Made by a program: the position numbers and the translations under genes. Of a stretch of DNA of 64,000 nt, positions 1-64,000 are shown one piece after another (positions within the stretch are counted from its first letter, which is position 1; each line of letters starts with the position of its first letter). Under the pieces are notes generated by a model. That model made no database searches. It was not told the DNA's origin and saw only the letters and a list, made by a program, of their open reading frames with translations. Origin of the DNA: a virus. Location of the stretch: the IMG/VR virus record IMGVR_UViG_3300042546_000155, one strand, 5' to 3'.

Positions 1-982
1 TACACGGATTTGTGCCGAATAACTGATCATGATTGCGTCTTCCGTTTCTTTTGGCAATTTTCTGACATGCTTCACGACTAAATAATCCTCTCTCTCCTGA
101 TTTGCTTTCGTATAGTGAAACCCATTCCTGCATGAATGTGCCGACTTCTGGCTTCTCATTATACACAGCACTATTGTTTGATAGGGCTCGCTGTGGATTT
201 GCTTCCCACCAAGCACCTGCTTTAGCATGACGCATACGGTCATCTGATAAGTTAGATAGGCTGATCATTGCGGAGCGACGAACGCCTCCGACTACTACGA
301 CCTCGCCTATCTTACACATGATGTCATGGCACTCAAGGGATGTGAGGCGTCGACCATGTGCGTTCTTAAACATCTTAACAACAAACTTAAACAATTCTGA
401 AAGCGGGCCAGGACCTGACGAACGACCACCAAATGTCTTTAGAGGAGCACCTGCTGGTCGAACCTTTGTCAGATCCCACTTGGGAATCTCACCCGTGTAT
501 AGCAATGCGATAAGCATACGCAAAGCCTTGGCCCATCCTTCCTTACTATCACGGACAGATATGATAGTTTCAGAATCAAACATCTTCTCTGGAATCTCTG
601 GTAGTTGATTGATGAACTGACGTTCAACAGAGAATCCAACACCAGTACCACATAGAAGAATAAACATGGCTTCGTCAAAAGCCTTTGGATCATCGATAGG
701 TAGGAATGAACAGTTATAACCACAAGTGTTATCACGGTTCAACGCAAGGCCCGATGTCATCAAGGCTCGCATAGATGGCATGACCTTCATGTCATGGATA
801 TGATCAAATAGTCTCTTACGGAGATCAGGTGTTATATCATAACTATGTTTTGTATGCAGGTGCATATACATAAAGTCAAGATAACGATTGATAGTCTCTT
901 CCCAATTCTCACGGCGATTTTGTTCTGGCAGATAGCGTGAGTATCTGCTCTTATAGATAAATTCCTGATATAAACTGTCCAT
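1..982 (-). CDS. nrdJ: Class II (B12-dependent, monomeric-type) ribonucleotide reductase, N-terminal part, runs off the window
   Basis: Not in the ORF track. Manual translation from ATG 982: MDSLYQEFIYKSRYSRY...MPSMRALMT...YNCSF...LLCGTGVGFSV...GGRSSGP...VVGGVRRSAMI...FGTNPC. Confidence 0.93.
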   Translation of the reverse strand, partial: MDSLYQEFIYKSRYSRYLPEQNRRENWEETINRYLDFMYMHLHTKHSYDITPDLRKRLFDHIHDMKVMPSMRALMTSGLALNRDNTCGYNCSFLPIDDPKAFDEAMFILLCGTGVGFSVERQFINQLPEIPEKMFDSETIISVRDSKEGWAKALRMLIALLYTGEIPKWDLTKVRPAGAPLKTFGGRSSGPGPLSELFKFVVKMFKNAHGRRLTSLECHDIMCKIGEVVVVGGVRRSAMISLSNLSDDRMRHAKAGAWWEANPQRALSNNSAVYNEKPEVGTFMQEWVSLYESKSGERGLFSREACQKIAKRNGRRNHDQLFGTNPC

Positions 983-1106
983 TATTCTTCCTCGTTGTCT
1001 GTAACGTATAGTTCCCAAAGGTTTTCATACAAAACCTTTTCAAATTCTTCACCAAGTGGTTGTTGTGCTTTCAATAGTTTTTCATATAATTCTTGTAGTT
1101 CGTCAT

Positions 1107-1868
1107 TCATGACCAAAACTTCCACCACCATGACTTAGGTTCTTCTTCCGACTTATTCACAGGAACACCATGAAACCAAGGCTCTGGATACCAATACTCT
1201 TTCAATGACGGGAAGTGTTTTAGAATCTCTTCCTGTGCAGCAAGAGCAACCTGACGGTGTTCTTTCTGTGTGCCTGCTTCGGCTCTAACGTCAATGTAAT
1301 GAATCCAAGAACGAAGCGTCCCTGACATATATAGACGGGTTGTGGTTAGACCTTCTGGTAGAATTGCTCTGGCTTGTTCTTTGGCAATGCCTTTTTCAAT
1401 AGCCCAATTATAGTTGACACGCATACGACTTGCCAGATTACGCTGAATCTCTGACCAATCTTTCTCCAGCCTTTCATCATCCGTCTCAATACTATTCTGA
1501 CGGTTCTTAGCGTCCTGTAGTCTTGCTTCTCTCGTTACAAACGACATGTCCTTAGTAGGATCGGCATAACGCTGGCTAAACTCTTGGAATGAGAACGAAC
1601 GATGGCGAATGATCTGGTGTGAGATATCACGAGTTGTATTGATTTCCATTGTGATAGAAACCATTTCAAAAGGTGACCAATGCTTATGTTCGATTAGATA
1701 CTTTAGGAGTTTTTCTGATGTTAGTGTGTTATGCTGATTGGATGGATTTGATACTCGTGCGGTGTATGCGATAAACTCATTGGGTGTCATATAGACAGGA
1801 TTATTAGCCAAATCTTTATACGATTCAATAAGCGGCTGTGTTACTGCAATAATCTTAGCGTTGTTCAT
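1107..1868 (-). CDS. thyX: Flavin-dependent thymidylate synthase
   Basis: ThyX motif RHRSFSFQEFSQRY, plus HWSPFE and EQARAILP. Confidence 0.96.
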   Translation of the reverse strand: MNNAKIIAVTQPLIESYKDLANNPVYMTPNEFIAYTARVSNPSNQHNTLTSEKLLKYLIEHKHWSPFEMVSITMEINTTRDISHQIIRHRSFSFQEFSQRYADPTKDMSFVTREARLQDAKNRQNSIETDDERLEKDWSEIQRNLASRMRVNYNWAIEKGIAKEQARAILPEGLTTTRLYMSGTLRSWIHYIDVRAEAGTQKEHRQVALAAQEEILKHFPSLKEYWYPEPWFHGVPVNKSEEEPKSWWWKFWS

Positions 1869-2146
1869 TTGTTACTCTTTCCATTATTAAACGATTCTTT
1901 TTCAACAATCCATAACTTCTTCTGCTCATAGTTATGATAATATTCTAGGACATGATCTATAGCAGCCAGAAACTCGACATCAACCCATTTCTCTCCACCT
2001 TCGTCCGGAAGAGGATCAGCATTGAGACGATACGCCTCCTTTAGAGAAGCAATGACAATAGCATCAGTTTGGTCATGGTCTAGTTCAATATTGTATTTCA
2101 TTATCTTTCTCACCAGTTCTCTGTCACAAACTGTTTGTCCCAACAA
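1865..2146 (-). CDS. Hypothetical phage protein (paralog of 45107..45313)
   Basis: ORF overlapping the thyX start; shares LKEAYR...A(I/L)DxVxxY with the 45107 ORF. Confidence 0.6.
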   Translation of the reverse strand: MLGQTVCDRELVRKIMKYNIELDHDQTDAIVIASLKEAYRLNADPLPDEGGEKWVDVEFLAAIDHVLEYYHNYEQKKLWIVEKESFNNGKSNK

Positions 2147-2207
2147 TGAGCATATCGATCATTGTGAAACACTAGAACTATCCCGTCATACATGAAGCAG
2201 TAGTTCA

Positions 2208-2501
2208 TCACTCACCTTTTGGTTCTGGGAACATTTCTTTCGCTTGTTCGTAAGCCTTATCTACCAGATGATTTTTTTCTATAACATAGTTACTTGCTAC
2301 ATACCAAAGTTGTTTTTCAACAATGATCTTACCGTTCTTTATTAGCTTCTCAGGAATAGCCGAAGAACTGCAACTATGTCTCCAAGCGCTTTCTGCTTGG
2401 ATAAGAATATCATACCAGTTGTATGATGGTGGAACGTTCTCTGCTCTACCATTCGAAAGAATAATCACATATACATCGTCAGTCATTTCTATCTCCTCCA
2501 C
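2208..2501 (-). CDS. Hypothetical phage protein
   Basis: ORF in co-oriented run. Confidence 0.55.
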   Translation of the reverse strand: MEEIEMTDDVYVIILSNGRAENVPPSYNWYDILIQAESAWRHSCSSSAIPEKLIKNGKIIVEKQLWYVASNYVIEKNHLVDKAYEQAKEMFPEPKGE

Positions 2502-2529
2502 GTTGACCTCCTCTATATTTGTCTGGCCA

Positions 2530-2808
2530 TCAGAAAATATCCTTTACGTCTTTGAGACCCTCAAGGTATTCATCAAATATCTTTACCATATCTTCCTTAA
2601 CCAACTCTCGGCACTTCTTTATGATAAGAAGATATTCATTTTGAACCTTATCATGCGAGAGTTCAACATAGTCCGTAGCAATGAAATTGACTAGTTGTTC
2701 ATACTTACGAAGACGCTCGATTTCATCAGCGGCTTCTTCAGAAGTTTGCTGATCGTATCCATTGAAAAAGCATGGTTCACGCAGTCGCTTCACAATATCT
2801 TCACTCAT
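2530..2808 (-). CDS. Hypothetical phage protein (IVxRLR...AADEIERLR type)
   Basis: Start at MSEDIVKRLR overlaps the upstream stop. Confidence 0.6.
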   Translation of the reverse strand: MSEDIVKRLREPCFFNGYDQQTSEEAADEIERLRKYEQLVNFIATDYVELSHDKVQNEYLLIIKKCRELVKEDMVKIFDEYLEGLKDVKDIF

Positions 2809-3059
2809 TCCAAGAAACTCCCTATGTCTGGCGTTACCAAATCTAAACAAGGAACATAGAACTTCGCATACGTCTTATCTACATATCCTATAACTTTAGG
2901 TTCTATACCTCTTCTCCACCCGATCCACTCGTCTGCGGAAGTATTATAGTATATCGCTTTGTAAAAACAATCATTCATTTCGTTATTGAAATAGTATGTG
3001 TAATAGTATCCAGATCGGTTAGGTTTGGCATCAGGATACTTACTCCACGTATAGGTCAT
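2805..3059 (-). CDS. Hypothetical phage protein
   Basis: ORF with coupled start/stop. Confidence 0.6.
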   Translation of the reverse strand: MTYTWSKYPDAKPNRSGYYYTYYFNNEMNDCFYKAIYYNTSADEWIGWRRGIEPKVIGYVDKTYAKFYVPCLDLVTPDIGSFLE

Positions 3060-3415
3060 CAGTCTTTCGCCTTCATCCTCAAGAAAGTGGTGACAGCCTT
3101 TTCTTCACACGGTTCACTTATATATGATAGTATCGCACCATGCCTCATCATCAGACCATTGAATTTGCGATACTCTTCATAGAAATGCTCGTATTCATCT
3201 TTATGAACCCATTCCTCTGTGGTCTCTGAAAACATTCGGATACACCTATAATCTGTCAGGTCAAGTTTTTCGTTATTCTTAGCGAATGTTAACTCTGCCA
3301 TATCCGAATCTTCACACTTTCGCCTTATCATAACATACTCCGATTCTGCTTTATTCTTGGTCATGTGTAGGCTCCTTTCCACTAAAAATATACACAATGC
3401 TTCGTCATTAGTCAA
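3059..3415 (-). CDS. Hypothetical phage protein
   Basis: ORF with coupled start/stop. Confidence 0.55.
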   Translation of the reverse strand: MTNDEALCIFLVERSLHMTKNKAESEYVMIRRKCEDSDMAELTFAKNNEKLDLTDYRCIRMFSETTEEWVHKDEYEHFYEEYRKFNGLMMRHGAILSYISEPCEEKAVTTFLRMKAKD

Positions 3416-4073
3416 GAACCTCTAGAATACGCTGGCGCTTTTCTTCAAACTGTTGACAGGTCATCTGAAACAGTTTTTCAAGAGCATCTAGTTTAGATTG
3501 AGTTTCTGCTTGATTACGCAAGGCTTCGTCACGCTCTTTAGCCACATGCTTCAATGTAGCGTAATGGCCATTACGCTCTGAAATGGCGGCATCGAGGTCG
3601 GCTTCGGCTTTGTCAGCCCGCAAAGCATCGGGGCGACTACGCCACTCTACGACTTCCTTTGTCAGCATCTCACATCGCTCATTGGCTACGGCAAGGTCGG
3701 TACGGAGGCGGGTGATTTCGTCGGCAACTTTCTCAGACACGTAATGCCCCGTCTTGTCTATGTCTACGACGACTAGTCCATGTGGACCAAGGCGTTCCCG
3801 TAATTTTTCGACTTCCTCATTAGCGGCATCGAGGTCGGCACGAAGTTTCTTTACAAGTTTCTCTATTTGAACTACTGAGTCTGTAATCGATCCGTCATTA
3901 GGTGCTCCCATTAGTTCAGCATTGACTGAAATCAAATCAGTGTAATGCTTCTTAAACTCATTGGCTGCGGCGAGTTCGGCACGAAGCCGCAGATTTTCCT
4001 CATATACGCTTTCTCTTACTTGCTTCAATTGCTGCTGATGAATGTCATTCATCACTGTTCCCCCATAATCCAA
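3408..4073 (-). CDS. Coiled-coil protein with repeated LRA(D/E)LxAANE segments
   Basis: LRAELAAANE, LRADLDAANE, LRTDLAVANE, ADLDAA. Confidence 0.6.
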   Translation of the reverse strand: MDYGGTVMNDIHQQQLKQVRESVYEENLRLRAELAAANEFKKHYTDLISVNAELMGAPNDGSITDSVVQIEKLVKKLRADLDAANEEVEKLRERLGPHGLVVVDIDKTGHYVSEKVADEITRLRTDLAVANERCEMLTKEVVEWRSRPDALRADKAEADLDAAISERNGHYATLKHVAKERDEALRNQAETQSKLDALEKLFQMTCQQFEEKRQRILEVLD

Positions 4074-4196
4074 ACATATCCATCACTATTAAGATCAGAA
4101 ATACACAGCCAAAAACAACATAACATTTGACAAACTGTTCTTCGCTCATTAATTGTCTCACAATTTAACTTTTATTCCCAAAAGTTCTTTTGCATG

Positions 4197-4232
4197 TTCA
4201 ATTGCTTCTTCAATTGCTTCTTCAATTGCTTC
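4197..4232. repeat. 12-bp tandem repeat x3 (ttcaattgcttc), encoding EAIE x3 in a short minus-strand ORF (~4157..4328)
   Basis: ttcaattgcttc ttcaattgcttc ttcaattgcttc seen directly. Confidence 0.8.
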
Positions 4233-4338
4233 TGAGTATGCAAGCTTGCGTTCATCAGATTCTTTATTTTTAATAAGAGTTAAGACAAAAAGAATCTTCT
4301 TTAGCTTATTTGTTTCTTCATCGGTCATGTTTTTCTCC

Positions 4339-4587
4339 TCATAATTTATGAAACTCTTTTTTAAAAAGAGTAATGTCAGGACTAATCTCTATCATAAAAT
4401 CTTCTTCAAAATACCATGGGCAATAATTTTCTTTTTGTTCGTTTGAAGAACAGTCAAAATATTCCTGAAATCTTTCTTTCCATACGTTTCTGTCGTTCAG
4501 ATCTCGACCATAACTGATAGTGAACATACTTTGATTGTTATATGTTTTATTAGGTGTTATGACATTGAATCTTGTAGGTATACTCAT
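4339..4587 (-). CDS. Hypothetical phage protein
   Basis: ORF coupled to the primase stop. Confidence 0.55.
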   Translation of the reverse strand: MSIPTRFNVITPNKTYNNQSMFTISYGRDLNDRNVWKERFQEYFDCSSNEQKENYCPWYFEEDFMIEISPDITLFKKEFHKL

Positions 4588-5594
4588 ATTCTACTCCATT
4601 GGTTCAGTTTCATTGTAGCCATAATTCCTTCATGCGTATTTCTATCTATGATATGCTGAATCTCACTCGGATGCATATTGACCAGAACCATTTCGTTGAT
4701 GTCCTTCTCTTTGATATAGGAAGGCCACACACAAATCTTTCTACCCATTTCGATAGTCTTCCGCATGTTGGAAACTATCTGCTTATTACGAGGTTCGTTA
4801 TCATATACGAAAACATACTCTAGGTCAAGTCCTAAGATGTGAGGAGCAGAAAAGAGTGCTGCATCCATAGTAGCCACACTATTAGTAAGGAAAAGAGAAT
4901 CGATGGGTCCCTCAACCACATACACAGTTTGCAATGCATCCAGTCTATCCCATCCAAAAATCTTAGGGTTAGTTTCAGTGCTTTTGATTGTGATGTATTT
5001 GATCTTCGAATGTCTGTCAAGTGATCGTCCTTGTATTCCTAAGAGATTACCTTCCTTATCATAGAAGGGTATTACAATGCGTGGTTCCTTATATAGTGTT
5101 TTTGCATTTTCAGGAAACAAATCCTTAACAAACTTGGCAAAGTCTTCGACATAGAAAAGGCTATCAATAGGAACTTTTCTATCTTCAAGATATTTCCTTG
5201 CAGGATGATAAGGATTCAATCCTATAATGCGTTCTGCATCAGTATATAGAATACTCTTTGGCTTAGAGAATGTCGGATTTGTCACAAACTCCGTAACATC
5301 AACCTTTGTCTGTGTGTTAGATTGAACAAACGACTCCAACTGATAATCATTATACAAACCAGGATCAACATACTTGATAAACTTACCCAGACCCATGGTT
5401 GTGCCGCAATTGTGGCACATAAAGCCAAAGTGTTCCTTTCGCTTGTAAATGTATCCTCTTGCTTTGATCTTGTTCTTATGGGAATCTCCGCATACGGGAC
5501 AACGGAAGTTCCATAAAAACTCTCCCCGCTGCTTGAACAATGATAGTTTAGGAGCGAGGAGAGAAATGTATTTCTTATCAATATATACCGCCAT
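4584..5594 (-). CDS. 61: DNA primase, T4 gp61-like
   Basis: Zn finger NFRCPVCGDS...CHNCG; TOPRIM VVEGPIDS and YDNEPRN; KDINEM. Confidence 0.95.
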   Translation of the reverse strand: MAVYIDKKYISLLAPKLSLFKQRGEFLWNFRCPVCGDSHKNKIKARGYIYKRKEHFGFMCHNCGTTMGLGKFIKYVDPGLYNDYQLESFVQSNTQTKVDVTEFVTNPTFSKPKSILYTDAERIIGLNPYHPARKYLEDRKVPIDSLFYVEDFAKFVKDLFPENAKTLYKEPRIVIPFYDKEGNLLGIQGRSLDRHSKIKYITIKSTETNPKIFGWDRLDALQTVYVVEGPIDSLFLTNSVATMDAALFSAPHILGLDLEYVFVYDNEPRNKQIVSNMRKTIEMGRKICVWPSYIKEKDINEMVLVNMHPSEIQHIIDRNTHEGIMATMKLNQWSRI

Positions 5595-5620
5595 AAGTCA
5601 CCTGATCATAATGAATATGC

Positions 5621-5649
5621 ATATTATCATTCACTTAAACAAATGTCAA
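5621..5649 (-). promoter_or_regulatory. Sigma70-like promoter TTGACA-N17-TAATAT upstream of primase
   Basis: Consensus match with 17-nt spacer. Confidence 0.65.
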
Positions 5650-5652
5650 GTG

Positions 5653-5997
5653 TTATCTTTTAAGTAGCGGCTTCATCTGCTGAATGACTTCCTTTAGACT
5701 ATCAATTTCCCTACGAAGGTCTTGTCTTTCATTATCTACAATTGGAAAACGAGCGTCTAGTTTTAGTTTGATAGTATCCATCGTTTCCTCTATGCGGTCA
5801 ACCTTCTGTTCAAGATATTGAACTTTCTGCTGTAGTTCCATATCCTTAACTTTGAACTCACCAATTGTCATAAAGTAAGCCGCCACTAATCCTCCAACAG
5901 CAATGATGGTGGTGATAATTGGTGGCATTCTTGATACTACCTCGCCAACTCCATTCTCGAAGTCGTGGGAGTCTTTGTCTGACATGGATAGTTCCAT
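5653..5997 (-). CDS. Membrane-anchored coiled-coil protein
   Basis: One hydrophobic segment IITTIIAVGGLVAAYF followed by a heptad pattern. Confidence 0.6.
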   Translation of the reverse strand: MELSMSDKDSHDFENGVGEVVSRMPPIITTIIAVGGLVAAYFMTIGEFKVKDMELQQKVQYLEQKVDRIEETMDTIKLKLDARFPIVDNERQDLRREIDSLKEVIQQMKPLLKR

Positions 5998-6013
5998 TCC
6001 TTTCGTCCTTGTG

Positions 6014-6415
6014 TTAATTTTTATATCTGATATATCTCATTTCGCCTGTTGCTTCATTTCTTACAACAATAGGACCTTTATTCTTATTAGCCCATTCACG
6101 AATTTCAGCATAGCAATCATCTTCTTCAAGATATGTTCGCCAATGTTTGCCTTTGCGCTTGCTCAATGTTAGGCTATGAAATAGTTTTGAATTAACTTCA
6201 AAGACCATAGCACCAGCGAATGAGTCTTCCATAAGCGGCTTCTTTCTTCGAAGAATACCGCCAGTCTGGGTGGCGTTTATCTTCTTCCATCTTTTAGCAG
6301 CACCGGGATTTACGATTGTATCGCCGAAGTTCGCTGGCTTTCCTGGTGATGTAACACCAGCGCCGGGAATCTGACCTGAGCCTATGTTTACTGTTGGCGC
6401 ATCTTCGTCAATCAT
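6014..6415 (-). CDS. Conserved T4-like hypothetical protein
   Basis: Long ORF in the late block. Confidence 0.65.
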   Translation of the reverse strand: MIDEDAPTVNIGSGQIPGAGVTSPGKPANFGDTIVNPGAAKRWKKINATQTGGILRRKKPLMEDSFAGAMVFEVNSKLFHSLTLSKRKGKHWRTYLEEDDCYAEIREWANKNKGPIVVRNEATGEMRYIRYKN

Positions 6416-6798
6416 ATCTTCCTCAATCTGTCTGCTATGGATAAATCTACCATAATCTCTTTTTGGTTCACTGTGTATTTATTAATCGTGACACTTAACT
6501 TTTCGGGCATATAGTTAAGAAATAAAAGAAATGTTTTAAGTGTGGGATAATCATCAGGTTCAACCTTTAGAAACAGCATGTTCACCGTCGCTTCTACTCC
6601 AAACATGTTGGATAGAATAATGATGTGGTTGAGTATCAATCTCTCTTTACACTCACCATCCATTCTGTATTTGCGTAACAATCTTTTGATATACTTGATC
6701 CGCTTCAAGTCCTCATCAAACTCTGATTGGAGCAGATGAGGACTTTCGTATGATTTAGCGGCGTATATCAAAAAATTACCATCATTAAGATCAAGCAT
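6412..6798 (-). CDS. Conserved T4-like phage protein
   Basis: EFDEDLKRIKYIKRLL...ERLILNHIIILxNxFG pattern recognised from T4-like genomes. Confidence 0.75.
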   Translation of the reverse strand: MLDLNDGNFLIYAAKSYESPHLLQSEFDEDLKRIKYIKRLLRKYRMDGECKERLILNHIIILSNMFGVEATVNMLFLKVEPDDYPTLKTFLLFLNYMPEKLSVTINKYTVNQKEIMVDLSIADRLRKI

Positions 6799-8405
6799 TA
6801 TTCTTTACGAGACTTCTCCGGATGCATACCATAATAGGCACCTAGAGCCATCTTCATGCGCTCTTTCTTTGATTTACCCTTGAACTTTGGATCATCGGAA
6901 TGAACAAAGTCAGAGATAACATCAGAAACCTTCATTCTCTTGGTTAGTTTTTCATTGATGGTTTCTTCCTTAGCCATTACTTTGGCCTTTGGAATACCCA
7001 TCATGCCGCCAGCACGTTTTCTAGTGGCTAACTCACGACCCTTCTTTCTTTTCTCATATGGTTCTTCACCAGTCTGATATCTGTCGGCAGCCTTTCTATG
7101 ATATCTGGCTACTGTTTCATATGAAAGTTCATCAATCTGTTTCTTTTCATAAGAACCATGCTTAGAATACTCGTTGCTGTCTGGGCCATGACCATGACGA
7201 CGAGCCATTGCCTTTAGTTCTGCTTCTGACTTACCAGCAAACTTTGCCTTCTTTTCAGCATCAGTCATACCAGCGAGTTTCTGCTTGTGCTTGATAACAG
7301 AAGCAGGCATACGGCCTTCTTTTATGTCCTTGACTTTTGTTTCTCCAGATTTTACAAGAGTTTTCTTTCCACCAGGTCCAACGTCATGAACTGTGTAACC
7401 AATCTTTTTTTCTGGGTTAAGTTTGATCTTGACTTTTTTACCTTCTTCAACAGTCTCTTCCATGTAAGGATGCTTAGGAGCAGAGGCACCAACCTTTGCT
7501 TTACCTTTCATCTTCTTATCAGCAAGAGCAACACCCTTTTCACGACCTTCACCAGCCTTGTTCTTATAAGCAACAAGTTTGCCTAGAGATACTTCGTCAA
7601 GGTTTTCTTCCTTGACAGTTTTCTTAGCAAAGCGTGTCTTACCACCCTGTTTTGAACCCTTGTAGGTATCTCCAGCACCTGGTTCAGCATCACCTGGCTT
7701 GTTTGCCTTTGGAGGTTTACGACCATACCACTTTGCGTTTGGATTAGCATCGCCGAACTTGTCATAGACGCTCTGTCCACGTGGAGCAATTGCTACCCAT
7801 CCCTCATCAAGCGAATCGGCAGATAGTTTCTTGTCCTTACGGCGCATAGAAACATCAACAGCAGATTTAGTGCTTGGGGAATCGCCCTGGCTACAATCAC
7901 AATCTCCTAGTGCAGAATGCATCTTCTCTTTAGGGGCTAATGCTCTTTGAAGATGTTTCATTGCTGCTGCATCTTCTTTGATCATTGCTTCGGCGGCACT
8001 TAGTCTCTTGTCAAGATCGTCCTTATCAACTACTCTAGCATCAATCATGAACATTGAGCCGAATAGATGATAATGGAAGAATAGGTAATAGTCACAGGGA
8101 ACTTCTTTTACGAACTCACCCTGATCTGTCATACCCATCTTGTGTCCAAACTGATGGATCTCCCATACTTCTACACCATGATTGCCTTCCATATAGACTT
8201 TGCTTGGCAACTCAATATGAAAATAAGAAAGAGCCTTACGCATCTTTGTTAGAGCAATATATGGTGTAATGCATGAACGAGTGGCAATAGCAGCCAGAAT
8301 GCCGTTAAGTTCGGCTCTGACTGCTGGATTTTTAATGTCTACGCTACCGTTACTAAGAGCGGTAGGTACGACTTCCTCTTTAAGATGATCACGGAAAGTT
8401 TTCAT
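6798..8405 (-). CDS. Probable capsid-internal protein with multiple prohead-protease sites
   Basis: N-terminus MKTFRDHLKE resembles the T4 capsid-targeting sequence; Lys-rich modules separated by (L/I/V/M)xE. Confidence 0.6.
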   Translation of the reverse strand: MKTFRDHLKEEVVPTALSNGSVDIKNPAVRAELNGILAAIATRSCITPYIALTKMRKALSYFHIELPSKVYMEGNHGVEVWEIHQFGHKMGMTDQGEFVKEVPCDYYLFFHYHLFGSMFMIDARVVDKDDLDKRLSAAEAMIKEDAAAMKHLQRALAPKEKMHSALGDCDCSQGDSPSTKSAVDVSMRRKDKKLSADSLDEGWVAIAPRGQSVYDKFGDANPNAKWYGRKPPKANKPGDAEPGAGDTYKGSKQGGKTRFAKKTVKEENLDEVSLGKLVAYKNKAGEGREKGVALADKKMKGKAKVGASAPKHPYMEETVEEGKKVKIKLNPEKKIGYTVHDVGPGGKKTLVKSGETKVKDIKEGRMPASVIKHKQKLAGMTDAEKKAKFAGKSEAELKAMARRHGHGPDSNEYSKHGSYEKKQIDELSYETVARYHRKAADRYQTGEEPYEKRKKGRELATRKRAGGMMGIPKAKVMAKEETINEKLTKRMKVSDVISDFVHSDDPKFKGKSKKERMKMALGAYYGMHPEKSRKE

Positions 8406-8415
8406 AAAACTCTCC

Positions 8416-9036
8416 TTATGGTGTCGTTACGGCTGCGTTTGCAGATACTACGCTTACTGCGCCTGTAGCAGAAACGGTGACACGGAATGTATTTCCTGAT
8501 GCAATCTCTGCGTTTGCAGTAAGTGAAGCGGATGTAGCATTGAAATAAACACCAGTAAGGTTGCTAACTGAAACCCAACCAGCACCAGCGTTACGCTGCC
8601 ATGCATAAGATAGTGTCTTTGTTGGTGTTGATGTAGCAACAACTGATAGAGTAACATTGCCAGCGCCGTTAGCACTTACAGGCTGAGTTGTAATTCTAAT
8701 TGTTGTGTCTGGGAAGACTGTATCTTCGGCGTCGCCTGACATTGAGCCCATGGCAACAACTGTTTCGTACCATACACGACCAGCCTTTAGGCCAGTTCCT
8801 TCGTGACGAATGTTCCAACCAGCATGTGCTGGCTTTGCTGCACCAGCGGCACGAGCAGCGGTGATTTCATCCGAATCAACACCGAACTGGCCGACTGTTT
8901 CGTTTGTGACAAAAGCGCCTGATGTAGTATTGCCAAATAGCACAGCCTGTTCGGTTGTATCTGTTGGCTTGTTATACTGCATTAGAACTGCAATGTCGGA
9001 GTTTGCAGCGTTATCTACTGATCCCCATAGTGGCAT
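8416..9036 (-). CDS. Virion structural protein with C-terminal Ig-like domain
   Basis: ITTQPVS...VTLSVVA...LSYAWQ...FRVTVS Ig pattern; N-terminal MPLWG...HAGW. Confidence 0.7.
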   Translation of the reverse strand: MPLWGSVDNAANSDIAVLMQYNKPTDTTEQAVLFGNTTSGAFVTNETVGQFGVDSDEITAARAAGAAKPAHAGWNIRHEGTGLKAGRVWYETVVAMGSMSGDAEDTVFPDTTIRITTQPVSANGAGNVTLSVVATSTPTKTLSYAWQRNAGAGWVSVSNLTGVYFNATSASLTANAEIASGNTFRVTVSATGAVSVVSANAAVTTP

Positions 9037-9057
9037 TTTAGTAATCCTTCTTTCTTG

Positions 9058-9261
9058 TTAGTTTAAACCTTGATTCTGTCCGATAGCATCAACTTTTACA
9101 GGATCCATTTCAATAATGTCTGGATTCTGCCCCGTCATAGTTCTATTCGCTTTGCTATTATTTACTTTTTTAAGAGCCTTCTGACGATCTTCTTTTGCCA
9201 TCTTCTTTGTGTCAGGGCGGTATCTACTACCGCCCTTCTTAGTCTGTTTAGGTGTTTTCAT
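9058..9261 (-). CDS. Small basic protein
   Basis: ORF in the late block. Confidence 0.55.
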   Translation of the reverse strand: MKTPKQTKKGGSRYRPDTKKMAKEDRQKALKKVNNSKANRTMTGQNPDIIEMDPVKVDAIGQNQGLN

Positions 9262-11523
9262 TTAAACGATCCTATACTTATATTCACCTACCTGAACTTC
9301 TTCTTTTAGTGCCTTTGCTTTTGGATCAGTCATTGACATGGCTGGTGGTGGGGCAGAAGGCTTAGGAGCAGCCGGAGTTGATGATACTGAAGGAGGATTT
9401 GATAAATCCTTACCCATAGCAAAATCTTTACTCATGCCAGTTGGTGTCTGTGGGATACCAACCTTAGCAGCAGTTGAACTAATTCCTGTGGTTGAAGATG
9501 CAGGAGGTGCAGGCTGCTTAGAGATTGAAGTTGAACCAGGTGTAGTTGGTGAAGGTGTAGCAGCAGGTGCTGGTGTCTTACCAACAGATGTTACCTTTTG
9601 CTGTGAAGCAGGCACATACTTTTCAGCGCCCTTTGCAGGGTTTATGTTTGTCTGGAACTGCTTGCCCTTGAATGAGAACTGACCAGTTGATTTATTTCCT
9701 GATGTTTCAGCTTCTTTTCTAGCTGTGGAGAATGCCTGTCCAAATGACTTTGGTGCAGGGGTTGAAGTAGTTGCAGGCTTAGCAGCAGGTGCAGATAGTG
9801 TACCTGGCTCGGTTGTCTTAACTGGAGCAATCTTGCTTGGTAGTTCCTGATTACGAACAGAAGGAGCCAACTTGCCTCTTCTAGACATATCACCTACCAT
9901 TCCCTTCTGTGTATTATCATCTGTCTTTCTTGGTGTAGTAGCAGAACGATATCCTGCAACCTCACCCTTACCAGCATCAGTCTTACGGAACACTGGATTA
10001 CCAGGTTCAGTCTTACCAGAAGGTGTGACGATATCAGCAATAGCAGAAGCAGGACCAGCAGCCTTAGCAGCGACCTTTGCAACTGTACCAAGAGCAGAGC
10101 GACCAGCAGCCTTTGTAATAGCTGTATCACCTAGTCGAGAGTAAGTGAAAGCACCTGATCTACCAGCATCGGCAGCCTTTGTAGCAGTTACGCTATTACC
10201 ACCTCTTAGTGCAGGTAGCTTTGATGCACCTGTGTCAGCAGCACCGGCGCCAGAACCAGTAGTTGCAGGAAGCTTTGTTGTTGAAGATCCTGAAACGGCT
10301 GGTAGTCTATTACCACCTGATGGAACTAGTGAGGTTCCGGTCTTTGGTGAAGGACCAGTTGCTCTAGCAGTCTGTTGAGCGCCAAACTTTGCAGTTGATG
10401 TGCCAGATGTTTTTGCACTCATACCACGATAGAAGCGTGTTCCTTGCAATCTTTGTGGACCACTTGCTCTAGCAGGTCTAGCAATCTCTGTGGATGCTGG
10501 CTGATATGTAGGTGGAACGGCAGTTGCAACAGCTTCATCGACCGACTTACCAGTTTCCTGTGCGGCGTTAAAAGATGAATCTTCCTTCATGTGCTTGGCA
10601 CGAATCTTAGCGAGAATAGCACCTGCTACCTTCTTACCACGCTCCTCAGAACCATACTTCTCACCAGCCTTCTTAGCAATCTTAGAGAACTGCTTTCCTG
10701 ACTTACCAATGTCTTTACCAGCACGAGCAGCCTTGGCTGAATATGCGGCTTCATCAACCTGTTCTTCTTCTGCAATAGAAACGCCAGGAACTGGTGCCTT
10801 TGTTACTGCACCCTTGTTGGCAAATCTCTCTTGCTTGAACTCTTGAGGAGCAGTTACACCACCCTTGGCAATGTCTTTCTTTCTTGCAACCATTTCACGG
10901 AGTGCTTCTCTGATGCTTGCTGGCTTACCACCAACTGTAACATCACCGCCGCCCTGAACTGACGAATCTCTTGGGTCTTTGAAAGACTTAATTCTTTCTG
11001 GGTTTGTTGGCTTGACATGCTTTGCTGGTGTTGATGTAACATCACCGCCGCCCTGATATGAAGGATCCTTAGGATCGGCCATACCTTCTTTTAGCTTGCC
11101 AGCGAGTTTAGCAGCACGAAGACGAGAACCCCAAACTTCGTCCTTTGGTGACTCGACCTTACCGTCTTTGTCATAATCCTTGTCGGCCTTTTCTTCTTTT
11201 GTTAGTTCACGAGCAGTTCTCTTTGGTGACTGTCCTGGGAAGCCGCCCATCTTTTTGATGTGCTCCATACCAGTCTTTTCTTCATGCTCTTTCTTCTTTT
11301 CTTTATTATCTCTATTGCCTTCTTTCATGCACTTATAGGCTTCTTCAAGGCGAGCATCATAAGCGGCTAGATTTTCACGAATGACTGCCTTGCGTGAATA
11401 AACGCCAAATTCTTCATTAACAAGGGCTTCTGCCTGACGACGAAGTTCACCGTCAGCCTGTGCTTGCTTGACTGCCTCGACAAGCGAATCAGTCTTCTTG
11501 GTATTAAACTTGTTCTCAAACAT
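9262..11523 (-). CDS. Large low-complexity probable capsid-internal protein
   Basis: Many (L/I/V/M)xE sites, duplicated DPxDxSxQGGGDVT, Pro/Ala/Thr-rich C-terminal half, CTAAATA upstream (11563-11569). Confidence 0.6.
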   Translation of the reverse strand: MFENKFNTKKTDSLVEAVKQAQADGELRRQAEALVNEEFGVYSRKAVIRENLAAYDARLEEAYKCMKEGNRDNKEKKKEHEEKTGMEHIKKMGGFPGQSPKRTARELTKEEKADKDYDKDGKVESPKDEVWGSRLRAAKLAGKLKEGMADPKDPSYQGGGDVTSTPAKHVKPTNPERIKSFKDPRDSSVQGGGDVTVGGKPASIREALREMVARKKDIAKGGVTAPQEFKQERFANKGAVTKAPVPGVSIAEEEQVDEAAYSAKAARAGKDIGKSGKQFSKIAKKAGEKYGSEERGKKVAGAILAKIRAKHMKEDSSFNAAQETGKSVDEAVATAVPPTYQPASTEIARPARASGPQRLQGTRFYRGMSAKTSGTSTAKFGAQQTARATGPSPKTGTSLVPSGGNRLPAVSGSSTTKLPATTGSGAGAADTGASKLPALRGGNSVTATKAADAGRSGAFTYSRLGDTAITKAAGRSALGTVAKVAAKAAGPASAIADIVTPSGKTEPGNPVFRKTDAGKGEVAGYRSATTPRKTDDNTQKGMVGDMSRRGKLAPSVRNQELPSKIAPVKTTEPGTLSAPAAKPATTSTPAPKSFGQAFSTARKEAETSGNKSTGQFSFKGKQFQTNINPAKGAEKYVPASQQKVTSVGKTPAPAATPSPTTPGSTSISKQPAPPASSTTGISSTAAKVGIPQTPTGMSKDFAMGKDLSNPPSVSSTPAAPKPSAPPPAMSMTDPKAKALKEEVQVGEYKYRIV

Positions 11524-11524
11524 T

Positions 11525-13573
11525 TTAGTTTCCTTTTAATTTGTTAACATAGCTATTGCTAGTATTTAGTTTTTTTCTTCCGAATATCTTTTGCTTCTCA
11601 AACTCTGCATTTGGATCTTGTCTAACATTATCAATCTGACCGGAGTTAGGTGTAGCACCCATAGAACCGTCAAATGGATCCGTTAAACTTTCTTTTTTCA
11701 GTTTGGCGACAGTCTCTTTTAGTTTCTGTTCGCCCAACTGACCATACTTTTGCTTAAATCTCTTTCTGGTTTCTTCTTTCACCATCCATCTATCAATCTG
11801 TCTATCAATACCGAGTAGGTCAATAGACTGATTATCACCAAAACCAGGACCTTTAGGAAGACCAATTTCAGGTCCAATTCTATCGCCGCCGATAGGTGCA
11901 CCTGATGGACTTCTAACTGTCTTTTCTTCTTTCTTCATCTTTTTGTTTTTAAATTTCTGTGTCAATGTCAAAACTTTCATAGGTTGAAACCCGATATCTT
12001 GACCGGGCGTGTCTTTCTGGTATCTGGAAGTTAGTTTAGATGTGCCCCAATTACCAGCGCCACCAACTAATATCTTTCTATTGTTCTTGGAGAAATCTGT
12101 ATGATTTTCATTAATCATACGCTCAAAGTTATAGTCTGTTTCTCCAAGACTGAAATTGTGTAATGCCTTTTTGAGAAAATGTAGATTGTTTCTATGTTCT
12201 TCTGTAAGAGCGGCTGCACTATTGTCAATGACATAACAATTCTCGAATAGTTGTAAATACTCTACAGTGTTTACCTGTGCAGATTGCCACTTGCTGAAAC
12301 GAGTATTCTCATTGATGACACGAGCGCCAGTTAATGCTCTTGCTTCATTGCGTTGCTTAGAAACTTCGTTAGATGTATTAACAAATACCATCATGGTCTT
12401 ATAACCACGACTTTCTAAAATGTTTTTGATTTGATTTGTCTGTTCGTAATTAGACATTGTGCCATTGACGACAATGCCTTCTCCATTAACATTATACTTT
12501 GTGAAATTCTCTTGTGAGACTTCTTTATATCCGAGTGGTGCAATTGCTTCTTTTAGTATTCTATCTTTTCCTGACCCTGGCACACCACCTAGTAATATTG
12601 CTTTGTGTTCTAGCACATAGTTCATATCAAAGTAGAAAGGATTCTCTCTACCAAAATATCTCATTACCTTTCCAGCCTCTGAGTTTGCTTCGTTCTCAAT
12701 ATCAGAACCAGTTGCTCCCTCTTTGGCAATATCTTTACCTAGTCTACCATCTTCATTCTGCTTATGATGCACCAACTCATGTGCTACAGTTCTAAAGATG
12801 TCCATAGGATGACGGTTCTTTGTATAGACCATCAGTGTCTTTGAATGTGGTGCATATCCACCGAACGATGGTTGTCCATCTCCCTTGTCATCTTTATATT
12901 CGATGACAGGCTTTTCTTTAACATTTAATTGCTTACAAGTAAAGTCAATGAATGAATGTAGAAGCTTATCGAACTCCTTACGAGACATTCCCTTTTCTTC
13001 TAGCAATGTGAATTGTTCTTGGAGATTTGCTTTAGCGGCATTAAAAATCTTACGAGCAAGCAACTTGTCTTTTGCCGCTGATGCCTTAGCGAATGTGGAG
13101 AAATCGCCCTTGCGGACTGCTGCTCTTAGTGCGGTACCAGAGATACCTTCTTTGCGTCCACCAGATGATACAACCTGAAATTTCTTGAATGGATAATGAA
13201 TCTTGGGGTTGAAGTCTTTAGCCGTCTTTGGCTTTACATACTTGCCTAGTTGCGATTTAAAATCTGCTACACGATCTTCACCAACGACAAATGTTACATC
13301 TTCGTAACCTTCATCTGACAATTTCTTACAAATGATGAATGCAGTCTTCATATTTGGATCATCAACGAAATTGACGCCAGGCATTATCTGACGAAGAAAC
13401 GCCATCTTCTGTTTTGGTGGTAGAGGATTCTTTTTGGGATCGTGAGATTGTGAGGTATAGATACGATGATCAGCACCTGTTCTATGTGCTAATCTAACCG
13501 CATAATTGATTAGTTCTGCGTGACCCGTGGTTGGCGGATTATATCGGCCAAATGTAAATACAATTTTCTTCAT
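11525..13573 (-). CDS. Fusion of cytidylyl/adenylyltransferase (HIGH-type), zincin metallopeptidase and P-loop kinase domains
   Basis: FGRYNPPTTGH and ISGTALR; AHELVHH...E; LLGGVPGSGKD...RNxxR. Confidence 0.8.
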   Translation of the reverse strand: MKKIVFTFGRYNPPTTGHAELINYAVRLAHRTGADHRIYTSQSHDPKKNPLPPKQKMAFLRQIMPGVNFVDDPNMKTAFIICKKLSDEGYEDVTFVVGEDRVADFKSQLGKYVKPKTAKDFNPKIHYPFKKFQVVSSGGRKEGISGTALRAAVRKGDFSTFAKASAAKDKLLARKIFNAAKANLQEQFTLLEEKGMSRKEFDKLLHSFIDFTCKQLNVKEKPVIEYKDDKGDGQPSFGGYAPHSKTLMVYTKNRHPMDIFRTVAHELVHHKQNEDGRLGKDIAKEGATGSDIENEANSEAGKVMRYFGRENPFYFDMNYVLEHKAILLGGVPGSGKDRILKEAIAPLGYKEVSQENFTKYNVNGEGIVVNGTMSNYEQTNQIKNILESRGYKTMMVFVNTSNEVSKQRNEARALTGARVINENTRFSKWQSAQVNTVEYLQLFENCYVIDNSAAALTEEHRNNLHFLKKALHNFSLGETDYNFERMINENHTDFSKNNRKILVGGAGNWGTSKLTSRYQKDTPGQDIGFQPMKVLTLTQKFKNKKMKKEEKTVRSPSGAPIGGDRIGPEIGLPKGPGFGDNQSIDLLGIDRQIDRWMVKEETRKRFKQKYGQLGEQKLKETVAKLKKESLTDPFDGSMGATPNSGQIDNVRQDPNAEFEKQKIFGRKKLNTSNSYVNKLKGN

Positions 13574-13599
13574 TTATTCCCTCTACAGGATTATTATAC

Positions 13600-13607
13600 T
13601 ATTTATA
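13600..13607 (-). promoter_or_regulatory. T4-type late promoter TATAAATA
   Basis: Exact match just upstream of 11525..13573. Confidence 0.7.
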
Positions 13608-13691
13608 CTTTTTCTTATCTCTAGCCTGCTTGACGATCTTTTTAATCGTCTTAATTACCGGCACAGGCTTTGGTGTCGGTTTATCTGTCAT

Positions 13692-14933
13692 TTATCTTCC
13701 CCAATTCTTGACAGCTAAGAAGTTAGCACGGCTAAACTCTAATCTATCAACTAGCTTAACAGCATCACCACCAGTTGACCAAGCGGCAACATAGCCCTCA
13801 GGAGTTGTTACCTTATAGCCACCATCAGCGGTATGTAAGAATGTGCCAAGATCGTTCACCATGTTAAACTTAGCAATCAATAGCATCTTGGCATCTATCA
13901 GTAGGTTTTGCAACTGAAAGATTTTCTTTAGATCAGATGCATGTTGACGGTACCAACGAAGAACCATATCACGCTCTGCCTTACGCTTTGCTTTGGTTGC
14001 TGGTAGTTTGGCATCATCAACGCCCTTTTGATATTTATCCCCAACCCACTTTATTAGTGCAGCCGTATGACCAGCGCCCATATGTTCACCAGCACGGACA
14101 CGCTGATTATAGAATGACATGATATGGATTCTATATGTGTCGTTGGTTGCAATCTGATTTAATAGTGAGGAAGGAATGGTTCTGAATACTGAACCAGCTT
14201 GGGAAAGAATGCCTGTTAGTTTAGCGTTCTCTGCCTTTGTGAGGGTAGCACGACCAGTAACATCAAGAAACTTGTTAGAACGATACCATACATTGCGTGA
14301 TGGTCTAAAGTTATTGACATTGATATCAAAATGTGTTTGTAGTGTCTGCATTGTCTTACCATGATATGTGGTGTGAAAGACAATACCAATCTTGGCTGCT
14401 TGAACTTGCTGTGCTATTCTAGAACCAGCGGGAACAGCGTATGTGATTGTGTTAGGACGAAATGTGATATAGCTCTTACCATCGATTGTTTCTGACTTAA
14501 GATCAGATTTAGAGAACATGAAATCGCCATGAACGATACCGGTGATACCTAGTTCAGGCAAATACTTTAGTGCATCTGATAATTTATCGGCAAGACCACC
14601 AGAGTGATTTGCTCTAACATCTGCTTCGGTATAATTCAACTTTGCATTCTTAGCAAAGATAGACTTAGAGCCGACAAAGAACTTACCATTCTCTGGATTG
14701 ATACCAGCATAGATGGCAGGTGCGCCGTCAAACTTTGTTCTAAGAATAAGAGAACCTGGTGCCTCTGATAATGTCTGCCCATCATCGGCAAACATATCTC
14801 TTAGAGCAATAAGAAACTTGATAGCATTGCGAGTGCCTGTAACACCGCCTTCTAGAACAGCATCCTCAATATGTGTAAGATGACGGTCTTTTTCTGCGGC
14901 TGCTTCTGTTAGATAGTCTGATAGTCTAATCAT
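13692..14933 (-). CDS. Conserved T4-like protein (DUF6267-like) with ligase/nucleotidyltransferase motifs
   Basis: KFDG (motif I), HGDF (III), EGYV (IV), VKLV (V); N-terminus MIRLSDYLTE. Confidence 0.7.
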   Translation of the reverse strand: MIRLSDYLTEAAAEKDRHLTHIEDAVLEGGVTGTRNAIKFLIALRDMFADDGQTLSEAPGSLILRTKFDGAPAIYAGINPENGKFFVGSKSIFAKNAKLNYTEADVRANHSGGLADKLSDALKYLPELGITGIVHGDFMFSKSDLKSETIDGKSYITFRPNTITYAVPAGSRIAQQVQAAKIGIVFHTTYHGKTMQTLQTHFDINVNNFRPSRNVWYRSNKFLDVTGRATLTKAENAKLTGILSQAGSVFRTIPSSLLNQIATNDTYRIHIMSFYNQRVRAGEHMGAGHTAALIKWVGDKYQKGVDDAKLPATKAKRKAERDMVLRWYRQHASDLKKIFQLQNLLIDAKMLLIAKFNMVNDLGTFLHTADGGYKVTTPEGYVAAWSTGGDAVKLVDRLEFSRANFLAVKNWGR

Positions 14934-14980
14934 GGTTCCTCAGGGTATTATTTACTTATATATTTAGTTGTGTTATAAAT

Positions 14981-15739
14981 ATGCGAAAGGAGTCTTACAT
15001 GAGTGCTGCATCCGATCTATTCGAGGCAAATATTGCTAAATCGATTAACTCTGTCAAGGGTGTAACAGCCGTTAGACCTACTGCCGACACGGCTCTATCC
15101 GATGTTCAAATAACCAAGTTCAACAACAAGCCAGTAAAAGGTGTTTGGGTTGAAGTCAAGATGAACCACACAGACAATCTATCCAATCCTCGTGTGTTCT
15201 ATGCTGATAAGAAGTGGCAAACAACATATAAAACTCCTACCGCTAAGGCTGCTGTTGATATTCTAAACGAATCAGCACAAGCAAAGAAATTTGTTCGTGA
15301 TATTGCTAAGTATGCTGGCATACCAGTAGCAAAAGTTATCATTCCTACCAACAAGGGCATGTTATCTGATCCTAACGCTGTGCCTCTAGAAGTTATGAGA
15401 GAATACTTTGAGCAGCCAGGTATCAATCGATATATTGCTAACAAAGAAAACTCACCTCTAGGTGAACTTGTCACCGCACATTACACACAGGGCAAAAAAG
15501 AACCCGCCTACTACATGCAGGCGGGCGATGATTTTTATCTTATATCAAAAGCAAACCCACTAGGCCTTTCAAAGACGATTCCATTATTGTCTGGCAGAGG
15601 TGACTTTAAGGTTCGTGTTTCTACTCGTTCTGAATACTATGAAGTGCAGGCAGAGATTAAAATTAAAAACATGCCTGCAAGTCAGTATTCAATTAGACCA
15701 GGAACATCAAAGAAGAATCCCTTTCTTTTGAAAGGCTAG
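14981..15739 (+). CDS. Putative PD-(D/E)xK nuclease on the opposite strand
   Basis: FE...SDV...VEVK; TATAAATA at 14974-14981; probable start ATG 14999 after AAGGAG. Confidence 0.55.
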   Translation: MRKESYMSAASDLFEANIAKSINSVKGVTAVRPTADTALSDVQITKFNNKPVKGVWVEVKMNHTDNLSNPRVFYADKKWQTTYKTPTAKAAVDILNESAQAKKFVRDIAKYAGIPVAKVIIPTNKGMLSDPNAVPLEVMREYFEQPGINRYIANKENSPLGELVTAHYTQGKKEPAYYMQAGDDFYLISKANPLGLSKTIPLLSGRGDFKVRVSTRSEYYEVQAEIKIKNMPASQYSIRPGTSKKNPFLLKG

Positions 15740-16374
15740 GCTTCTTCAAGAAACCTGATTAGGTCATCAGGCTTGAGCATGATGAACTTCTCATTGCCAT
15801 ACTTCTTTCGGACTTTATCGGCCACTCTTTTGTTTGCCTCTTTTTCGCTTGCTTGTTTCATTAAGACAGCCGAACTTTTAGTGGATGCCACCTCTCTTTT
15901 CAAATCTTCAATCTCTTTCTCATACTTTGCCTTATTAGTAGGCTGAAAGTGTTCTTGAAATCCTAACCAAAACTCACGAATGGCCTGCTCTCTACCGATA
16001 CTCTGCGGAATAGTAAGGTCACCAGTTTCAATATCAATACTAATCCTACCTACTTTAGTTTCAATAGAGATAACACTTGTTGGTGGAGTATGAAATGCAT
16101 ATGATTGACCCTTACCTACTGATAGATTACCATTATTAGAGATTGATGCCATAGGAATATTTCCTGCAACAGCGGTTTTAGAAGTAGTATCTACCCAACC
16201 GTTTTGGGTATATACAAAAATCTCGCCGCTGGTATCATCTTGCCACAAATCACCGAATGATGGATTAGAAGGTGGAGTTGAACTATTGTTATAAGAAGGC
16301 ATTGCTTGTCCCATGCCCATACCGGCGGCCGATACGCCTGTTGAATAACCTTTATTAGATTTAGTAATAGCCAT
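15736..16374 (-). CDS. Hypothetical protein with fibre-like PxxPxxGDLW motif
   Basis: TPPSNPSFGDLWQDDTSGEIFVYTQNGW. Confidence 0.6.
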   Translation of the reverse strand: MAITKSNKGYSTGVSAAGMGMGQAMPSYNNSSTPPSNPSFGDLWQDDTSGEIFVYTQNGWVDTTSKTAVAGNIPMASISNNGNLSVGKGQSYAFHTPPTSVISIETKVGRISIDIETGDLTIPQSIGREQAIREFWLGFQEHFQPTNKAKYEKEIEDLKREVASTKSSAVLMKQASEKEANKRVADKVRKKYGNEKFIMLKPDDLIRFLEEA

Positions 16375-16664
16375 TATTCATGCACCTCAAAGACATGCCA
16401 AACAAGAGTAGTCATACCTTTCTGCTGGACTGTGCCGATATACTCATAGTGCTTCTTATCATAGTCAGCCATTTCATAGCCAGTACCAAAGACATGAAAG
16501 ATATACTTTCGTGTTTCTTTCTTAGGATTTACGACGGCCCAGATCATAGGGAATCCACCCTGTTCCTGGACCGTCAAAATCTTAGCTGCCTTGGGCATTT
16601 CAACTTCATACACCGCATTGTGATGGATATCCATACCAAGCGGATACTTATAGATCATCTTCAT
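16374..16664 (-). CDS. Hypothetical phage protein
   Basis: MKMIYKYPL...GTG...YIGTVQ...LVWHVFE. Confidence 0.65.
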   Translation of the reverse strand: MKMIYKYPLGMDIHHNAVYEVEMPKAAKILTVQEQGGFPMIWAVVNPKKETRKYIFHVFGTGYEMADYDKKHYEYIGTVQQKGMTTLVWHVFEVHE

Positions 16665-16681
16665 AACAAAAACTCCAATGT

Positions 16682-17344
16682 TTAGCCGACTCGTGCAGCC
16701 TGGAAATGCATACCGTCGCCACGGGTCCATTCACCACCCCATGTCCAACCTTCTTCACGGAAAGCCTTAACGATTAGTGAATCCTCAGTGAATGAATACT
16801 TGTTATACCCAGGCTTTCTGCCAAGAGCATTGTATGGTGCAGCGATATCAATTGCAACACCAAATGCATGGGTAGATAGAGAATGTCCACCACGCATGTT
16901 ACGAATGTTCCATGAGCCAGAAAAGATGTGTAGCTGTTGAGCCTTGATCTTGTCATAGTCTCTGCCGTTCTCGTCCCACACATATGTTAGAACACGGATA
17001 AGAGAATCGGAACAAGACTTATTCATCCAGCACTTGGTGATCTTTATATCATCCATCCACATGGTATATGGAAGCTGGACTTGTACCATATTCTTCTTAA
17101 ATGTTCCACCGTAATCAGGTGTACCAAACTTCTTACGCAATTCTGACTGTAGTGGCCAAACATTCTTCTTTAGCTTACCAACTGTTGGAACCTTAGCATC
17201 CGCTACTGTATTGGTAACATCAACGAACTTTGTTTCATCAGCCTCTTTTACAGCGACCTGTGTAGTGTAAACCTTACCATCGTAAATGAATGTATCTTTG
17301 CCCGCCTTTCGTGCAGCGGCAAATGCCTCTTTAAATGTAGCCAT
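16682..17344 (-). CDS. Endolysin, M15-family Zn peptidase
   Basis: R...STHAFGVAID...WGGEW...DGMHFQ. Confidence 0.85.
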   Translation of the reverse strand: MATFKEAFAAARKAGKDTFIYDGKVYTTQVAVKEADETKFVDVTNTVADAKVPTVGKLKKNVWPLQSELRKKFGTPDYGGTFKKNMVQVQLPYTMWMDDIKITKCWMNKSCSDSLIRVLTYVWDENGRDYDKIKAQQLHIFSGSWNIRNMRGGHSLSTHAFGVAIDIAAPYNALGRKPGYNKYSFTEDSLIVKAFREEGWTWGGEWTRGDGMHFQAARVG

Positions 17345-17467
17345 CGATTTCTCCTATTCTGTAATCGCAATCACTGATACCATTCTCAGTGTTATAGGTG
17401 ATAACATATTCACAACACCAATACTCACGATTTGATCTTGCTAGGTTTGCTATCCTATGAATATATA

Positions 17468-17917
17468 TCATTTCTTGTAATGTTTGCCGCAGGTCATTCG
17501 ATACCCACCATCTTCGGTGGGCCAACCACAGCCAGCGTCCTTATAGCAATCGGGTTCGTCACACATATGTAGAACATCTTTCAATGCATCATACTTGTTC
17601 TCCGCCACGATCTTTTTGATGTTGTCCATCTGTTCAATATCAAACTCGTTAGAGATAACCATACCACCATCTAGAAGCGGTGCATATGCCTCTGGTCCGA
17701 ATCCCATGCGACTATAGATTAGATAACGATAAGATCCACCGCTTTTTGCATGTTCTACGATATGGTTCATAGCCCAACGAGTAACAGCAATCTTCAACTC
17801 ATTAGGACATTCTTCGGCCATCTTATCTAGGTCATCATTATATTTCTCTATGAGTTTTCCTAGCTCTTGACTTGCTTCTAGCCAGGTCATCTTATCGTCA
17901 CTCATTTCTTGTCCCAC
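17468..17917 (-). CDS. Hypothetical protein with C-terminal Cys/His cluster
   Basis: CDEPDC...CGW...CGKH. Confidence 0.6.
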   Translation of the reverse strand: MGQEMSDDKMTWLEASQELGKLIEKYNDDLDKMAEECPNELKIAVTRWAMNHIVEHAKSGGSYRYLIYSRMGFGPEAYAPLLDGGMVISNEFDIEQMDNIKKIVAENKYDALKDVLHMCDEPDCYKDAGCGWPTEDGGYRMTCGKHYKK

Positions 17918-18315
17918 TTTGCTGCTTTGACACCTGCATATACCTCTACGCTATCCATAGCATAGTTTTTCATTTCTTCAAAATAGACCATATCATTTTT
18001 TACCAGTTCATGTATTAGTTTATTTGCAAGATTGTGTTTTACACTTTGCATGAGTGCGGTCTGATTTGATGCCATGTTAACATTATAATTAGGTATTGTT
18101 TCCCGTGCGGTAAAGGTATATGTTTCTTCTCTATCAAAGTTTCGGATATCTTGTAAGGGCAAATTATTTGGCATGTATGGTCTAGGTTCGATATCAACAC
18201 CAGCCTTTTTTAGATAGGCCTTACAGAAGGCAACACGGGTATTCTTATCAAAACACTTTTCAGCACCACGCTCAAATAGAGACTGTGCCAGTTTTTCTTC
18301 CATTGTCTCGTTCAT
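17902..18315 (-). CDS. Hypothetical phage protein
   Basis: ORF in co-oriented run. Confidence 0.55.
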   Translation of the reverse strand: MNETMEEKLAQSLFERGAEKCFDKNTRVAFCKAYLKKAGVDIEPRPYMPNNLPLQDIRNFDREETYTFTARETIPNYNVNMASNQTALMQSVKHNLANKLIHELVKNDMVYFEEMKNYAMDSVEVYAGVKAAKWDKK

Positions 18316-18716
18316 TGTAACACCTCAAAGATATAGTAGTTCACAGGATAATATACGCTATGATATCCATTTGCAGGAGTCCAGTAACTCGGCTGTTGTG
18401 TTTGCATCCGTGTAATGAACCTGAAAGGTTTTTGTTGTAAGTGATCAATATTCGTATGTGATGCAGCCACTACAAAATTACGAACAAGCGATATATCACC
18501 TTCTTCTAATAGAGACATAAAGATATTATCATCCCTAGAAAAGACATCCAATATCTGCGAGTTCTTTTTGGTTGTAACACCAATGGTACTACCAGAAACA
18601 AGACCGCTTATACCCGTCATAGGTCTTTCCATGATTTGCATTACCAAGTGACCTCCAATGTCGCATGTTTCGGACAATGACCACATTTGACCCAGTGTGT
18701 TATCTTGCGATCCCAA
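18312..18716 (-). CDS. Hypothetical phage protein
   Basis: ORF in run; true start probably near 18644. Confidence 0.5.
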   Translation of the reverse strand: MGSQDNTLGQMWSLSETCDIGGHLVMQIMERPMTGISGLVSGSTIGVTTKKNSQILDVFSRDDNIFMSLLEEGDISLVRNFVVAASHTNIDHLQQKPFRFITRMQTQQPSYWTPANGYHSVYYPVNYYIFEVLQ

Positions 18717-18865
18717 TGAACATCATCAGGAGCAATATTCATAAAACGAGCCCACGCTTCTGTTGCAGTTGTTCCAAAACTATTCATATGAGGATGCCAT
18801 GGTGACTTACTTTCATCGCCCCATGTATTGATAGGGGTGCAGATTACATATCCTTCGATCTTCAT
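18641..18865 (-). CDS. Hypothetical phage protein
   Basis: ORF coupled to the deaminase. Confidence 0.55.
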   Translation of the reverse strand: MKIEGYVICTPINTWGDESKSPWHPHMNSFGTTATEAWARFMNIAPDDVHWDRKITHWVKCGHCPKHATLEVTW

Positions 18866-19275
18866 TCCACCACCTCATAATCTCCATCATCACAAGTATA
18901 AATCGTTCTCTTGATACCAAACTCGGCGATTGCTCTAGCGCAACCAGGACACGGCTTAGACAATCCCCACACAAACTTTTTAGTGAATGGTGCTTCCTTC
19001 TTTACTCTGGTAATATACAGGTCACACTTAGAAATGTCATCCACATCTAGTTCACGCAATGCATTCTTGATAGCAGCCACTTCCGCATGTAGAAAGATGG
19101 CATGTTCATTCTTGGAAAACTTAGCCTGCATGGGATGGGATTTCATACTATTCATACCGATAGATATGATACGATTACGGTAAACGACAGCAGCCGCAAA
19201 CTTTTCCTGAGGAGCAGGATTAGCAGCGGCTACTTTCGCTAGTGTGTGAAGAATACCTATATTCACATTTCTCAT
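18862..19275 (-). CDS. Zn-dependent cytidine/dCMP-deaminase-fold protein
   Basis: HAE...PCPGC. Confidence 0.85.
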   Translation of the reverse strand: MRNVNIGILHTLAKVAAANPAPQEKFAAAVVYRNRIISIGMNSMKSHPMQAKFSKNEHAIFLHAEVAAIKNALRELDVDDISKCDLYITRVKKEAPFTKKFVWGLSKPCPGCARAIAEFGIKRTIYTCDDGDYEVVE

Positions 19276-19281
19276 AATATC

Positions 19282-19310
19282 ATTATATACGAGGAAGGTG
19301 TCTATGTCAA
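19282..19310 (-). promoter_or_regulatory. Sigma70-like promoter TTGACA-N17-TATAAT
   Basis: Perfect consensus. Confidence 0.75.
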
Positions 19311-19910
19311 ATACTTTTTCCAGTTGTATTCAACATTACCGTAATATGGATCATCTTTCTTACCGAAATCAATGATAAGGTGTATTCTGTTTTCTTCGGA
19401 ATCATTCCGTCCAGAATGAGGAATGTTATTGTTAAAAAACACAACCTCACCAACCTTCATATGTAATGACTTATCAACGGAAGGGAATTTAAAGATCACG
19501 CTCTCATTGGTGATAATAGGAACATGAACCCTTTTGGTATTCTCATAGTGATATTTAAAATCTATATGTTCTGGAATAACAGAATGGGCTTTCATGTTGC
19601 TCAATGTTATGCGTTTTGGATCATGATTAGGATAATGAAACTCACACATACGACAGATTTGTTCAATATCATTCTTAAACAAGTTCAATAGTTCTGTGTT
19701 AACAATTAAGTTCTGTAGAACAATGTTATCCTTCTCAGGAAGAGAGAATAAGAAAATCATATCAAGAGATTGAATCTTGTTCATTTCATTATATGGTGGC
19801 CCTGGATCAAAACAAAGATTGTTCCAACCCTTTTCTAAAACAACCGAGGTCTTTTCAATCAAAGAAGTTGGATCAATGTTACCCAATCTCTTAAATGCTA
19901 TATCACTCAC
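19302..19910 (-). CDS. 2OG-Fe(II) oxygenase, aspartyl/asparaginyl beta-hydroxylase-like
   Basis: IPEHID...RVHVPI...NNxxPH...RIHLIID. Confidence 0.8.
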   Translation of the reverse strand: MSDIAFKRLGNIDPTSLIEKTSVVLEKGWNNLCFDPGPPYNEMNKIQSLDMIFLFSLPEKDNIVLQNLIVNTELLNLFKNDIEQICRMCEFHYPNHDPKRITLSNMKAHSVIPEHIDFKYHYENTKRVHVPIITNESVIFKFPSVDKSLHMKVGEVVFFNNNIPHSGRNDSEENRIHLIIDFGKKDDPYYGNVEYNWKKYLT

Positions 19911-19915
19911 AATAA

Positions 19916-20488
19916 TTACTTTCCTTGTTGCTTAGCCACCTCTAGAATCTGATTCATCATTTCTTCTGTAAATTCTGGACGACCGTGCATTTCTTGAAGA
20001 TCAATGCCTAGTTCTTTAGCAATCTGCATAATTTGTTCTGGACTGATCGATACTCTATTCTCTTGCCATTCTTTATCATCTGTGTTCCAGAAATAGCTCT
20101 TACCATCTTGTGGCATTGGAACAGGAGGAACGAGATTGTGAGTTACATCATCATAAATCCAATCGCTTAGTTCTGGATTCAACTCTTTGAACTTATCAAT
20201 GACTTCTTGCTTTTCAGCTTCGTTTAGTGAGCGAACATGATGAACCTCATGCCAAGTCTCTTGACCATACTCTGCTGTAAGTTCTGGACTACGCTCATAA
20301 TCCATATAATCATATTTTTCATATGGCTTCAATTCTGGAATAGGTGTTTTGACGAACTTAACAAATCCCTCTGATGGATTCTTAGGATCAAAATTTTCAA
20401 TTAGGTCTTTAAGATTTTCTTCTAGAATAGGAAAAGTTTCAGGTTTACCGTCTGCACCTATTTTTATGAATAGTGACATATCTGACAT
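19916..20488 (-). CDS. Hypothetical protein, possible fibre chaperone
   Basis: PPVPMPQDGKSYFWN motif; directly after a Gly-rich fibre-like gene. Confidence 0.5.
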   Translation of the reverse strand: MSDMSLFIKIGADGKPETFPILEENLKDLIENFDPKNPSEGFVKFVKTPIPELKPYEKYDYMDYERSPELTAEYGQETWHEVHHVRSLNEAEKQEVIDKFKELNPELSDWIYDDVTHNLVPPVPMPQDGKSYFWNTDDKEWQENRVSISPEQIMQIAKELGIDLQEMHGRPEFTEEMMNQILEVAKQQGK

Positions 20489-20500
20489 TTAAAAACTCCG

Positions 20501-21184
20501 TTAAGTTACATCTACATTGACGGCACCGCCGCCGCCGGCGCCGCCAGCATTAAATCCACCAGCACCACCTGCACCCACAGCAATAGAGCATGATGCGCCG
20601 TATGCAGGACCTGTAGATCCTTTTCTAACAGTATAAGTAACGAGCCCACCATTCTTACCAATCGAGCCGCCACTACCGGTACAACCGAAAGCCGCTCCTG
20701 CTGTGCCGCCTGCGGCGCCGCCGCCAGCCGTAACTGTTCCACCATATCCGCCGCCATTAGCCGATGATGTACCACCATTAGCAGTAACATTGATACTTCC
20801 TACACGAAAATAACTCTCGCCGCCTGCTGCGCCGGCATCACCGCCTCGGCCATTACAACAGAAAGGAAAGAAACAAAATTGTCCACACCATCCGGTGCAA
20901 GTATCTGATCCCGATCCTCCATTACCACCTTGTCCCGCACCCCAAACACCGATGCCCATGCTTTCATATGCTGGAACAACAAGACTATAAGTTCCTGGTG
21001 TTGTATAAGTATAAGTTGCTGCTGTTGGTTTTGATCTACCGCTACTGATTGAAATTGATCCAGAAGCAACTCCGAGTAGGGTTCGAATATCAGAATCATT
21101 TAGCGATACTGTTGCCGAAGCATTGTTATAAACAATGGCAGCCATTTGTGAGAACGATATAGCACCTGACGCTGGTAAAGCCAT
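20501..21184 (-). CDS. Glycine-rich tail-fibre/adhesin-like protein
   Basis: MALPASGAISFS N-terminus, TPGTYS...WGAGxGG, GxGG repeats. Confidence 0.65.
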   Translation of the reverse strand: MALPASGAISFSQMAAIVYNNASATVSLNDSDIRTLLGVASGSISISSGRSKPTAATYTYTTPGTYSLVVPAYESMGIGVWGAGQGGNGGSGSDTCTGWCGQFCFFPFCCNGRGGDAGAAGGESYFRVGSINVTANGGTSSANGGGYGGTVTAGGGAAGGTAGAAFGCTGSGGSIGKNGGLVTYTVRKGSTGPAYGASCSIAVGAGGAGGFNAGGAGGGGAVNVDVT

Positions 21185-21385
21185 TTAGTTATCCTTTTTC
21201 TTATCTGGGCCCCACTTTTTCAACGGGCATGAGGAATTGGCGAGTATTGTTTTGATAAGCATGATACAGCCACATTCGCTACATTGTGTGGTCGTCTTAT
21301 TATACTTATCACAATCAATGCAAATCAACATTCGTTCTTTTGCAACTTCCTTACGATGGTGCAATTCTTCGCTGAGATTTGACAT
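21185..21385 (-). CDS. Small Cys-rich protein (CxxC...CxxCGC...CP..KW)
   Basis: Motif seen in translation. Confidence 0.7.
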   Translation of the reverse strand: MSNLSEELHHRKEVAKERMLICIDCDKYNKTTTQCSECGCIMLIKTILANSSCPLKKWGPDKKKDN

Positions 21386-21404
21386 ATTAACTCCTTATGC
21401 CTAT

Positions 21405-22166
21405 TTATGCGTCACCGAAGCCGAAAGGACATTTTCCTTCTCGTTCTTCGTTTCTTTTTACTAGTTTATCAATTTTTCTCCAACCCCAAAATGAATTGGC
21501 TGGATGCAATTTCATTTTTTCAAATTCAGGATAATCCACCAGGTGCGTTTTCAATTCCATCTTCTTCTCTGATATTGGAATGAAATGCATCATAGGCTGG
21601 CCAAACTCTATAGTAAACTCATATGGCTTTGGCTTCTTTCTCAAAAGAATTTGAAGATTGACCGCATGATTCTTTTTGAAATCTAGAACACCCTGCGGCA
21701 TGATAAAGTCAAACTTCTCATGGCTCCAAAGAGTAGGCGCACCATGAAACATAACACCTGTTTTCTCTTTGACAAGCCAAGGTGACATTAGCTTTATATG
21801 ATGAAAGTCTTTGAATGATGTTCCGAACTGTTCCTTGGGATGAGACTTAGGGTGTTCTAGATCACTGAAATAAAATCTAAAACCTTCCTGCTCTACAAGA
21901 ATAGAAATGTCAGACCAGTTCTCTACAATGAAACCTCTCTTATAGAGTTCGATAAGTCCTCTACAGTTCTTAATTGTGGAGTGTCTTTCAACAAAATATC
22001 CGCCGTCTTCTCTGATGCCTGTAATTGGTCCTGGGTTTTCCAAAGTCTTCCAATACTCAGGCATAGCACGATTGGCTTTTACTATTGGTGTGTATTCATA
22101 AACACTTGGGCTGTATGTGAAGGCATCAACATGAATAGTTGAAGAACGATTGAAAAAGTAAACCAT
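21405..22166 (-). CDS. Conserved hypothetical protein of T4-like phages
   Basis: TIKNCxG...KLMSPW...GxPM, C-terminal KCPF. Confidence 0.6.
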   Translation of the reverse strand: MVYFFNRSSTIHVDAFTYSPSVYEYTPIVKANRAMPEYWKTLENPGPITGIREDGGYFVERHSTIKNCRGLIELYKRGFIVENWSDISILVEQEGFRFYFSDLEHPKSHPKEQFGTSFKDFHHIKLMSPWLVKEKTGVMFHGAPTLWSHEKFDFIMPQGVLDFKKNHAVNLQILLRKKPKPYEFTIEFGQPMMHFIPISEKKMELKTHLVDYPEFEKMKLHPANSFWGWRKIDKLVKRNEEREGKCPFGFGDA

Positions 22167-22205
22167 GTCATAGATCCATTATTAATGTTATACTTGTATA
22201 TAGTT

Positions 22206-22233
22206 AAAAGAAAGGGGAGCATTTCTGCTCCCC
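22206..22233 (-). terminator. Rho-independent terminator
   Basis: GGGGAGCA-gaaa-TGCTCCCC followed by TTTCTTTT. Confidence 0.8.
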
Positions 22234-22238
22234 AATCG

Positions 22239-22733
22239 TTATCGTTGAATATGTATGTGATCAAAGTGACCCGCTACTCGCCAAAGCACGGTATATCCTG
22301 CTGCTCTAGCTCGTGCGGCAACAGCGTCAAATCTTGCCCTTGTTGCTCTACCTGACGCCTCTTTAACACCCCGTCCTATATTAACATCAATTGCACGACC
22401 GGCATAATGTGCCCACCCATGATGGACGTGGTGAACGCCACCAAATGCAGGATGCTCCGAGACACGAAGTCCGGAATGCTGCAACATTCTTCCGTAAGCA
22501 ACAATGGAAGATGATGCATGACCAGCAAAGTGGCGTGTATATGTGTGATAATATTGATGGGCATGACGCATATGGCCACGAATTTGTGGAGATACGCCCC
22601 AATTTCCATCTGGAGTTCCTAGAATGTCGTCAATAAGACTACGCTCTGGGACCTCGTGGTGAGCGAGATTTCTTGCTTCTGCGGGTACCGCAAGAGCAAG
22701 TACCGTAATGAAAGCAAATAAAATCTTCTTCAT
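22239..22733 (-). CDS. Exported His-rich protein with M15/LAS-like Zn peptidase motif
   Basis: Signal peptide ending AEA; HYAGRAID...HFDHIH. Confidence 0.65.
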   Translation of the reverse strand: MKKILFAFITVLALAVPAEARNLAHHEVPERSLIDDILGTPDGNWGVSPQIRGHMRHAHQYYHTYTRHFAGHASSSIVAYGRMLQHSGLRVSEHPAFGGVHHVHHGWAHYAGRAIDVNIGRGVKEASGRATRARFDAVAARARAAGYTVLWRVAGHFDHIHIQR

Positions 22734-22754
22734 AGTAGTACCTTTCTGTTATAA

Positions 22755-22910
22755 AACTCCACGCACAATACCTCGACAACGAAAGATGAATGAAATGAGG
22801 GATTGTTTTAGGCGTAGTAATGCCTGACGAGGAGAGTTGATGCACCAGTGCCATTACATCCGTGGTCACCGGTGCGGTTGAACCACAAGGCAATATGACT
22901 GCCTTGTGGA
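22755..22910 (-). ncRNA. Candidate structured leader RNA
   Basis: CTAAATA (22915-22921) followed by three helical domains before the RBS. Confidence 0.45.
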
Positions 22911-22932
22911 ATACTATTTAGCAAACTTTATA

Positions 22933-23406
22933 TCAGTTTGCCGCCAATTCTGGAAACTTATCCGCAGCGATAGAAGCGGCCCATGCCTCTGGCTTAACTC
23001 TAGGAGTCACACCAGTCATGCCACGAATGTAGCCAACTGCTTCACTGATAACACAAGATGAACCATGCTTATGATCAGGATTAATATCGATATGAACTTC
23101 ACATTCCCTGTTACCAATACACTCGGCTAGTTCTAGATAGAGTTCGGCAGCCTTCATCACCTCATTCATCAATCGCATTCTTGGCTTGTCTTTTGACTGG
23201 TCGTAATCACGCTCCGTAGTGATTTCACCAAAGACCTTTGCGCCTCGATTGCCGTCAATGTGAATGACCACCACTGTAGCATAATCAGCGAACCAAACAC
23301 CGCCCCTTCTATGGCGTTCTGAGTCAGCACCGATATAGATTCGGGTTGATTCTGAGGAGTTTTCAATGTAGTCTTTGACCTCATTTAAATCTAGCCTCCG
23401 TCTCAT
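22933..23406 (-). CDS. RNase H-like YkuK (DUF458) family protein
   Basis: IYIGADS...RLMNE...VHIDIN...KPEAWAASxxAD. Confidence 0.85.
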   Translation of the reverse strand: MRRRLDLNEVKDYIENSSESTRIYIGADSERHRRGGVWFADYATVVVIHIDGNRGAKVFGEITTERDYDQSKDKPRMRLMNEVMKAAELYLELAECIGNRECEVHIDINPDHKHGSSCVISEAVGYIRGMTGVTPRVKPEAWAASIAADKFPELAAN

Positions 23407-23408
23407 AA

Positions 23409-23756
23409 CTATTCTCTTTCTATGTAATGCTCTACTATTCGTTCTGGATGAAAAAACTGTTTTACTGTTTCTACTACTACAGCATTCTCGTAAGGCTTAC
23501 ATGAGAATACATCGATATAGAAATTGCCTGTGTCATCACAAAAATGACCACAGATATTTGAGGTTTCAATTAACTGCACGAGTGTATAACCCTGCTTGTC
23601 ATCTTCACCGAAATGAATGACTTGCGGTTCACCGTAAGCCTTCATCTGAATACGCTTTACCAATACTTTGGCAAACGCTTCAATGTTTGTCCCGCTCTTA
23701 ACGAGTTCCTTGTCACCTGCATAGCAGTCAAGGCTCAAATGATATCCCCAAGCCAT
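23409..23756 (-). CDS. speD: S-adenosylmethionine decarboxylase-like proenzyme (class 1b)
   Basis: GYHLSLD...LIETSNIxxH...IDVFSC. Confidence 0.75.
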   Translation of the reverse strand: MAWGYHLSLDCYAGDKELVKSGTNIEAFAKVLVKRIQMKAYGEPQVIHFGEDDKQGYTLVQLIETSNICGHFCDDTGNFYIDVFSCKPYENAVVVETVKQFFHPERIVEHYIERE

Positions 23757-23771
23757 TTATCTCTTCCTCTA

Positions 23772-24164
23772 TTAAATGTCTTTTTGCTTAGTCTGCTTCT
23801 TATAGTTCTCCCAAACTTCTTCAATCGTATTTGGGTTAACAATAACATTGCCCATATTGGCAATCAAGCAACTAGCTTCACCCTTAGGTGTGGTCGCAGT
23901 AATAACAATGTTAGTGCCACCGATCCATACTGTTTCGATGATACCATCCTTATTGTCTTCTTTGCGTGTCATATTTAGCAACAAAGAGTAACCTTTGTCA
24001 TTCATAATCTTTTCGATATCCTTGTTATTGGCACAAGGGAGTTCTTCCTTCTTAGACGCTTCTGCACCATGAGCATGGTTCACATACTGAAAGAAAGCTG
24101 AACCAAGAAAGACACCAACAACAGCAATAATAACATGACGCATTTTAATCTCCTTTAGAGGCAT
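23772..24164 (-). CDS. Exported or membrane-anchored hypothetical protein
   Basis: N-terminal hydrophobic segment, two Cys. Confidence 0.6.
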   Translation of the reverse strand: MPLKEIKMRHVIIAVVGVFLGSAFFQYVNHAHGAEASKKEELPCANNKDIEKIMNDKGYSLLLNMTRKEDNKDGIIETVWIGGTNIVITATTPKGEASCLIANMGNVIVNPNTIEEVWENYKKQTKQKDI

Positions 24165-24493
24165 CCGCCTGGGTTTCTAGCACAAACATTAACAAGGTAT
24201 GGGTCGATAAACAGACCGGGTACCGGCACAGGAACTGGCATCGGTGCAGCCATTGGCATGGGTGCAGCAACCGGAACGGGTGCGGGAACTGGCACTGGTC
24301 GAGCAACAGGCACCGGTGCTGGCGCAACTCTTACTGGCATCGGCGGCGGACACGGAGGACCAAAGATGCCATCTAGAAACGATGTTAGCGGGTCCATGTA
24401 GCCGCATGTAAATCCGCCATATCCATCCCACCAAGCATTAGCGGAAGTCACAGGAGCAATAAACAGAACGGTAGCCAGAAGTATCTTCTTCAT
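24155..24493 (-). CDS. Exported Pro-rich protein
   Basis: Signal peptide ending ANA; PVPV repeats. Confidence 0.65.
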   Translation of the reverse strand: MKKILLATVLFIAPVTSANAWWDGYGGFTCGYMDPLTSFLDGIFGPPCPPPMPVRVAPAPVPVARPVPVPAPVPVAAPMPMAAPMPVPVPVPGLFIDPYLVNVCARNPGGCL

Positions 24494-24534
24494 AACCTTT
24501 CCTCACTTTCATAATGTATTATATATGAAAGATT

Positions 24535-26082
24535 TCACTTTGTCAAGATATCGTTACCAATGATTACCGCATCCATTTCTGTCTTTTCAAACAATGTTTT
24601 AGCATCTTGTTTATATGCAGCAATTGGCTTACCGTCAATGTTTAATGAGGTATTGAGAACGGTAGGAATGCCTGTCTTGCGCTTAAAGGAATCAATCAGA
24701 CGGTAGAAATGTTCATGCTCTTGATTTACCGTTTGTATGCGGCATGATCCATCAACATGAACAATAGATGAATATCGTTTTGGTTCTCTGCACTTGGCAT
24801 TATATAGCATGTAAGGACTTTCATCGTGCCACTGAAATACTCTACTAACATCACCAAGCAAGATAGATGCACCGAATGGACGATACGGCTCACGATGTTT
24901 CACCTTGTTATTGATAACATCTTTGCCACGCTTGATTGTTGGGTCCATGAGAATAGAACGATTGCCCAATGCTCTTGGACCAATCTCACCATTACCTTGA
25001 TACCAACCAACAATCTTACCTTGTGCAAGTAATTCGGCAGCCCGATCAATAGTCACATCATTGGGCACTCCGCCATCTTCGTCAGATTGCCAGAATGGAA
25101 AGTTTTTCTTCTCAAAAGAAGGTTGCTTATATTTTCTTCTAAGAAACTCTACACAACCCAAACTAATGCCATCATCAGGACAATGTGGTGGAATGATCAT
25201 GTTCTTATAACGGCTCTTAAGCACAGTATTGACAACCGTGTTTTGTGCCGTACCGCCTGAATATGTAAAGACCTCATTATCATCAACAAACTGACCGATA
25301 TAGTCCGGCAACTTTCTATTCATAAACTCATGAACAAGATATGTCTTATCGATTAGTGCCTGCTTGTCTTTGACATTCTGTCCATTCTTCTCTTGCAAGG
25401 CTTCTACAAGTTCAAGAAACGAATGCATGTTTCTGTATTTCATATACTTGGCATAATCAAACACTCGCTTGATAAACACATCATCAAGTTTATGATACGC
25501 CTTAAGAGCCATGAGTTTGCCGGCATGATCGATGATGATACCCTTCATGCCCATTTGCTCACCAATAACATTCATCAACAATGAGAAACTATCGCACTCG
25601 GTAATATCGACATAATCAACAAGGTCGTTATTCTTAAATGCAGAAAAGAAACGCTTATGAGAACCCATGCCATCAATCACAATGCTATTGGCATCCTCAA
25701 TAAGAGGCCAACAGCTTAGTGCATGGGCATAGTGGTGATCTAGATTATAGACAGGACAAGAGAACTGATCCCAGAAAGGATATTTCTTCTTATCTAACTT
25801 CTGATACAATTCATTGACATGAACAAACGGCTGAAACTTAAACACATTGTCTGGATAAACGAGAGAAAGAGCAATGGCGTCTAATGAGCGAAAATCTACG
25901 CCCAAAAGTTCCTTGCTCTTTCTAAAGATAATATCAAACTCTTCCGCTACAATTTCTTCGTAGTTGTAATAGCAGTAGTGTTTTTCTTGTAAGTTTCTTT
26001 CTAGCTTTAGGTATTTTACTTTCGTGCCATCTGTGTATGTAATGTTTGTATCATGATGATTTCTAATCCCTAAAAACTTCAT
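24535..26082 (-). CDS. O-carbamoyltransferase, NodU/CmcH/TobZ family
   Basis: HHYAHA, DGxG, GKLMAL, EIGPRALGNRS, KHRExYRPF, HVDGSCRIQTV, LNTSLN. Confidence 0.93.
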   Translation of the reverse strand: MKFLGIRNHHDTNITYTDGTKVKYLKLERNLQEKHYCYYNYEEIVAEEFDIIFRKSKELLGVDFRSLDAIALSLVYPDNVFKFQPFVHVNELYQKLDKKKYPFWDQFSCPVYNLDHHYAHALSCWPLIEDANSIVIDGMGSHKRFFSAFKNNDLVDYVDITECDSFSLLMNVIGEQMGMKGIIIDHAGKLMALKAYHKLDDVFIKRVFDYAKYMKYRNMHSFLELVEALQEKNGQNVKDKQALIDKTYLVHEFMNRKLPDYIGQFVDDNEVFTYSGGTAQNTVVNTVLKSRYKNMIIPPHCPDDGISLGCVEFLRRKYKQPSFEKKNFPFWQSDEDGGVPNDVTIDRAAELLAQGKIVGWYQGNGEIGPRALGNRSILMDPTIKRGKDVINNKVKHREPYRPFGASILLGDVSRVFQWHDESPYMLYNAKCREPKRYSSIVHVDGSCRIQTVNQEHEHFYRLIDSFKRKTGIPTVLNTSLNIDGKPIAAYKQDAKTLFEKTEMDAVIIGNDILTK

Positions 26083-26085
26083 TCA

Positions 26086-26376
26086 TCACCCATATTTAAG
26101 ATGTATCATATTCTGGTAAGACATTAGAGGCGGAGCATCGTCTGCCTTAGTTTTAGCTTTCAGTATATACTTCTTGGCATGTTCTGTCAAGAGGCGATCA
26201 AACCCCTCGGGAACATGAATGCCTTCGACCAAATTAAGATCGTTGTAGTATTGTGGTCCGAAGGTGTTTAGAAACTTGGCAGTTGCCTCGGTTTTATCTT
26301 TGGCATCCAATATCATAATGGCCCGTTTATGGCCTTCACTTGCAACATGATCTAAAGTTACAGTGTAGTAGCACAT
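26086..26376 (-). CDS. Hypothetical phage protein
   Basis: ORF with RBS. Confidence 0.55.
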   Translation of the reverse strand: MCYYTVTLDHVASEGHKRAIMILDAKDKTEATAKFLNTFGPQYYNDLNLVEGIHVPEGFDRLLTEHAKKYILKAKTKADDAPPLMSYQNMIHLKYG

Positions 26377-26401
26377 TCTCTTCCTCGCTGTTAATTATAA
26401 C

Positions 26402-26710
26402 TTACCACCCGCCGTAGTAACCAGGAGCATAGTAATAGCCTGGTGCATAATAACCACCGTAATACTGAGGATAATAACCCCCGTAGTAACCACCATAATA
26501 CGGATTAGCGGCACCTGCAATAGCAGCGCCAGCAAGAGCGCCTACAGCTAGACCAGCAATAGCAGCACCGCCGCCATAACCCCAGCCTCCGCCGTAGCCC
26601 CAGCCACCACCATAGCCACCCCAACCGCCACGATACCATGCATTAGCAGGTGCAATAGCAGCAAAGGTAATACCGATGGCGGCGACCAATGCGATAATCT
26701 TATTTCTCAT
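26402..26710 (-). CDS. Exported Gly/Tyr-rich protein with glycine zipper (Rhizobiales-type)
   Basis: Signal peptide ending ANA, GGWGY repeats, AGLAVGALAGAAIA. Confidence 0.7.
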   Translation of the reverse strand: MRNKIIALVAAIGITFAAIAPANAWYRGGWGGYGGGWGYGGGWGYGGGAAIAGLAVGALAGAAIAGAANPYYGGYYGGYYPQYYGGYYAPGYYYAPGYYGGW

Positions 26711-26722
26711 GATTGTGTTCCT

Positions 26723-26929
26723 TTAGTCGATGGGAAGTGTTAAAGACTCTTTAACAAGTTCGATCAATTCGTCAACATTGGTGCAAACCACCTTAGCAGT
26801 CACCCAATCCTCATCCTTATTGCGACCACAGATTTCAATCATGTATCCGTTGTCGTAACGATATATAGTAAAGTTGTCGGAGACCTTCTCCATCTTATCG
26901 CTGATCTTTGTTGAAGTCTTCGTAGCCAT
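26723..26929 (-). CDS. Hypothetical phage protein
   Basis: ORF with RBS GGAG. Confidence 0.6.
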   Translation of the reverse strand: MATKTSTKISDKMEKVSDNFTIYRYDNGYMIEICGRNKDEDWVTAKVVCTNVDELIELVKESLTLPID

Positions 26930-26940
26930 TGTATATCTCC

Positions 26941-27228
26941 TCAGATAATAAACTCATCGATAGTGTCCTTGAAAAACTCCTTAAGAGCCTTTTCAAAGTT
27001 TTCATTCTTCATACCGAACTGATACCAGTTTAGAAAGTCTTCTTTAAGATCACGGATCTTATCTTCAACATCAGGGGCGACAAAATCAGTATCGAGTTTA
27101 TCAACCACTAGCCATTTATTACCACCATCACGATCTTCGATTTCAGCAATCAACTCATCCGTGTCATAATCGTCAAGGTCGATATCAACATCAACGGCGA
27201 CTTCTCGGTAAACAGTCTTGGTAACCAT
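26941..27228 (-). CDS. Acidic hypothetical protein
   Basis: ORF with RBS AGGAG, downstream of a promoter. Confidence 0.6.
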   Translation of the reverse strand: MVTKTVYREVAVDVDIDLDDYDTDELIAEIEDRDGGNKWLVVDKLDTDFVAPDVEDKIRDLKEDFLNWYQFGMKNENFEKALKEFFKDTIDEFII

Positions 27229-27255
27229 TCCGTTTCTCCTTTCACATTATGCATA

Positions 27256-27284
27256 ATATTAGCATAGGAGAAACGGAATGTCAA
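27256..27284 (-). promoter_or_regulatory. Sigma70-like promoter TTGACAttccgttt-N-TAATAT
   Basis: 17-nt spacer beginning with conserved TTCCGTTT. Confidence 0.7.
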
Positions 27285-27291
27285 GTGTTTT

Positions 27292-27519
27292 TTACTTTAC
27301 CGTAGGATGTGTGGCTGCGTAGCCAGGGTAGTAAGAGTTTTCCTGGTGATGATTAGCGGCTACATGAGAGCCACGAAGTCCACCCTTCAACTCTGTGCTA
27401 GGGATAGCAGAAGCACCAGCGGCATAACCATACTTTTCATATGTGTCAATCTTATAGTCGGCAGCAAATGCTGGTGTTGCTAGTGTGAGGATTGTTAGTA
27501 GAGAAATAACCTTATTCAT
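27292..27519 (-). CDS. Small exported protein
   Basis: Signal peptide ending AFA. Confidence 0.6.
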   Translation of the reverse strand: MNKVISLLTILTLATPAFAADYKIDTYEKYGYAAGASAIPSTELKGGLRGSHVAANHHQENSYYPGYAATHPTVK

Positions 27520-27563
27520 TTCTTTTCCTTTATGTTGCGCTTCCCATTAGGCGAAGCAATTTC

Positions 27564-27582
27564 TATTGTGCAGCGCACAATA
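27564..27582. promoter_or_regulatory. Palindromic operator, PhaR-box-like
   Basis: TATTGTGC-agc-GCACAATA just downstream of promoter 27587..27615. Confidence 0.45.
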
Positions 27583-27619
27583 CAATAATATATAGTCCTC
27601 GGAGCGTTTTGTCAAGAAA

Positions 27620-28105
27620 TTAATTTAGTCTCTGGACTGTGATTGCTGATGTGCTACCCATGCCGATAGCCCTAGCAGCACCATAGGAAAGATCAAGAGA
27701 CCGACCACGAACGAAAGGACCTCGGTCATTGACCACGACATTTACACAACCCTGATGGCAAACACGCAGGTGCGTACCAAACGGCAGTGTTCGATGGGCT
27801 GCGGTGAAGGCGTGAGGGTTGAAAACTGCCCCCGAAGCGGTGTGTTTTGAAAGTCTCTCTCCGTGACCGTAGAATGAAGCAACCATGCGGCTCCCTCCAG
27901 TATCATGAGAGCCCCAACCAACATTCCAAGTGTCATTACCATTGCTTTGAACGCTTCGGCCATGTCTATTTCTTCCTTTGACTGTCTGTTGTTGTGTTTG
28001 TGATTGACCGCCAAAGATACCACCGAAAAAATCGGATAACGGATCGGCGGCGGCCGAAGTTGTGAGGGTGATGAATATGGCTAGAGTAGAAAATGCTTTG
28101 TTCAT
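27620..28105 (-). CDS. rlpA: RlpA-like lytic transglycosylase (DPBB) with signal peptide
   Basis: ASFYG...TASG...TAAHRTLPFGT...VNDRGPF...LDLSxxAA. Confidence 0.9.
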   Translation of the reverse strand: MNKAFSTLAIFITLTTSAAADPLSDFFGGIFGGQSQTQQQTVKGRNRHGRSVQSNGNDTWNVGWGSHDTGGSRMVASFYGHGERLSKHTASGAVFNPHAFTAAHRTLPFGTHLRVCHQGCVNVVVNDRGPFVRGRSLDLSYGAARAIGMGSTSAITVQRLN

Positions 28106-28365
28106 TTCAAACCTCGTATAAAATTTTGTAGAGCAAATTTCGCATGAGAGTTAAAGTAGGACGGATACTTGGTCTGCAAATCATTACAATGTTGTGCGAC
28201 TTTACCCTTCTGATAATTCCAGAGTTCCCATGCACTCATAGGATATTGAGGATATGCTGTAACAACGGGATCACCATCACCAGGGGATGCTGCATTATCA
28301 GCATACATATATTCCAATTCTTTGGGGCAAGTGATACCGATATCTTCTGGAAACAAAACAGTCAT
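28102..28365 (-). CDS. Hypothetical phage protein
   Basis: ORF coupled to rlpA. Confidence 0.5.
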   Translation of the reverse strand: MTVLFPEDIGITCPKELEYMYADNAASPGDGDPVVTAYPQYPMSAWELWNYQKGKVAQHCNDLQTKYPSYFNSHAKFALQNFIRGLK

Positions 28366-28383
28366 AATATACCTTTCAATGAT

Positions 28384-28458
28384 TGGTTCAGGATCAAGGA
28401 TTCGAACCTCGAATGCCGGAGTCAGAGTCCGGAGTTTTACCAGTTAAACTAATCCTGA
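28384..28458 (-). tRNA. tRNA-Gln(CTG)
   Basis: Cloverleaf, anticodon loop CTCTGAC, encoded CCA. Confidence 0.9.
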
Positions 28459-28465
28459 ACAAGAA

Positions 28466-28541
28466 TGGATCGGGGTGATGGTCTCGAACCACCAACATGC
28501 AGATTCAAAGTCTGCCGTTCTGCCAATTGAACTAACCCCGA
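28466..28541 (-). tRNA. tRNA-Gln(TTG)
   Basis: Cloverleaf, loop CTTTGAA, CCA. Confidence 0.9.
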
Positions 28542-28549
28542 ATAAGAAG

Positions 28550-28635
28550 TGGTAGGGGACCCCGGTAACGATCCGGGCCAGCACATAGGCTTGGGTTTTA
28601 CAGACCCCTTGGCGTCCTTAGCCAAATAGTCCCCC
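28550..28635 (-). tRNA. tRNA-Tyr(GTA)
   Basis: Loop CTGTAAA, long variable arm, T-loop ATCGTTA, CCA. Confidence 0.85.
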
Positions 28636-28636
28636 A

Positions 28637-28710
28637 TGGTTGTTCCGACTGGTAACGATCCAGTGTCTATGTGTTATCAGCACATTGCTCTACCTTTGAG
28701 CTACGGAACA
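28637..28710 (-). tRNA. tRNA-Ile(GAT)
   Basis: Loop CTGATAA, T-loop ATCGTTA, CCA. Confidence 0.88.
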
Positions 28711-28716
28711 ATAAAC

Positions 28717-29193
28717 TCAATACTCTAGACGCTCCTGATTGCACTCAAAGGTATACCAACCTTCGGCACGAAAAGCATCGATGATACGGTGACGATCTTC
28801 AAAGATAGCACCGACTTTATATTCAGGATTAGCAGCAAGCCAATCCTTGATAATGTGAACCTTCAACTTGTCATCGTCTTCACGGTTACCACCGGGACGC
28901 ATATATAGGTCTTCATTCTCAAACGGATAATCGATATGACGACGAAGCCATTCTAAAGAGACTTCACGAAAACGCTCATCACGACCAGTCACAACGATAA
29001 TCTTATCACCTAGCATCTTACCACGGTCAAATGCAAGAGCATGGAGAACATCTAGAACTGCCTGATAAGGTGTATCCTTATCTTGTGCAGCAAAGAACTC
29101 ATCCCAATTCTTGTTACCGTTCCGTAGATGATCCCAACGGTGATGCACATTTGCCAGAGTGTTATCGATATCAAATACCCAAAGCTTTTTCAT
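28717..29193 (-). CDS. HAD phosphatase, like the 3'-phosphatase domain of T4 PseT (Pnkp)
   Basis: FDIDNTL, VTGR, LYMR...D...K, FEDR. Confidence 0.85.
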   Translation of the reverse strand: MKKLWVFDIDNTLANVHHRWDHLRNGNKNWDEFFAAQDKDTPYQAVLDVLHALAFDRGKMLGDKIIVVTGRDERFREVSLEWLRRHIDYPFENEDLYMRPGGNREDDDKLKVHIIKDWLAANPEYKVGAIFEDRHRIIDAFRAEGWYTFECNQERLEY

Positions 29194-29222
29194 TAGTTCC
29201 GTTTCCTTTCTCATTATGTCTA

Positions 29223-29251
29223 ATAATAACACACCGAAAACGGAATGTCAA
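29223..29251 (-). promoter_or_regulatory. Sigma70-like promoter TTGACAttccgttt-N-TATTAT
   Basis: 17-nt spacer. Confidence 0.65.
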
Positions 29252-29255
29252 GTAA

Positions 29256-29329
29256 TGGTGCCGGTTAGAGGAATCGAACCCCTATCAGAAGATTACGAAA
29301 CTACTGTAATGCCATTATACTAAACCGGC
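29256..29329 (-). tRNA. tRNA-Thr(CGT), weak anticodon stem
   Basis: Good acceptor and T arms; loop TTCGTAA; two U-U mismatches in the anticodon stem. Confidence 0.7.
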
Positions 29330-29334
29330 GTAAC

Positions 29335-29408
29335 TGGTGCTTCTGCCCGGTAACGATCCGAGGTCTGAGTCTTACCAAGACCCTGTTCTACCTTTGAACT
29401 ACAGAAGC
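29335..29408 (-). tRNA. tRNA-Thr(GGT)
   Basis: Loop TTGGTAA, CCA. Confidence 0.85.
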
Positions 29409-29413
29409 GAATA

Positions 29414-29487
29414 TGGTACTGGGACTAGGTATCGATCCTAGGCTCTGGGCTCCACAAACCCAGGTGCTTCCATTACACTACCCCAGC
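29414..29487 (-). tRNA. tRNA-His(GTG), no G-1, A73
   Basis: Loop TTGTGGA; base -1 is T; discriminator A. Confidence 0.87.
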
Positions 29488-29493
29488 ATGAAT

Positions 29494-29570
29494 TGGTGCC
29501 CTCGGTCAGATTCGAACTGACACTAAGTTGGGTTTGAATCAACTGCCTCTGCCAATTGGGCTACGAGGGC
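29494..29570 (-). tRNA. tRNA-Leu(CAA), short variable loop
   Basis: Loop TTCAAAC, 77 nt. Confidence 0.85.
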
Positions 29571-29571
29571 A

Positions 29572-29647
29572 TGGTGCGTCCCCTTAGAATCAAACTAAGT
29601 CCTACGGTGCTTCAAACCGTCGTGCGGATCACCTACACCAGAGACGC
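29572..29647 (-). tRNA. tRNA-Phe(GAA)
   Basis: Loop TTGAAGC, CCA. Confidence 0.82.
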
Positions 29648-29652
29648 ATAAT

Positions 29653-29727
29653 TGGTGCTTCGTATGGGTATCGATCCCATCTTTCCCGCTTGAGAGGCGA
29701 GTGTCCTAGCCAATAGACGAACGAAGC
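29653..29727 (-). tRNA. tRNA-Glu(CTC)
   Basis: Loop CTCTCAA, CCA. Confidence 0.88.
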
Positions 29728-29737
29728 ATAAACTATT

Positions 29738-29860
29738 TGTGAGGAACGAGTATGCATCCTCTTTTCAGTATCCGGGTTCCCAAGGTTACGACAGCCTCGC
29801 ACCGTCTCCCGACCTCGATGTGGCAATTCTGCTCATCCGTGATATCGATACTGCCTCACA
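29738..29860 (-). ncRNA. Candidate structured non-tRNA RNA in the tRNA array
   Basis: Closing stem TGTGAGG/CCTCACA and inner stem CAGTATC/GATACTG. Confidence 0.45.
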
Positions 29861-29865
29861 AAACT

Positions 29866-29941
29866 TGGTGGACGTAAGAGGACTTGAACCCCCAACCTTC
29901 TCCGTGCAAAGGAGTTGCTCTCCCAGTTGAGCTATACGCCC
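29866..29941 (-). tRNA. tRNA-Ala(TGC)
   Basis: Loop TTTGCAC, G3:U70, CCA. Confidence 0.9.
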
Positions 29942-29947
29942 GTTAAA

Positions 29948-30022
29948 TGGCGACCCGTAGGGGTATCGATCCCCTCTCCCTAGCGTGACAGGCTAGAGTC
30001 CACACCTGCTGACTCACGGGCC
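29948..30022 (-). tRNA. tRNA-Asp(GTC)
   Basis: Loop CTGTCAC, G73, CCA. Confidence 0.88.
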
Positions 30023-30089
30023 TTTAAACTTTATGAAGGTTACAACCCAGTCCGACGCAAACAGGTCTACCTACAATCCCTCTGACTAT

Positions 30090-30166
30090 TGGTGCCCCTC
30101 CTCAGATTCGAACTGAGAACCTTCTGATTCTAAGTCAGACACCTCTACCAGTTGGGCTAGAGGGGC
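30090..30166 (-). tRNA. tRNA-Leu(TAG), short variable loop
   Basis: Loop CTTAGAA, 77 nt. Confidence 0.87.
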
Positions 30167-30170
30167 GTAT

Positions 30171-30245
30171 TGGTGCGGACTGATGGGATCGAACCACCGA
30201 CACTCGGTATGTAACACCGATGTTCTACCTCTGAACTAAGCCCGC
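30171..30245 (-). tRNA. tRNA-Val(TAC)
   Basis: Loop GTTACAT, CCA. Confidence 0.88.
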
Positions 30246-30256
30246 ATAAATTCTAA

Positions 30257-30385
30257 TGATACAGTGACCCCAACCATTTGCTTTCGTCCTGTATCAGACA
30301 CAAAACTTACTAGAGTGTCCCCATCCGTTCGTGACGCTATCTTCGTCCAACGGCTCATATGCTCCTAGTGATAGATCACATATGA
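30257..30385 (-). ncRNA. Candidate four-hairpin ncRNA in the tRNA array
   Basis: Stems TCATATG/CATATGA, CCGTT/AACGG, GACAC/GTGTC, TGATACAG/CTGTATCA. Confidence 0.45.
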
Positions 30386-30391
30386 AGTCTC

Positions 30392-30475
30392 TGGCGGAGG
30401 ATAAAGGAATCGAACCATCACCCTTGCGGGGGCTCGGTTTTCAAGACCGATTGCTCACCATGAACGCTATCCTCC
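30392..30475 (-). tRNA. tRNA-Ser(TGA)
   Basis: Loop CTTGAAA, long variable arm, G73. Confidence 0.88.
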
Positions 30476-30480
30476 AATTC

Positions 30481-30570
30481 TGGCGGAGAGTATAGGATTC
30501 GAACCTATGGAGCCGACTAAGGCTCAACCATTTAGCAAACGGCCGCTTTCGACCACTCAGCCAACTCTCC
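30481..30570 (-). tRNA. tRNA-Ser(GCT)
   Basis: Loop TTGCTAA, long variable arm, G73. Confidence 0.9.
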
Positions 30571-30877
30571 AGGTATTCTTACATACCAAACTGCTTCTTT
30601 ACAATATCAACAGCAACATCAAACGCATTACCGATAACTTCGTCTGTCAAATGAGTATCGCACGCCCCATCCTTTTTAAGGACTTCACGCATTGCCTCAA
30701 TTGCTGCTGCTTTTGTTTCTTCTGTAATCTTAAACATATTGTCCTCACTGACTTAATAGAATATTAATATCACTTACAATAAACCCTATCACAACAGCGA
30801 TAGCGAAGAACAAAGAAAGGCGAATAATAGCCTGTAGTTTTAACTGTTCTCTACTCATATCTAGTCACCTTTCTAAA

Positions 30878-30953
30878 TGGTCTAGGTAGCTGGACTTGAA
30901 CCAACAACCTTCCCGCCCCAAACGGGATGCTCTGCCAATTGAGCTACACCTAG
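30878..30953 (-). tRNA. tRNA-Pro(TGG)
   Basis: Loop TTTGGGG, C1:G72, CCA. Confidence 0.9.
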
Positions 30954-30960
30954 ATTATAA

Positions 30961-31034
30961 TGGCACCAGTGGAAGGAGTCGAACCCTCGCCCTCTGTTTT
31001 GGAGACAGATGTGCTACCGTAACACTTCACTGAT
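30961..31034 (-). tRNA. tRNA-Trp(CCA)
   Basis: Loop CTCCAAA, G73. Confidence 0.9.
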
Positions 31035-31039
31035 AAACT

Positions 31040-31115
31040 TGGATGCGGACCCATGAGTCGAACAACGGCTCTCTTGCTTATGAGACAAGAATGGTCTCCG
31101 GACCACCTGACCGCT
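31040..31115 (-). tRNA. tRNA with CAT anticodon, degenerate (initiator-like 1:72 mismatch)
   Basis: Loop CTCATAA, irregular D and T arms, CCA. Confidence 0.6.
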
Positions 31116-31232
31116 AAAAACTTGTAAGTAGAAGAAACGCTCCACGGTTATATGTGGATACTTAATGCTAATGTGCGAACCAAAAGCATGTTCTCCTCAG
31201 GTCTCGCATTACCCGAGTACCGTCCTTCATGT

Positions 31233-31307
31233 TGGTGCTGATAGTTGGGATCAAACCAACCTTTAAAGCCTTATGAGGACTCCTCGACATCTTGCCGACC
31301 TACCAGC
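31233..31307 (-). tRNA. tRNA-Met or Ile2 (CAT)
   Basis: Loop CTCATAA, CCA. Confidence 0.8.
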
Positions 31308-31313
31308 ATTATA

Positions 31314-31394
31314 TGGCCACCACGAGAGGAGTCGAACCTCTATTTACATCCAGTTACCTTACTCTCGGTTCGTAGCCGAGGGGGATACGTGGTG
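31314..31394 (-). tRNA. Non-canonical D-armless tRNA-Arg(ACG)-like RNA
   Basis: 7-bp acceptor, perfect anticodon arm CTCGG-CTACGAA-CCGAG, perfect T arm, CCA; D arm replaced by TATCCCC; 22-nt variable region. Confidence 0.7.
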
Positions 31395-31398
31395 ATAT

Positions 31399-31473
31399 TG
31401 GAGCGGGTGATCAGAATCGAACTGACGACCAACAGTTTGGAAGACTGTGACTCTACCACTGAGTTACACCCGC
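31399..31473 (-). tRNA. tRNA-Gly(TCC)
   Basis: Loop CTTCCAA, U73. Confidence 0.92.
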
Positions 31474-31477
31474 ATAT

Positions 31478-31553
31478 TGGAGGATCCAGTCGGCCACGAT
31501 CCGACAACCTTGGGATTAAAAGTCCCCTGCTCTGCCAATTGAGCTATGGATCC
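31478..31553 (-). tRNA. tRNA-Lys(TTT)
   Basis: Loop CTTTTAA, T-loop ATCGTGG. Confidence 0.87.
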
Positions 31554-31560
31554 ATTGTAT

Positions 31561-31636
31561 TGGTGAACCTGGAAGGAATCGAACCTTCAACACACGGATT
31601 AAGAGTCCGCTACTCTACCAATTGAGTTACAGGTCC
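31561..31636 (-). tRNA. tRNA-Lys(CTT)
   Basis: Loop CTCTTAA, CCA. Confidence 0.92.
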
Positions 31637-31641
31637 ATAAT

Positions 31642-31716
31642 TGGTGACCCCTAGGAGAATCGAACTCCTCTTACAAGATTGAAAGTCTCGTGTCCTAACC
31701 GATAGACGAAGGGGCC
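31642..31716 (-). tRNA. tRNA-Glu(TTC)
   Basis: Loop CTTTCAA, CCA. Confidence 0.92.
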
Positions 31717-31720
31717 GTAT

Positions 31721-31798
31721 TGGCTCGGCGGGTTGGATTCGAACCAACCTCATTCTCGGTTAACAGCCGAGCGCACTCACCTAGAGTGCTACCGCCGA
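31721..31798 (-). tRNA. tRNA-Asn(GTT)
   Basis: Loop CTGTTAA, G73. Confidence 0.9.
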
Positions 31799-31800
31799 AT

Positions 31801-31955
31801 ATTACTATTACGCCAACGGACTAGAGATAACCGATAGGCTCTCCTATCACCGTTCAGCCAATTTTATGCAAGAATCGAACTTGCTCCGGATCAATTGCAA
31901 CCGTGTTACTGTCAACGTTTCGAACCGCAATCTAATCCGTTGGCGTAATAGTAAT
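31801..31955 (-). ncRNA. 155-nt RNA closed by a 20-bp perfect (25-bp with one G-U) stem and containing a T-arm hairpin
   Basis: ATTACTATTACGCCAACGGA/TCCGTTGGCGTAATAGTAAT; inner GCAAG-TTCGATT-CTTGC. Confidence 0.6.
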
Positions 31956-32029
31956 GGAGGGCTGCCTCGGAATCAAACCGAGTCCTCAAGGATTTGCAGT
32001 CCTGTGCCTTATCATCCGACCCGCAGCCC
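31955..32029 (-). tRNA. tRNA-Cys(GCA)
   Basis: Loop CTGCAAA, U73. Confidence 0.87.
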
Positions 32030-32036
32030 AATTACT

Positions 32037-32065
32037 ATATTACTATAGCCAGATTCAATTGTCAA
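32037..32065 (-). promoter_or_regulatory. Sigma70-like promoter at the head of the tRNA array
   Basis: TTGACA-N17-TAATAT just upstream of tRNA-Cys. Confidence 0.65.
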
Positions 32066-32071
32066 ACAGCA

Positions 32072-32254
32072 TCAGGCTATCTTACTCTCCTTGAACTTGC
32101 GTTGCAAGGAAACAGTAGCCTTATTTTTGAATGAATAGTATTTGCTCCATGCCTTTTCGAAGTCAAGGAATGTGCCATTATACACCGTCTTGCCAGACTT
32201 GTCAATGGCTTCTACTATCCAGTAGGCGCTACGCTTTACGGTTTCCTCTTTCAT
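32072..32254 (-). CDS. Hypothetical phage protein
   Basis: ORF with RBS GAGG. Confidence 0.5.
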   Translation of the reverse strand: MKEETVKRSAYWIVEAIDKSGKTVYNGTFLDFEKAWSKYYSFKNKATVSLQRKFKESKIA

Positions 32255-32385
32255 GCCGTAACCTCTTCTCTCAATCGTTCACATACTATATAGGCAACAA
32301 AACGCATAGTCAAGAACTTTTTTTACATTTTTTGTGCGACAATTTGACGCACCCTTAGTCTATAGACTGGATAGACTGTTTACAT

Positions 32386-32580
32386 TTACTTTAGGACTGT
32401 ATCGTAGTATTCCCGCTGCTTTTGTTCCATAGCAGCCTTTCGTTCCTTCTTGAAATTTTCAAACCACTCTTTAAGTCCAACATCATTCGTAAGATGTTCC
32501 TGCCACTGTCTTTCGGACATTTGCCCAGAAATGTAGCACTCAAACAGTGGGTAAAACTTATCTTCCATTTCAGTCTCCAA
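32386..32580 (-). CDS. Hypothetical phage protein
   Basis: ORF with GGAG before MEDKF. Confidence 0.5.
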   Translation of the reverse strand: METEMEDKFYPLFECYISGQMSERQWQEHLTNDVGLKEWFENFKKERKAAMEQKQREYYDTVLK

Positions 32581-32583
32581 ATT

Positions 32584-32674
32584 TGGTAGGGGTGCCAGGT
32601 AACGCTCCTGGTCGAGAACGGTAATCGGCCGCTAAAGGGTTTATAAGTCCCTCTTGTGTCTTACACCCACCCCC
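32584..32674 (-). tRNA. Atypical tRNA with TAT (Ile AUA) anticodon and long variable arm
   Basis: Loop CTTATAA, tiny D-loop, T-loop AGCGTTA, CCA. Confidence 0.65.
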
Positions 32675-32679
32675 ACATG

Positions 32680-32880
32680 TTACAGATATCCCAGAATACC
32701 ACCGATTGGTAATACAAAGATACCGATACAGCGAAGGATAAACTTTGCCGTGATAGGATTGTCAATGCTATGCCAGATAGCCATGACATTGAAGATCCAA
32801 CCTAGTGCTAGTGCTGCACCCACGGTAAAGAATCCAGCAACAGTACCAATAGCAAGAATATCGTCTAGTTTCTGACTCAC
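32680..32880 (-). CDS. Small two-TM membrane protein
   Basis: Two hydrophobic segments; GTG start after AAGGA. Confidence 0.55.
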   Translation of the reverse strand: MSQKLDDILAIGTVAGFFTVGAALALGWIFNVMAIWHSIDNPITAKFILRCIGIFVLPIGGILGYL

Positions 32881-32898
32881 TTTCACATCCTTATATAA

Positions 32899-32975
32899 TG
32901 GCGGTCCCGGAAGGACTCGAACCTTCAACAACCCGCTTAGAAGGCGGATGCTCTATCCAGTTGAACTACGGAACC
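32899..32975 (-). tRNA. tRNA-Arg(TCT)
   Basis: Loop CTTCTAA, A20, CCA. Confidence 0.92.
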
Positions 32976-32994
32976 AAATCTCTAGTGTCTGATT

Positions 32995-33023
32995 ATTATA
33001 TATGCCACAAACGGGAATGTCAA
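32995..33023 (-). promoter_or_regulatory. Sigma70-like promoter TTGACAttcccgttt-N-TATAAT
   Basis: Perfect hexamers, 17-nt spacer. Confidence 0.75.
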
Positions 33024-33049
33024 GAACTTTTTTTAGATATTTTTAGGAA

Positions 33050-33289
33050 TTATTCCGAAAATTCCACATCGAAGGCATCATTTATATTACCAAATTGTGT
33101 CTTTTTTAAGACGAAGGAAGGGGTGAAGCCGGCGAAGGCTCCTCCCCGTTCAAAGAACTCACAAGCCGCTGATGCATCGTCCTCAAAGAAAAACTCACTG
33201 ATGACCTGTGCCGTTGCTTCCTCAAACACAACCCAAAGCAATTCATCATTGTCATTGAACTCAGGATAATAAGTGTATAGCTTCTTCAT
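33050..33289 (-). CDS. Conserved small T4-like protein downstream of the helicase
   Basis: GGAFAGFTPSF motif; coupled to the gp41 stop. Confidence 0.6.
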   Translation of the reverse strand: MKKLYTYYPEFNDNDELLWVVFEEATAQVISEFFFEDDASAACEFFERGGAFAGFTPSFVLKKTQFGNINDAFDVEFSE

Positions 33290-34665
33290 ACTTTCAATCC
33301 TTTGAACTTGTTCTGTTTGTCATAAGCGGGCTTCGGTGTTGGCACATATTCTTCCTGTCCAGAATCAGACAAGTCTTGTGCCGACTGTTCTACATCATAC
33401 AGCTTCATCTTCGCTCTGTCAACCCCAATAACAAATCTTTTATTCATTGCAGGATCGGCATAACGGTTCTTCAACTGCTTTACCATAAGCTGGTTAAGTT
33501 GCTGCAACTGTTCTGAGGCAACAAGTGCCACGAAGAAATCTGCCGTTGCAGGCAAGCCGAAAGATTCAGAGGTATCTTCCATGCCAGGATCAGAACTGGA
33601 ATATCCGCTTCTGGTTAACTGTGTGGCAGACCAGATTGGCACATTCTGTTCTACGGCGAGACCTCGTAACTCCTCGGCAATTGCTTTAACATAGGTATAA
33701 GAATTAACACCATTACCAGGCTTGATACGGGATGACGCACAAATATTGAGATAGTCGACCATGATAACATCAGGCACGAATCCTTTCTTTAGGTTAAGTT
33801 CGTTCAACAAAGACCTAAAGTGAATAGTCGATGCCGTTGCTGTGGCATACTCTTTGATAATGAGTTTGCCGTTTGTCTTCTGTTTTAGATTGTTCACTCT
33901 CTTGTCATAAAGATCCTTAGGAAGTTCCATTAGATCATCAAATGTAATATTCATAAGGTTGGCGTCGATACGCTTTGCAACTTCCTCTTCGGCAAGTTCT
34001 AGGGTAATGTATAGAACATTCTTACCCATAGCAAGATACGAGGCAGAGAAATGACAAAGGGTAAGAGACTTACCACCACCAACACCACCCATGACAACAT
34101 TGAGGGTCTTTCTAGGCACACCATTCTTTGTGATCTTGTTAAAGAAATCCAAGTCAAAGCTTAGGCGTTCTTCCACTCTATGATAGTGTTCGTAACGCTC
34201 ATCGGCTTGTTCTAGATAATCGTGACCAACATTCGGATCAAAAGATATACCCAAAGCATCAGACAGCAAAGAAGGTATAGCGCCCTTATCGAGTTTCCCC
34301 TTTCCATTCATAATCTCCAATGATGTTGTAATAGCATTATAGATGGCACGTTCCTGACAAAACTTTTCGGTGGAATCGGCTAGCCACTCTTGGTTTGTCT
34401 GTGTCTCATCTTCTTTTAACTCTTTCAGAGTATTCTGAATATTCTTAACCGTGTCATCAGTCGTGCCTCTGATATTGCTCACTTCGATATCGAGAGCATC
34501 AAATGTCGGCTGCTGATTATACTTCAAGATGAAGCCGGCCACTTCTTTGAAAAGTAGCCGGTCTTCTGAATTAGAAAAGTATTCTTCTTTTAGAAAGGGA
34601 AGAACTTTTCGTGTATAATCCTCATTCCTGATCAGGTTCTTTAGGATTGTCTGTTCTAGTCTCAC
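33286..34665 (-). CDS. 41: Replicative DNA helicase, T4 gp41-like
   Basis: Walker A GGVGGGKS, DYLNIC, AEELRGLA, SATQ, ESFGLPATAD, KQLKNRY; GTG start. Confidence 0.96.
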   Translation of the reverse strand: MRLEQTILKNLIRNEDYTRKVLPFLKEEYFSNSEDRLLFKEVAGFILKYNQQPTFDALDIEVSNIRGTTDDTVKNIQNTLKELKEDETQTNQEWLADSTEKFCQERAIYNAITTSLEIMNGKGKLDKGAIPSLLSDALGISFDPNVGHDYLEQADERYEHYHRVEERLSFDLDFFNKITKNGVPRKTLNVVMGGVGGGKSLTLCHFSASYLAMGKNVLYITLELAEEEVAKRIDANLMNITFDDLMELPKDLYDKRVNNLKQKTNGKLIIKEYATATASTIHFRSLLNELNLKKGFVPDVIMVDYLNICASSRIKPGNGVNSYTYVKAIAEELRGLAVEQNVPIWSATQLTRSGYSSSDPGMEDTSESFGLPATADFFVALVASEQLQQLNQLMVKQLKNRYADPAMNKRFVIGVDRAKMKLYDVEQSAQDLSDSGQEEYVPTPKPAYDKQNKFKGLKV

Positions 34666-34960
34666 TCGCACCTTCCACTTCTGATGCATCTAGCAATAGA
34701 GCATTTAAAATAAGACCAATAGTTGTGTTAAACTTTTGGTTCTTTCTTAGGGTCATCATAGACAAATCGTTTGTCTTGATAATCTCATAGTCAAACTGCA
34801 ACTTAGGGATATCATCCTCATCCAGTTTGAATCTTACAGTAGTATAACGATACACTACTCCAGTGAAAGGGTCAACAGTTAATTCAATAGGGCATGTTGA
34901 TCCGTCTTCTTTAGGATCAAACAAGTCATCCCTAAACTTATATTCATTCTCCAGTTCCAT
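34622..34960 (-). CDS. Protein in the T4 gp40 (head vertex chaperone) position
   Basis: Sits between uvsX and 41; similar size. Confidence 0.5.
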   Translation of the reverse strand: MELENEYKFRDDLFDPKEDGSTCPIELTVDPFTGVVYRYTTVRFKLDEDDIPKLQFDYEIIKTNDLSMMTLRKNQKFNTTIGLILNALLLDASEVEGASETRTDNPKEPDQE

Positions 34961-36011
34961 CCTCGACCTCCTCTACCTCATCGGCTTCATTATACTTACC
35001 ATATAGATACTCGGCTTGTGCGCCTTCATTGATAGCATCTAGGATTTCCTTGGTAAAGAACTTCTCAGGATTCTTTTTGATTTCCTTTTCGAATGCCTTA
35101 GCACCATTAGGGAACTCAAAACGAGTTGATACTTTCTTGACAATACCGTAACGCTCGGCCATGTCAAGTAATCCATAATATCTATCTAGACCTGACTGAT
35201 AGTTTAGCCAGGTTTCAACCTTCTTATCTTCTACAGTCATACGAGACTTTTTAAGGTGTGCTGTAATGACTGCACCAGTTCGACCATTATCGTCATCTAG
35301 TGTCTTGTCCTTCTTCTTAGAAAGAAAGATGATGGTTGAAGCCGCATACTCTAGACCAGAACCACCGCCCATCTTCTTAACAGGCACATATGAACCAACA
35401 ACATCGTAAACATGGTTAGTTACGATTAGAGGAACCTTAGCCTTGCCAAGTTTAAGAGTAAGAACACGGAAGGCACCACGCACCAACTGGGCTCGTGTCA
35501 TGTCTCGTGTATCTTTACCTTCGGCAATATCGTTCATTTCTTTATCAGTTGAAAGATTGCCGAGTGAATCGAGAACAAACACCATTGGTGGCTTGTCCTT
35601 ACCCTCTAGATACTTATCGAGGATCTTTACTGCCTGTGTGCGAAACTCTTGGACAGTAGCCACAGGAACAATGCCAACACGCCGTGCGTCAATGCCACGA
35701 TCAGTAATGAACTGCTTGGAGATAGCGGACTCTGACTCAAAGTAAAATACAAACCCATCAGGATGATCCTCTAGAAACTGCTTTACGATATTGAGAGCAT
35801 AGAAAGTTTTACCAACAGAAGGTTCACCGGCAAATGCTGTAACTTTATTCTGTGGAAGGCCACCATAGATTGTGCCTGATAGTAGGGCATTCATAGCATA
35901 GTTACCTGTGCCAATAAAACCGGACACATCACCTGCTGCCACACCATCATCGACAATAGTAGCGTATTCGTTGTCGGTCTCAGCCAACAACTGATTGAAA
36001 ATGTCTGACAT
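34944..36011 (-). CDS. uvsX: RecA-like recombinase UvsX
   Basis: GEPSVGKT, LDSLGNL, DMTRA, MGGGSG.EYAAS. Confidence 0.95.
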   Translation of the reverse strand: MSDIFNQLLAETDNEYATIVDDGVAAGDVSGFIGTGNYAMNALLSGTIYGGLPQNKVTAFAGEPSVGKTFYALNIVKQFLEDHPDGFVFYFESESAISKQFITDRGIDARRVGIVPVATVQEFRTQAVKILDKYLEGKDKPPMVFVLDSLGNLSTDKEMNDIAEGKDTRDMTRAQLVRGAFRVLTLKLGKAKVPLIVTNHVYDVVGSYVPVKKMGGGSGLEYAASTIIFLSKKKDKTLDDDNGRTGAVITAHLKKSRMTVEDKKVETWLNYQSGLDRYYGLLDMAERYGIVKKVSTRFEFPNGAKAFEKEIKKNPEKFFTKEILDAINEGAQAEYLYGKYNEADEVEEVEDGTGE

Positions 36012-36027
36012 AAGATTCTCCTTTTCG

Positions 36028-36564
36028 TCAGATGAATGATATTTCGGCTTTTCCTTGGTATTCTTTATCAAAGACAAACCAAGCGAAGGCAAGCATACCA
36101 CCTTTGTGGTTGCCAAAGCCTTGCCTTTCTGAAAACACATATACATTTCTTAACATGTTAAGAGAGAACAATTTATCACGCCTCTCCTTACCTTCTAGAA
36201 AGGTTAGTTTCTGAAAGATTGCTACCTTCTTTCTTGCACAATGCAATGAATGAATGGCAAACTTAGTGCCGATGTTAAAAGGGGGATTGGTGACGATGTT
36301 ATCGTGCAACTCCCAACTGTTAAGAAAGTCAAAGTGCTTGTCGCCATAACCACGATCTACAAGGTCAGTTGAGTAAACATCATAGCCTTGTAGCTTCAAT
36401 AGCTTTGAGATAGCACCATCACCACATGCGGGCTCCCAGACATTACCATCAAACTTCTCTCTTTCGAGCAAAGCCATAGTAGCATCTGAGGGTGTAGGAT
36501 AAAAGTCATCTTGGACACGGTTGTTGCCGTGCCCAATTAGACGATGTAAAGACTTTACACTCAC
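36028..36564 (-). CDS. Orphan amino-(N6A/N4C) DNA methyltransferase
   Basis: DFYPTP, WEPACGDG, TNPPF. Confidence 0.85.
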   Translation of the reverse strand: MSVKSLHRLIGHGNNRVQDDFYPTPSDATMALLEREKFDGNVWEPACGDGAISKLLKLQGYDVYSTDLVDRGYGDKHFDFLNSWELHDNIVTNPPFNIGTKFAIHSLHCARKKVAIFQKLTFLEGKERRDKLFSLNMLRNVYVFSERQGFGNHKGGMLAFAWFVFDKEYQGKAEISFI

Positions 36565-36746
36565 GCAACTTCCTTGAAATGCTGTTGCAGTTCAGGCGAT
36601 AGCTTACCATATAGGTCGCCAGGAATCCCGACTCGAATAACCTTTGCTAGTTCATTCACACTGTTTGCATCAACATGTCCTTTAGGCTCGAACTCATAGA
36701 TGCGAGCGGGTGAGTGTTTAAGGTTCTTATCTGTCTTCTTACTCAT
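36561..36746 (-). CDS. Hypothetical phage protein
   Basis: Coupled to the gp43 stop. Confidence 0.5.
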   Translation of the reverse strand: MSKKTDKNLKHSPARIYEFEPKGHVDANSVNELAKVIRVGIPGDLYGKLSPELQQHFKEVA

Positions 36747-39283
36747 GAGAAAAAGTCCTCCAGGCTTGCGCTTCGTTCTGCTTTCCATCCGATTGCTTCA
36801 AGAATGATCTTCAAGGCATCGAGGAAAGCTTTCTCGAATTGTGTATTATAGTCGATATACTTGTGTAAGTCAAGCTGCTCTGGTATACCTCCTTGTGGGA
36901 ATGCAATCACATTCGATTGAATGGTGTTCGGTTCTTTCAGGAAGATATACTTGATCTTCTCGCCGCCATTGATTACCGGATATTTAGCAGTAAGGTTATG
37001 CTTGCGTAGAAGATGGTTATATACAAGAGAGCCACGAACATGGATAGGGCAACCGGATGCATATACAGATTTACTATCTGCGTATTTAACGAGACCATTA
37101 ACTCCCCTAGGGAAAGCAATGTCCGCCAAATCCAGAGTTTTAAATTCACTACGGAAAGTCTCAATAAAAGACTGGACAGCCGCTTCATCTGCGGAAAAGA
37201 TAACATCAATTGCCTCTTTCAGTTTTTCTCTACATGCTGATGGTGTGGAACTCTTGACCATTTCAAGACCCATAACCTTCTTCTTAGGCTTAGCATACTG
37301 CACACCTTCGGAGTTATGGACATTGAGAATGTAACGCTTCTTGGCAGTCCAGATAGCCTTGTCGGCTAGGACCTCTCGCTTCATTACAATCTTTTGCTGG
37401 AATACGTTAGTATATTCACCAAGATCCTTACAAGCCTTATCAATAACCGGTTGAAGGGCAGTTTCACAGACCTTATCCATGAAGGCGATGCCTCTTGCAG
37501 CCTCAACTTCTTGCCCCAAAGTCTTGACGACAATCTGAGCAAGATTAAGATAGACTGAATCCGTATCGACTGCAATGACATAATCATCCCCTGTTTTTAG
37601 TATCTTTCGAAGATACTCGTTAAGTGCCTTTTCAATCCAGCGAATTGATAGCTGACCTGTAGTTGTGACTGCCACCGCATTGCGAAGATCATAGAACCTA
37701 AAGAACTTGGAACCCATGGCACCATAGAGTGAATTGAGCGATACCTTCTTGGAGAGTTGTAGGTTCTTGAACTTGGAAATCTTATTTTTAAGTTCTGCTT
37801 TCTTTTGGGGATCTTTTTCAACTTCGTATAGCGACTCAGCATCCAACATTTCTTTCTTATAGACCTTACGGTCATTGAACATCTTCTCAACCATTTCAGG
37901 CATGAAGCCCTGCTTATCACGGCGATAGAATTGTCCATTGGCTGTTAGACAAAGATTGTCATCCTTTAGAAGGGATAAGTCAATAGACCTAGTAAGGAGT
38001 TTATCCACAGTAATGTCGCCTGCGATAAGATTACGCATAGCAGGGGTGTAAAGACTAGGATCAACAATCGTCTCCGGCGAGATATTGGATCCCATAATGA
38101 CAGAAGGATACTCACTATTGACGTCGAAACTAGCAACCCAATCATGAAATCCAATAAGAGGGTCCTTAACATAGGCGCCAACATAAGCTGCTTCCTTTTC
38201 ATGTCTCTCAATAGGTGGAACAACGATGTTCTTACTCTTTAGATGATGGAAGCAAATGACATCCCACATTCTAACTTGAGCGAACACATCTTCAAAGTTA
38301 CACTTGTTATCATAAGATAGAGTTAGAGCAAGTTCAACGAACTTACCCTTGTCATCGATACGATCAACAAGTTCAACGTCTTTGATGTTATAGTCAATAA
38401 ACTTCTGATAATCCTCTTTGTAGAGGTTATGCAGAGAGCCATATTCTTCATACGATAGTTTACGCTCACCCAATTCGACATGGGCAATATTATCCAGTCG
38501 ATAGGACTCTTGCGAATACCCACCTGATGCATACTTCTTATACAATGTGATCATGTCAAGTGTAGCAATGCCGAGAATGGACCATCCTTTACCACGACGG
38601 CCCATTCCCAAATCGAGAACCTTATCTTGCAACACGCCCCAAGGAGAAAGCCTACGAGCAACCTTATCACCTTCTAGTTTGGTAATGCGGTTGACAAGAT
38701 AAGGAATATCGAACTGCTCAACGTTCCAGCCGGTGATGATATCTGGATACTCAGACTCCCACCACCCAAGGAACTTCATAATCAAATCATGCTCATCATA
38801 ACATTCAAAGTATGTTACATCGTCACGGCGGTTATCATATGTGTCCAATCCAAATGTGACAAAGCGACCGTCCATCTTGACCGTGATGGCGGTTAGAGGT
38901 TCACTAGCAGTTTCAGGCTCAGGAAAGCCGTTCTCTGATCCTACTTCGATATCGATGTTTGCCACTTTGATTAGAGAGATATCCCAATCGACGGTGCCGG
39001 GATACTCGTCCGCAATGAAACAATACTGGTAGCGTTGATTACCATAAATCTTAAAGTTCTCAACACCATCATATTGCTTCACGAAGTCACGAGTATCACG
39101 GATCGATCCAGGCTTAACTGGACCGACATAATCTCCGTAGATTGTCGTGTATTTGGTTGGCTTGTCAGAAGGCACAAAAAGAGTCGGGTAGTAATCGACC
39201 TTATGTCGAACCCGACGACCGTTCTCAACACCACGGTAAAGAATTTTACCGCCCCATACTTCAACGTTTGTGTAAAATTTCAT
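36743..39283 (-). CDS. 43: Family B DNA polymerase, T4 gp43-like
   Basis: DIEV exo I, FDVNSEYPS, KVSLNSLYG, DTDS, KKRY, C-terminal clamp motif SLEDFF. Confidence 0.97.
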   Translation of the reverse strand: MKFYTNVEVWGGKILYRGVENGRRVRHKVDYYPTLFVPSDKPTKYTTIYGDYVGPVKPGSIRDTRDFVKQYDGVENFKIYGNQRYQYCFIADEYPGTVDWDISLIKVANIDIEVGSENGFPEPETASEPLTAITVKMDGRFVTFGLDTYDNRRDDVTYFECYDEHDLIMKFLGWWESEYPDIITGWNVEQFDIPYLVNRITKLEGDKVARRLSPWGVLQDKVLDLGMGRRGKGWSILGIATLDMITLYKKYASGGYSQESYRLDNIAHVELGERKLSYEEYGSLHNLYKEDYQKFIDYNIKDVELVDRIDDKGKFVELALTLSYDNKCNFEDVFAQVRMWDVICFHHLKSKNIVVPPIERHEKEAAYVGAYVKDPLIGFHDWVASFDVNSEYPSVIMGSNISPETIVDPSLYTPAMRNLIAGDITVDKLLTRSIDLSLLKDDNLCLTANGQFYRRDKQGFMPEMVEKMFNDRKVYKKEMLDAESLYEVEKDPQKKAELKNKISKFKNLQLSKKVSLNSLYGAMGSKFFRFYDLRNAVAVTTTGQLSIRWIEKALNEYLRKILKTGDDYVIAVDTDSVYLNLAQIVVKTLGQEVEAARGIAFMDKVCETALQPVIDKACKDLGEYTNVFQQKIVMKREVLADKAIWTAKKRYILNVHNSEGVQYAKPKKKVMGLEMVKSSTPSACREKLKEAIDVIFSADEAAVQSFIETFRSEFKTLDLADIAFPRGVNGLVKYADSKSVYASGCPIHVRGSLVYNHLLRKHNLTAKYPVINGGEKIKYIFLKEPNTIQSNVIAFPQGGIPEQLDLHKYIDYNTQFEKAFLDALKIILEAIGWKAERSASLEDFFS

Positions 39284-39591
39284 TCTGGATAGATGATCTG
39301 TGGTTCGTTGATGATTAGTCCAGAGAAGCATTCGGTATGCGATTCAATGAACTGCTTAATTGGATTAGCCATGAATAGAACAAGGTTCTTATTTAGAACG
39401 AACTCCTTGTCCTGACTCCAATGTGTGAATGGAGAAAGAGCAACACCCGGACGGTTCTTATCCTTCTCATAAGGAATGACCATGATGCGGGCAGCATCCT
39501 TAATCTTGATTTCTGTGTCGGTGACTTCCACCACCTCTGCAACAACATCTTCGCCTGTGTATAGACGGATAACTTTCAAATTCTTTGCCAT
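39280..39591 (-). CDS. Conserved T4-like small protein (Sm-like)
   Basis: IRLxTGEDVVA...SGLI pattern. Confidence 0.6.
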   Translation of the reverse strand: MAKNLKVIRLYTGEDVVAEVVEVTDTEIKIKDAARIMVIPYEKDKNRPGVALSPFTHWSQDKEFVLNKNLVLFMANPIKQFIESHTECFSGLIINEPQIIYPE

Positions 39592-39803
39592 TAGTCTGCA
39601 ATCTCCATTAGATAGTCGTAAACACCGACTGTTACCCACTTCTCTGGAATTAGAGTAGTGCGGTTGCCATTCTCATTCACGAATGAATAAGAGTTATCAA
39701 GATCCATAATCTTGACGATTCGTTCCCACTTGCCATCAAAGGCTCGCTGCTTAAAAGAGGTTTCTAGAACCTGCATGTTCTTCTCACTGGTCACCATTTT
39801 CAT
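39591..39803 (-). CDS. Hypothetical phage protein
   Basis: ORF in run. Confidence 0.55.
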   Translation of the reverse strand: MKMVTSEKNMQVLETSFKQRAFDGKWERIVKIMDLDNSYSFVNENGNRTTLIPEKWVTVGVYDYLMEIAD

Positions 39804-39969
39804 TCTCCTTATTATGATTGTGTAGTGCTACCTCAACATCAACTCGTAGTTCCCAGAGGCGTCTTAGCAACTCTCTCTTGTATGCCGACTCAGGCATCAC
39901 CAGAAGACCGAGGTTGATTAGATTTCTTGAGATATAGTAGCGGAAGATAAACCAATTATGTTTCATATC

Positions 39970-40596
39970 TTAATCCCAAAGGTTTTGATAATACTTGCCG
40001 AACAGGCGAGTCCCGTTATGAATGCGTTCATTATAGCGTTTTAGACCCTCCATGTCAACCCAATAGTCAGGATTTGTTTGCTCTAGACGATAACACTTAC
40101 CGTATTCTTCGTCTTCTTCGTCAATGTGATTAAAGGTTGGTATTCCGTGATAGAACTGTTCTTCCCACTTACGATCAGGATCGGCAAGTTGCTCAAATGC
40201 CCAAATCATTTCATTGAGAACCCAGTCCCACTTGTAATGAACCCAGTTATCAGCACCCCATGGATTGTCAGGTGTGATATTGGTGTGGCGCATATGAGGC
40301 GGTACATCCTCCTCATCAACCATAGGAGAACCGTGCTTGGTATCTCTTAGTTGTTTGAGCATAGGAAGAATGATTGGTGATAGTGTGGTGTCCATGTTCC
40401 ATGTATCATACTTATCAATGCGAACATAGAACTTACGCTGTCTCTTAGAATCAACCCACTGTAAGAACTTCTGAACCCATGTTTCAGAAAGCCAATCACC
40501 AAACTTTTCACGGGCATCTTCACTGAGGAATGGAATCTTATCGGCAATCTGATAAGGACCAATCCAGTTCTTATATGGGCCAATATTAACCTTCAT
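39970..40596 (-). CDS. Conserved phage hypothetical protein
   Basis: DxWNMDxTLxxIILPML...WxxxLxEMIWAF...GxxLFGKYYxNLWD. Confidence 0.75.
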   Translation of the reverse strand: MKVNIGPYKNWIGPYQIADKIPFLSEDAREKFGDWLSETWVQKFLQWVDSKRQRKFYVRIDKYDTWNMDTTLSPIILPMLKQLRDTKHGSPMVDEEDVPPHMRHTNITPDNPWGADNWVHYKWDWVLNEMIWAFEQLADPDRKWEEQFYHGIPTFNHIDEEDEEYGKCYRLEQTNPDYWVDMEGLKRYNERIHNGTRLFGKYYQNLWD

Positions 40597-40843
40597 TCTT
40601 ATGTCTCTCTTTCATCTTACGAAACAGTCCGATAGGACCCTTTTCATCTTCGCTCATGGTCATCGCTTCACGAACTTCTAGAATAGGATCAATGCTTGTT
40701 TGAATTTCAATTAGATAATTCAAAAAGGAATAACCATGCTCTGATAGATCAAGAACCTCTAGAACGGTTCCCTTTGATAGCTTACCGGGTGTAGAACCAA
40801 CATGGATCCATACATCATCACCCTTCTCATACTTTGTCTTCAT
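40586..40843 (-). CDS. Hypothetical phage protein
   Basis: Start MKTKYEKGD after AGGA. Confidence 0.5.
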   Translation of the reverse strand: MKTKYEKGDDVWIHVGSTPGKLSKGTVLEVLDLSEHGYSFLNYLIEIQTSIDPILEVREAMTMSEDEKGPIGLFRKMKERHKNEG

Positions 40844-41059
40844 AATGTTTCCTAATTTCTTCTTTGATGTTACGAACACAGGTAGCACATTCAATTGAAC
40901 ATCTATGCTTTTCCATGATTTCTTGAACGGTAGGTATTCTTGGGCTGCTTTCAACGACTCGTTTGATATCGCTGGAAGATATAGCGTTACAGGAACATAA
41001 GATCATCTTTACCTCTCATAATACTATATATTATAGCAGAATAGATTTCGGAGGTCAAC

Positions 41060-41443
41060 ATGCCCGCTTTACTTTTATCTTTCGTTTCCTCAGGTGCCTT
41101 GAAATGGGTTGCCATTCTAGTCCTAGTTTTTGGGATCATTGGTGGTGCCTATTCTCAACATCGCAAGATTGTAGATTCCGAGGTACAGGCAGCACTCCAG
41201 CAATATAACATAAATGAACTTCAACAAGCATTGAAGGACAAAGATACATACATCAAACAGATGGAAGATATCAGCAAGAGCAAGAGTGAGATTGTGGCAA
41301 ACCTCTATATCGAGAAAGATAAACTGGAAGAGAAGTTAAGTTCGATCATGTCAAACATTGATAAGAACACTGGCACAGAACATGACAGACAATCCTCTAA
41401 AGTTCTAAAAGACACATTTAAGTCTCTCGGAGAAATGAAATGA
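41060..41443 (+). CDS. Inner-membrane spanin (Rz-like)
   Basis: N-terminal TM plus coiled coil, overlapping a lipoprotein gene. Confidence 0.75.
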   Translation: MPALLLSFVSSGALKWVAILVLVFGIIGGAYSQHRKIVDSEVQAALQQYNINELQQALKDKDTYIKQMEDISKSKSEIVANLYIEKDKLEEKLSSIMSNIDKNTGTEHDRQSSKVLKDTFKSLGEMK

Positions 41444-41721
41444 AAAAAGTTATTCTATTGTTAGCCGTAATGTTACTGGCTTCTTGTAATGATCAACAAC
41501 AGATTGTGACGACATATCGTCATATGGTTGTGCATCCTGACGAGGCAATGTATCACTGTCCCGTTCTAAAAGAGTTTCCTGATTGGAAGACTCTGACTGA
41601 CAGTCAGGTGGCGAAGACTGTTGTTCGTCTTCATAAGAACAATTTGACATGCAAAAGTTCCATTGAATCTATCCGCAAGTTTCTAAATGATGCGGATGCA
41701 AGGTTGAAAAAGGGGAGCTAA
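41440..41721 (+). CDS. Outer-membrane spanin lipoprotein (Rz1-like)
   Basis: Lipobox LLASC, two further Cys, Pro-containing. Confidence 0.78.
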   Translation: MKKVILLLAVMLLASCNDQQQIVTTYRHMVVHPDEAMYHCPVLKEFPDWKTLTDSQVAKTVVRLHKNNLTCKSSIESIRKFLNDADARLKKGS

Positions 41722-41731
41722 ATGCTCCCCT
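41707..41731. terminator. Terminator hairpin between convergent genes
   Basis: AAAAA-GGGGAGC-taaat-GCTCCCC. Confidence 0.7.
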
Positions 41732-41736
41732 AAATC

Positions 41737-41973
41737 TTATTGCTTTGGTGGCTCTGTCATTAGAGCAGCATGAACCGTTGTAATCTGGGTGATAAATCTC
41801 ATGATAATCATGATAACACCACTTACGGCGGTTGCTGCCGGAACTACCATATTATCTGGTACTCCCCATCCTAGAAGCAAAGCATTCCAATCAACCATTC
41901 CGAGCTTTTCAGTAGCCCATGGAAGAACTGAAACAACTAGAGCCATAAGATATGTCTTGTATGGAAACATCAT
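41737..41973 (-). CDS. Small two-TM protein, holin candidate
   Basis: Two TM segments, next to spanins, CTAAATA and hairpin upstream, adjacent Met-Met start. Confidence 0.5.
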   Translation of the reverse strand: MMFPYKTYLMALVVSVLPWATEKLGMVDWNALLLGWGVPDNMVVPAATAVSGVIMIIMRFITQITTVHAALMTEPPKQ

Positions 41974-42027
41974 ATTCTCCAATAGTAGTGTCCGTAATTG
42001 GACACCACTATTTAGTTTTCCGATGCT

Positions 42028-42264
42028 TTACTGAATCTGATAGATTGCAGTTCCACAAGATGGCTTGATTACAGGAGAGCGTTCCCAAGGACGAAGCCAG
42101 CCATAGTGCCAAGTTCCCTGAACACAATACATACCACGATGCACTGGAACAGACCAATCACCAGCGAATGGTGGATCCTGCACAGGGTTATAATATGTGC
42201 CATAAGGTGCAGCGAAAGCAGAAGTGCTAACGAGCATAGCCAGAACGACTAGGGCCTTTCTCAT
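42028..42264 (-). CDS. Small exported protein
   Basis: Signal peptide ending AFA, two Cys. Confidence 0.6.
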   Translation of the reverse strand: MRKALVVLAMLVSTSAFAAPYGTYYNPVQDPPFAGDWSVPVHRGMYCVQGTWHYGWLRPWERSPVIKPSCGTAIYQIQ

Positions 42265-42551
42265 AGACCTAGAAATCCTAGGCCTAGAAGACCACGCTTC
42301 TTACCTGAAGGAGCGATATCAATCTCAATGTCACCGTCATCATTATCGACAACGACATTTGCGCCCGGAGGAGCAGTCACAACCATACCGTGCGGAGTAA
42401 CCTGAGCGGCTGGAGCTAGAAAGCCCTTGCTCTTAGTTGGACCAGGAACAGCGGCAGTGACGCCATTGTGAGTCTCGTCCTGTGTAGTTAGAGCAAGTGC
42501 TGAGCCGGTTAGACCGAGGACGATAACAGTTGCCATATAAAACTTATTCAT
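42261..42551 (-). CDS. Small exported protein
   Basis: Signal peptide ending ALA; C-terminal GLLGLGFLGL. Confidence 0.6.
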   Translation of the reverse strand: MNKFYMATVIVLGLTGSALALTTQDETHNGVTAAVPGPTKSKGFLAPAAQVTPHGMVVTAPPGANVVVDNDDGDIEIDIAPSGKKRGLLGLGFLGL

Positions 42552-42567
42552 TATGCATTCACCTTTC

Positions 42568-42801
42568 TTATGCTAAACCCGTACCATCATGTTCGGGGGT
42601 TTCTACCGGCGCCAATTTGACTGGCGCCGTATTCGTAAAATTCTCTGGATGCTTTAAGACTTCCGCTAGAAAGTTAACAAAGTCCAATAGATGTTCCTTG
42701 TTATAGTTAGCGCCAATCTTACCCTCTTCCCTGATATAGGAAGAGATAAGGCAATAGGCTTCGGTTACAGCGGAATGACTTACTTTATCTCCTACAATCA
42801 T
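42568..42801 (-). CDS. Hypothetical phage protein
   Basis: ORF with RBS GGGAG. Confidence 0.55.
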   Translation of the reverse strand: MIVGDKVSHSAVTEAYCLISSYIREEGKIGANYNKEHLLDFVNFLAEVLKHPENFTNTAPVKLAPVETPEHDGTGLA

Positions 42802-42830
42802 TTGTTTCTCCCTTAAAAGGTATATCTTAT

Positions 42831-43940
42831 TTAGAAGGCAATATCAAAGAAGTTCACCTTCTTTGCGACAACCTTTGTTAGGACTAGTTCATGGTCGTCA
42901 CGAACAAAAGTCATGGTTCCAAGAACAGGGTCTAGAGCAACCAAGTCCTCTGGCTTAAATGAAATTGAAACATAGTTTTCATTATCATCAACCGCAACAG
43001 GCTGCGGACGGTTACTATTCATATACTTGTTCTTACCCTCATTAGAGCTGGTGTATGTGTAGTCAACATGAATGCTACCCAGCAAAGGATTGCCAGACCA
43101 CATTTCATCGGCAGTGTCAATGATGATACCCTTCTTTTTCAGAGTAACTTTGTAAGAAGCCTTGTTGGCATATTCAATCTTAGCATTGAGCATTTCCAAA
43201 GACTGCTCTGGAGTCTCATCATATCGATTCATTTCTTCGATAAGAGCCTTCATCATGTCAAAGTTGAACTTATCGAAAAGGGTTGATACCTTTACGACTC
43301 GACCGATATGGTTCTTATTAAGAAGATTGTCCTCGCAATACTCTTTCACAAACTCTGGAGTTAGACCAGAAAACTCTAGTGAATAGAACAAACGACCAGG
43401 ACGATTGCGCATATGCTCATCGACACGCCACTTGTCGTTACAAGTTAGAATGAATAGCTTCTTAGAAGGAAAGACACCATCAAGGAGTGTTAGCATAACT
43501 TCCTGCTGCTCACGGTCATATACCTTTTCAAACTCATCGAAAAGGACAATGGCAGGCTGCTGAATATCCTGAATGAACTTATTGAACTGATCACCAGACC
43601 AAGGCTGGTTGATGATAATCGTAGGAAGGTTGTGCTGCTGGGCACCCTGAACCACGAGGTTCTTGGCAAGCATTGTCTTACCAGAACCCTTCTCACCAGA
43701 GAGAAGGACGCCAGTTGCATTAGGACGGCTTAGAAAGGTGCTTAGAATACGGTTGGTATGACGCTGGGTATCACCGTATAGCTTACCCGGCTGAGCGAAG
43801 TCATCGACACGCTCGAAATACATATTCTCAAAAGGATCCTTAGCAATGGTAAAATTGCCAGTAGGAAGAACCTTATGAACGCACATAGAGGTTTCATCAC
43901 TAGGACGGAACACCTTACCATTCTGTAGAAACTGCGTCAT
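42831..43940 (-). CDS. AAA+ ATPase
   Basis: GEKGSGKT, LFDEFEK, LLDG, NRPGR. Confidence 0.9.
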   Translation of the reverse strand: MTQFLQNGKVFRPSDETSMCVHKVLPTGNFTIAKDPFENMYFERVDDFAQPGKLYGDTQRHTNRILSTFLSRPNATGVLLSGEKGSGKTMLAKNLVVQGAQQHNLPTIIINQPWSGDQFNKFIQDIQQPAIVLFDEFEKVYDREQQEVMLTLLDGVFPSKKLFILTCNDKWRVDEHMRNRPGRLFYSLEFSGLTPEFVKEYCEDNLLNKNHIGRVVKVSTLFDKFNFDMMKALIEEMNRYDETPEQSLEMLNAKIEYANKASYKVTLKKKGIIIDTADEMWSGNPLLGSIHVDYTYTSSNEGKNKYMNSNRPQPVAVDDNENYVSISFKPEDLVALDPVLGTMTFVRDDHELVLTKVVAKKVNFFDIAF

Positions 43941-43969
43941 CTTTCCTCACATCATTCATCTTATAAAGC

Positions 43970-43998
43970 ATATTAAACTAGTCTAAACGGAATGTCAA
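43970..43998 (-). promoter_or_regulatory. Sigma70-like promoter TTGACAttccgttt-N-TAATAT
   Basis: 17-nt spacer. Confidence 0.65.
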
Positions 43999-44503
43999 GC
44001 CCTAGCACTTAAATTTTACAACGGCATCTTTCCATTCACCGTTCATAGGAACTTGTGCCTGAGAAGACTTCAAATGACATACCTTAGGCTCAATCTTTAC
44101 CTGGTGCGTCTCACATTCGCCTGATGTAAGACAAATCGATATGACTGCAAATACTAGTTCTTTCATATTAAACTCCATATATTGTTAAGGCAGATAGATA
44201 CATGATGCCAAACATGAGAGTGGCACCAATAACAGCACCCAACAATCTTAGTTCAATATCGGTCTTATCATTCACCTTGGGACTTGGAGACCGCTCTGTG
44301 GTAGTATCGCTCGAATATTGACAAACGATCTTCTTCCGAGTAGTCGTCGGGAATTGGTATACCTTTGCACTTTTGCCAGACTTCATCAGCCATCTCCAAC
44401 ATAAATTCACGATCTTTTATATCTTCTATTTTATCAGTCTTTGATTTTGTCATTATAATACACCAATAGTTCGCACAAGTCAACTGTTTTCTGAATGTCT
44501 CTT

Positions 44504-44806
44504 TTACTTATTCTGTGTTCTGCCAAAATCTGCAATTGCTCGTTCCTGTTCTCGCAGGTACTCATCTGTCTTAGTATCTCTATGCAGACTTCCAGGTCCT
44601 CGTTTATCAATTCGAACATGTTGAGTCTCCTTCTTTCGGATCCAATCGGTACATGCTCTAGCTTGTTGATCCGTGATTTCTCCATTACAAACTGGTTTCA
44701 TCTTCGGATACATAAAAACTTGATCTAATATAGGTATAGTCATATAAAGAAAAATGAAGACCGCCCCAAAAGTGAACGGTCTAGTTTCATACCATCTTTT
44801 GAGCAT
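44504..44806 (-). CDS. Membrane-anchored hypothetical protein
   Basis: One TM segment, two Cys. Confidence 0.5.
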   Translation of the reverse strand: MLKRWYETRPFTFGAVFIFLYMTIPILDQVFMYPKMKPVCNGEITDQQARACTDWIRKKETQHVRIDKRGPGSLHRDTKTDEYLREQERAIADFGRTQNK

Positions 44807-44814
44807 AGTATTAT

Positions 44815-45114
44815 TTATGCTTCTTCTTTTCGCTTGAAGATAAACTCCTTCTTCTTTTCAACTGGCCATTCAGCAAAGTAAGGACCATTCATCTCATCAA
44901 ATACTCGCAGGTATTCTTTCTCATCAACTACACGATGGGAAAAGATTTCTTCGCCGATCCACTTCTGACCAACTTCACTCATATCAGGATCATCTTTGGT
45001 AATTTCAGAGATAACATCCTCAATAGCCCAATCATCAGGTGCATCATCAGGCAACTCAACTGCATGAACATGACGAAAAGAACTTACGGTTTCAACCAAC
45101 ACGATCTTAGACAT
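44815..45114 (-). CDS. Hypothetical phage protein
   Basis: ORF in run. Confidence 0.6.
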   Translation of the reverse strand: MSKIVLVETVSSFRHVHAVELPDDAPDDWAIEDVISEITKDDPDMSEVGQKWIGEEIFSHRVVDEKEYLRVFDEMNGPYFAEWPVEKKKEFIFKRKEEA

Positions 45115-45313
45115 ATTTTAGTTTCTCCTCAATCCATTCTTGGTATTGCTCTTGACTAGAAAAGTAGTTTATCACAAGATCAAGAGCGTTACGCATTTCA
45201 TCATCATTCATATCCGCATGACGATATGCTTCTTTTAGATTTTGCCTAGTGATTTCATCCATAATGTCGTAGTCAATATCAAGTGTAAATTTGCTCATTT
45301 CTTTTCCCACCAT
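45107..45313 (-). CDS. Hypothetical phage protein (paralog of 1865..2146)
   Basis: LKEAYR motif. Confidence 0.55.
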   Translation of the reverse strand: MVGKEMSKFTLDIDYDIMDEITRQNLKEAYRHADMNDDEMRNALDLVINYFSSQEQYQEWIEEKLKYV

Positions 45314-45573
45314 GTTATCTTTGGATTATGAAACTCATATGCCTGAACCAACTGCTCGGTCGTCCATATTTCAGGAGTAGTAAAGTTTCCTTCAAGCCAC
45401 CTTGTAAACCGAACCCAGTCTTTGCCTTTCATAATATTGAGACCTAACTCGGTATATTCTGGAACGTCATCACCATACACATCAATACGACCAGCACACC
45501 AGTCTTTACCGTTTTCATCAATCCACTTCTTGTTGACTGGACCCATCCAGTTTGTTGAGTATCTTACTTTCAT
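45295..45573 (-). CDS. Hypothetical phage protein
   Basis: Start MKVRYSTNW. Confidence 0.55.
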   Translation of the reverse strand: MKVRYSTNWMGPVNKKWIDENGKDWCAGRIDVYGDDVPEYTELGLNIMKGKDWVRFTRWLEGNFTTPEIWTTEQLVQAYEFHNPKITWWEKK

Positions 45574-45574
45574 C

Positions 45575-45859
45575 TTACCACTCCGGTGCGAATGATTTGC
45601 CACGAGTAAAAACATACGATACATCTGATCCATATGCAGGACAGATATGCACCTCTTCGGGTATACCGTTTATATCTTTCTCACCTGCTTCACCACAAAT
45701 GAAAAAGACACCAAAATGCTTTTCAGCGAAAACATTATGACGCAGAAACTTATTCATTATTTCAATGCGGTGTGCCGCCAGTTCATAGTCATCTTGGCTA
45801 CAGTTATCCCAATCACGGAGACGTTCCACGAGTTCTTCATTTGTCATTTTATCAGTCAT
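45575..45859 (-). CDS. Hypothetical phage protein
   Basis: LVERLR...AAHRIE. Confidence 0.55.
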   Translation of the reverse strand: MTDKMTNEELVERLRDWDNCSQDDYELAAHRIEIMNKFLRHNVFAEKHFGVFFICGEAGEKDINGIPEEVHICPAYGSDVSYVFTRGKSFAPEW

Positions 45860-46266
45860 TTCTTTTTCCCTACATCATCAAGATTTGTGCCGTCAGTAAT
45901 ATACTGATATGGACCTTTGGAATACAGAGGGGCAGTCCTGGCCGCCTTAGCAAGAATAGCCTTGCGAGTTTCTTCGCTCTCTTTATGCAGATTAGCCATC
46001 ACGGAACGATTAGCCGTGGCATTTGCAGGTGCATTACACACCTCTTGAATAGATTTTTCGTGATGTTTGGTAGAACGATCTACCTGCAATGAATTAGAAT
46101 AATCAGACTTCCAGGAAGTATTCTTAGTCTTCTTTGCCTTAATCTGCTTAGGCGAAACACCCATCTTTACCAACCATGCATCATGCTCGGAACGATCATG
46201 CTTGGTCTGCTTGCGCTTGCGCTTGCGAAGATTGGTCGTGGTATAATAGACGGGAAGAAGCGGCAT
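45856..46266 (-). CDS. Basic T4-like hypothetical protein
   Basis: C-terminal APxYxKGxYQY; promoter TTGACA-N17-TATACT at 46290..46318. Confidence 0.6.
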   Translation of the reverse strand: MPLLPVYYTTTNLRKRKRKQTKHDRSEHDAWLVKMGVSPKQIKAKKTKNTSWKSDYSNSLQVDRSTKHHEKSIQEVCNAPANATANRSVMANLHKESEETRKAILAKAARTAPLYSKGPYQYITDGTNLDDVGKKK

Positions 46267-46320
46267 ATAAATCTCCATTGACGATATGGAGTATAGCAAA
46301 ATCTAGTGGTGTTGTCAAGC

Positions 46321-46349
46321 AAAAAGGGTGCGACGTTTTGTCGCACCCC
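46321..46349 (-). terminator. Rho-independent terminator after pmoC
   Basis: GGGTGCGAC-aaaac-GTCGCACCC-TTTTTT. Confidence 0.85.
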
Positions 46350-46373
46350 AGTTTACATTCGTTTACATTTACC

Positions 46374-47144
46374 TTACTCGGTTAGGAGAGCAACGCCTTC
46401 CTTACCAACTAGAGAATGAACACGTCCTAGGATCTGTAGCACAACACCAAAGACACCTAGTGCCATCCATCCAAAGAATACGAAGCCCCAATGTAGCGGT
46501 GCCACAAATAGCTCTTCCATAAACCAGAATGTATGACCCCACTCATTGAGCCCAACGTTTGGAATAATCATGAATGGACCAATAGCAACAATCAGGAACG
46601 CAAGGCTATATCCCTGTGCGAAGTAAGGAATACGGGTCTTCGCATAGAAGAACGCACCAACAGCGATGATTGAATAGATTGGATAACTCATGTAGAACTC
46701 AATGATATGTGACGGAGTGAAGTCGGTATCACGAATGACTGTCATATGCCAGGTACCATCTTGTTCGGTGAAGAAACTTGCACCCCAATAGATAGCAACA
46801 GCATAAACAACCAACCACTGAACTAATACAGTTAGACGACGCATTTCTTCACGAGGTGAGAGGCTTGCGAGGTCACGGTCTCTTGTCTTCCATAGGTAAC
46901 CTGCTAGTGCAAGACCTGAAACCAATTCTAGTGGAATTTCTGTCCAGAGGATACTCATCCAGTATGTCTGGAACTCTGGTGCGAACGAGTCAAGGCCGGC
47001 ACGCCAACCATATACTTGTTCATAAATACGGACTATTAGATAAAAGGTATTTAGAAGGGCTAGGCCGATCCACATACCCCTAAGGTCAACGACCTCATTA
47101 ACGCCGGTAGCCACGGCTTTCGCCGATTGATTTACAACGCTCAT
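46374..47144 (-). CDS. pmoC: Particulate methane monooxygenase subunit C (alphaproteobacterial type)
   Basis: GLDSFAPEFQTYW, WGASFFTEQDGTWH, DTDFTPSH, NVGLNEWGHTFWFMEELFVAPLHWGF; C-terminal GKEGVALLTE as recalled for Methylocystis PmoC. Confidence 0.98.
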   Translation of the reverse strand: MSVVNQSAKAVATGVNEVVDLRGMWIGLALLNTFYLIVRIYEQVYGWRAGLDSFAPEFQTYWMSILWTEIPLELVSGLALAGYLWKTRDRDLASLSPREEMRRLTVLVQWLVVYAVAIYWGASFFTEQDGTWHMTVIRDTDFTPSHIIEFYMSYPIYSIIAVGAFFYAKTRIPYFAQGYSLAFLIVAIGPFMIIPNVGLNEWGHTFWFMEELFVAPLHWGFVFFGWMALGVFGVVLQILGRVHSLVGKEGVALLTE

Positions 47145-47166
47145 ATATCACTCCTATTTTATTATT

Positions 47167-47207
47167 GACCGGGTCTTCCGGGATAGGTTACCCGGTCTGT
47201 TATTTAG
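47167..47207 (-). promoter_or_regulatory. Late-promoter-like CTAAATA followed by a leader hairpin before the pmoC RBS
   Basis: CTAAATA 47201-47207; GACCGGGT/ACCCGGTC stem; AGGAG RBS. Confidence 0.55.
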
Positions 47208-47293
47208 CAGTCCCTATTGACTACTTGACAATAGTATGACATAGATTGCCGATGGAAAACAGTCAATCCTAGACAATCTGCTATCAATTTTCG

Positions 47294-47554
47294 TCATTCG
47301 TCAGGAACTTCCATATTAGGATTAAGTAAAGGAATAGTTCCTGTTGCTCCTCCATACGACATAGATACACCAGGCTTTGATGACTGCCATCCTTTTCTAT
47401 AACCATCAGATGGTGGAGGTGCGCCGTTAATTTGTGCCATGCTTTCTTCATATGTGCCTGGACCGAGAGAACGATTTTCAGTCGTCATTGGTACTTGAGC
47501 ATTAACCGCCGTGGGGAATACCACCATTAAGATCAAGATCAAAAATTTCATCAT
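47294..47554 (-). CDS. Small exported protein
   Basis: Signal peptide ending VNA. Confidence 0.55.
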   Translation of the reverse strand: MMKFLILILMVVFPTAVNAQVPMTTENRSLGPGTYEESMAQINGAPPPSDGYRKGWQSSKPGVSMSYGGATGTIPLLNPNMEVPDE

Positions 47555-48403
47555 ACATTCTTTCCTCTTTTCTTTTTGAATAGATACCATTGCAGTCTTA
47601 TAAAACCAATGACACGATTGATATAGTCGATCAGATATATATCTCTCTTGTTAAGCCTCAGGCGTAGTTGATTGTTTTCATCTTCATACTTTTGTATGAG
47701 ATATGCAGCACGGCGAGGGACAGAGTTGCAATGAACATGATTAGCCTTTTCAACCCAATCTGCTAACTCGTGTAGTTGTTTGATTAGTTCATCATTACTC
47801 ATACGACATATACCATAAACCAAGCGATGAAAAGTGCAATTGTAATAAGGACGGGAACAAACCCAAAGGCATATACTAGTCCTCCGATAATTGCAATCCA
47901 TAACGCTATACCGAACAATTCAACTTTCATCTATTCTCTCACCTATTTCATTGACGTGGAAACCAGGACGGATATCTGTATCTTCCGTTGTTATCTTGAA
48001 GAACTTGATAACATGGTTAGAATACCATCTGTCCCGGTCTCCACCGTCGAACTTTTGTTCTCTTATATAATCATCAAACAGTTTGTTATATTCTGCTTGA
48101 GTTATTGATTTCATTCAACTGATCTTCTAATTCTGCGATACGTTGTCGTAGTTTAGCGTTTTCTTCAATCAAACCCAATGCGGCAGATGATGAAATTTCA
48201 GTCACCTGTTTTGTCCCATCCTTATTAAACTTCATCGTCATAGTTCGTTCATCGTTCATTCTTTATACTCCTTAGACATACAATAACAGCAAAAAATAAA
48301 ACTACTATGGGCACTAAAACTAATGGTTCATGAGTTAGTCCATACATAGGAGCAGAGGCAAGTATGCAAATCAATCCAGTTATGATTAGAAACTCTTTCT
48401 TAC

Positions 48404-48529
48404 TCACAAATCAGCCTTCATCATCGTCTCACTTCCAAAACGCATACGCTTCAATAGCATACTTGTTTCTGGTAGAATACGGTTCATAAAATATTCTGCG
48501 GTATTGTGTCTGTCCTTATCGTCAGTCAT
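48404..48529 (-). pseudogene. Orphan duplicate of the acyl-CoA dehydrogenase C-terminus (41 aa)
   Basis: MTDDKDRHNTAEYFMNRILPETSMLLKRMRFGSETMM vs ATDDKARHTTATYFMENVLPEASFLLKKIRQGSQTMM; 24/37 identical by hand. Confidence 0.8.
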
Positions 48530-48695
48530 CTTTACATAATTCTCTTATTAGTTCGGCAATCTTCAAACAGTTTTCAGAGTTATACACATTAGACCAATAT
48601 GCTTGATCTTCACCGTTTGTTGGTCGTTTGCTGAAATACTGTGACGTTGATTCTAACCATAATATTGCTTCAAACGCTGTCATTCTACAATCTCC

Positions 48696-49118
48696 TCATA
48701 ACCACGATGCTTCGTAATAGATAGAACGATATTCATCCTTAGAATGTTCTTCAGTTAGCCAGTTTTTAGCCTTCGTGAATAGTTCTATATCACGAGCCTT
48801 CTGTTCCTCATGAGGATCGTATTCGTCTTTTTCCTCTGTGAAATAAGCCTTACCAAAGAAAAAACCTGTTACAAGTTCATCATAATGGCTATCATTCTCC
48901 CATACATTAATAATATAATCAAGGTCATCTTTATCTAGATCGATCTTCTGGCCATCATCAAATCCGGCAGCAAAGGCTTCAACGATAAATCCATGAAGGT
49001 TGACACGTTTATTCCAATAACCCATTTCAAGTAACACAGACGAAACAGGAAATCCATCGACCTTTTGTTCTTTGGAAAAAGAACACTTATTACCGTAGAG
49101 ATACATATCAAGACCCAT
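48696..49118 (-). CDS. Conserved phage hypothetical protein
   Basis: MGLDMYL...YW.K...HG.I...YYEASW. Confidence 0.75.
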   Translation of the reverse strand: MGLDMYLYGNKCSFSKEQKVDGFPVSSVLLEMGYWNKRVNLHGFIVEAFAAGFDDGQKIDLDKDDLDYIINVWENDSHYDELVTGFFFGKAYFTEEKDEYDPHEEQKARDIELFTKAKNWLTEEHSKDEYRSIYYEASWL

Positions 49119-49352
49119 GTTTCAATCCTTTCTTGACTTCCTTTTCCGATACAACATTTCCGCAACTACAAAAGGATCTATTCCAGGAAAGTATCCTTTT
49201 TCTTGGAGATACTCAGCCTGTCTAATATACTCTATTTGCTCTCGGAAGTCAAGTTCTTTCCACGATTTCATCAAAACCTCGGAATACTAAATAGAAGTGT
49301 AGGTCGCAGGACGGGAATCCTCACCTACTCTAAACCTGATCGGAGGTCCAGC

Positions 49353-50048
49353 ATGGATATTTATACTACAACCAACTACCGCAAAATCTGGGAACATTTC
49401 AACGGTCCTATTCCTAAAGACGAACAAGGAAGATCGTATGAAATCCATCACATCGACGGTAATCATTCCAATAATCATATAGATAATCTCCAGTGTGTTT
49501 CTATACAGGAACATTACGATATTCATTTTTCCCAGAACGACACATACGCTTGTTTGAGAATATCTCAAAAACTCAAAATGTCCCAACAAGAAATCTCTGA
49601 CTTTGCCACCAAGTTGAATAACGAAAGATGGTCTGATCCCGAATACTATGCCAGAATGTTAGAAATCAATAACGCTCCTGAGATAAGAAAACTAAGGTCA
49701 GATAATCTAAAAAGACAATGGGATGATCCAGAGTTTCGTGATAACATGGTGGCCATTAGAAACTCTCCTGAATACTTGGAAGAAAGATCAAAGATAAGTT
49801 CAAAGGTTTGGTCCAATACTGCCAAAAGAGAAGCATTATCAAAGAAGCATAAAGAAACATGGTCTGACCCTAAAAAGAGACAAGAGCAGTCGGAAAGACG
49901 AAAGAAGTATTTCCAAACTGCTCCTGTGTTTCATTGCTCATGCTGTAATCGTGATATAAAAGGACAACACAACTGGAATCAACATCTAAACTCCAAACAA
50001 CATCAGAACTCGTCTGGAGTTAGTGCCATCATTGTTTGTGATCCTTGA
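49353..50048 (+). CDS. Free-standing HNH homing endonuclease with WxxPE repeats and C-terminal C2H2 finger
   Basis: EIHHIDGNHSNNHIDNL...H; CSCC...H...H; CTAAATA 49287 and leader hairpin; opposite strand. Confidence 0.85.
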   Translation: MDIYTTTNYRKIWEHFNGPIPKDEQGRSYEIHHIDGNHSNNHIDNLQCVSIQEHYDIHFSQNDTYACLRISQKLKMSQQEISDFATKLNNERWSDPEYYARMLEINNAPEIRKLRSDNLKRQWDDPEFRDNMVAIRNSPEYLEERSKISSKVWSNTAKREALSKKHKETWSDPKKRQEQSERRKKYFQTAPVFHCSCCNRDIKGQHNWNQHLNSKQHQNSSGVSAIIVCDP

Positions 50049-51706
50049 CGAATCTTTTTCAGTAAGAAACTGGCTTCTGGCAAGACATTCTCCATAAAAT
50101 AAGTTGCGGTAGTATGTCTTGCTTTGTCGTCGGTTGCCAAACAAATACGAATATGCGCCAATCCTAACAAAACCAATCCAAACATTTTCATATATGGATA
50201 ACTTGCTGCACCAGCATCATTAGGATTCTTCATACCATTTGCTGCTAACCATTCAGTTGCTTGCTTTAGTTCGCTTACGGCTTGTGTCATTGGCTGAACG
50301 ATATGGTTGATATCGTGTTCATAAGAACTTGTTAGGAATGTTTCAGTATCTTTGAAGAAAGTCATAATAGCACGACCCATGTTCTTTGGCAACTTACGAC
50401 CAACAAGATCAAGAGCCTGAATACCATTAGCACCTTCATAGATCATGGCAATACGGGCATCACGGACAATCTGTTCCATGCCATTGTCACGGACATAACC
50501 ATGACCGCCCCATACTTGCTGCATCTTGATAGCGTTCTCAACACCATAATCAGTAACAACACCTTTGAGAACTGGAGTCATAAGACCAAGACGATCTTCC
50601 GCTTCTTCTCCACCCTTATCAACTAATGTGGCTGCTTCTAATACTAATAGACGGGCAGCTTCATTAATGCTGCGAACATCCATAAGCATACGCCTAATAT
50701 CAGGATGTGAAAGAATAGCGACACTAGGACCGCTAAGAGCGACGGCACTCTTACTCTGGATTCTGTCTTTGGCATATTGTAAGGCATTTTGAAACGCTAA
50801 CTCCGATTGTGATAGACCATGAATAGCACAGCCTAATCTAAGTTCATTCATCATAATAAACATGCCCTGGAGACCACGGCATCTTTCACCGATTAGGAAT
50901 CCTGTAGCACCATCAAAGTTCATAACACAAGTTGGTGAACCATGAATACCCATCTTAGATTCAATAGAACCACAAGATACTTTGTTGCGTGACATATCAG
51001 GAAGAATCTTTGGCACAGCAAACAAACTAATACCTTTGACACCTTCTGGGTCGCCTGCCGCACGGGCGAGGACGAGGTGAAGAATGTTCTTTGTTAGATC
51101 ATGTTCACCACCAGAAATAAAAATCTTCTGGCCAGTAATCTCATATGATCCATTCTGTTTATCTACTGCTTTAGTCTTGAGCAAACCAAGGTCAGTGCCG
51201 CAATGTGGTTCAGTAAGACACATTGTTCCTGTCCATTCACCACGCACCATTGGTGGAATGAATGTTTCTTTCTGTGCATCTGAACCAGAAACTAGTAGTG
51301 TTTGTATCGCTCCACGAGTAATGCCAGCAAAAAGAGACCAAGCCATGTTAGATGAGGATACAAATTCGTTTGCAGCAACCGCAAGTGTAAACGGCATACC
51401 TTGGCCGCCAAATCTTTCCGGAACTGATAGACCAATCCAACCTCCCTCTGCAAACTGTTTGTATGGTCCGTGGAAACATTCAGGCACATGAACACTCAAT
51501 GGTTCTACTGGTTCTGTAAAAGGAAACATAGGTGTTTTTTGTGAAAGTTTGCAACCTCTCCAATCACCTTCTTGATTAGTTGGTGCAATAGTTTCTTCTG
51601 ATAATTTTGCAATCTCTGTTAGGATTGGCTCTGTTAACTCGTTATCAAACTTTAGAACATCACGAAGAAGGAACAGGGTGGAATCTACTGGTGCTTTATA
51701 CTTCAT
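50003..51706 (-). CDS. Acyl-CoA dehydrogenase (long, DmdC-like subfamily)
   Basis: GTMCLTEPHCGTDL, GQKIFISGGEHD, KMGIHGSPTC, QVWGGHGY, IYEGANGIQALDL. Confidence 0.93.
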   Translation of the reverse strand: MKYKAPVDSTLFLLRDVLKFDNELTEPILTEIAKLSEETIAPTNQEGDWRGCKLSQKTPMFPFTEPVEPLSVHVPECFHGPYKQFAEGGWIGLSVPERFGGQGMPFTLAVAANEFVSSSNMAWSLFAGITRGAIQTLLVSGSDAQKETFIPPMVRGEWTGTMCLTEPHCGTDLGLLKTKAVDKQNGSYEITGQKIFISGGEHDLTKNILHLVLARAAGDPEGVKGISLFAVPKILPDMSRNKVSCGSIESKMGIHGSPTCVMNFDGATGFLIGERCRGLQGMFIMMNELRLGCAIHGLSQSELAFQNALQYAKDRIQSKSAVALSGPSVAILSHPDIRRMLMDVRSINEAARLLVLEAATLVDKGGEEAEDRLGLMTPVLKGVVTDYGVENAIKMQQVWGGHGYVRDNGMEQIVRDARIAMIYEGANGIQALDLVGRKLPKNMGRAIMTFFKDTETFLTSSYEHDINHIVQPMTQAVSELKQATEWLAANGMKNPNDAGAASYPYMKMFGLVLLGLAHIRICLATDDKARHTTATYFMENVLPEASFLLKKIRQGSQTMMALTPDEF

Positions 51707-51855
51707 GTTTTGATCCTTCCTTTGCTTCTCTTTCTTCTAGTTCGATCATCCATTGCTTGACCTTATGTAACATATTATGTTCAACAGGTCTTTCGGATGA
51801 ATAGTGAACATTAAATGCCAAACTAGCATCTATCAAACCTTTTAGTTCTTGCCAC

Positions 51856-52800
51856 TTATCCATTCTTCATCGACTCCAATATGTCGTCTAGTGTATATTG
51901 CGGAGTAAAGTTCAACATCATTTTTATCTTGTCTGTATTAGCAACAAGGTAAGCAACATCACCTTCTCTGCGTTCCTTATACTCAATAGTCATTTCACCA
52001 TTATGAATGATTTCATTGGCTTTGTCAACTATTTCTTTTACTGTATATCCTTTGCCTGAACCAACATTAAGAACATCATTAGTCCTCATTGCCATTCCGC
52101 TCATATGCTTATAGGAAAGTAAATGTGCTTTACAGATATCAATCACATGAACATAATCACGAATACAGGTACCGTCTCTAGTTGGCCAATCATTACCGTA
52201 GATTGTGGCAGTCTTGCTTCGGGCAAGAAGTGGAATCAGGTGAGTTTCAGGATCATGTTCCTCATACAAACCTGCTTCTACATTTCTACCACATGCATTG
52301 AAATAGCGAAGGCACATAACATTCATTTGATAAACACTGGCAAGAATTTCTTCCACCACTTGCTTAGTATGTCCATAAACAGATAGAGCATTCATTGGTC
52401 GGTTCTCGTTAAGATGACCAAACATACTATCATGGCTTTCACCATATACCGCAGCAGTTGATGAAAAGATAAAGTTCTCTGCTCTTTCTACTATTGCCCG
52501 GTCAATGAGCCTAATACTCCCCACCAGATTGTTTTGGTGGTACATAAAGGGTTCTCGCATACTTTCTTCGACACTTGTGTAGGCGGCGAAGTGAAAGATG
52601 GCGTCCGCTCTCGCAGGAAGATTAATGGTATCGCTAACCAAATCAGTATTATGATAAAAATCATAAAGAGACCTAAGATGTTGCTTTTCATGTTTATCTA
52701 TTCCATGTATGATGCAATCGGGATATGTCTTTCTCAATTCATAGCACATATGACTGCCAATATATCCATTACAGCCTGTGACTACGAATGTTTTAGACAT
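51856..52800 (-). CDS. galE: UDP-glucose 4-epimerase-like
   Basis: TGCNGYIGSH, FSSTAAVYG, YxxTK, LRYFN, DGTCIRDYVHV. Confidence 0.85.
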   Translation of the reverse strand: MSKTFVVTGCNGYIGSHMCYELRKTYPDCIIHGIDKHEKQHLRSLYDFYHNTDLVSDTINLPARADAIFHFAAYTSVEESMREPFMYHQNNLVGSIRLIDRAIVERAENFIFSSTAAVYGESHDSMFGHLNENRPMNALSVYGHTKQVVEEILASVYQMNVMCLRYFNACGRNVEAGLYEEHDPETHLIPLLARSKTATIYGNDWPTRDGTCIRDYVHVIDICKAHLLSYKHMSGMAMRTNDVLNVGSGKGYTVKEIVDKANEIIHNGEMTIEYKERREGDVAYLVANTDKIKMMLNFTPQYTLDDILESMKNG

Positions 52801-53791
52801 GCTTGCTCTCCACAATATACTTTAGGCACATACGAACGGAGTCATCAACTTTCATCTTGGCTTCCCAACCAAGCTGTTCTTTGGCCTTGTCAACATTAGG
52901 GATACGAACCTTAACATCGTTCTCATACTCACCGACAGTTTCGTAAAGAGGATAGTAAGGTGTGAATAGCTGATATTCATTAGCAGCAACATCAATGATC
53001 TTTTCTGCTAGAACACGCATTGAGATTGGTTCTGGATTGCCTAGATTGTAAGTCTCATTGTCTGTCTTCTCCAAGAAGGAGTAATCTGCAATTGCCTGTG
53101 CTACTTCGTCAATCCATGTAAAGCAACGAACCTGTAGACCGTCGCCAATGATTGGAAGAGGCTTCTTCTTTTCGATTACGATGTTCTTAATGTAGTCGGC
53201 AAAAACATGAGAGATACCAACTTCCTCATCTTCGCTCTTTTCATATGGGGTGATGATGTTGAATGGACGCCAGATGGTGTATTTTAGACCATGCTGCTTA
53301 AAGTATGCTCTTGATACTCTTTCACCAACAAACTTAGATAGACCATAATCGGTTGATGGTGCTGGATACTGTTCAACAATATCTTCCGCAACTGGCTCAC
53401 CGATAACCTGTGGGCAGTTCTCATAGACCATAGAAGACGAAATATAAACTACCTTCTTAACATTGTGTGCAACGGCAGCACGAAGGACATTATCGTGTAG
53501 AGTAATGTCCTTATACATTTCACCGCAATACTTATTGAAGCCACCTACACCATAGATTGTAGCAGCGGCCTGAATGATATAGTCTGGCTTTACCTGTTCA
53601 ACAAGCCTATTAACACTAATACCATCTGTAAGATCACACTTGATAAAAGTATAATCTGTACCAGCATGTCCTAGGCGTTCACCATAACGGGCAAGGTTAT
53701 CAACACCATAAACAACATACTTCTTCTTTAGTAGCAGCGGGATAACCGCCTGCATTAGTGAGCCTTCACTTCCTGTAACCAAAATCTTCAT
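52793..53791 (-). CDS. NAD-dependent epimerase/dehydratase (extended SDR)
   Basis: TGSEG, SSSMVY, YGLSK, RPFN. Confidence 0.85.
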   Translation of the reverse strand: MKILVTGSEGSLMQAVIPLLLKKKYVVYGVDNLARYGERLGHAGTDYTFIKCDLTDGISVNRLVEQVKPDYIIQAAATIYGVGGFNKYCGEMYKDITLHDNVLRAAVAHNVKKVVYISSSMVYENCPQVIGEPVAEDIVEQYPAPSTDYGLSKFVGERVSRAYFKQHGLKYTIWRPFNIITPYEKSEDEEVGISHVFADYIKNIVIEKKKPLPIIGDGLQVRCFTWIDEVAQAIADYSFLEKTDNETYNLGNPEPISMRVLAEKIIDVAANEYQLFTPYYPLYETVGEYENDVKVRIPNVDKAKEQLGWEAKMKVDDSVRMCLKYIVESKHV

Positions 53792-55032
53792 AGCATATCT
53801 CCAACTTTATAAATGCCCGTATTACTTAGTTTACTTTCTGGGAACATTTTCCAAATATCAGCAACGACACAATGATGTTTAAATCTAGTGATCTTATAAC
53901 CCATTTTATCAGGGTCTGTAAAATCATCATGTGGCGTCATAACGATTACAGCATCAAACTTATTCTCTGCCGGAATGTTCATGTCTTCGATATGTAGGGG
54001 ATCTACAATCCATGCATCAACACCATGCTTTCTACAAACCTTCTTCATCTTGAATGATAGACTGTTACGAGTATCATCACAGCCCTTCTTAAAGGTAGCA
54101 CCTAGAATAAGAACCTTCTCTACCTCAGGGTTGATTTCTTTGATACGGTTAAAGACATAATCTGGCATGCCTTCATTGATAAGGAAGCTAGTTTGAATAA
54201 GGTCGCCGAAAGGAATATCAGAAAGAAGAAAGCGACCGTCCTTGAAAAGGCAAGGGCCTCCGACATTAGGTCCAGGATGAGGCACATCCATTCTCGGGTA
54301 ATCGAAATTACATGCGTCGATAACTTTGTCAATGTTCACTCCATGCTTTTCACCAATCATCCACATTTCATTGGCAAACGCAAAGGTAACATAACGATAC
54401 ATGTTAGTCATCAACTTGCCAAGTTCTGCCTCACGAGGAGTCAGTTGGAAGATTTCATTGTTAATAAAGGATCTAAAAAAGTTTTTAGCAACCCTAAACG
54501 AAAAATCATTGAATGCACCCACGATCTGTGGCAACTTAGTCGTTTCAATGATTGACTTGCCCTGAACAACACGCTCAGGACAAAACACTAGATAATAATC
54601 GATACCCTCAATCCATCCATGCTTCTGAAAGTGCTTACGAAGAACCTCAGTTGTGCCTGGTGATACAGTTGATCTTAGAACAATCAACTGGTGTTTCTTC
54701 ATACGAGAAACAAGATTATCGTCAATAAAATTAAAAAGATCATCAAGTCTTGCATTGCCTTCTCCATCTACCGGTGTGCCAATCATGATAGCAACCACAT
54801 CAGCATCTTGAATGAAGTCAAAGTCTGTAGAAAACAGTAGTCGCTCTTTCTGTAAATTGTCTCTTAGAATATCAGCAGCACCTTCTTCAATATATGGTAC
54901 AATACCTTTGTTGAGCATATCGACCGCTGCCTGGTTAACATCAATACCATAAACTGTATGTCCTGCTTCTGCTAGAACACAAGAGAATGGAAAGCCAACA
55001 TGTCCACCTGCGCCAATAACTGCTACCTTCAT
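53788..55032 (-). CDS. Nucleotide-sugar 6-dehydrogenase (WecC/Ugd family)
   Basis: GAGGHVG, STVSPGTT, CPER, GGPCL.KD, DTRNS. Confidence 0.9.
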   Translation of the reverse strand: MKVAVIGAGGHVGFPFSCVLAEAGHTVYGIDVNQAAVDMLNKGIVPYIEEGAADILRDNLQKERLLFSTDFDFIQDADVVAIMIGTPVDGEGNARLDDLFNFIDDNLVSRMKKHQLIVLRSTVSPGTTEVLRKHFQKHGWIEGIDYYLVFCPERVVQGKSIIETTKLPQIVGAFNDFSFRVAKNFFRSFINNEIFQLTPREAELGKLMTNMYRYVTFAFANEMWMIGEKHGVNIDKVIDACNFDYPRMDVPHPGPNVGGPCLFKDGRFLLSDIPFGDLIQTSFLINEGMPDYVFNRIKEINPEVEKVLILGATFKKGCDDTRNSLSFKMKKVCRKHGVDAWIVDPLHIEDMNIPAENKFDAVIVMTPHDDFTDPDKMGYKITRFKHHCVVADIWKMFPESKLSNTGIYKVGDML

Positions 55033-55796
55033 GCGTATAATCTCCTTGGTGTAATTGTAAAAGCAGGATTATCTTTTACGCCTTCAACATTAAACATCTT
55101 AGTATCCTTTAGATGCGTCACCCACTGTTCATCCTTATAACGAAGTGGACAATACTTCAACCATTGATCGGTAGCATTTGCTTGAACAAGGTGCCACCAA
55201 TCATTCGTTTCAGGATCGGGAAGCCTTCTTATATGGGAAGACTTAGCCCACCAAAAGTTTCCGCTATAATGCGGTATCGGATCATTGCTATAGTTTACAC
55301 CAGATACATCATACTTGTCAAGCCTTTTTACGCATTCCTCCCACTTCTCTAGAACACCCCAATTAAGGTATTGCCTCCAATAAACACTTCGCTTGAAAGC
55401 CTTCATATCAGAATTGTTTAGGAGCTTATCCGTTCCTGTAATTGCCTTAGAGTGGAAATACAGGACATTGAAATCACCTCTTTGACATTCTTGCCACAAC
55501 CGTTTCAATGTAATGACTTCGGTTGTTGATGTGGATTCTATCAGTGATAGCATGTCGCAATCATTCTTGTGTGAATTGTTTACGAAATGGATTTCTAGAT
55601 TGTTGAAGTTGTATGATTCGCATAGTTCTTTAAAATAATGTGTGCGTCTATCATCCTGCGTTATGGCAGTAATGATGAAGCGGTCTAGGTTTTCCACTAG
55701 ACCACTATCTTCCATTATCTTAAACTGCTCCATAACAACAGACAACCATATGGCGGGATTGTCTGTTAGATATGTGTGATAATATCCTATGTTCAT
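55029..55796 (-). CDS. Putative glycosyltransferase-like protein
   Basis: LYFHSK...HYSGNFWWA...EQW pattern; position in the sugar cluster. Confidence 0.55.
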   Translation of the reverse strand: MNIGYYHTYLTDNPAIWLSVVMEQFKIMEDSGLVENLDRFIITAITQDDRRTHYFKELCESYNFNNLEIHFVNNSHKNDCDMLSLIESTSTTEVITLKRLWQECQRGDFNVLYFHSKAITGTDKLLNNSDMKAFKRSVYWRQYLNWGVLEKWEECVKRLDKYDVSGVNYSNDPIPHYSGNFWWAKSSHIRRLPDPETNDWWHLVQANATDQWLKYCPLRYKDEQWVTHLKDTKMFNVEGVKDNPAFTITPRRLYA

Positions 55797-57007
55797 TCTA
55801 CAATTTCAAATGTTGGGAAGTACCGAACAAAGATATCCTTGTGTGTATGTGCAGGTCTAACAGACTTGACCTTCTTAACAATCTCATCATAGAAATTCCA
55901 TGCGAGAGGAATGAAGCAAACAGGCTGCTTCTCAAAGTAGTTAAGAGTTAGATAGTTCAAAGGATAGATTGGTGCTGCTACGCCAGGCGTGAACTTCAAT
56001 TGCTTTAGAGGATTTTCATCAATGATGAAATCAGGCTTCTCATTAGCAAAGTTCAATAGTGTGTTACCCTTTGCTGCTGCTCCAAACCCAACAACAGGAA
56101 TGCCACGATCACGATACAAACGAATTGTTCTCGCAAACAACTCCGCTACCTTATAGCACTTTTCGGCATACTCTGTATATGTCTTAGGATCATATAGACC
56201 AAGTTTTGCTTCTTCATCAATAAGGTTCTTAACTTTTTGACTGAATGTCATATCTTTTGAAATGACAAAGATGTAACTTGTGCCGTGAATAGGATGCTTT
56301 AGAACATCAATCAAGTTTAAACCAGCACGACGACATAGAGCCTGTGCCGAATAGATATTATAGAATGATACATGCTCATGGTAAATCGTATCAAACTCAC
56401 CATTTAGAATCATGTCTGCCTGTGATGTGGTGCAGAAGATTAGTCCATCATTACTCAGTCTATCACGAGCATGTTTCAATAGTTCTAACTGATTAGCATT
56501 ATGAGCGAAGGCATTCATACAAGTAATGATATCAAACTTGATACCTGGATATTCTTGTCCTGTGAAGAAACCACAATGAACATTATGATTCTTAGAAGAA
56601 ACAGGATACAAGTTCTCAGCAGGATCGACACCATATGTTGTTGCGCCAGTTCCACCCCATGCATTTAGAAATGAACCATCGTTACAACCAATGTCTAATA
56701 CCGTCCTTGGAGTCGATCCTTTGATCTTAACGATCTGATCAACGAACCAATCAAAGTAATCTAGTTGCGTCTTAGCTGTTCCAGACACATAGGCATAGTC
56801 CTTGAACATAAGTTCTGGATTGACCTGATGCGTCAATTGCACATGATAACAATGTGTGCATCTATTGATAGCAAGAGGGAATGTCTGTTCGGGATCATTC
56901 TCATGATCCTTATATGAATTGGCAAGGGGTTGATGCCCTAGATCCAATACAGGAACTAGAGCATCAGAGCCACAAGCAATGCAATGTGTGATAGGTGTGC
57001 AATCCAT
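55793..57007 (-). CDS. NDP-hexose C3-methyltransferase family protein
   Basis: CxxC...LGxQPLAN...CxxC, DIGCNDG, YHEH, GAAAKG. Confidence 0.88.
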   Translation of the reverse strand: MDCTPITHCIACGSDALVPVLDLGHQPLANSYKDHENDPEQTFPLAINRCTHCYHVQLTHQVNPELMFKDYAYVSGTAKTQLDYFDWFVDQIVKIKGSTPRTVLDIGCNDGSFLNAWGGTGATTYGVDPAENLYPVSSKNHNVHCGFFTGQEYPGIKFDIITCMNAFAHNANQLELLKHARDRLSNDGLIFCTTSQADMILNGEFDTIYHEHVSFYNIYSAQALCRRAGLNLIDVLKHPIHGTSYIFVISKDMTFSQKVKNLIDEEAKLGLYDPKTYTEYAEKCYKVAELFARTIRLYRDRGIPVVGFGAAAKGNTLLNFANEKPDFIIDENPLKQLKFTPGVAAPIYPLNYLTLNYFEKQPVCFIPLAWNFYDEIVKKVKSVRPAHTHKDIFVRYFPTFEIVE

Positions 57008-57008
57008 A

Positions 57009-58046
57009 TTACTCTCCCAACCAACGTGGATTATCTAGATACCACTTAGTTACTTCTTCGATTCGTTGCGAAAGAGCGATCTTAGGCTCCCAACCAAGAC
57101 TGCGCATAAGCTCACCAGAAAGAGCATAGCGAAGATCATGACCGGGCCTGCTACTGTGAAAGTCAACCATTTCATAATTAAGTTCCTTACCCTGGGATTT
57201 AGCGATCATCTTAGCGAGTGTTAGATTATCAATCTCTTCCTTGCCTACGATGTTAAACTTGGCACACATTGGCTGATTGAAAATCTTATGTGGCGATTCA
57301 GGCTTCTTTGTAATGAGGAAGTGAATAGCATCGGCAACATCACGAGCATGAATGTAGAAACGAGAACCAGCCTCAGTCTTTTCTGCATTAGAGTGAATAT
57401 AAATCTTCTCACCCTTACGAACTCGATTGATACAAAGAGGAATGAACTTCTCTGGTGTCTGTCTCTCACCAAACACATTCATTGTATGAGTAATCATCAT
57501 GGGAATCTTGTATGTGTTCTCATATGCTACACATAGTTCCTCGGCTGCTGCCTTAGATGCAGAATAAGGATTGGTTGAGTTATAACGATCATACTCGCCA
57601 TATGCTACGCCAGGAGGTGCTGAACCAAAGATTTCATCGGTAGAGAAATATAGAAATGTCTCTAGTGGCTTCTCTAGCTTACGAGCATACTCCAATAGAT
57701 GGGCAGTTCCCATTGTATTGTCATTGATACATTCTAGAGGGTGTGTAATAGAACGATCAACATGAGAAGAAGCCGCTAGATGCAGAATGATATCCACATC
57801 ACCAATGAAACTAGCAGTAAGAGGATTGATCTCTGCCTTTAGGTCGGAGAATACCGTGCGGATACGCTTGCGTTGCTCTGGCGTCTTTGTATCAAGAACC
57901 TCAGCAATACGGTTTAGATTGCCCGAATAATCTAGGCGATCTAGGGTAATGATATTCCAATCTGTCCTATCAAGTAGAACATCAATAACATGATGGGCAA
58001 TAAATCCGCATCCACCTGTGATCAAAACATTCTTGCTCATATTCAT
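57009..58046 (-). CDS. rmlB: dTDP-glucose 4,6-dehydratase-like
   Basis: TGGCGFI, AASSHVDRS, STDE, YSASK, RPGHDLRY. Confidence 0.87.
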   Translation of the reverse strand: MNMSKNVLITGGCGFIAHHVIDVLLDRTDWNIITLDRLDYSGNLNRIAEVLDTKTPEQRKRIRTVFSDLKAEINPLTASFIGDVDIILHLAASSHVDRSITHPLECINDNTMGTAHLLEYARKLEKPLETFLYFSTDEIFGSAPPGVAYGEYDRYNSTNPYSASKAAAEELCVAYENTYKIPMMITHTMNVFGERQTPEKFIPLCINRVRKGEKIYIHSNAEKTEAGSRFYIHARDVADAIHFLITKKPESPHKIFNQPMCAKFNIVGKEEIDNLTLAKMIAKSQGKELNYEMVDFHSSRPGHDLRYALSGELMRSLGWEPKIALSQRIEEVTKWYLDNPRWLGE

Positions 58047-58714
58047 TCCTTATTCAGTGGCGGGAATACTGTTTTCATATTCACCTTGCCAAACTTTTCA
58101 AACACGACTACACTATCATAAAAGTAAACACCTGTCAAGCCTTCACCGATAGCATACTTCTTTTCGAGAACATCTGTGCTGCTTTCCTTCCATGAGTAAT
58201 GTAGCACATCAATGTAATCTTTGGCATATTCAATGAATGTGCCTGGACGATTTAGTCCTCCGCCATTGTAAGGCATATAACTTGTGTGGCAATCTTCGCA
58301 AATGAAGATACTACCAACAGGCATCTTGGGAAAGACTTTTTCGAAGGTAAGGATCTGCTGATCCATAAAGTGTCCACCATCATCAATGAATACATCAATC
58401 TTGGTATGCTTAGTTAGAAAGTCATCCCAAAACTTGGCGTCACCCTGATCACCAATTACAACATCGATATTCTTTTCCTTATACTGTAACTTAGCACATT
58501 CAGTATCAACATCAACACCAGTGATATGCATCTGTGCGCCGAAATAGTTAGACCACATTTCTAGTGATCCGCCTCGCTGCACACCAACTTCTACCATGTT
58601 AAACTTCTTACCGATATAGCGGCTCAAATGTCTTTCGTAAATGTCAAAGTATGGTTCCCACTTATCGGATGAATGTGTCACATTATCAAAACATTTTCTA
58701 AGGGTCGTCATCAT
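58043..58714 (-). CDS. Class I SAM-dependent (sugar O-)methyltransferase
   Basis: EVGVQRGGS, GDQ, IDDGGH, ED. Confidence 0.82.
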   Translation of the reverse strand: MMTTLRKCFDNVTHSSDKWEPYFDIYERHLSRYIGKKFNMVEVGVQRGGSLEMWSNYFGAQMHITGVDVDTECAKLQYKEKNIDVVIGDQGDAKFWDDFLTKHTKIDVFIDDGGHFMDQQILTFEKVFPKMPVGSIFICEDCHTSYMPYNGGGLNRPGTFIEYAKDYIDVLHYSWKESSTDVLEKKYAIGEGLTGVYFYDSVVVFEKFGKVNMKTVFPPLNKE

Positions 58715-58720
58715 AATCTC

Positions 58721-59461
58721 CTAACTAAACTTGTATGCTTTTAATGTCTGTTGAACATCTGAATACTGGTAATCAATACCAAATTCTTCTTTCATATATC
58801 TAGGAAAGAAATCTCTCATGAGATAATCCATTTCATTAAATGCGGCAGTCTTATCATACATGCTACTTTCTGGAACCATATGTCTAGCAGTTGAGGCATG
58901 AACGACATGGGCAGTTGCTTGTAGGTAATAACAAAGAACTTTATCAATTCCCCAACTTGCTTCCCAGTTGAGTGTATCTTTACTATAGTCTTCGATGAAA
59001 CGAATCACCTTACGAAAGATATCATTTCTAAAGAATGGAATACCAATCTCGATAAAGTTCGTTTCAGCAAACACCCATTCAGGATTATGCTTCAAACAAT
59101 CATAAGTCTGAAACGAAGTTGTCGCCTGCTGGAACAAACGAAAGTCAAACTTCCTCGCCAAATCTAATGCGAGATTTACAGACCGAATGTCTGTTACATA
59201 ATCGTCATCCCAGAAGCCGATATAATCATAATCTTCCCACTTGATGATCTTAGACAACTCAGGAAGGATCTTCCACTTGAAGCCTTTATGTTCAACTAGA
59301 AAGTCATATGTGTCGGGCTCCGGCTCAAAATCATTGTAGAGAACAAGACAGGTATCATATGTGCGTTCAGGCTTAGTGTAACGCCAATGATTGTCCTTTT
59401 CATAGTCCTCATGGAAGTATAGAGGGCGGCCTGTGGGGGAAATAATTAATGCTTTATTCAT
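58721..59461 (-). CDS. GT-A fold glycosyltransferase (DUF707-like)
   Basis: YDYIGFWDDD, FIE...P, WGID. Confidence 0.7.
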   Translation of the reverse strand: MNKALIISPTGRPLYFHEDYEKDNHWRYTKPERTYDTCLVLYNDFEPEPDTYDFLVEHKGFKWKILPELSKIIKWEDYDYIGFWDDDYVTDIRSVNLALDLARKFDFRLFQQATTSFQTYDCLKHNPEWVFAETNFIEIGIPFFRNDIFRKVIRFIEDYSKDTLNWEASWGIDKVLCYYLQATAHVVHASTARHMVPESSMYDKTAAFNEMDYLMRDFFPRYMKEEFGIDYQYSDVQQTLKAYKFS

Positions 59462-60311
59462 TGATCACACCTTGATATACATTTTGTTCAAACCAGTTTA
59501 GAAAACGGTCTTCGTTAAAGTTTCTTTGATGCTCATCGTCACGAAACATAGGTTGCATATACATTTCGTTGTAAGCATCCTTATTACTATCTAGTTCAAT
59601 TATTTTATTGATAAACTCTAGATCAGATGCATAGTCATAGCGATTGAGAAATGCCTTAGGGTTGAAGTCTAACGCAACAGTCGGTGAACCCCAATAGATT
59701 GGAACAGTCTTGGCACACAAAGCCTCAAATAGTTTCTCTGTGCAATAGCCAGGATACGAACTATTCTCAAAGCAAAGATTGAATCTATAATTGCTCATAA
59801 ACTTAACCTTCTCTACCACATCGGCAGGCGTCCATCCATTCATGTTATTGAATAGAGGACCACCAGCATCGATACGCTTATATCGTGACACTGTATGAAA
59901 GTAGGCGTTACGATATTCGCATCCAGGATTTCTAACAACAAACGAACAAAATTCACTGTTGTCATAATCGTCAACAGTCCTTGTCTCTCTATCTCTTAGT
60001 ATATGATGATCATACTCATAAATCAAATAGAGAGGTAGTCGATACATCTTGTTTGAAACAGGATGATCGAAAGACATAGCAAAGTGGCAATCATAATCGT
60101 GAGGACGCTGGTTCTCACCTGTGTAGAAGATACGAACACAGTTCTTAAATCTTCCATTAGTGTCACCAAAGTTTCTATCACCAAATATGAGATAGTCCGG
60201 GCGCTCATCGTCCCGGACTACATTGTATCGTTTTGACAAAACATCGGTGAAGTAGTTTTTTACTCCATCGATGGTGTCAGCAAATCCTAGTTTTAGTTGC
60301 TTGTCTGAAAT
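59454..60311 (-). CDS. GT10 alpha-1,3-fucosyltransferase-like, probable ATT start
   Basis: YTGEN, YRFNLCFENS..GY.TEK...PIYWG; frame is open back to ATT 60311, 7 nt after AAGGAG. Confidence 0.85.
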   Translation of the reverse strand: MSDKQLKLGFADTIDGVKNYFTDVLSKRYNVVRDDERPDYLIFGDRNFGDTNGRFKNCVRIFYTGENQRPHDYDCHFAMSFDHPVSNKMYRLPLYLIYEYDHHILRDRETRTVDDYDNSEFCSFVVRNPGCEYRNAYFHTVSRYKRIDAGGPLFNNMNGWTPADVVEKVKFMSNYRFNLCFENSSYPGYCTEKLFEALCAKTVPIYWGSPTVALDFNPKAFLNRYDYASDLEFINKIIELDSNKDAYNEMYMQPMFRDDEHQRNFNEDRFLNWFEQNVYQGVINE

Positions 60312-61231
60312 GATATGACTCCTTCACCAGCTTCATCACCATAAAACTTTAAAACTTTTTCTTTCAGTTCAGGAACTCGATCCCACTGGTGAACAATACA
60401 ATACTTATCACCCTTTGGTGTGGCGACAATATGATCATTGATCACAGGCTGAACATCACGGTAGTTCTTATCATACTGCTCTAGCTGCTTAGGATCAGTC
60501 TTTGCTCTCTGTCCAATTTCACCAAAGCCTGCCTCAACAGCCTTGCGAATTGTACCTAACTGAATAGCCCAACCATCTTCGTTTGTCGATTTCTGAATCT
60601 CTGCACTGTAAGGTAACTGATTAACAATGAAGTTAAACACTGCCTGATCGACAATCGGTGTATGACGGTTGATAGATAGCTGGAAGATCATGAGCAATAG
60701 AGCGGCAACATCTTCTGACATACCTGCAATCGTTCCTACATTGTAAATCATTTCTTCACGATAGATATTATGAAAGAAAGGCCCGAAGGTGTCAAGCAGG
60801 TTCTTATCACCCCATGGCTCATCTTTATATAGAAGGCCTTCGGATGAACAGATTAGAGAGTTTGTTACCTTTAGATTCTCAAGGAGAAAGTCAGAAGGGT
60901 TTGTCTGAAAGATAACATCCCTTGTATCAGTTACCACAACATATCTATAGTTTTCACGATGCTCGTTTAGAAAACCCCATAGATAGAAAAATCTTTCAAC
61001 ATGTGGCGCTAGGCGTGTCTCACTCTTAAATCCACCATTACCATCTGGTACACCATAAGCATACACGGTAACATTCTTCTTAGATAGCTTATCGATTGTT
61101 TCTTTTGTAATGTTGGTAGCACAGATAACGATATCACCTGAGAACTCGGTTTGCTTGATTGAGTTAACCCAGTATTGTAGCTTTTCGTAATCGTAGTTTG
61201 ATGCCCCGCCGATGATCAGGTCTTTTTCCAT
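60293..61231 (-). CDS. GT-A fold glycosyltransferase-like
   Basis: TDTRDVIFQ, NxG, DQAxxN, VHQWDR. Confidence 0.7.
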   Translation of the reverse strand: MEKDLIIGGASNYDYEKLQYWVNSIKQTEFSGDIVICATNITKETIDKLSKKNVTVYAYGVPDGNGGFKSETRLAPHVERFFYLWGFLNEHRENYRYVVVTDTRDVIFQTNPSDFLLENLKVTNSLICSSEGLLYKDEPWGDKNLLDTFGPFFHNIYREEMIYNVGTIAGMSEDVAALLLMIFQLSINRHTPIVDQAVFNFIVNQLPYSAEIQKSTNEDGWAIQLGTIRKAVEAGFGEIGQRAKTDPKQLEQYDKNYRDVQPVINDHIVATPKGDKYCIVHQWDRVPELKEKVLKFYGDEAGEGVISFQTSN

Positions 61232-61971
61232 GGAAATTTGCCCCCATAATATGCTTCTTGTGTCTTGTTACCTTCATCGAAAAATTCTTTGGTAACTGAA
61301 TTAGGATTGCCATCTAGACGATAGCAAAGTGTATGCTTGCCGTTTGTATCATATCGACAATGATCTTTTACACCATAGTAATAGATACGATCACCACCCC
61401 AACCGGCATGCCATAGATGACATGTCTTCTGGATAAACTCTCTGCGGAAACAGAAAGAAGATGTATCGATTAGATAGTGCTTACCATGAGGAGAACCACG
61501 AGACAGAAAGATTTCCCACTTGCCTAGACTCTCACAGTTATCGTCACAAAGATAATCTCTTGTAGGAGAGAAAATCTTACGAAGTGAATATGCAAAGTCT
61601 AATTGCTTAGTTTCGATTGTCTCAATAAGAGTGGCGACATGATCTGGTTCATACCAGTTATCTTCATCTAGAAAGAGAACATATTCTGAGTTGAGAAGAT
61701 GCGGCATTGCAGCATAGATACGATGCCCGTAGAAGTCACCGCCAGTCTTACCTGTGTTCTCTGGAAGAATGGTGATTTCATATCTATCACGATCAATGCC
61801 AGAGAATGCTTCCGTGTCTGCAACATTATCACTGTATTGAGGTCCATCAATAACGATATAATGCTTACACTTGTAAGTCTGATTTGCTACAGACTTCATA
61901 GCATCAACTAGTTTAGGAGAACCGATTGTAGGTGTGATAACCGCTACAGGCTTTTCGATTACAAGTTTCAT
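61216..61971 (-). CDS. GT2-family glycosyltransferase
   Basis: AVITPT, SV.NQTY, IDG, FLDEDN. Confidence 0.85.
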   Translation of the reverse strand: MKLVIEKPVAVITPTIGSPKLVDAMKSVANQTYKCKHYIVIDGPQYSDNVADTEAFSGIDRDRYEITILPENTGKTGGDFYGHRIYAAMPHLLNSEYVLFLDEDNWYEPDHVATLIETIETKQLDFAYSLRKIFSPTRDYLCDDNCESLGKWEIFLSRGSPHGKHYLIDTSSFCFRREFIQKTCHLWHAGWGGDRIYYYGVKDHCRYDTNGKHTLCYRLDGNPNSVTKEFFDEGNKTQEAYYGGKFPWKKT

Positions 61972-62537
61972 TTCACTGTTGCCCAAAGAACATCGTTTCT
62001 TTCATGACCATCAAGGTAGTGAATATTGTAGTTTGGATTGATCTTCTTAATCCGTTCTACAGCATCTTCTTTAGTAACGAAAGACCATTCTGCTGAACCG
62101 AACAAACGACAGTCATCAATGATAATGGTATGATCGTTACGACCGGTTGCTGCAATGATATCTAGTTCATCCAATACAGGAGAACCACCAGACTTACCAC
62201 CAGGAAGCGGTCCCGAAGCATGTGCATCTAGCCAGAATGTAGCAGGTCCTTCTAACTTTGAAACGATTTCCTTGAGACAATCAATAGAGTCACCCTGATG
62301 ACAAACTACCTCTGTATTCTTACTAAAGTTTTCAACGGCATTGTCATACAGTTGCTTGTCTAGTTCGATTGTATGGATTGTTTTGAATAGATTAGTTTTG
62401 AGGACCATTGAAACTGTATCACCATGATAGGTTCCTGTTTCAATGAATGTATCGCCGTTCTTATACTTCTCTAGATTTTCTTTAGAAATGTGAATGTCGG
62501 GACGAACATATTCTGTATCAATAATTGTAAGCTGCAT
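61968..62537 (-). CDS. SAM-dependent methyltransferase-like protein
   Basis: FIETGTYHG, IELD, GDS, FWLDAH, IIDD. Confidence 0.75.
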   Translation of the reverse strand: MQLTIIDTEYVRPDIHISKENLEKYKNGDTFIETGTYHGDTVSMVLKTNLFKTIHTIELDKQLYDNAVENFSKNTEVVCHQGDSIDCLKEIVSKLEGPATFWLDAHASGPLPGGKSGGSPVLDELDIIAATGRNDHTIIIDDCRLFGSAEWSFVTKEDAVERIKKINPNYNIHYLDGHERNDVLWATVK

Positions 62538-62550
62538 AATCTACCTCATA

Positions 62551-62590
62551 TAAAAGAAGGCCGGGACTTGTATGAACAGAGGTCCCGACC
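62551..62590 (-). terminator. Terminator-like hairpin after hsp20
   Basis: GGTCGGGAC...GTCCCGGCC-TTCTTTT. Confidence 0.65.
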
Positions 62591-62608
62591 GTGTTATTTT
62601 TATTTATA

Positions 62609-63151
62609 TCACTTAGGTGTTAGCGAGTCCGCAATCTTCTGGACGCCATCCGCCCACGCTTTCGTACCCTCGTTGAGAAGCTGCCTCGTCGTCTCCCCGA
62701 CGCCGAACGGATCCAAGATATCGATTTTCTTAGCCTTCTTCTCCTCGGGAATATAGCGTTCAAGAGCGATTTTAAGTAGACCATTGACCAACTCCGCATT
62801 TTTTACAACAACAGTGTCAGCAAGAGTGAACTTGCGAGTAAAGGCACGATTTGCAATGCCTTGATAGATGTAATCGTTTTCCTCGGCTTCATGTGAACCA
62901 GTAATAGTTAGTTCACCTTCCTTCAATTCAATATCAAGGTTCTGCTTGCCGAAACCAGCAACAGCCATTTCGATCACAAAATGTTCATCATCAATCTTTT
63001 TGATATTGTATGGAGGGTAATTAGATGCCTTTGCCAATTGTTCATTAGAACGGCGCAAAGTATCTAGAATGGCATCAAAGCCGATAAATTGACGGGATAG
63101 CGAATCAGGAATACCAAAGTTATCGGTATTGAATTTCTTGAAAGTTTCCAT
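62609..63151 (-). CDS. hsp20: Small heat-shock protein (Hsp20/IbpA-like)
   Basis: NYPPYNI, EMAVAGF, GIANRAFTRKF, NGLLKI. Confidence 0.93.
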   Translation of the reverse strand: METFKKFNTDNFGIPDSLSRQFIGFDAILDTLRRSNEQLAKASNYPPYNIKKIDDEHFVIEMAVAGFGKQNLDIELKEGELTITGSHEAEENDYIYQGIANRAFTRKFTLADTVVVKNAELVNGLLKIALERYIPEEKKAKKIDILDPFGVGETTRQLLNEGTKAWADGVQKIADSLTPK

Positions 63152-63156
63152 GTGTT

Positions 63157-63204
63157 TCTCCTTTTCAGCGAGATTATAAAAGACGATACCTTTCGGCTAT
63201 CATC
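63157..63204 (-). promoter_or_regulatory. ROSE-like RNA thermometer in the hsp20 leader
   Basis: UCUCGCU-gaaa-AGGAGA hairpin over the SD plus an upstream hairpin; promoter TTGACA-N18-TATAAT at 63209..63238. Confidence 0.6.
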
Positions 63205-63234
63205 ATACATTATATAGTAAACATCGGGTGATTG

Positions 63235-63789
63235 TCAAGTGGAATAGTAGGTGGAAAATGTAAAAGTGTTACCTGATGTTTCACCGGTGACTGAGGAACC
63301 ATTAACAACGGTATTCGATACATTAGCCAAAACTAGAACATCGAAACCAGCACCACCACCATCAACTACACGGTAGATATCACCTACCTTCTGGCCTCCA
63401 GCTAATACATTTTCTCCTGTATCCATTCTGCCATTTTTGTTACCTTTACCACCACCCATCATGCCAAGGGTGCTACTAAGCATCCCATACGCCTTTACAA
63501 CACCCGAACCTTCGGCAGGTGTTGGCAGACCAGTTACATGAGGTATAATGCCTTGAACATCTGGTGATCCTTGATCTAACAAAGAAACGACAAGAGGGAC
63601 ACCTCCGACCAAGACATTACCCGGTGATAGAGATAGCAAAGCACCTAGATTATTGTGTGTATTTAAATCACCAGCTACCGCAACAGGCTTACCCTCAACA
63701 AACACATTCATTGGGTTGCCAGGACCTGGTGTGGTTAAAGCACCACACATTCTTAATGCACCGATGAAATGAACTGGAAATCCGCTCAT
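63235..63789 (-). CDS. PAAR-like (gp5.4-type) spike-tip protein with C-terminal extension
   Basis: PVHxxG...CGA...NVFVEGKPVAVAGD...H; TATAAATA at 63854-63861. Confidence 0.6.
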   Translation of the reverse strand: MSGFPVHFIGALRMCGALTTPGPGNPMNVFVEGKPVAVAGDLNTHNNLGALLSLSPGNVLVGGVPLVVSLLDQGSPDVQGIIPHVTGLPTPAEGSGVVKAYGMLSSTLGMMGGGKGNKNGRMDTGENVLAGGQKVGDIYRVVDGGGAGFDVLVLANVSNTVVNGSSVTGETSGNTFTFSTYYST

Positions 63790-64000
63790 GAATCCTTCCT
63801 AGGTCTTCCTCTGCCCCGTTTAACAGGAACAGGCTCAACTTTTGCTTCTTCTGTATTTATATTGATAACTTTAATCTCGGCGGACACTCCGGTAGAACCA
63901 AAGCCACCTGTGCGACTTGTCTTAACAAGAGGCATGAAATTGATTTCTTCAATCTTATATTCTACATTCTTGACTAGTTCGGCCTGTGCAACACGATCAC
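63786..64000 (-). CDS. dut: dUTPase, C-terminal part, with AT-hook tail
   Basis: Manual translation DRVAQ...RTGGFGSTG...KRGRGRPRKDS*. Confidence 0.85.
   Translation of the reverse strand, partial: DRVAQAELVKNVEYKIEEINFMPLVKTSRTGGFGSTGVSAEIKVININTEEAKVEPVPVKRGRGRPRKDS

Follow-up and report, generated by a model that had tools for sequence, protein, structure and literature searches.

A compact nucleotidyltransferase–zincin–kinase fusion of an uncultured T4-like phage as a possible polyvalent head-cargo effector

Internal proteins of phage T4 (IPI-III and Alt) carry capsid-targeting sequences and are processed by the prohead protease gp21; in the T4 peptide, targeting depends on residues 4 and 7 and processing on residues 8 and 10 (PMC9026906). 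In T4 the termini of the cargo are trimmed, and the cargo includes no nucleotidyltransferase (NTase), zincin or kinase. These three activities are joined in one chain in the 682-aa protein described here (P0001), which is encoded in a 64,000-nt stretch of viral DNA (the window; IMG/VR virus record IMGVR_UViG_3300042546_000155). The phage is likewise T4-like, a gp21-family protease is found in related complete genomes, targeting-like leaders of 10 residues, hydrophobic at positions 4 and 7, with L or I at position 8 and E at position 10, are seen on the neighbours and distant homologs of P0001, and some of its relatives carry an Alt-like ADP-ribosyltransferase. In contrast to T4 cargo, the proposed processing sites of P0001 are internal, between the enzymes, and its N-terminus bears no leader.

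Polyvalent proteins (Iyer, Burroughs, Anand, de Souza and Aravind, 2017, PMC5512222) consist of a zincin-centred string of unrelated catalytic domains and are predicted to be delivered with the DNA and to act early in infection; the same role could be predicted for P0001. Like them, P0001 combines several unrelated catalytic domains and belongs to a network shared with ART, lysozyme and Pol-beta NTase domains, its relatives adding ART-PolyVal, lysozyme and Pol-beta NTase modules. However, P0001 is smaller (three enzymes in 682 aa), the HIGH NTase, the zeta-like kinase and HicA are not mentioned in PMC5512222, and it comes from a T4-like phage, a setting in which targeting-like leaders and a gp21-type protease occur.

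Homologs of the NTase are known as cyanophage cytidyltransferases (T4-like gene cluster 190: S-SZBM1_140, S-CREM2 ORF154, Syn19_174 and the S-PM2 protein), which are 37–43% identical to it (S-SZBM1_140: 37%, E 3.5e-25). Their loci have the same synteny, the gene being preceded by DUF6267 and followed by that of a disordered protein. S-SZBM1_140, its downstream neighbour _139 and _136 were seen in purified virions (PMC9146016), _139 occupying the same position as the 753-aa gene next to P0001. S-CREM2 ORF154 was also detected in virions, in a study whose authors warn that virion preparations may contain co-purified non-structural proteins of high abundance (PMC10665884). Unlike P0001, these cytidyltransferases bear a leader, and neither a zincin nor a kinase is part of their polypeptide; S-SRM01 encodes its zincin upstream, as a stand-alone gene of 132 aa. 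The earlier note knew of no description of the P0001 architecture, and the exact fusion was found in no paper, but descriptions do exist of polyvalent proteins and of cyanophage cytidylyltransferases carried in virions.

Two further systems invite comparison. In NadR and NadM an NMN adenylyltransferase is fused to a kinase or a Nudix domain; NadR, like P0001, pairs a HIGH NTase with a P-loop kinase, and the NTase of P0001 finds its best fold matches in NadM and NadD. The second system is RNA repair by T4 Pnkp with Rnl1: the best match of the kinase is Clostridium thermocellum Pnkp, the neighbouring gene is ligase-like by its motifs, and a HAD-like gene is present in related loci. Unlike the kinases of NadR and Pnkp, that of P0001 has GKD, not GK[ST], in its Walker A motif.

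P0001 is encoded at 11525..13573 on the minus strand. The ORF and every motif quoted for it in the earlier note are present in the translation: TTGH (residues 15–18), ISGTALR (144–150), HELVH (265–269), GGVPGSGKD (329–337) and the junction strings NLQE/LLEE (183–193), YVLE followed by HK (319–324) and MINE (486–489). The protein comprises four parts, namely NTase (1–186), zincin (194–322), kinase (323–489) and a conserved tail that is largely disordered. The three-domain call of that note was right and is backed by folds and profiles: AlphaFold models give three folded domains, with pLDDT below 50 in the disordered linker 187–193 and beyond residue 493. In the model of the whole protein (pTM 0.41) the domains look independent of one another. 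Judged by their conserved catalytic residues, all three enzymes would be catalytically intact, arranged as beads on a string ahead of the disordered tail. The full architecture is shared by more than 500 metagenomic full-length homologs. A GenBank phage nucleotide search revealed no cultured phage with the fusion, only short matches to cyanophage NTases; a sequence search of P0001 against PDB chains gave nothing useful, and PADLOC no match.

The NTase (13016..13573, minus strand) is of the HIGH (cytidylyltransferase-like) type, with T15-x-G17-H18 and S145...R150. It matches Pfam CTP_transf_like (PF01467, 29.9 bits, above the cut-off of 21) as well as phrog_3041 and phrog_395, both named 'cytidyltransferase', so that profile, (H/T)xGH and SxxxxR together mark a PF01467-type HIGH nucleotidyltransferase. 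Residues G9, R10, G17, H18, S145 and R150 are invariant across 35 NTase domains, and the domain is modelled with pLDDT above 90. Its nearest solved folds are the NMN/NaMN adenylyltransferases NadM and NadD (E ~6e-5), and on this similarity of the modelled fold it may work like an NMNAT; it gives no equivalog-level match to the NMN adenylyltransferases, however, scoring far below the cut-offs (TIGR01526, 13.8 vs 341 bits; TIGR00482, 14 vs 112 bits).

The second domain (12608..12994, minus strand) is a minimal zincin-like metallopeptidase and the most conserved part of P0001. Its H265-E266-x-x-H269 motif (12767–12781, minus strand) is followed by E293/E295 on the next helix, and H265, E266, H269, E293 and E295 show no or almost no variation. 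The model (pLDDT 84.9) contains a helix, three strands, the HExxH helix and the Glu helix, the order of secondary structure described for the MPTase domain of polyvalent proteins (PMC5512222). Foldseek matches include selecase, abylysin, IrrE, Wss1, SPRTN, lethal factor and ArdC (E 6e-3 to 0.6); all structural matches are zincins, though weak (VIA Z 7–8.6, best E 6e-3). In many relatives the zincin is preceded by a domain of ~120 aa, for which a ParB-like identity was considered and dropped, Pfam giving no confirmation.

The P-loop kinase (12107..12607, minus strand) has its Walker A motif GGVPGSGKD at 12563–12589 and a lid with R408-x3-R412. It scores 39.1 bits with Pfam Zeta_toxin (PF06414, cut-off 22.3) and 26.9 bits with AAA_33, just under the cut-off of 27. 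Among solved folds the C. thermocellum Pnkp kinase matches best (E 9.5e-6), ahead of adenylate and UMP/CMP kinases, and a profile search against PDB chains returned only P-loop segments, those of adenylate kinase and zeta toxin. Asp takes the place of Ser/Thr in Walker A; S-G-K-D is invariant in the alignment and R408/R412 are nearly so. The profile, the Walker A lysine and the lid arginines are those of a zeta-toxin/PNK-like P-loop kinase.

The tail (residues 490–682; 11528..12106, minus strand) contains VGGAGNWGT..DTPGQ and a helical hairpin at 591–629 (W596, Y610, G611, K617). It stands directly after the zincin in the kinase-less relatives P0166 and P0169, and ...L-x-E precedes it irrespective of the upstream domain. 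No Pfam family matched it. Assignment to DUF6321 was rejected, as was a correspondence of VGGAGNWG to the N-terminal extension in S-SRM01 (E 0.37, different register).

Upstream of P0001 lies a DUF6267 gene (13692..14933, minus strand; 413 aa; Pfam 338 bits), and downstream a gene for a low-complexity protein of 753 aa (9262..11523, minus strand), the ATG of which is directly past the P0001 stop codon. The order DUF6267 gene, fusion gene, disordered-protein gene was found in 10 of 10 related loci examined, and P0133, which has an extra ART, shows the same synteny. A basic protein of 535 aa (6798..8405, minus strand) belongs to the same cluster. Three cluster genes start with leaders that resemble the T4 capsid-targeting peptide and have [LI]xE as their last residues: MIRLSDYLTE before A in the DUF6267 protein, ...DSLVE before A in the 753-aa protein, and the textbook T4-like MKTFRDHLKE before E in the 535-aa protein. 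Their register matches the T4 peptide, and they are conserved in 47 (DUF6267) and 26 orthologs. A loose form of the pattern occurs in 4 of the 213 window ORFs, two of these four belonging to the P0001 cluster.

The P0001 start, MKKIVFTFGRYNPP, is the first NTase strand, and close relatives begin likewise. Among distant NTase homologs, such leaders are carried by P0238, P0252, P0246, P0243, P0178, P0269 and Syn19_174, and the S-SRM01 cytidyltransferase and S-SZBM1_140 also start with capsid-targeting-like leaders. In each lineage examined the leader sits on either DUF6267 or the NTase, and many proteins fuse both. DUF6267 occurs in other phages as a fusion partner of HIGH NTases and of ADP-ribosyltransferases. 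A KFDG motif points to a ligase-like protein, an assignment that comes from motifs; DUF6267 had no match among PDB chains in a sequence search, an Atlas look-up returned its own family only, and a literature search on DUF6267 and cytidyltransferase found no paper. Modelled together, DUF6267 and the NTase domain gave a complex score of 0.00, which speaks neither for nor against binding.

Two complete genomes (169 and 172 kb) of relatives with the same gene cluster encode Peptidase_S77, the T4 gp21 family, at 125 and 121 bits. Domains that occur among 48 relatives are ADPrib_exo_Tox, ART-PolyVal, DUF3990, Phage_lysozyme, Glucosaminidase, LysM and NTP_transf_2; relatives of the zincin–kinase core carry all of these except DUF3990 and NTP_transf_2. 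Related loci contain an additional gene with a targeting-like leader of its own, whose putative HAD identity is suggested by a DxDxT motif and weak DUF2608 matches.

The [LI]xE motif occurs 12 times in P0001, compared with 5.2 +/- 2.0 in shuffled sequences. Conservation of the junctions was counted over 120 full-length homologs. Junction 1 (residues 184–193; 12995..13024, minus strand) is a low-confidence linker with the tandem motif LQE...LLEE, where L184 is conserved in 120/120, E186 in 116/120, [LI]190 in 103/120 and E192 in 106/120; the same motif closes the leader of P0236, a zincin-first relative. Junction 2 (residues 319–323; 12605..12619, minus strand) reads Y-V-L-E before H, with a linker of 2–3 residues; [VI]320 (119/120) and E322 (120/120) are conserved, and P2 and P1' are variable. 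Junction 3 (residues 483–489; 12107..12127, minus strand) is F-E-R-M-I-N-E with disorder after it. Its F..M[LI](x)E pattern is near-universal among the 120 homologs, in the register of positions 4, 7, 8 and 10 of the T4 capsid-targeting peptide. It may be just the last helix of the kinase, the hydrophobic residues being spaced i, i+3, i+4, as is typical for a packing helix. The folded kinase interior contains [LI]xE at 340, 420 and 442, as conserved as the junction motifs; motif conservation by itself therefore marks no cleavage site.

The earlier note asked whether domains are gained or lost exactly at the linkers, and the exchange of modules indeed coincides with hydrophobic-x-Glu boundaries, to the residue. 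Variants have a HicA module at junction 1 with [LI]xE on either side, an insertion of ~100 aa at junction 2 with Glu at both ends, or a 130-aa insert at junction 3 bounded by hydrophobic-x-Glu. Of the junction strings quoted in that note, YVLE at junction 2 is V-x-E, not (I/L)xE, and nearly linker-less.

Our reading, on which we place even weight for and against, is that P0001 serves an uncultured T4-like phage as a small head-cargo effector of the 'polyvalent' kind. The cluster of the DUF6267, P0001, disordered and 535-aa proteins probably consists of head-internal protein genes expressed late. Packaging of P0001 in the head is somewhat favoured: the gp21-type protease of relatives, the leaders on neighbours and distant homologs, the virion-detected cyanophage homologs, the Alt-like ART, lysozyme or HicA modules of relatives and the exchange of modules at hydrophobic-x-Glu argue for it indirectly, although P0001 itself is leaderless. 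Synthesized late in infection, P0001 could enter the prohead carried by its leader-bearing DUF6267 partner or through its own tail. A gp21-type prohead protease would then trim exposed [LI]xE linkers flanking the folded domains, most plausibly at junctions 1 and 3. As for the maturation into three separate enzymes that was first proposed, junction 2 is non-canonical, and cleavage at all three junctions appears doubtful. The processed protein would be ejected together with the DNA, and in the new host the enzymes could act on nucleotides, NAD+ or RNA ends, preceding phage gene expression.

Should packaging and processing both be true, T4 targeting and gp21 maturation would form a general platform for delivering whole enzymes, in addition to Alt and the small internal proteins. 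Enzymes for nucleotides, NAD+ or RNA ends would then be injected by a large, uncultured group of T4-like phages from aquatic habitats at time zero, the moment at which abortive-infection and NAD-depleting defences come into action. The cyanophage 'cytidyltransferase' and DUF6267, conserved and repeatedly found in or beside virion proteomes, would gain a concrete, testable function. A wider and rather speculative extension is that aquatic T4-like phages possess a modular head-cargo 'enzyme cassette' (NTase, zincin, PNK-like kinase, ligase-like DUF6267, HAD phosphatase, HicA and Alt-like ART), in which an interchangeable leader or linker serves as targeting signal and protease site. The product or complex would in that case mature into an injected toolkit for NAD+/RNA repair and host modification, pre-empting NAD-depleting or tRNA-cutting defences. 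If packaging is false, P0001 remains an undescribed NTase–zincin–kinase fusion of less interest.

The rival that survives best, though we consider it fairly unlikely, is an uncleaved cytoplasmic multifunctional enzyme that never enters the capsid and whose fusion only co-localises the steps of one pathway, either NadR-like NAD+ salvage (kinase and NMN adenylyltransferase) or RNA end-healing with the ligase-like DUF6267. The missing N-terminal leader would fit, as would the position of the gene, which is surrounded by replication genes (primase; helicase/polymerase) and distant from the head module. Metabolic enzymes that combine an NTase with a P-loop kinase are known, and the fold matches include NadR (6gyf) and ATP sulfurylase-APS kinase; P0238 joins NTase and kinase directly, without a zincin. 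Salvage of the NadR kind is opposed by the equivalog score given above, and neither pathway offers an obvious task for a zincin that is strictly conserved. The HAD-like DxDxT gene would complete a kinase–phosphatase–ligase set like T4 Pnkp and Rnl1, yet it bears a targeting-like leader. The leaders on neighbours and homologs and the virion-borne cyanophage homologs (PMC9146016) also speak against a purely cytoplasmic protein, and fusions that bring in an Alt-like ART, lysozyme or HicA suggest injected effectors.

The zincin itself could cut the linkers, in the head or after injection, and the conserved Glu boundaries would then reflect its specificity; self-processing of this kind seems improbable. 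The zincin MPTase is a hub in polyvalent proteins, for which autoproteolysis has been proposed, e.g., for P1 DdrB, but in PMC5512222 no self-cleavage by a polyvalent zincin is demonstrated. The strong conservation of the zincin agrees with such a role, as do a fold resembling self-inhibited minigluzincins and the boundary Glu residues, which are the best conserved whatever domain comes next. On the other hand, [LI]xE also ends the leaders of zincin-less neighbours, which fits a shared trans protease such as gp21, and the S-SRM01 zincin is encoded separately. Least probable of all is an ImmA/IrrE- or Wss1-like effector or regulator cutting a host defence factor or repressor, with hydrophobic-x-Glu motifs as ordinary helix ends of no processing role: IrrE/PprI, Wss1, SPRTN, CapP and ArdC among the fold matches (IrrE/PprI weakly), a homolog whose source name is ImmA (M78) peptidase, Peptidase_M78 in 14% of one structural neighbour cluster in the Atlas and the conserved [LI]xE inside folded domains favour it, but Pfam Peptidase_M78 (PF06114) has no match on the domain at E <= 1, the inserts bounded by the same motif and the interchangeable leaders and linkers are left unexplained, and such an effector is compatible with packaging.

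As regards the expression of P0001, the earlier note calls it a late-promoter ORF. A T4 late-promoter-like octamer, TATAAATA, precedes the ATG by 27 nt, at 13600..13607 on the minus strand. The window shows no enrichment of the exact octamer (5 found vs 4.2 expected), whereas NTAAATA has a strong coding-strand bias of 25 to 6.

The ORF at 11525-13573 (-) is open over 682 codons, and every motif quoted for it in the earlier note is found in this frame. Residues 7-151 of its product form a cytidylyltransferase-like HIGH nucleotidyltransferase (NTase; Pfam, 29.9 bits, cut-off 21), and the N-terminus is labelled 'cytidyltransferase' by PHROGs. Residues ~326-451 form a zeta-toxin/AAA_33-type P-loop kinase (Pfam, 39.1 bits, cut-off 22.3). 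The middle part weakly matches a metalloprotease family (PHROGs); residues 188-326, modelled at pLDDT 84.9 (AlphaFold, 50 homologs), comprise a helix, three strands, the HExxH helix and the Glu helix, which is the minimal-zincin order. Foldseek and VIA-align return zincins only for this domain, every match being weak (selecase, abylysin, jannalysin, IrrE/PprI, Wss1, SPRTN, lethal factor, ArdC, aminopeptidase catalytic domains, YbeY). The full-length model (pLDDT 78, pTM 0.41) is folded at 1-186, 194-320 and 323-490, with a disordered linker at 187-193 and a tail largely disordered except for a conserved helical hairpin (591-629). All three enzymes keep their catalytic residues invariant or almost invariant across the homolog alignments. 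The proposed NTase/zincin/kinase make-up is thus backed by Pfam hits, models and near-invariant catalytic residues.

The full architecture is common to more than 500 metagenomic proteins. Gene order is identical in every related IMG/VR locus examined: DUF6267, the three-enzyme protein, a disordered protein, a 206-aa protein, a 535-aa protein, two small genes and primase. It is shared by the Kyanoviridae cyanophages Syn19, S-SRM01 and S-SZBM1; a nucleotide search of GenBank phages found no close cultured phage for the window. In two of the related contigs, which are complete genomes (172 and 169 kb), a prohead protease of the T4 gp21 family exceeds the Pfam cut-off; on these grounds the phage is T4-like, as had been assumed. 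Besides replication genes (primase, DnaB-like helicase, UvsX, family-B polymerase, clamp loader), the window has a cluster of 25 tRNA genes at 28384-32975 (-), which between them serve most amino acids. NTAAATA is present in 25 copies on the coding (minus) strand versus 6 on the plus strand, including copies that precede the starts of the three-enzyme, DUF6267 and 753-aa ORFs by 27, 28 and 40 nt, respectively; this distribution is consistent with late promoters of the T4/cyanophage type. The interval between DUF6267 and the three-enzyme gene is taken up by a lysine/proline-rich ORF of 30 codons (13599-13691, -), whose stop codon overlaps the TATAAATA motif.

The T4 capsid-targeting peptide corresponds to IPIII residues 1-10, of which 4 and 7 are required for targeting, 8 and 10 for processing (PMC9026906). 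A loose form of this pattern, run over 213 window ORFs, fits only four, two of them within the cluster (a slash marks the end of the leader or motif Glu): the lysine-rich 535-aa protein (6798-8405, -), whose MKTFRDHLKE/E is a near-textbook T4 targeting peptide, and DUF6267 (13692-14933, -; MIRLSDYLTE/A). The leader is kept in 26 and 47 orthologs, respectively; the 535-aa protein has no match to any Pfam, PHROG or NCBIfam family. The Ala/Pro/Ser/Thr/Gly/Lys-rich 753-aa protein (9262-11523, -), probably disordered, starts just after the stop codon of the three-enzyme ORF, and its N-terminus, ...DPLVE/A, is kept in 41 orthologs; a QGGGDVT motif is duplicated in it. The 206-aa protein (8416-9036, -) begins MPLWGSVDNAANSD. 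Cyanophage proteins at the same position have a similar start (MSLYGR.DS.AN) and carry annotations as structural proteins of the head or virion, and S-SZBM1_136 was detected in virions; homology was not confirmed by BLAST.

The three-enzyme protein itself lacks an N-terminal leader, its opening residues being the first NTase strand. Leaders are present on more distant homologs (P0238, MKTFGSYLAE/A; P0252, P0246, P0243, P0178, P0269) and on cyanophage proteins (Syn19_174, MKKFSAFLNE/A; S-SRM01 cytidyltransferase, MKNFHQFITE/A; S-SZBM1_140, MRFRQFIIE/A). S-SZBM1_140, 37% identical to the NTase domain, was the sole enzyme detected in purified virions, alongside _139 and _136 (PMC9146016); _139 is its downstream neighbour, in the position of the 753-aa protein. 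The S-CREM2 cytidylyltransferase was likewise detected in virions, where such proteins are frequently found in cyanophages according to the authors, who caution that co-purification may occur with abundant proteins (PMC10665884). Packaging as head cargo is plausible and mildly favoured. The head-packaged polyprotein of the earlier note is partly supported: these leaders and virion detections favour packaging indirectly, although the protein has no leader, and its maturation into three separate enzymes is unlikely.

In each lineage examined the leader is borne by either DUF6267 or the NTase: by the NTase in Syn19 and S-SZBM1, by DUF6267 (M.[RK][LF]..[YFH][LI].E/A) in the clade studied here and at the locus of homolog P0133. 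The two are fused in many proteins of other phages, in both orders, and the linker before DUF6267 in NTase-DUF6267 fusions, ELLTE/A..THLTHLE, matches the leader of the free protein. From this alternation and frequent fusion it may reasonably be inferred that the two are co-packaged as a pair.

The earlier note places prohead-protease sites at the junctions. The protein contains an excess of [LI]xE sites (12; 5.2 +/- 2.0 in shuffles), and in 120 full-length homologs P3 and the Glu are conserved at each junction and P2 varies: L184 (120/120), E186 (116/120), [LI]190 (103/120) and E192 (106/120) at junction 1 (NTase/zincin), [VI]320 (119/120) and E322 (120/120) at junction 2 (zincin/kinase), and the consensus F-x-x-M-[LI]-(x)-E at junction 3 (kinase/tail). 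As the earlier note asked to have checked, it is precisely at these linkers that domains come and go. At junction 1 HicA is inserted between ...[LI]xE and ...IRE/E, at junction 2 a basic module of ~100 aa with Glu on either side, and at junction 3 a ~130-aa insert after ...ML.E. The HicA-toxin domain (PF07927) occurs in P0072, P0010, P0043 and other homologs of 720-750 aa, a sizeable subgroup. The tail joins as ...L-x-E/VGGAGN[WF]GT after kinase or zincin alike, and the zincin-first relative P0236 opens MKTFKEIKEE/V, its leader ending in the motif of junction 1 of the fused proteins. Against processing, junction 2 is V-x-E, with 2-3 residues between the last zincin element and the first kinase strand in the model, [LI]xE motifs buried in the kinase are as conserved, and the junction-3 motif has packing-helix spacing. 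Given packaging, cleavage at junctions 1 and 3 is a possibility to be entertained with some doubt; cleavage at all three, releasing separate enzymes, is unlikely overall. The protein's own zincin, instead of the prohead protease, remains a rival processing enzyme.

A literature search found no paper on the exact fusion, as the earlier note had held, but the nearest precedents are in print: the internal proteins and Alt of T4, virion-associated cyanophage cytidylyltransferase, and polyvalent proteins (Iyer et al. 2017), with zincin as hub and autoproteolysis proposed. The text of the latter makes no mention of HIGH NTase, zeta-like kinase or HicA domain.

In fold the NTase most resembles NadM and NadD, which are NMN/NaMN adenylyltransferases; it does not pass the equivalog models for NadR and NadD. 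Tentatively, the enzymes could supply or regenerate NAD+, either to serve NAD-using enzymes that are injected or to counter NAD depletion. A role in RNA repair, with cleaved RNA being healed and sealed, would be slightly less probable. The kinase has a Walker A motif of the unusual form GKD and a lid of the form RxxxR; its fold comes nearest to the polynucleotide kinase Pnkp of C. thermocellum and next to NMP kinases. DUF6267 carries covalent-nucleotidyltransferase-like motifs in ligase/capping-enzyme order (KFDG, HGDF, EGYV, VKLVDR), an order consistent with a putative ligase-like identity; a PDB sequence search gave zero matches to solved structures. In 14 related loci (L051:9217-9846, L002:9238-9876 and 12 others) an extra gene of ~210 aa, absent from the window, lies between DUF6267 and the three-enzyme gene, with a targeting-like leader (MKKFTEYLTE/V) and a HAD-type DxDxT motif (FDIDDTLF). 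Its product, the kinase and DUF6267 would jointly look like a kinase-phosphatase-ligase repair set. In relatives, Alt-like ADP-ribosyltransferases are fused either to the three-enzyme protein or to DUF6267, the DUF6267 fusions being those of other phages.

What the first reader, a model, noticed from the sequence alone, without database searches (positions are those of the whole stretch)
31314..31394. D-armless tRNA-Arg(ACG) with a D-loop-like sequence moved into the variable region
Seen: perfect acceptor, anticodon and T arms and CCA, but only UAUCCCC where the D arm should be. The 22-nt variable region contains AACUGGAU, identical to the D-loop of the phage's normal tRNA-Arg(TCT), including G18 G19 A20. 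UAUCC could also pair with GGAUG. Known: A20 is the main ArgRS identity element. Inference: a topologically rearranged tRNA that may still be charged, or a decoy for anticodon nucleases or TadA.
Basis: partly seen in the sequence, partly recalled or inferred. Interest (0 to 1): 0.75.

Follow-up and report, generated by a model that had tools for sequence, protein, structure and literature searches.

The report
Phage arginine tRNA with rewired core
This 81-base phage gene is very probably a working arginine tRNA with no ordinary D hairpin: one D-stem strand and the D loop lie after the anticodon arm, a non-cloverleaf layout that over a hundred phage sequences share, tRNA finders miss, and no paper I could search describes.

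Summary
On the minus strand, 31394..31314 has a perfect 7-bp acceptor stem, G73 and CCA. It also has an anticodon arm identical to that of E. coli tRNA-Arg(ACG) and a canonical T arm. Seven bases stand where the D arm should be, and 22 bases lie between the anticodon and T arms. ARAGORN and Rfam's tRNA model miss it.

It is not a one-off. Pattern scans and a covariance model found more than 100 copies (71 distinct sequences aligned) in phage contigs and four cultured phages. In cellular assemblies it occurs only inside phage-like tRNA arrays.

All three stems covary. A short helix also links the 5' linker to the first bases of the long region, wrapping round the anticodon arm, and it shows compensatory changes. 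The D-loop-like stretch with GGA follows this helix.

Members carry almost only arginine anticodons. They replace the canonical gene of the same anticodon: only 1 of 64 arrays has both.

Best reading (about 0.75): a chargeable tRNA-Arg that reads CGU, CGC and CGA. Expression, inosine-34 and charging were not shown. This scan noted the same family earlier on other genomes. I found no published description.

The parts
31388..31394 (-). acceptor stem, 5' strand (RNA positions 1-7)
   Evidence: 7 of 7 pairs with 31318-31324. All 7 pairs covary across 71 family members.
31381..31387 (-). 7-nt linker U8 A9 U10 C11 C12 C13 C14. C11 and C12 (31384, 31383) form the 5' strand of the D-stem analogue. C13 and C14 are a spacer.
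   Evidence: U8 and A9 are invariant in 71 sequences. C11-G38 and C12-G37 are 100% paired in 26 short-form members, with GC and UA replacements.
31364..31380 (-). anticodon arm: 5-bp stem and loop CUACGAA, anticodon ACG at 31371-31373
   Evidence: Identical in all 17 bases to the E. coli argQ anticodon arm. The stem covaries.
31359..31363 (-). 5-nt connector AGUAA between the anticodon stem and the D-stem analogue (the first two bases may act as positions 44 and 45)
   Evidence: Conserved as AG-A/U-AA, but both scan patterns required this motif. The role is inferred.
31356..31358 (-). 3' strand of the D-stem analogue: G37 and G38 pair with C12 and C11; U39 faces U10
31348..31355 (-). relocated D-loop-like stretch AACUGGAU (equivalents of A14, A15, G18, G19 and A20)
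   Evidence: Same 8-mer as the D loop of the window's tRNA-Arg(UCU). GGA is kept in 50 of 51 members found by a pattern that did not require it.
31342..31347 (-). connector GUAAAU leading to the T stem. The final AU is invariant (a U48-like partner for A15 is inferred).
   Evidence: A52 and U53 are invariant in 71 sequences and were not required by either scan pattern.
31325..31341 (-). T arm: 5-bp stem and loop UUCGACU
   Evidence: All 5 pairs covary and 100% of cells are paired.
31318..31324 (-). acceptor stem, 3' strand
31314..31317 (-). discriminator G73 and encoded CCA
   Evidence: Most family members encode CCA.

Best explanation
This is a working elongator tRNA-Arg(ACG) of a T4-like phage with a permuted core. 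The chain runs: acceptor strand, U8 and A9, then the strand that normally forms the 3' half of the D stem, then the anticodon arm. After that come the strand that normally forms the 5' half of the D stem, the D loop (with G18, G19 and A20), a short connector, the T arm and the acceptor strand. The two D-stem strands therefore pair around the anticodon arm instead of closing a hairpin in front of it. In this copy the pairs are C11-G38 and C12-G37. The GG of the relocated loop can still dock on the T loop, so the usual L-shape is kept with a different chain order (inferred). The RNA would be cut out of the polycistronic array transcript and deaminated at A34 by host TadA. Host ArgRS would charge it through A20, C35, G36 and G73, and it would read CGU, CGC and CGA. 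All of these steps are inferred. What is shown: the sequence anatomy, the conservation and covariation, the restriction to arginine anticodons, and the replacement of the canonical gene.
For: (1) All three standard stems are perfect here and covary across 71 distinct members: 95% of cells paired, and 0 of 500 shuffles reach the observed score.
(2) The helix that brackets the anticodon arm has support. In the 38 longer-form members its third pair is Watson-Crick in 38 of 38, with all four pair types (AU 17, CG 14, GC 5, UA 2). Members found by the covariance model, independent of my patterns, carry GC/GC, UG/CA, CGG/CCG and CG(A)/(U)CG versions. In 26 short-form members like this one, the register C11-G38, C12-G37 is 100% paired with compensatory changes, against 92% for the neighbouring register.
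(3) U8, A9, the AA that opens the relocated loop, GGA, the AU before the T stem, and the T-loop bases are conserved.
(4) The bacterial arginine identity set (A20, C35, G/U36, A/G/U73; PMC9976931) is present. The anticodon arm equals that of E. coli argQ.
(5) In an anticodon-free scan, 63 of 65 distinct members carry arginine anticodons (ACG, UCU, UCG, CCU).
(6) Only 1 of 64 arrays with a rewired ACG/GCG gene also has a canonical ACG/GCG gene, against 5 of 8 arrays whose rewired gene has another anticodon (Fisher p = 2e-5). The window has no canonical Arg(ACG).
(7) CGU, CGC and CGA make up 58% of arginine codons in the window's ORFs.
(8) The gene sits in register in the tRNA array, with a 4-nt and a 6-nt spacer and an encoded CCA.
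(9) The E. coli translation machinery accepts even a tRNA with no D arm at all (PMC11551756).
Against: There are no data on expression, processing, modification or charging. Scans for an inosine signature (G at position 34) found only two unrelated GCG members and nothing for this sequence. In this subtype the bracketing helix is only two G-C pairs, and its register rests on three informative relatives plus XacN1. RNAalifold does not predict the helix, and nearest-neighbour energies mildly disfavour it (-20.6 against -22.0 kcal/mol for the three stems alone). My scan patterns required part of the conserved motif, so the invariance of those columns is partly by construction. The L-shape is inferred, not modelled. 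One phage (A3Wally) carries both the canonical and the rewired ACG genes.
Confidence: 0.75

Rival explanations
1. It is a decoy or sponge rather than an adaptor. The RNA would present a genuine tRNA-Arg anticodon arm and acceptor end to soak up a host anticodon nuclease, TadA or ArgRS, without taking part in translation.
For: The anticodon arm is identical to that of a bona fide tRNA-Arg(ACG). Phage tRNAs are known to counter tRNA-targeting defences (PMC10264068, PMC11464382, PMC11555353). A PNKP-phosphatase-like gene lies inside this tRNA array, which hints at conflict over tRNA cleavage.
Against: A decoy need not replace the canonical gene, yet only 1 of 64 arrays carries both. A decoy would not need CCA, the discriminator, A20, a perfect T arm and the conserved core bases all at once. 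The family spans four arginine anticodons that complement the canonical sets. CGU is the window's most used arginine codon.
Confidence: 0.12
2. It is a functional tRNA that is truly D-armless and Y-shaped, like mitochondrial tRNA-Ser(AGY). The long 3' region would serve another purpose, such as a protein-binding or ArgRS-recruiting tail, and would not rebuild the D stem and elbow.
For: Thermodynamic and alifold predictions give only three stems. In this subtype only two G-C pairs can be drawn for the extra helix. A D-armless tRNA can work in E. coli (PMC11551756).
Against: The bracketing helix shows compensatory changes in several independent forms. U8, the AA, GG and a canonical T loop are conserved, and these bases make the elbow and core contacts in ordinary tRNAs. 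Mitochondrial D-armless tRNAs have lost them.
Confidence: 0.1
3. It is a decaying tRNA pseudogene: a one-off deletion or rearrangement with no function.
For: Gene finders do not call it.
Against: The same architecture occurs in more than 100 loci and 71 distinct sequences, with compensatory changes in every stem. It is found in phages of Actinomycetota and Pseudomonadota and in marine and freshwater T4-like phages.
Confidence: 0.02

Closest known systems
Canonical bacterial and phage tRNA-Arg(ACG), e.g. E. coli argQ (Rfam RF00005)
   Same: It has a 7-bp acceptor stem, a discriminator and CCA. The anticodon arm is identical in all 17 bases to argQ. The T arm is canonical. A D-loop sequence with GGA is present, and so is the arginine identity set (A20, C35, G36, G73).
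   Different: There is no D hairpin. The 5' D-stem strand and the D loop come after the anticodon arm, so the secondary structure is not a cloverleaf. It scores below the RF00005 threshold and ARAGORN does not find it.
Mitochondrial D-armless tRNAs (mammalian mt-tRNA-Ser(AGY), nematode mt-tRNAs; PMC7609411, PMC12221289)
   Same: A short linker of 5-8 nt replaces the D arm between the acceptor and anticodon stems.
   Different: Those tRNAs have lost the D loop and the elbow contact, have degenerate T loops and short variable regions, and need adapted partner proteins. This RNA keeps GG, a canonical T loop and the core bases, and adds a 22-nt segment that restores the missing strand and loop.
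Engineered D-armless mini HisT in E. coli (PMC11551756)
   Same: It shows that bacterial aaRS, EF-Tu and the ribosome tolerate a tRNA without a D hairpin.
   Different: Mini HisT is artificial, lacks any D-loop substitute, and needed a pnp mutation to accumulate. That paper states that all known bacterial tRNAs are cloverleaves.
Circularly permuted or split tRNA genes (Cyanidioschyzon merolae, Nanoarchaeum; PMC3728597)
   Same: The order of tRNA segments in the gene differs from the canonical order.
   Different: In those genes the permutation is undone by processing, and the mature tRNA is an ordinary cloverleaf. Here the 5' and 3' acceptor ends are in normal order, there is no bulge-helix-bulge site, and the permutation would persist in the mature RNA.
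Class II tRNAs and tRNA-Sec (long variable arm; RF01852)
   Same: There is a long segment between the anticodon and T arms. tRNA-Sec is the best Rfam hit, though a weak one.
   Different: In this copy the long segment forms no hairpin of its own. The acceptor and T stems are 7 and 5 bp, not 8/5 or 9/4. The D hairpin is absent.

Membership tests
tRNA (class I cloverleaf, Rfam RF00005) | 7-bp acceptor stem, discriminator base, 3' CCA | tested here: met
   7 of 7 pairs, G73, encoded CCA. The stem covaries.
tRNA (class I cloverleaf, Rfam RF00005) | 5-bp anticodon stem and 7-nt loop with U33 and a purine at 37 | tested here: met
   Loop CUACGAA. U33 and A37 are invariant in 71 members.
tRNA (class I cloverleaf, Rfam RF00005) | 5-bp T stem and 7-nt T loop of the UUCRANY type | tested here: met
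   Loop UUCGACU, 5 of 5 pairs. 100% of cells paired across the family.
tRNA (class I cloverleaf, Rfam RF00005) | D hairpin between positions 9 and 26 | tested here: not met
   Only 7 nt separate the acceptor and anticodon stems.
tRNA (class I cloverleaf, Rfam RF00005) | Score at or above the family's gathering threshold; detection by tRNA finders | tested here: not met
   No RF00005 hit at 29 bits or more and no ARAGORN call. Five relatives also go unreported by RF00005.
tRNA (class I cloverleaf, Rfam RF00005) | Core and elbow bases (U8, A14, R15-Y48, G18, G19, T54-A58) that build the L-shape | tested here: inconclusive
   Candidate bases for each are present and conserved, but in permuted order. 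The contacts themselves are inferred.
Bacterial tRNA-Arg identity set (PMC9976931) | C35, G/U36, A/G/U73 | tested here: met
   C35 and G36 in anticodon ACG, and G73.
Bacterial tRNA-Arg identity set (PMC9976931) | A20 in the D loop | tested here: inconclusive
   An A follows GG in the relocated loop (31349), and GGA is kept in 50 of 51 members where the scan did not require it. Whether ArgRS sees it as A20 cannot be tested here.
TadA substrate (A34 to I34) | tRNA-Arg(ACG) anticodon stem-loop | tested here: met
   All 17 bases match the E. coli argQ anticodon arm.
TadA substrate (A34 to I34) | Observed inosine (read as G) in RNA-derived sequence | tested here: inconclusive
   Scans for G34 versions gave only two unrelated GCG members with no A34 twins.
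Mitochondrial-type D-armless tRNA | Loss of the D loop and the D/T-loop contact; reduced T loop; short variable region | tested here: not met
   GG, a canonical T loop and a 22-nt region are all retained.
Permuted or split tRNA gene processed to a cloverleaf | 3' half encoded before the 5' half, with a bulge-helix-bulge processing site | tested here: not met
   The acceptor strands are in normal order, and the neighbouring tRNAs abut at 4 and 6 nt.
tRNA-Sec (RF01852) | Score above threshold; 8/5 or 9/4 acceptor/T stems; UCA anticodon | tested here: not met
   23.6 bits against a cut-off of 47; 7/5 stems; anticodon ACG.

The most novel reading that the evidence does not exclude
The rewiring is an arms-race adaptation and not a neutral oddity. 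The permuted tRNA-Arg keeps the 3D shape that ArgRS, EF-Tu and the ribosome read. It escapes something that reads the canonical chain order or gene sequence. That could be a tRNA-Arg-directed defence nuclease of the host, a nuclease the phage itself uses against host tRNA-Arg, or homing endonucleases that target canonical tRNA genes. The phage would then keep arginine decoding while canonical tRNA-Arg is destroyed.
Probability: 0.2. Interest if true: 0.93.

Novelty: new variant of a known kind. Interest (0 to 1): 0.82.

Why it matters
Textbooks and recent papers state that every bacterial-type tRNA is a cloverleaf (PMC11551756). A natural, widespread tRNA family with a different chain topology, most likely the same 3D shape, would be the first exception outside organelles.

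It would show that the L-shape does not require the cloverleaf connectivity. It would give tRNA engineers a new scaffold. It would also explain why phage tRNA sets often appear to lack Arg(ACG): annotation pipelines miss these genes.

The family makes an open question directly testable, namely what aaRS, RNase P, TadA, EF-Tu and defence nucleases actually read in a tRNA. Cultured phage-host pairs are available for this (Microbacterium phage A3Wally, Streptomyces phage Jay2Jay, Xanthomonas phage XacN1, Mesorhizobium phage Cp1R7A-A1).

Tried and rejected
It is the MFE for this sequence alone (z = -1.05) but is not conserved and not compensated.
(2) The register C12-G38, C13-G37 for the bracketing helix in this subtype. 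It is broken in 4 of 52 cells, whereas C11-G38, C12-G37 is never broken.
(3) Inosine evidence. One metagenome scan and one IMG/VR scan for G34 versions gave only L139 and L153. Both are GCG members of other phages with no A34 twin, so they say nothing about editing.
(4) The whole-genome check for a second Arg(ACG) gene. No genome is held for this window, so absence is shown only for the 64-kb window, which contains the whole tRNA array.
(5) A systematic link to homing endonucleases. GIY-YIG or HNH genes lie near the rewired gene in only about 14 of roughly 110 loci, and none is adjacent here.
(6) Rfam families for the element. There is only a sub-threshold tRNA-Sec hit.
(7) Literature searches for a prior description found none.
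(8) RNAalifold and nearest-neighbour energies neither predict nor favour the short bracketing helix.

Full report
WHAT IS THERE. On the minus strand, 31394..31314 encodes an 81-nt RNA. It has a 7-bp acceptor stem with no mismatch, G73 and an encoded CCA. Next comes the linker UAUCCCC, then a 5-bp anticodon stem with loop CUACGAA (anticodon ACG). A 22-nt stretch follows, then a 5-bp T stem with loop UUCGACU. The gene lies inside a minus-strand array of 25 ARAGORN-called tRNAs. It is 4 nt after tRNA-Gly and 6 nt before the next tRNA-like gene. ARAGORN and Rfam's tRNA model at its gathering score both skip it. The best Rfam hit is tRNA-Sec at 23.6 bits against a cut-off of 47. The 8-mer AACUGGAU in the long stretch is the same as the D loop of the window's ordinary tRNA-Arg(UCU). 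The anticodon arm matches E. coli argQ, tRNA-Arg(ACG), at all 17 bases.

IT IS A FAMILY. BLAST against cultured phages found an unannotated relative in Mesorhizobium phage Cp1R7A-A1, with compensatory changes in all three stems. Two pattern scans of IMG/VR followed, one fixed on the ACG loop and one free of the anticodon. They gave 112 and 88 loci. From these I extracted 71 distinct full-length members (alignment A1). One IMG/VR contig (L034) carries a copy identical to this one. A covariance model built on A1 scores the window's element 85.8 bits and no other window sequence above 31.5. It also confirms members in Microbacterium phage A3Wally, Streptomyces phage Jay2Jay (anticodon GAU), Xanthomonas phage XacN1 and the Mesorhizobium phage. 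All of these are unannotated. In one genome per prokaryote species, the pattern found 13 places. Seven are real members (model scores of 63 bits or more), and where flanking sequence is available they lie beside other tRNA genes or inside dense, phage-like tRNA arrays.

One caveat applies. My patterns required parts of the motif (CC or CCC before the anticodon stem, and AG.AAGG after it). The invariance of those columns in A1 is therefore partly by construction.

STRUCTURE. Across A1 the acceptor, anticodon and T stems are 95% paired, with changes on both sides in 17 of their 17 pairs. None of 500 shuffles and no slid register comes close. A fourth, short helix joins the linker to the bases just after the AGNAA connector, so it brackets the anticodon arm. 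In the 38 longer-form members its outer pair is Watson-Crick in all 38, with four pair types (AU 17, CG 14, GC 5, UA 2). Members found by the model and not by my patterns carry other versions of the same helix: GC/GC, UG/CA, CGG/CCG, and CG(A)/(U)CG in an 83-nt class. The window's copy belongs to a shorter form, one base less after GG. In 26 such sequences the register C11-G38, C12-G37 is paired in every cell, with GC and UA replacements. The neighbouring register breaks in four cells. XacN1 has A at position 13, which fits only the first register. This register rests on few informative sequences.

It forms in full in only 10 of 71 members, and the variable positions are not compensated. RNAalifold predicts only the three long stems. 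Nearest-neighbour energies do not favour the 2-bp helix. Its support is therefore comparative only.

MAPPING TO A NORMAL tRNA (inference). In a cloverleaf, bases 22-25 run straight into 26 and the anticodon stem. Bases 10-13 continue the stack on the other side, after base 43. In this RNA the linker bases C11 and C12 take the place of the 22-25 strand and lead into the anticodon stem. After the anticodon stem come AG (like positions 44 and 45) and then G37 and G38 in the place of positions 10 and 11. The D-loop sequence with AA, GG and A follows (like 14, 15, 18, 19 and 20). An invariant AU then leads into the T stem (U48-like). In effect, segment 10-21 has been moved from before 22-43 to after it. 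The new junctions join positions that are neighbours in the folded core, so the L-shape could be kept. U8, A9, the AA, the AU and the T-loop bases were free in the scans and are invariant or nearly so.

FUNCTION. The bacterial arginine identity set is A20, C35, G/U36 and A/G/U73 (PMC9976931). This RNA has C35, G36, G73 and an A after GG. GGA is kept in 50 of 51 members found by the pattern that did not demand it. In the anticodon-free scan, 63 of 65 distinct members carry arginine anticodons (ACG 43, UCU 14, UCG 5, CCU 1), plus one GAU and one UAC.

The rewired gene stands in for the canonical one. Among arrays of 8 or more tRNAs, 1 of 64 with a rewired ACG/GCG gene also has a canonical ACG/GCG gene. 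The figure is 5 of 8 for arrays whose rewired gene has another anticodon (Fisher p = 2e-5). Canonical UCU, CCU, UCG and CCG genes are common beside rewired ACG genes. The loci are partial and not independent. The window itself has canonical Arg(UCU) but no canonical Arg(ACG). In the window's ORFs, CGU, CGC and CGA are 37%, 11% and 10% of arginine codons and AGA is 30%. The two phage Arg tRNAs thus cover the phage's main arginine codons. E. coli's translation machinery accepts even a fully D-armless tRNA (PMC11551756).

I conclude, at about 0.75, that this is a working tRNA-Arg. It would be deaminated to I34 by host TadA and charged by host ArgRS.

WHAT IS NOT SHOWN. Expression, end processing, inosine and charging are all unshown. 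A metagenome scan and an IMG/VR scan for G34 versions found only two GCG members of other phages, with no A34 twins. I could not reproduce that here. No whole genome is held for the window.

WHY REWIRED. This is unknown. The phage is T4-like, with UvsX, gp41-type helicase, DNA polymerase and primase. A PNKP-phosphatase-like gene sits inside the array, which hints at tRNA damage and repair conflicts. In A3Wally an HNH gene separates a canonical Arg(ACG) gene from a rewired one. Homing endonuclease genes lie near the rewired gene in about 14 of roughly 110 loci, but not here. Escape from a nuclease that reads the canonical chain or gene is an attractive idea, at about 0.2, but it is untested.

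NOVELTY. Six full-text searches found no description. A 2020 review of non-canonical tRNAs does not mention phages. A 2024 paper states that all known bacterial tRNAs are cloverleaves. Earlier agents of this scan reported the same family on other genomes, and my analysis agrees with them. It is a tRNA by every feature except the D hairpin, so I class it as a new variant of a known kind.

Noticed in passing
window 31958-32029 (-): tRNA-Cys(GCA), Rfam tRNA 40.4 bits, missed by ARAGORN. With it, the array covers all 20 amino acids.
   Followed up: partly
window 31233-31307 (-): A second CAU tRNA-like gene directly after the rewired Arg gene. It has G at position 8, a D loop without GG, and T loop UUUGAUC. 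ARAGORN misses it and it scores below the Rfam threshold. The same gene follows the rewired Arg gene in relatives L014, L070, L072, L086, L094 and L107.
   Followed up: partly
window 31801-31956 (-): A 156-nt highly structured element inside the tRNA array. It has a closing stem of about 25 bp and an internal T-arm-like hairpin. MFE is -61.3 kcal/mol, z = -6.8, and no Rfam family matches. It may be a Y-RNA-like or tRNA-like module.
   Followed up: partly
window 28717-29232 (-): An ORF of 171 aa inside the tRNA array matches the polynucleotide kinase PNKP phosphatase domain (HAD_PNKP, E = 5e-15). This suggests tRNA repair.
   Followed up: no
window 31116-31232 (-): A 117-nt stretch between the CAU tRNA-like gene and tRNA-Met with no tRNA or Rfam assignment. 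The only hit is a chance-level Zeta-pan match.
   Followed up: no
L001 4605-5067 (Mesorhizobium phage Cp1R7A-A1): An unannotated GOLLD RNA (193.5 bits) with an embedded tRNA-Leu lies about 0.5 kb after that phage's rewired tRNA-Arg.
   Followed up: no
L185 2518-3074 (Microbacterium phage A3Wally): A canonical tRNA-Arg(ACG), an HNH endonuclease gene and a rewired tRNA-Arg(ACG) lie in a row. This is the only array of 64 with both forms. The record's tRNA labels are misread: ARAGORN calls Arg(ACG) where the record says Thr(acg).
   Followed up: partly
L099 6288-6370 and 6376-6458; L089 1539-1621; L038 6031-6113; L062 10041-10123: A third, 83-nt class of rewired Arg tRNAs (UCU and UCG anticodons). 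The bracketing helix is CG(A)/(U)CG and the linker is 8 nt. These were found only by the covariance model (44-48 bits).
   Followed up: partly
L007, L015, L017, L023, L029, L061, L062, L089, L096 (rewired genes): A subgroup has an extra covarying hairpin inserted after the GGA of the relocated loop, giving 92-94 nt genes. This amounts to a true variable arm on top of the rewired core.
   Followed up: no
L007 3277-3472, L015 8437-8633, L089 7204-7405: manA RNA motifs (Rfam RF01745, 58-62 bits) lie inside the same phage tRNA arrays.
   Followed up: no
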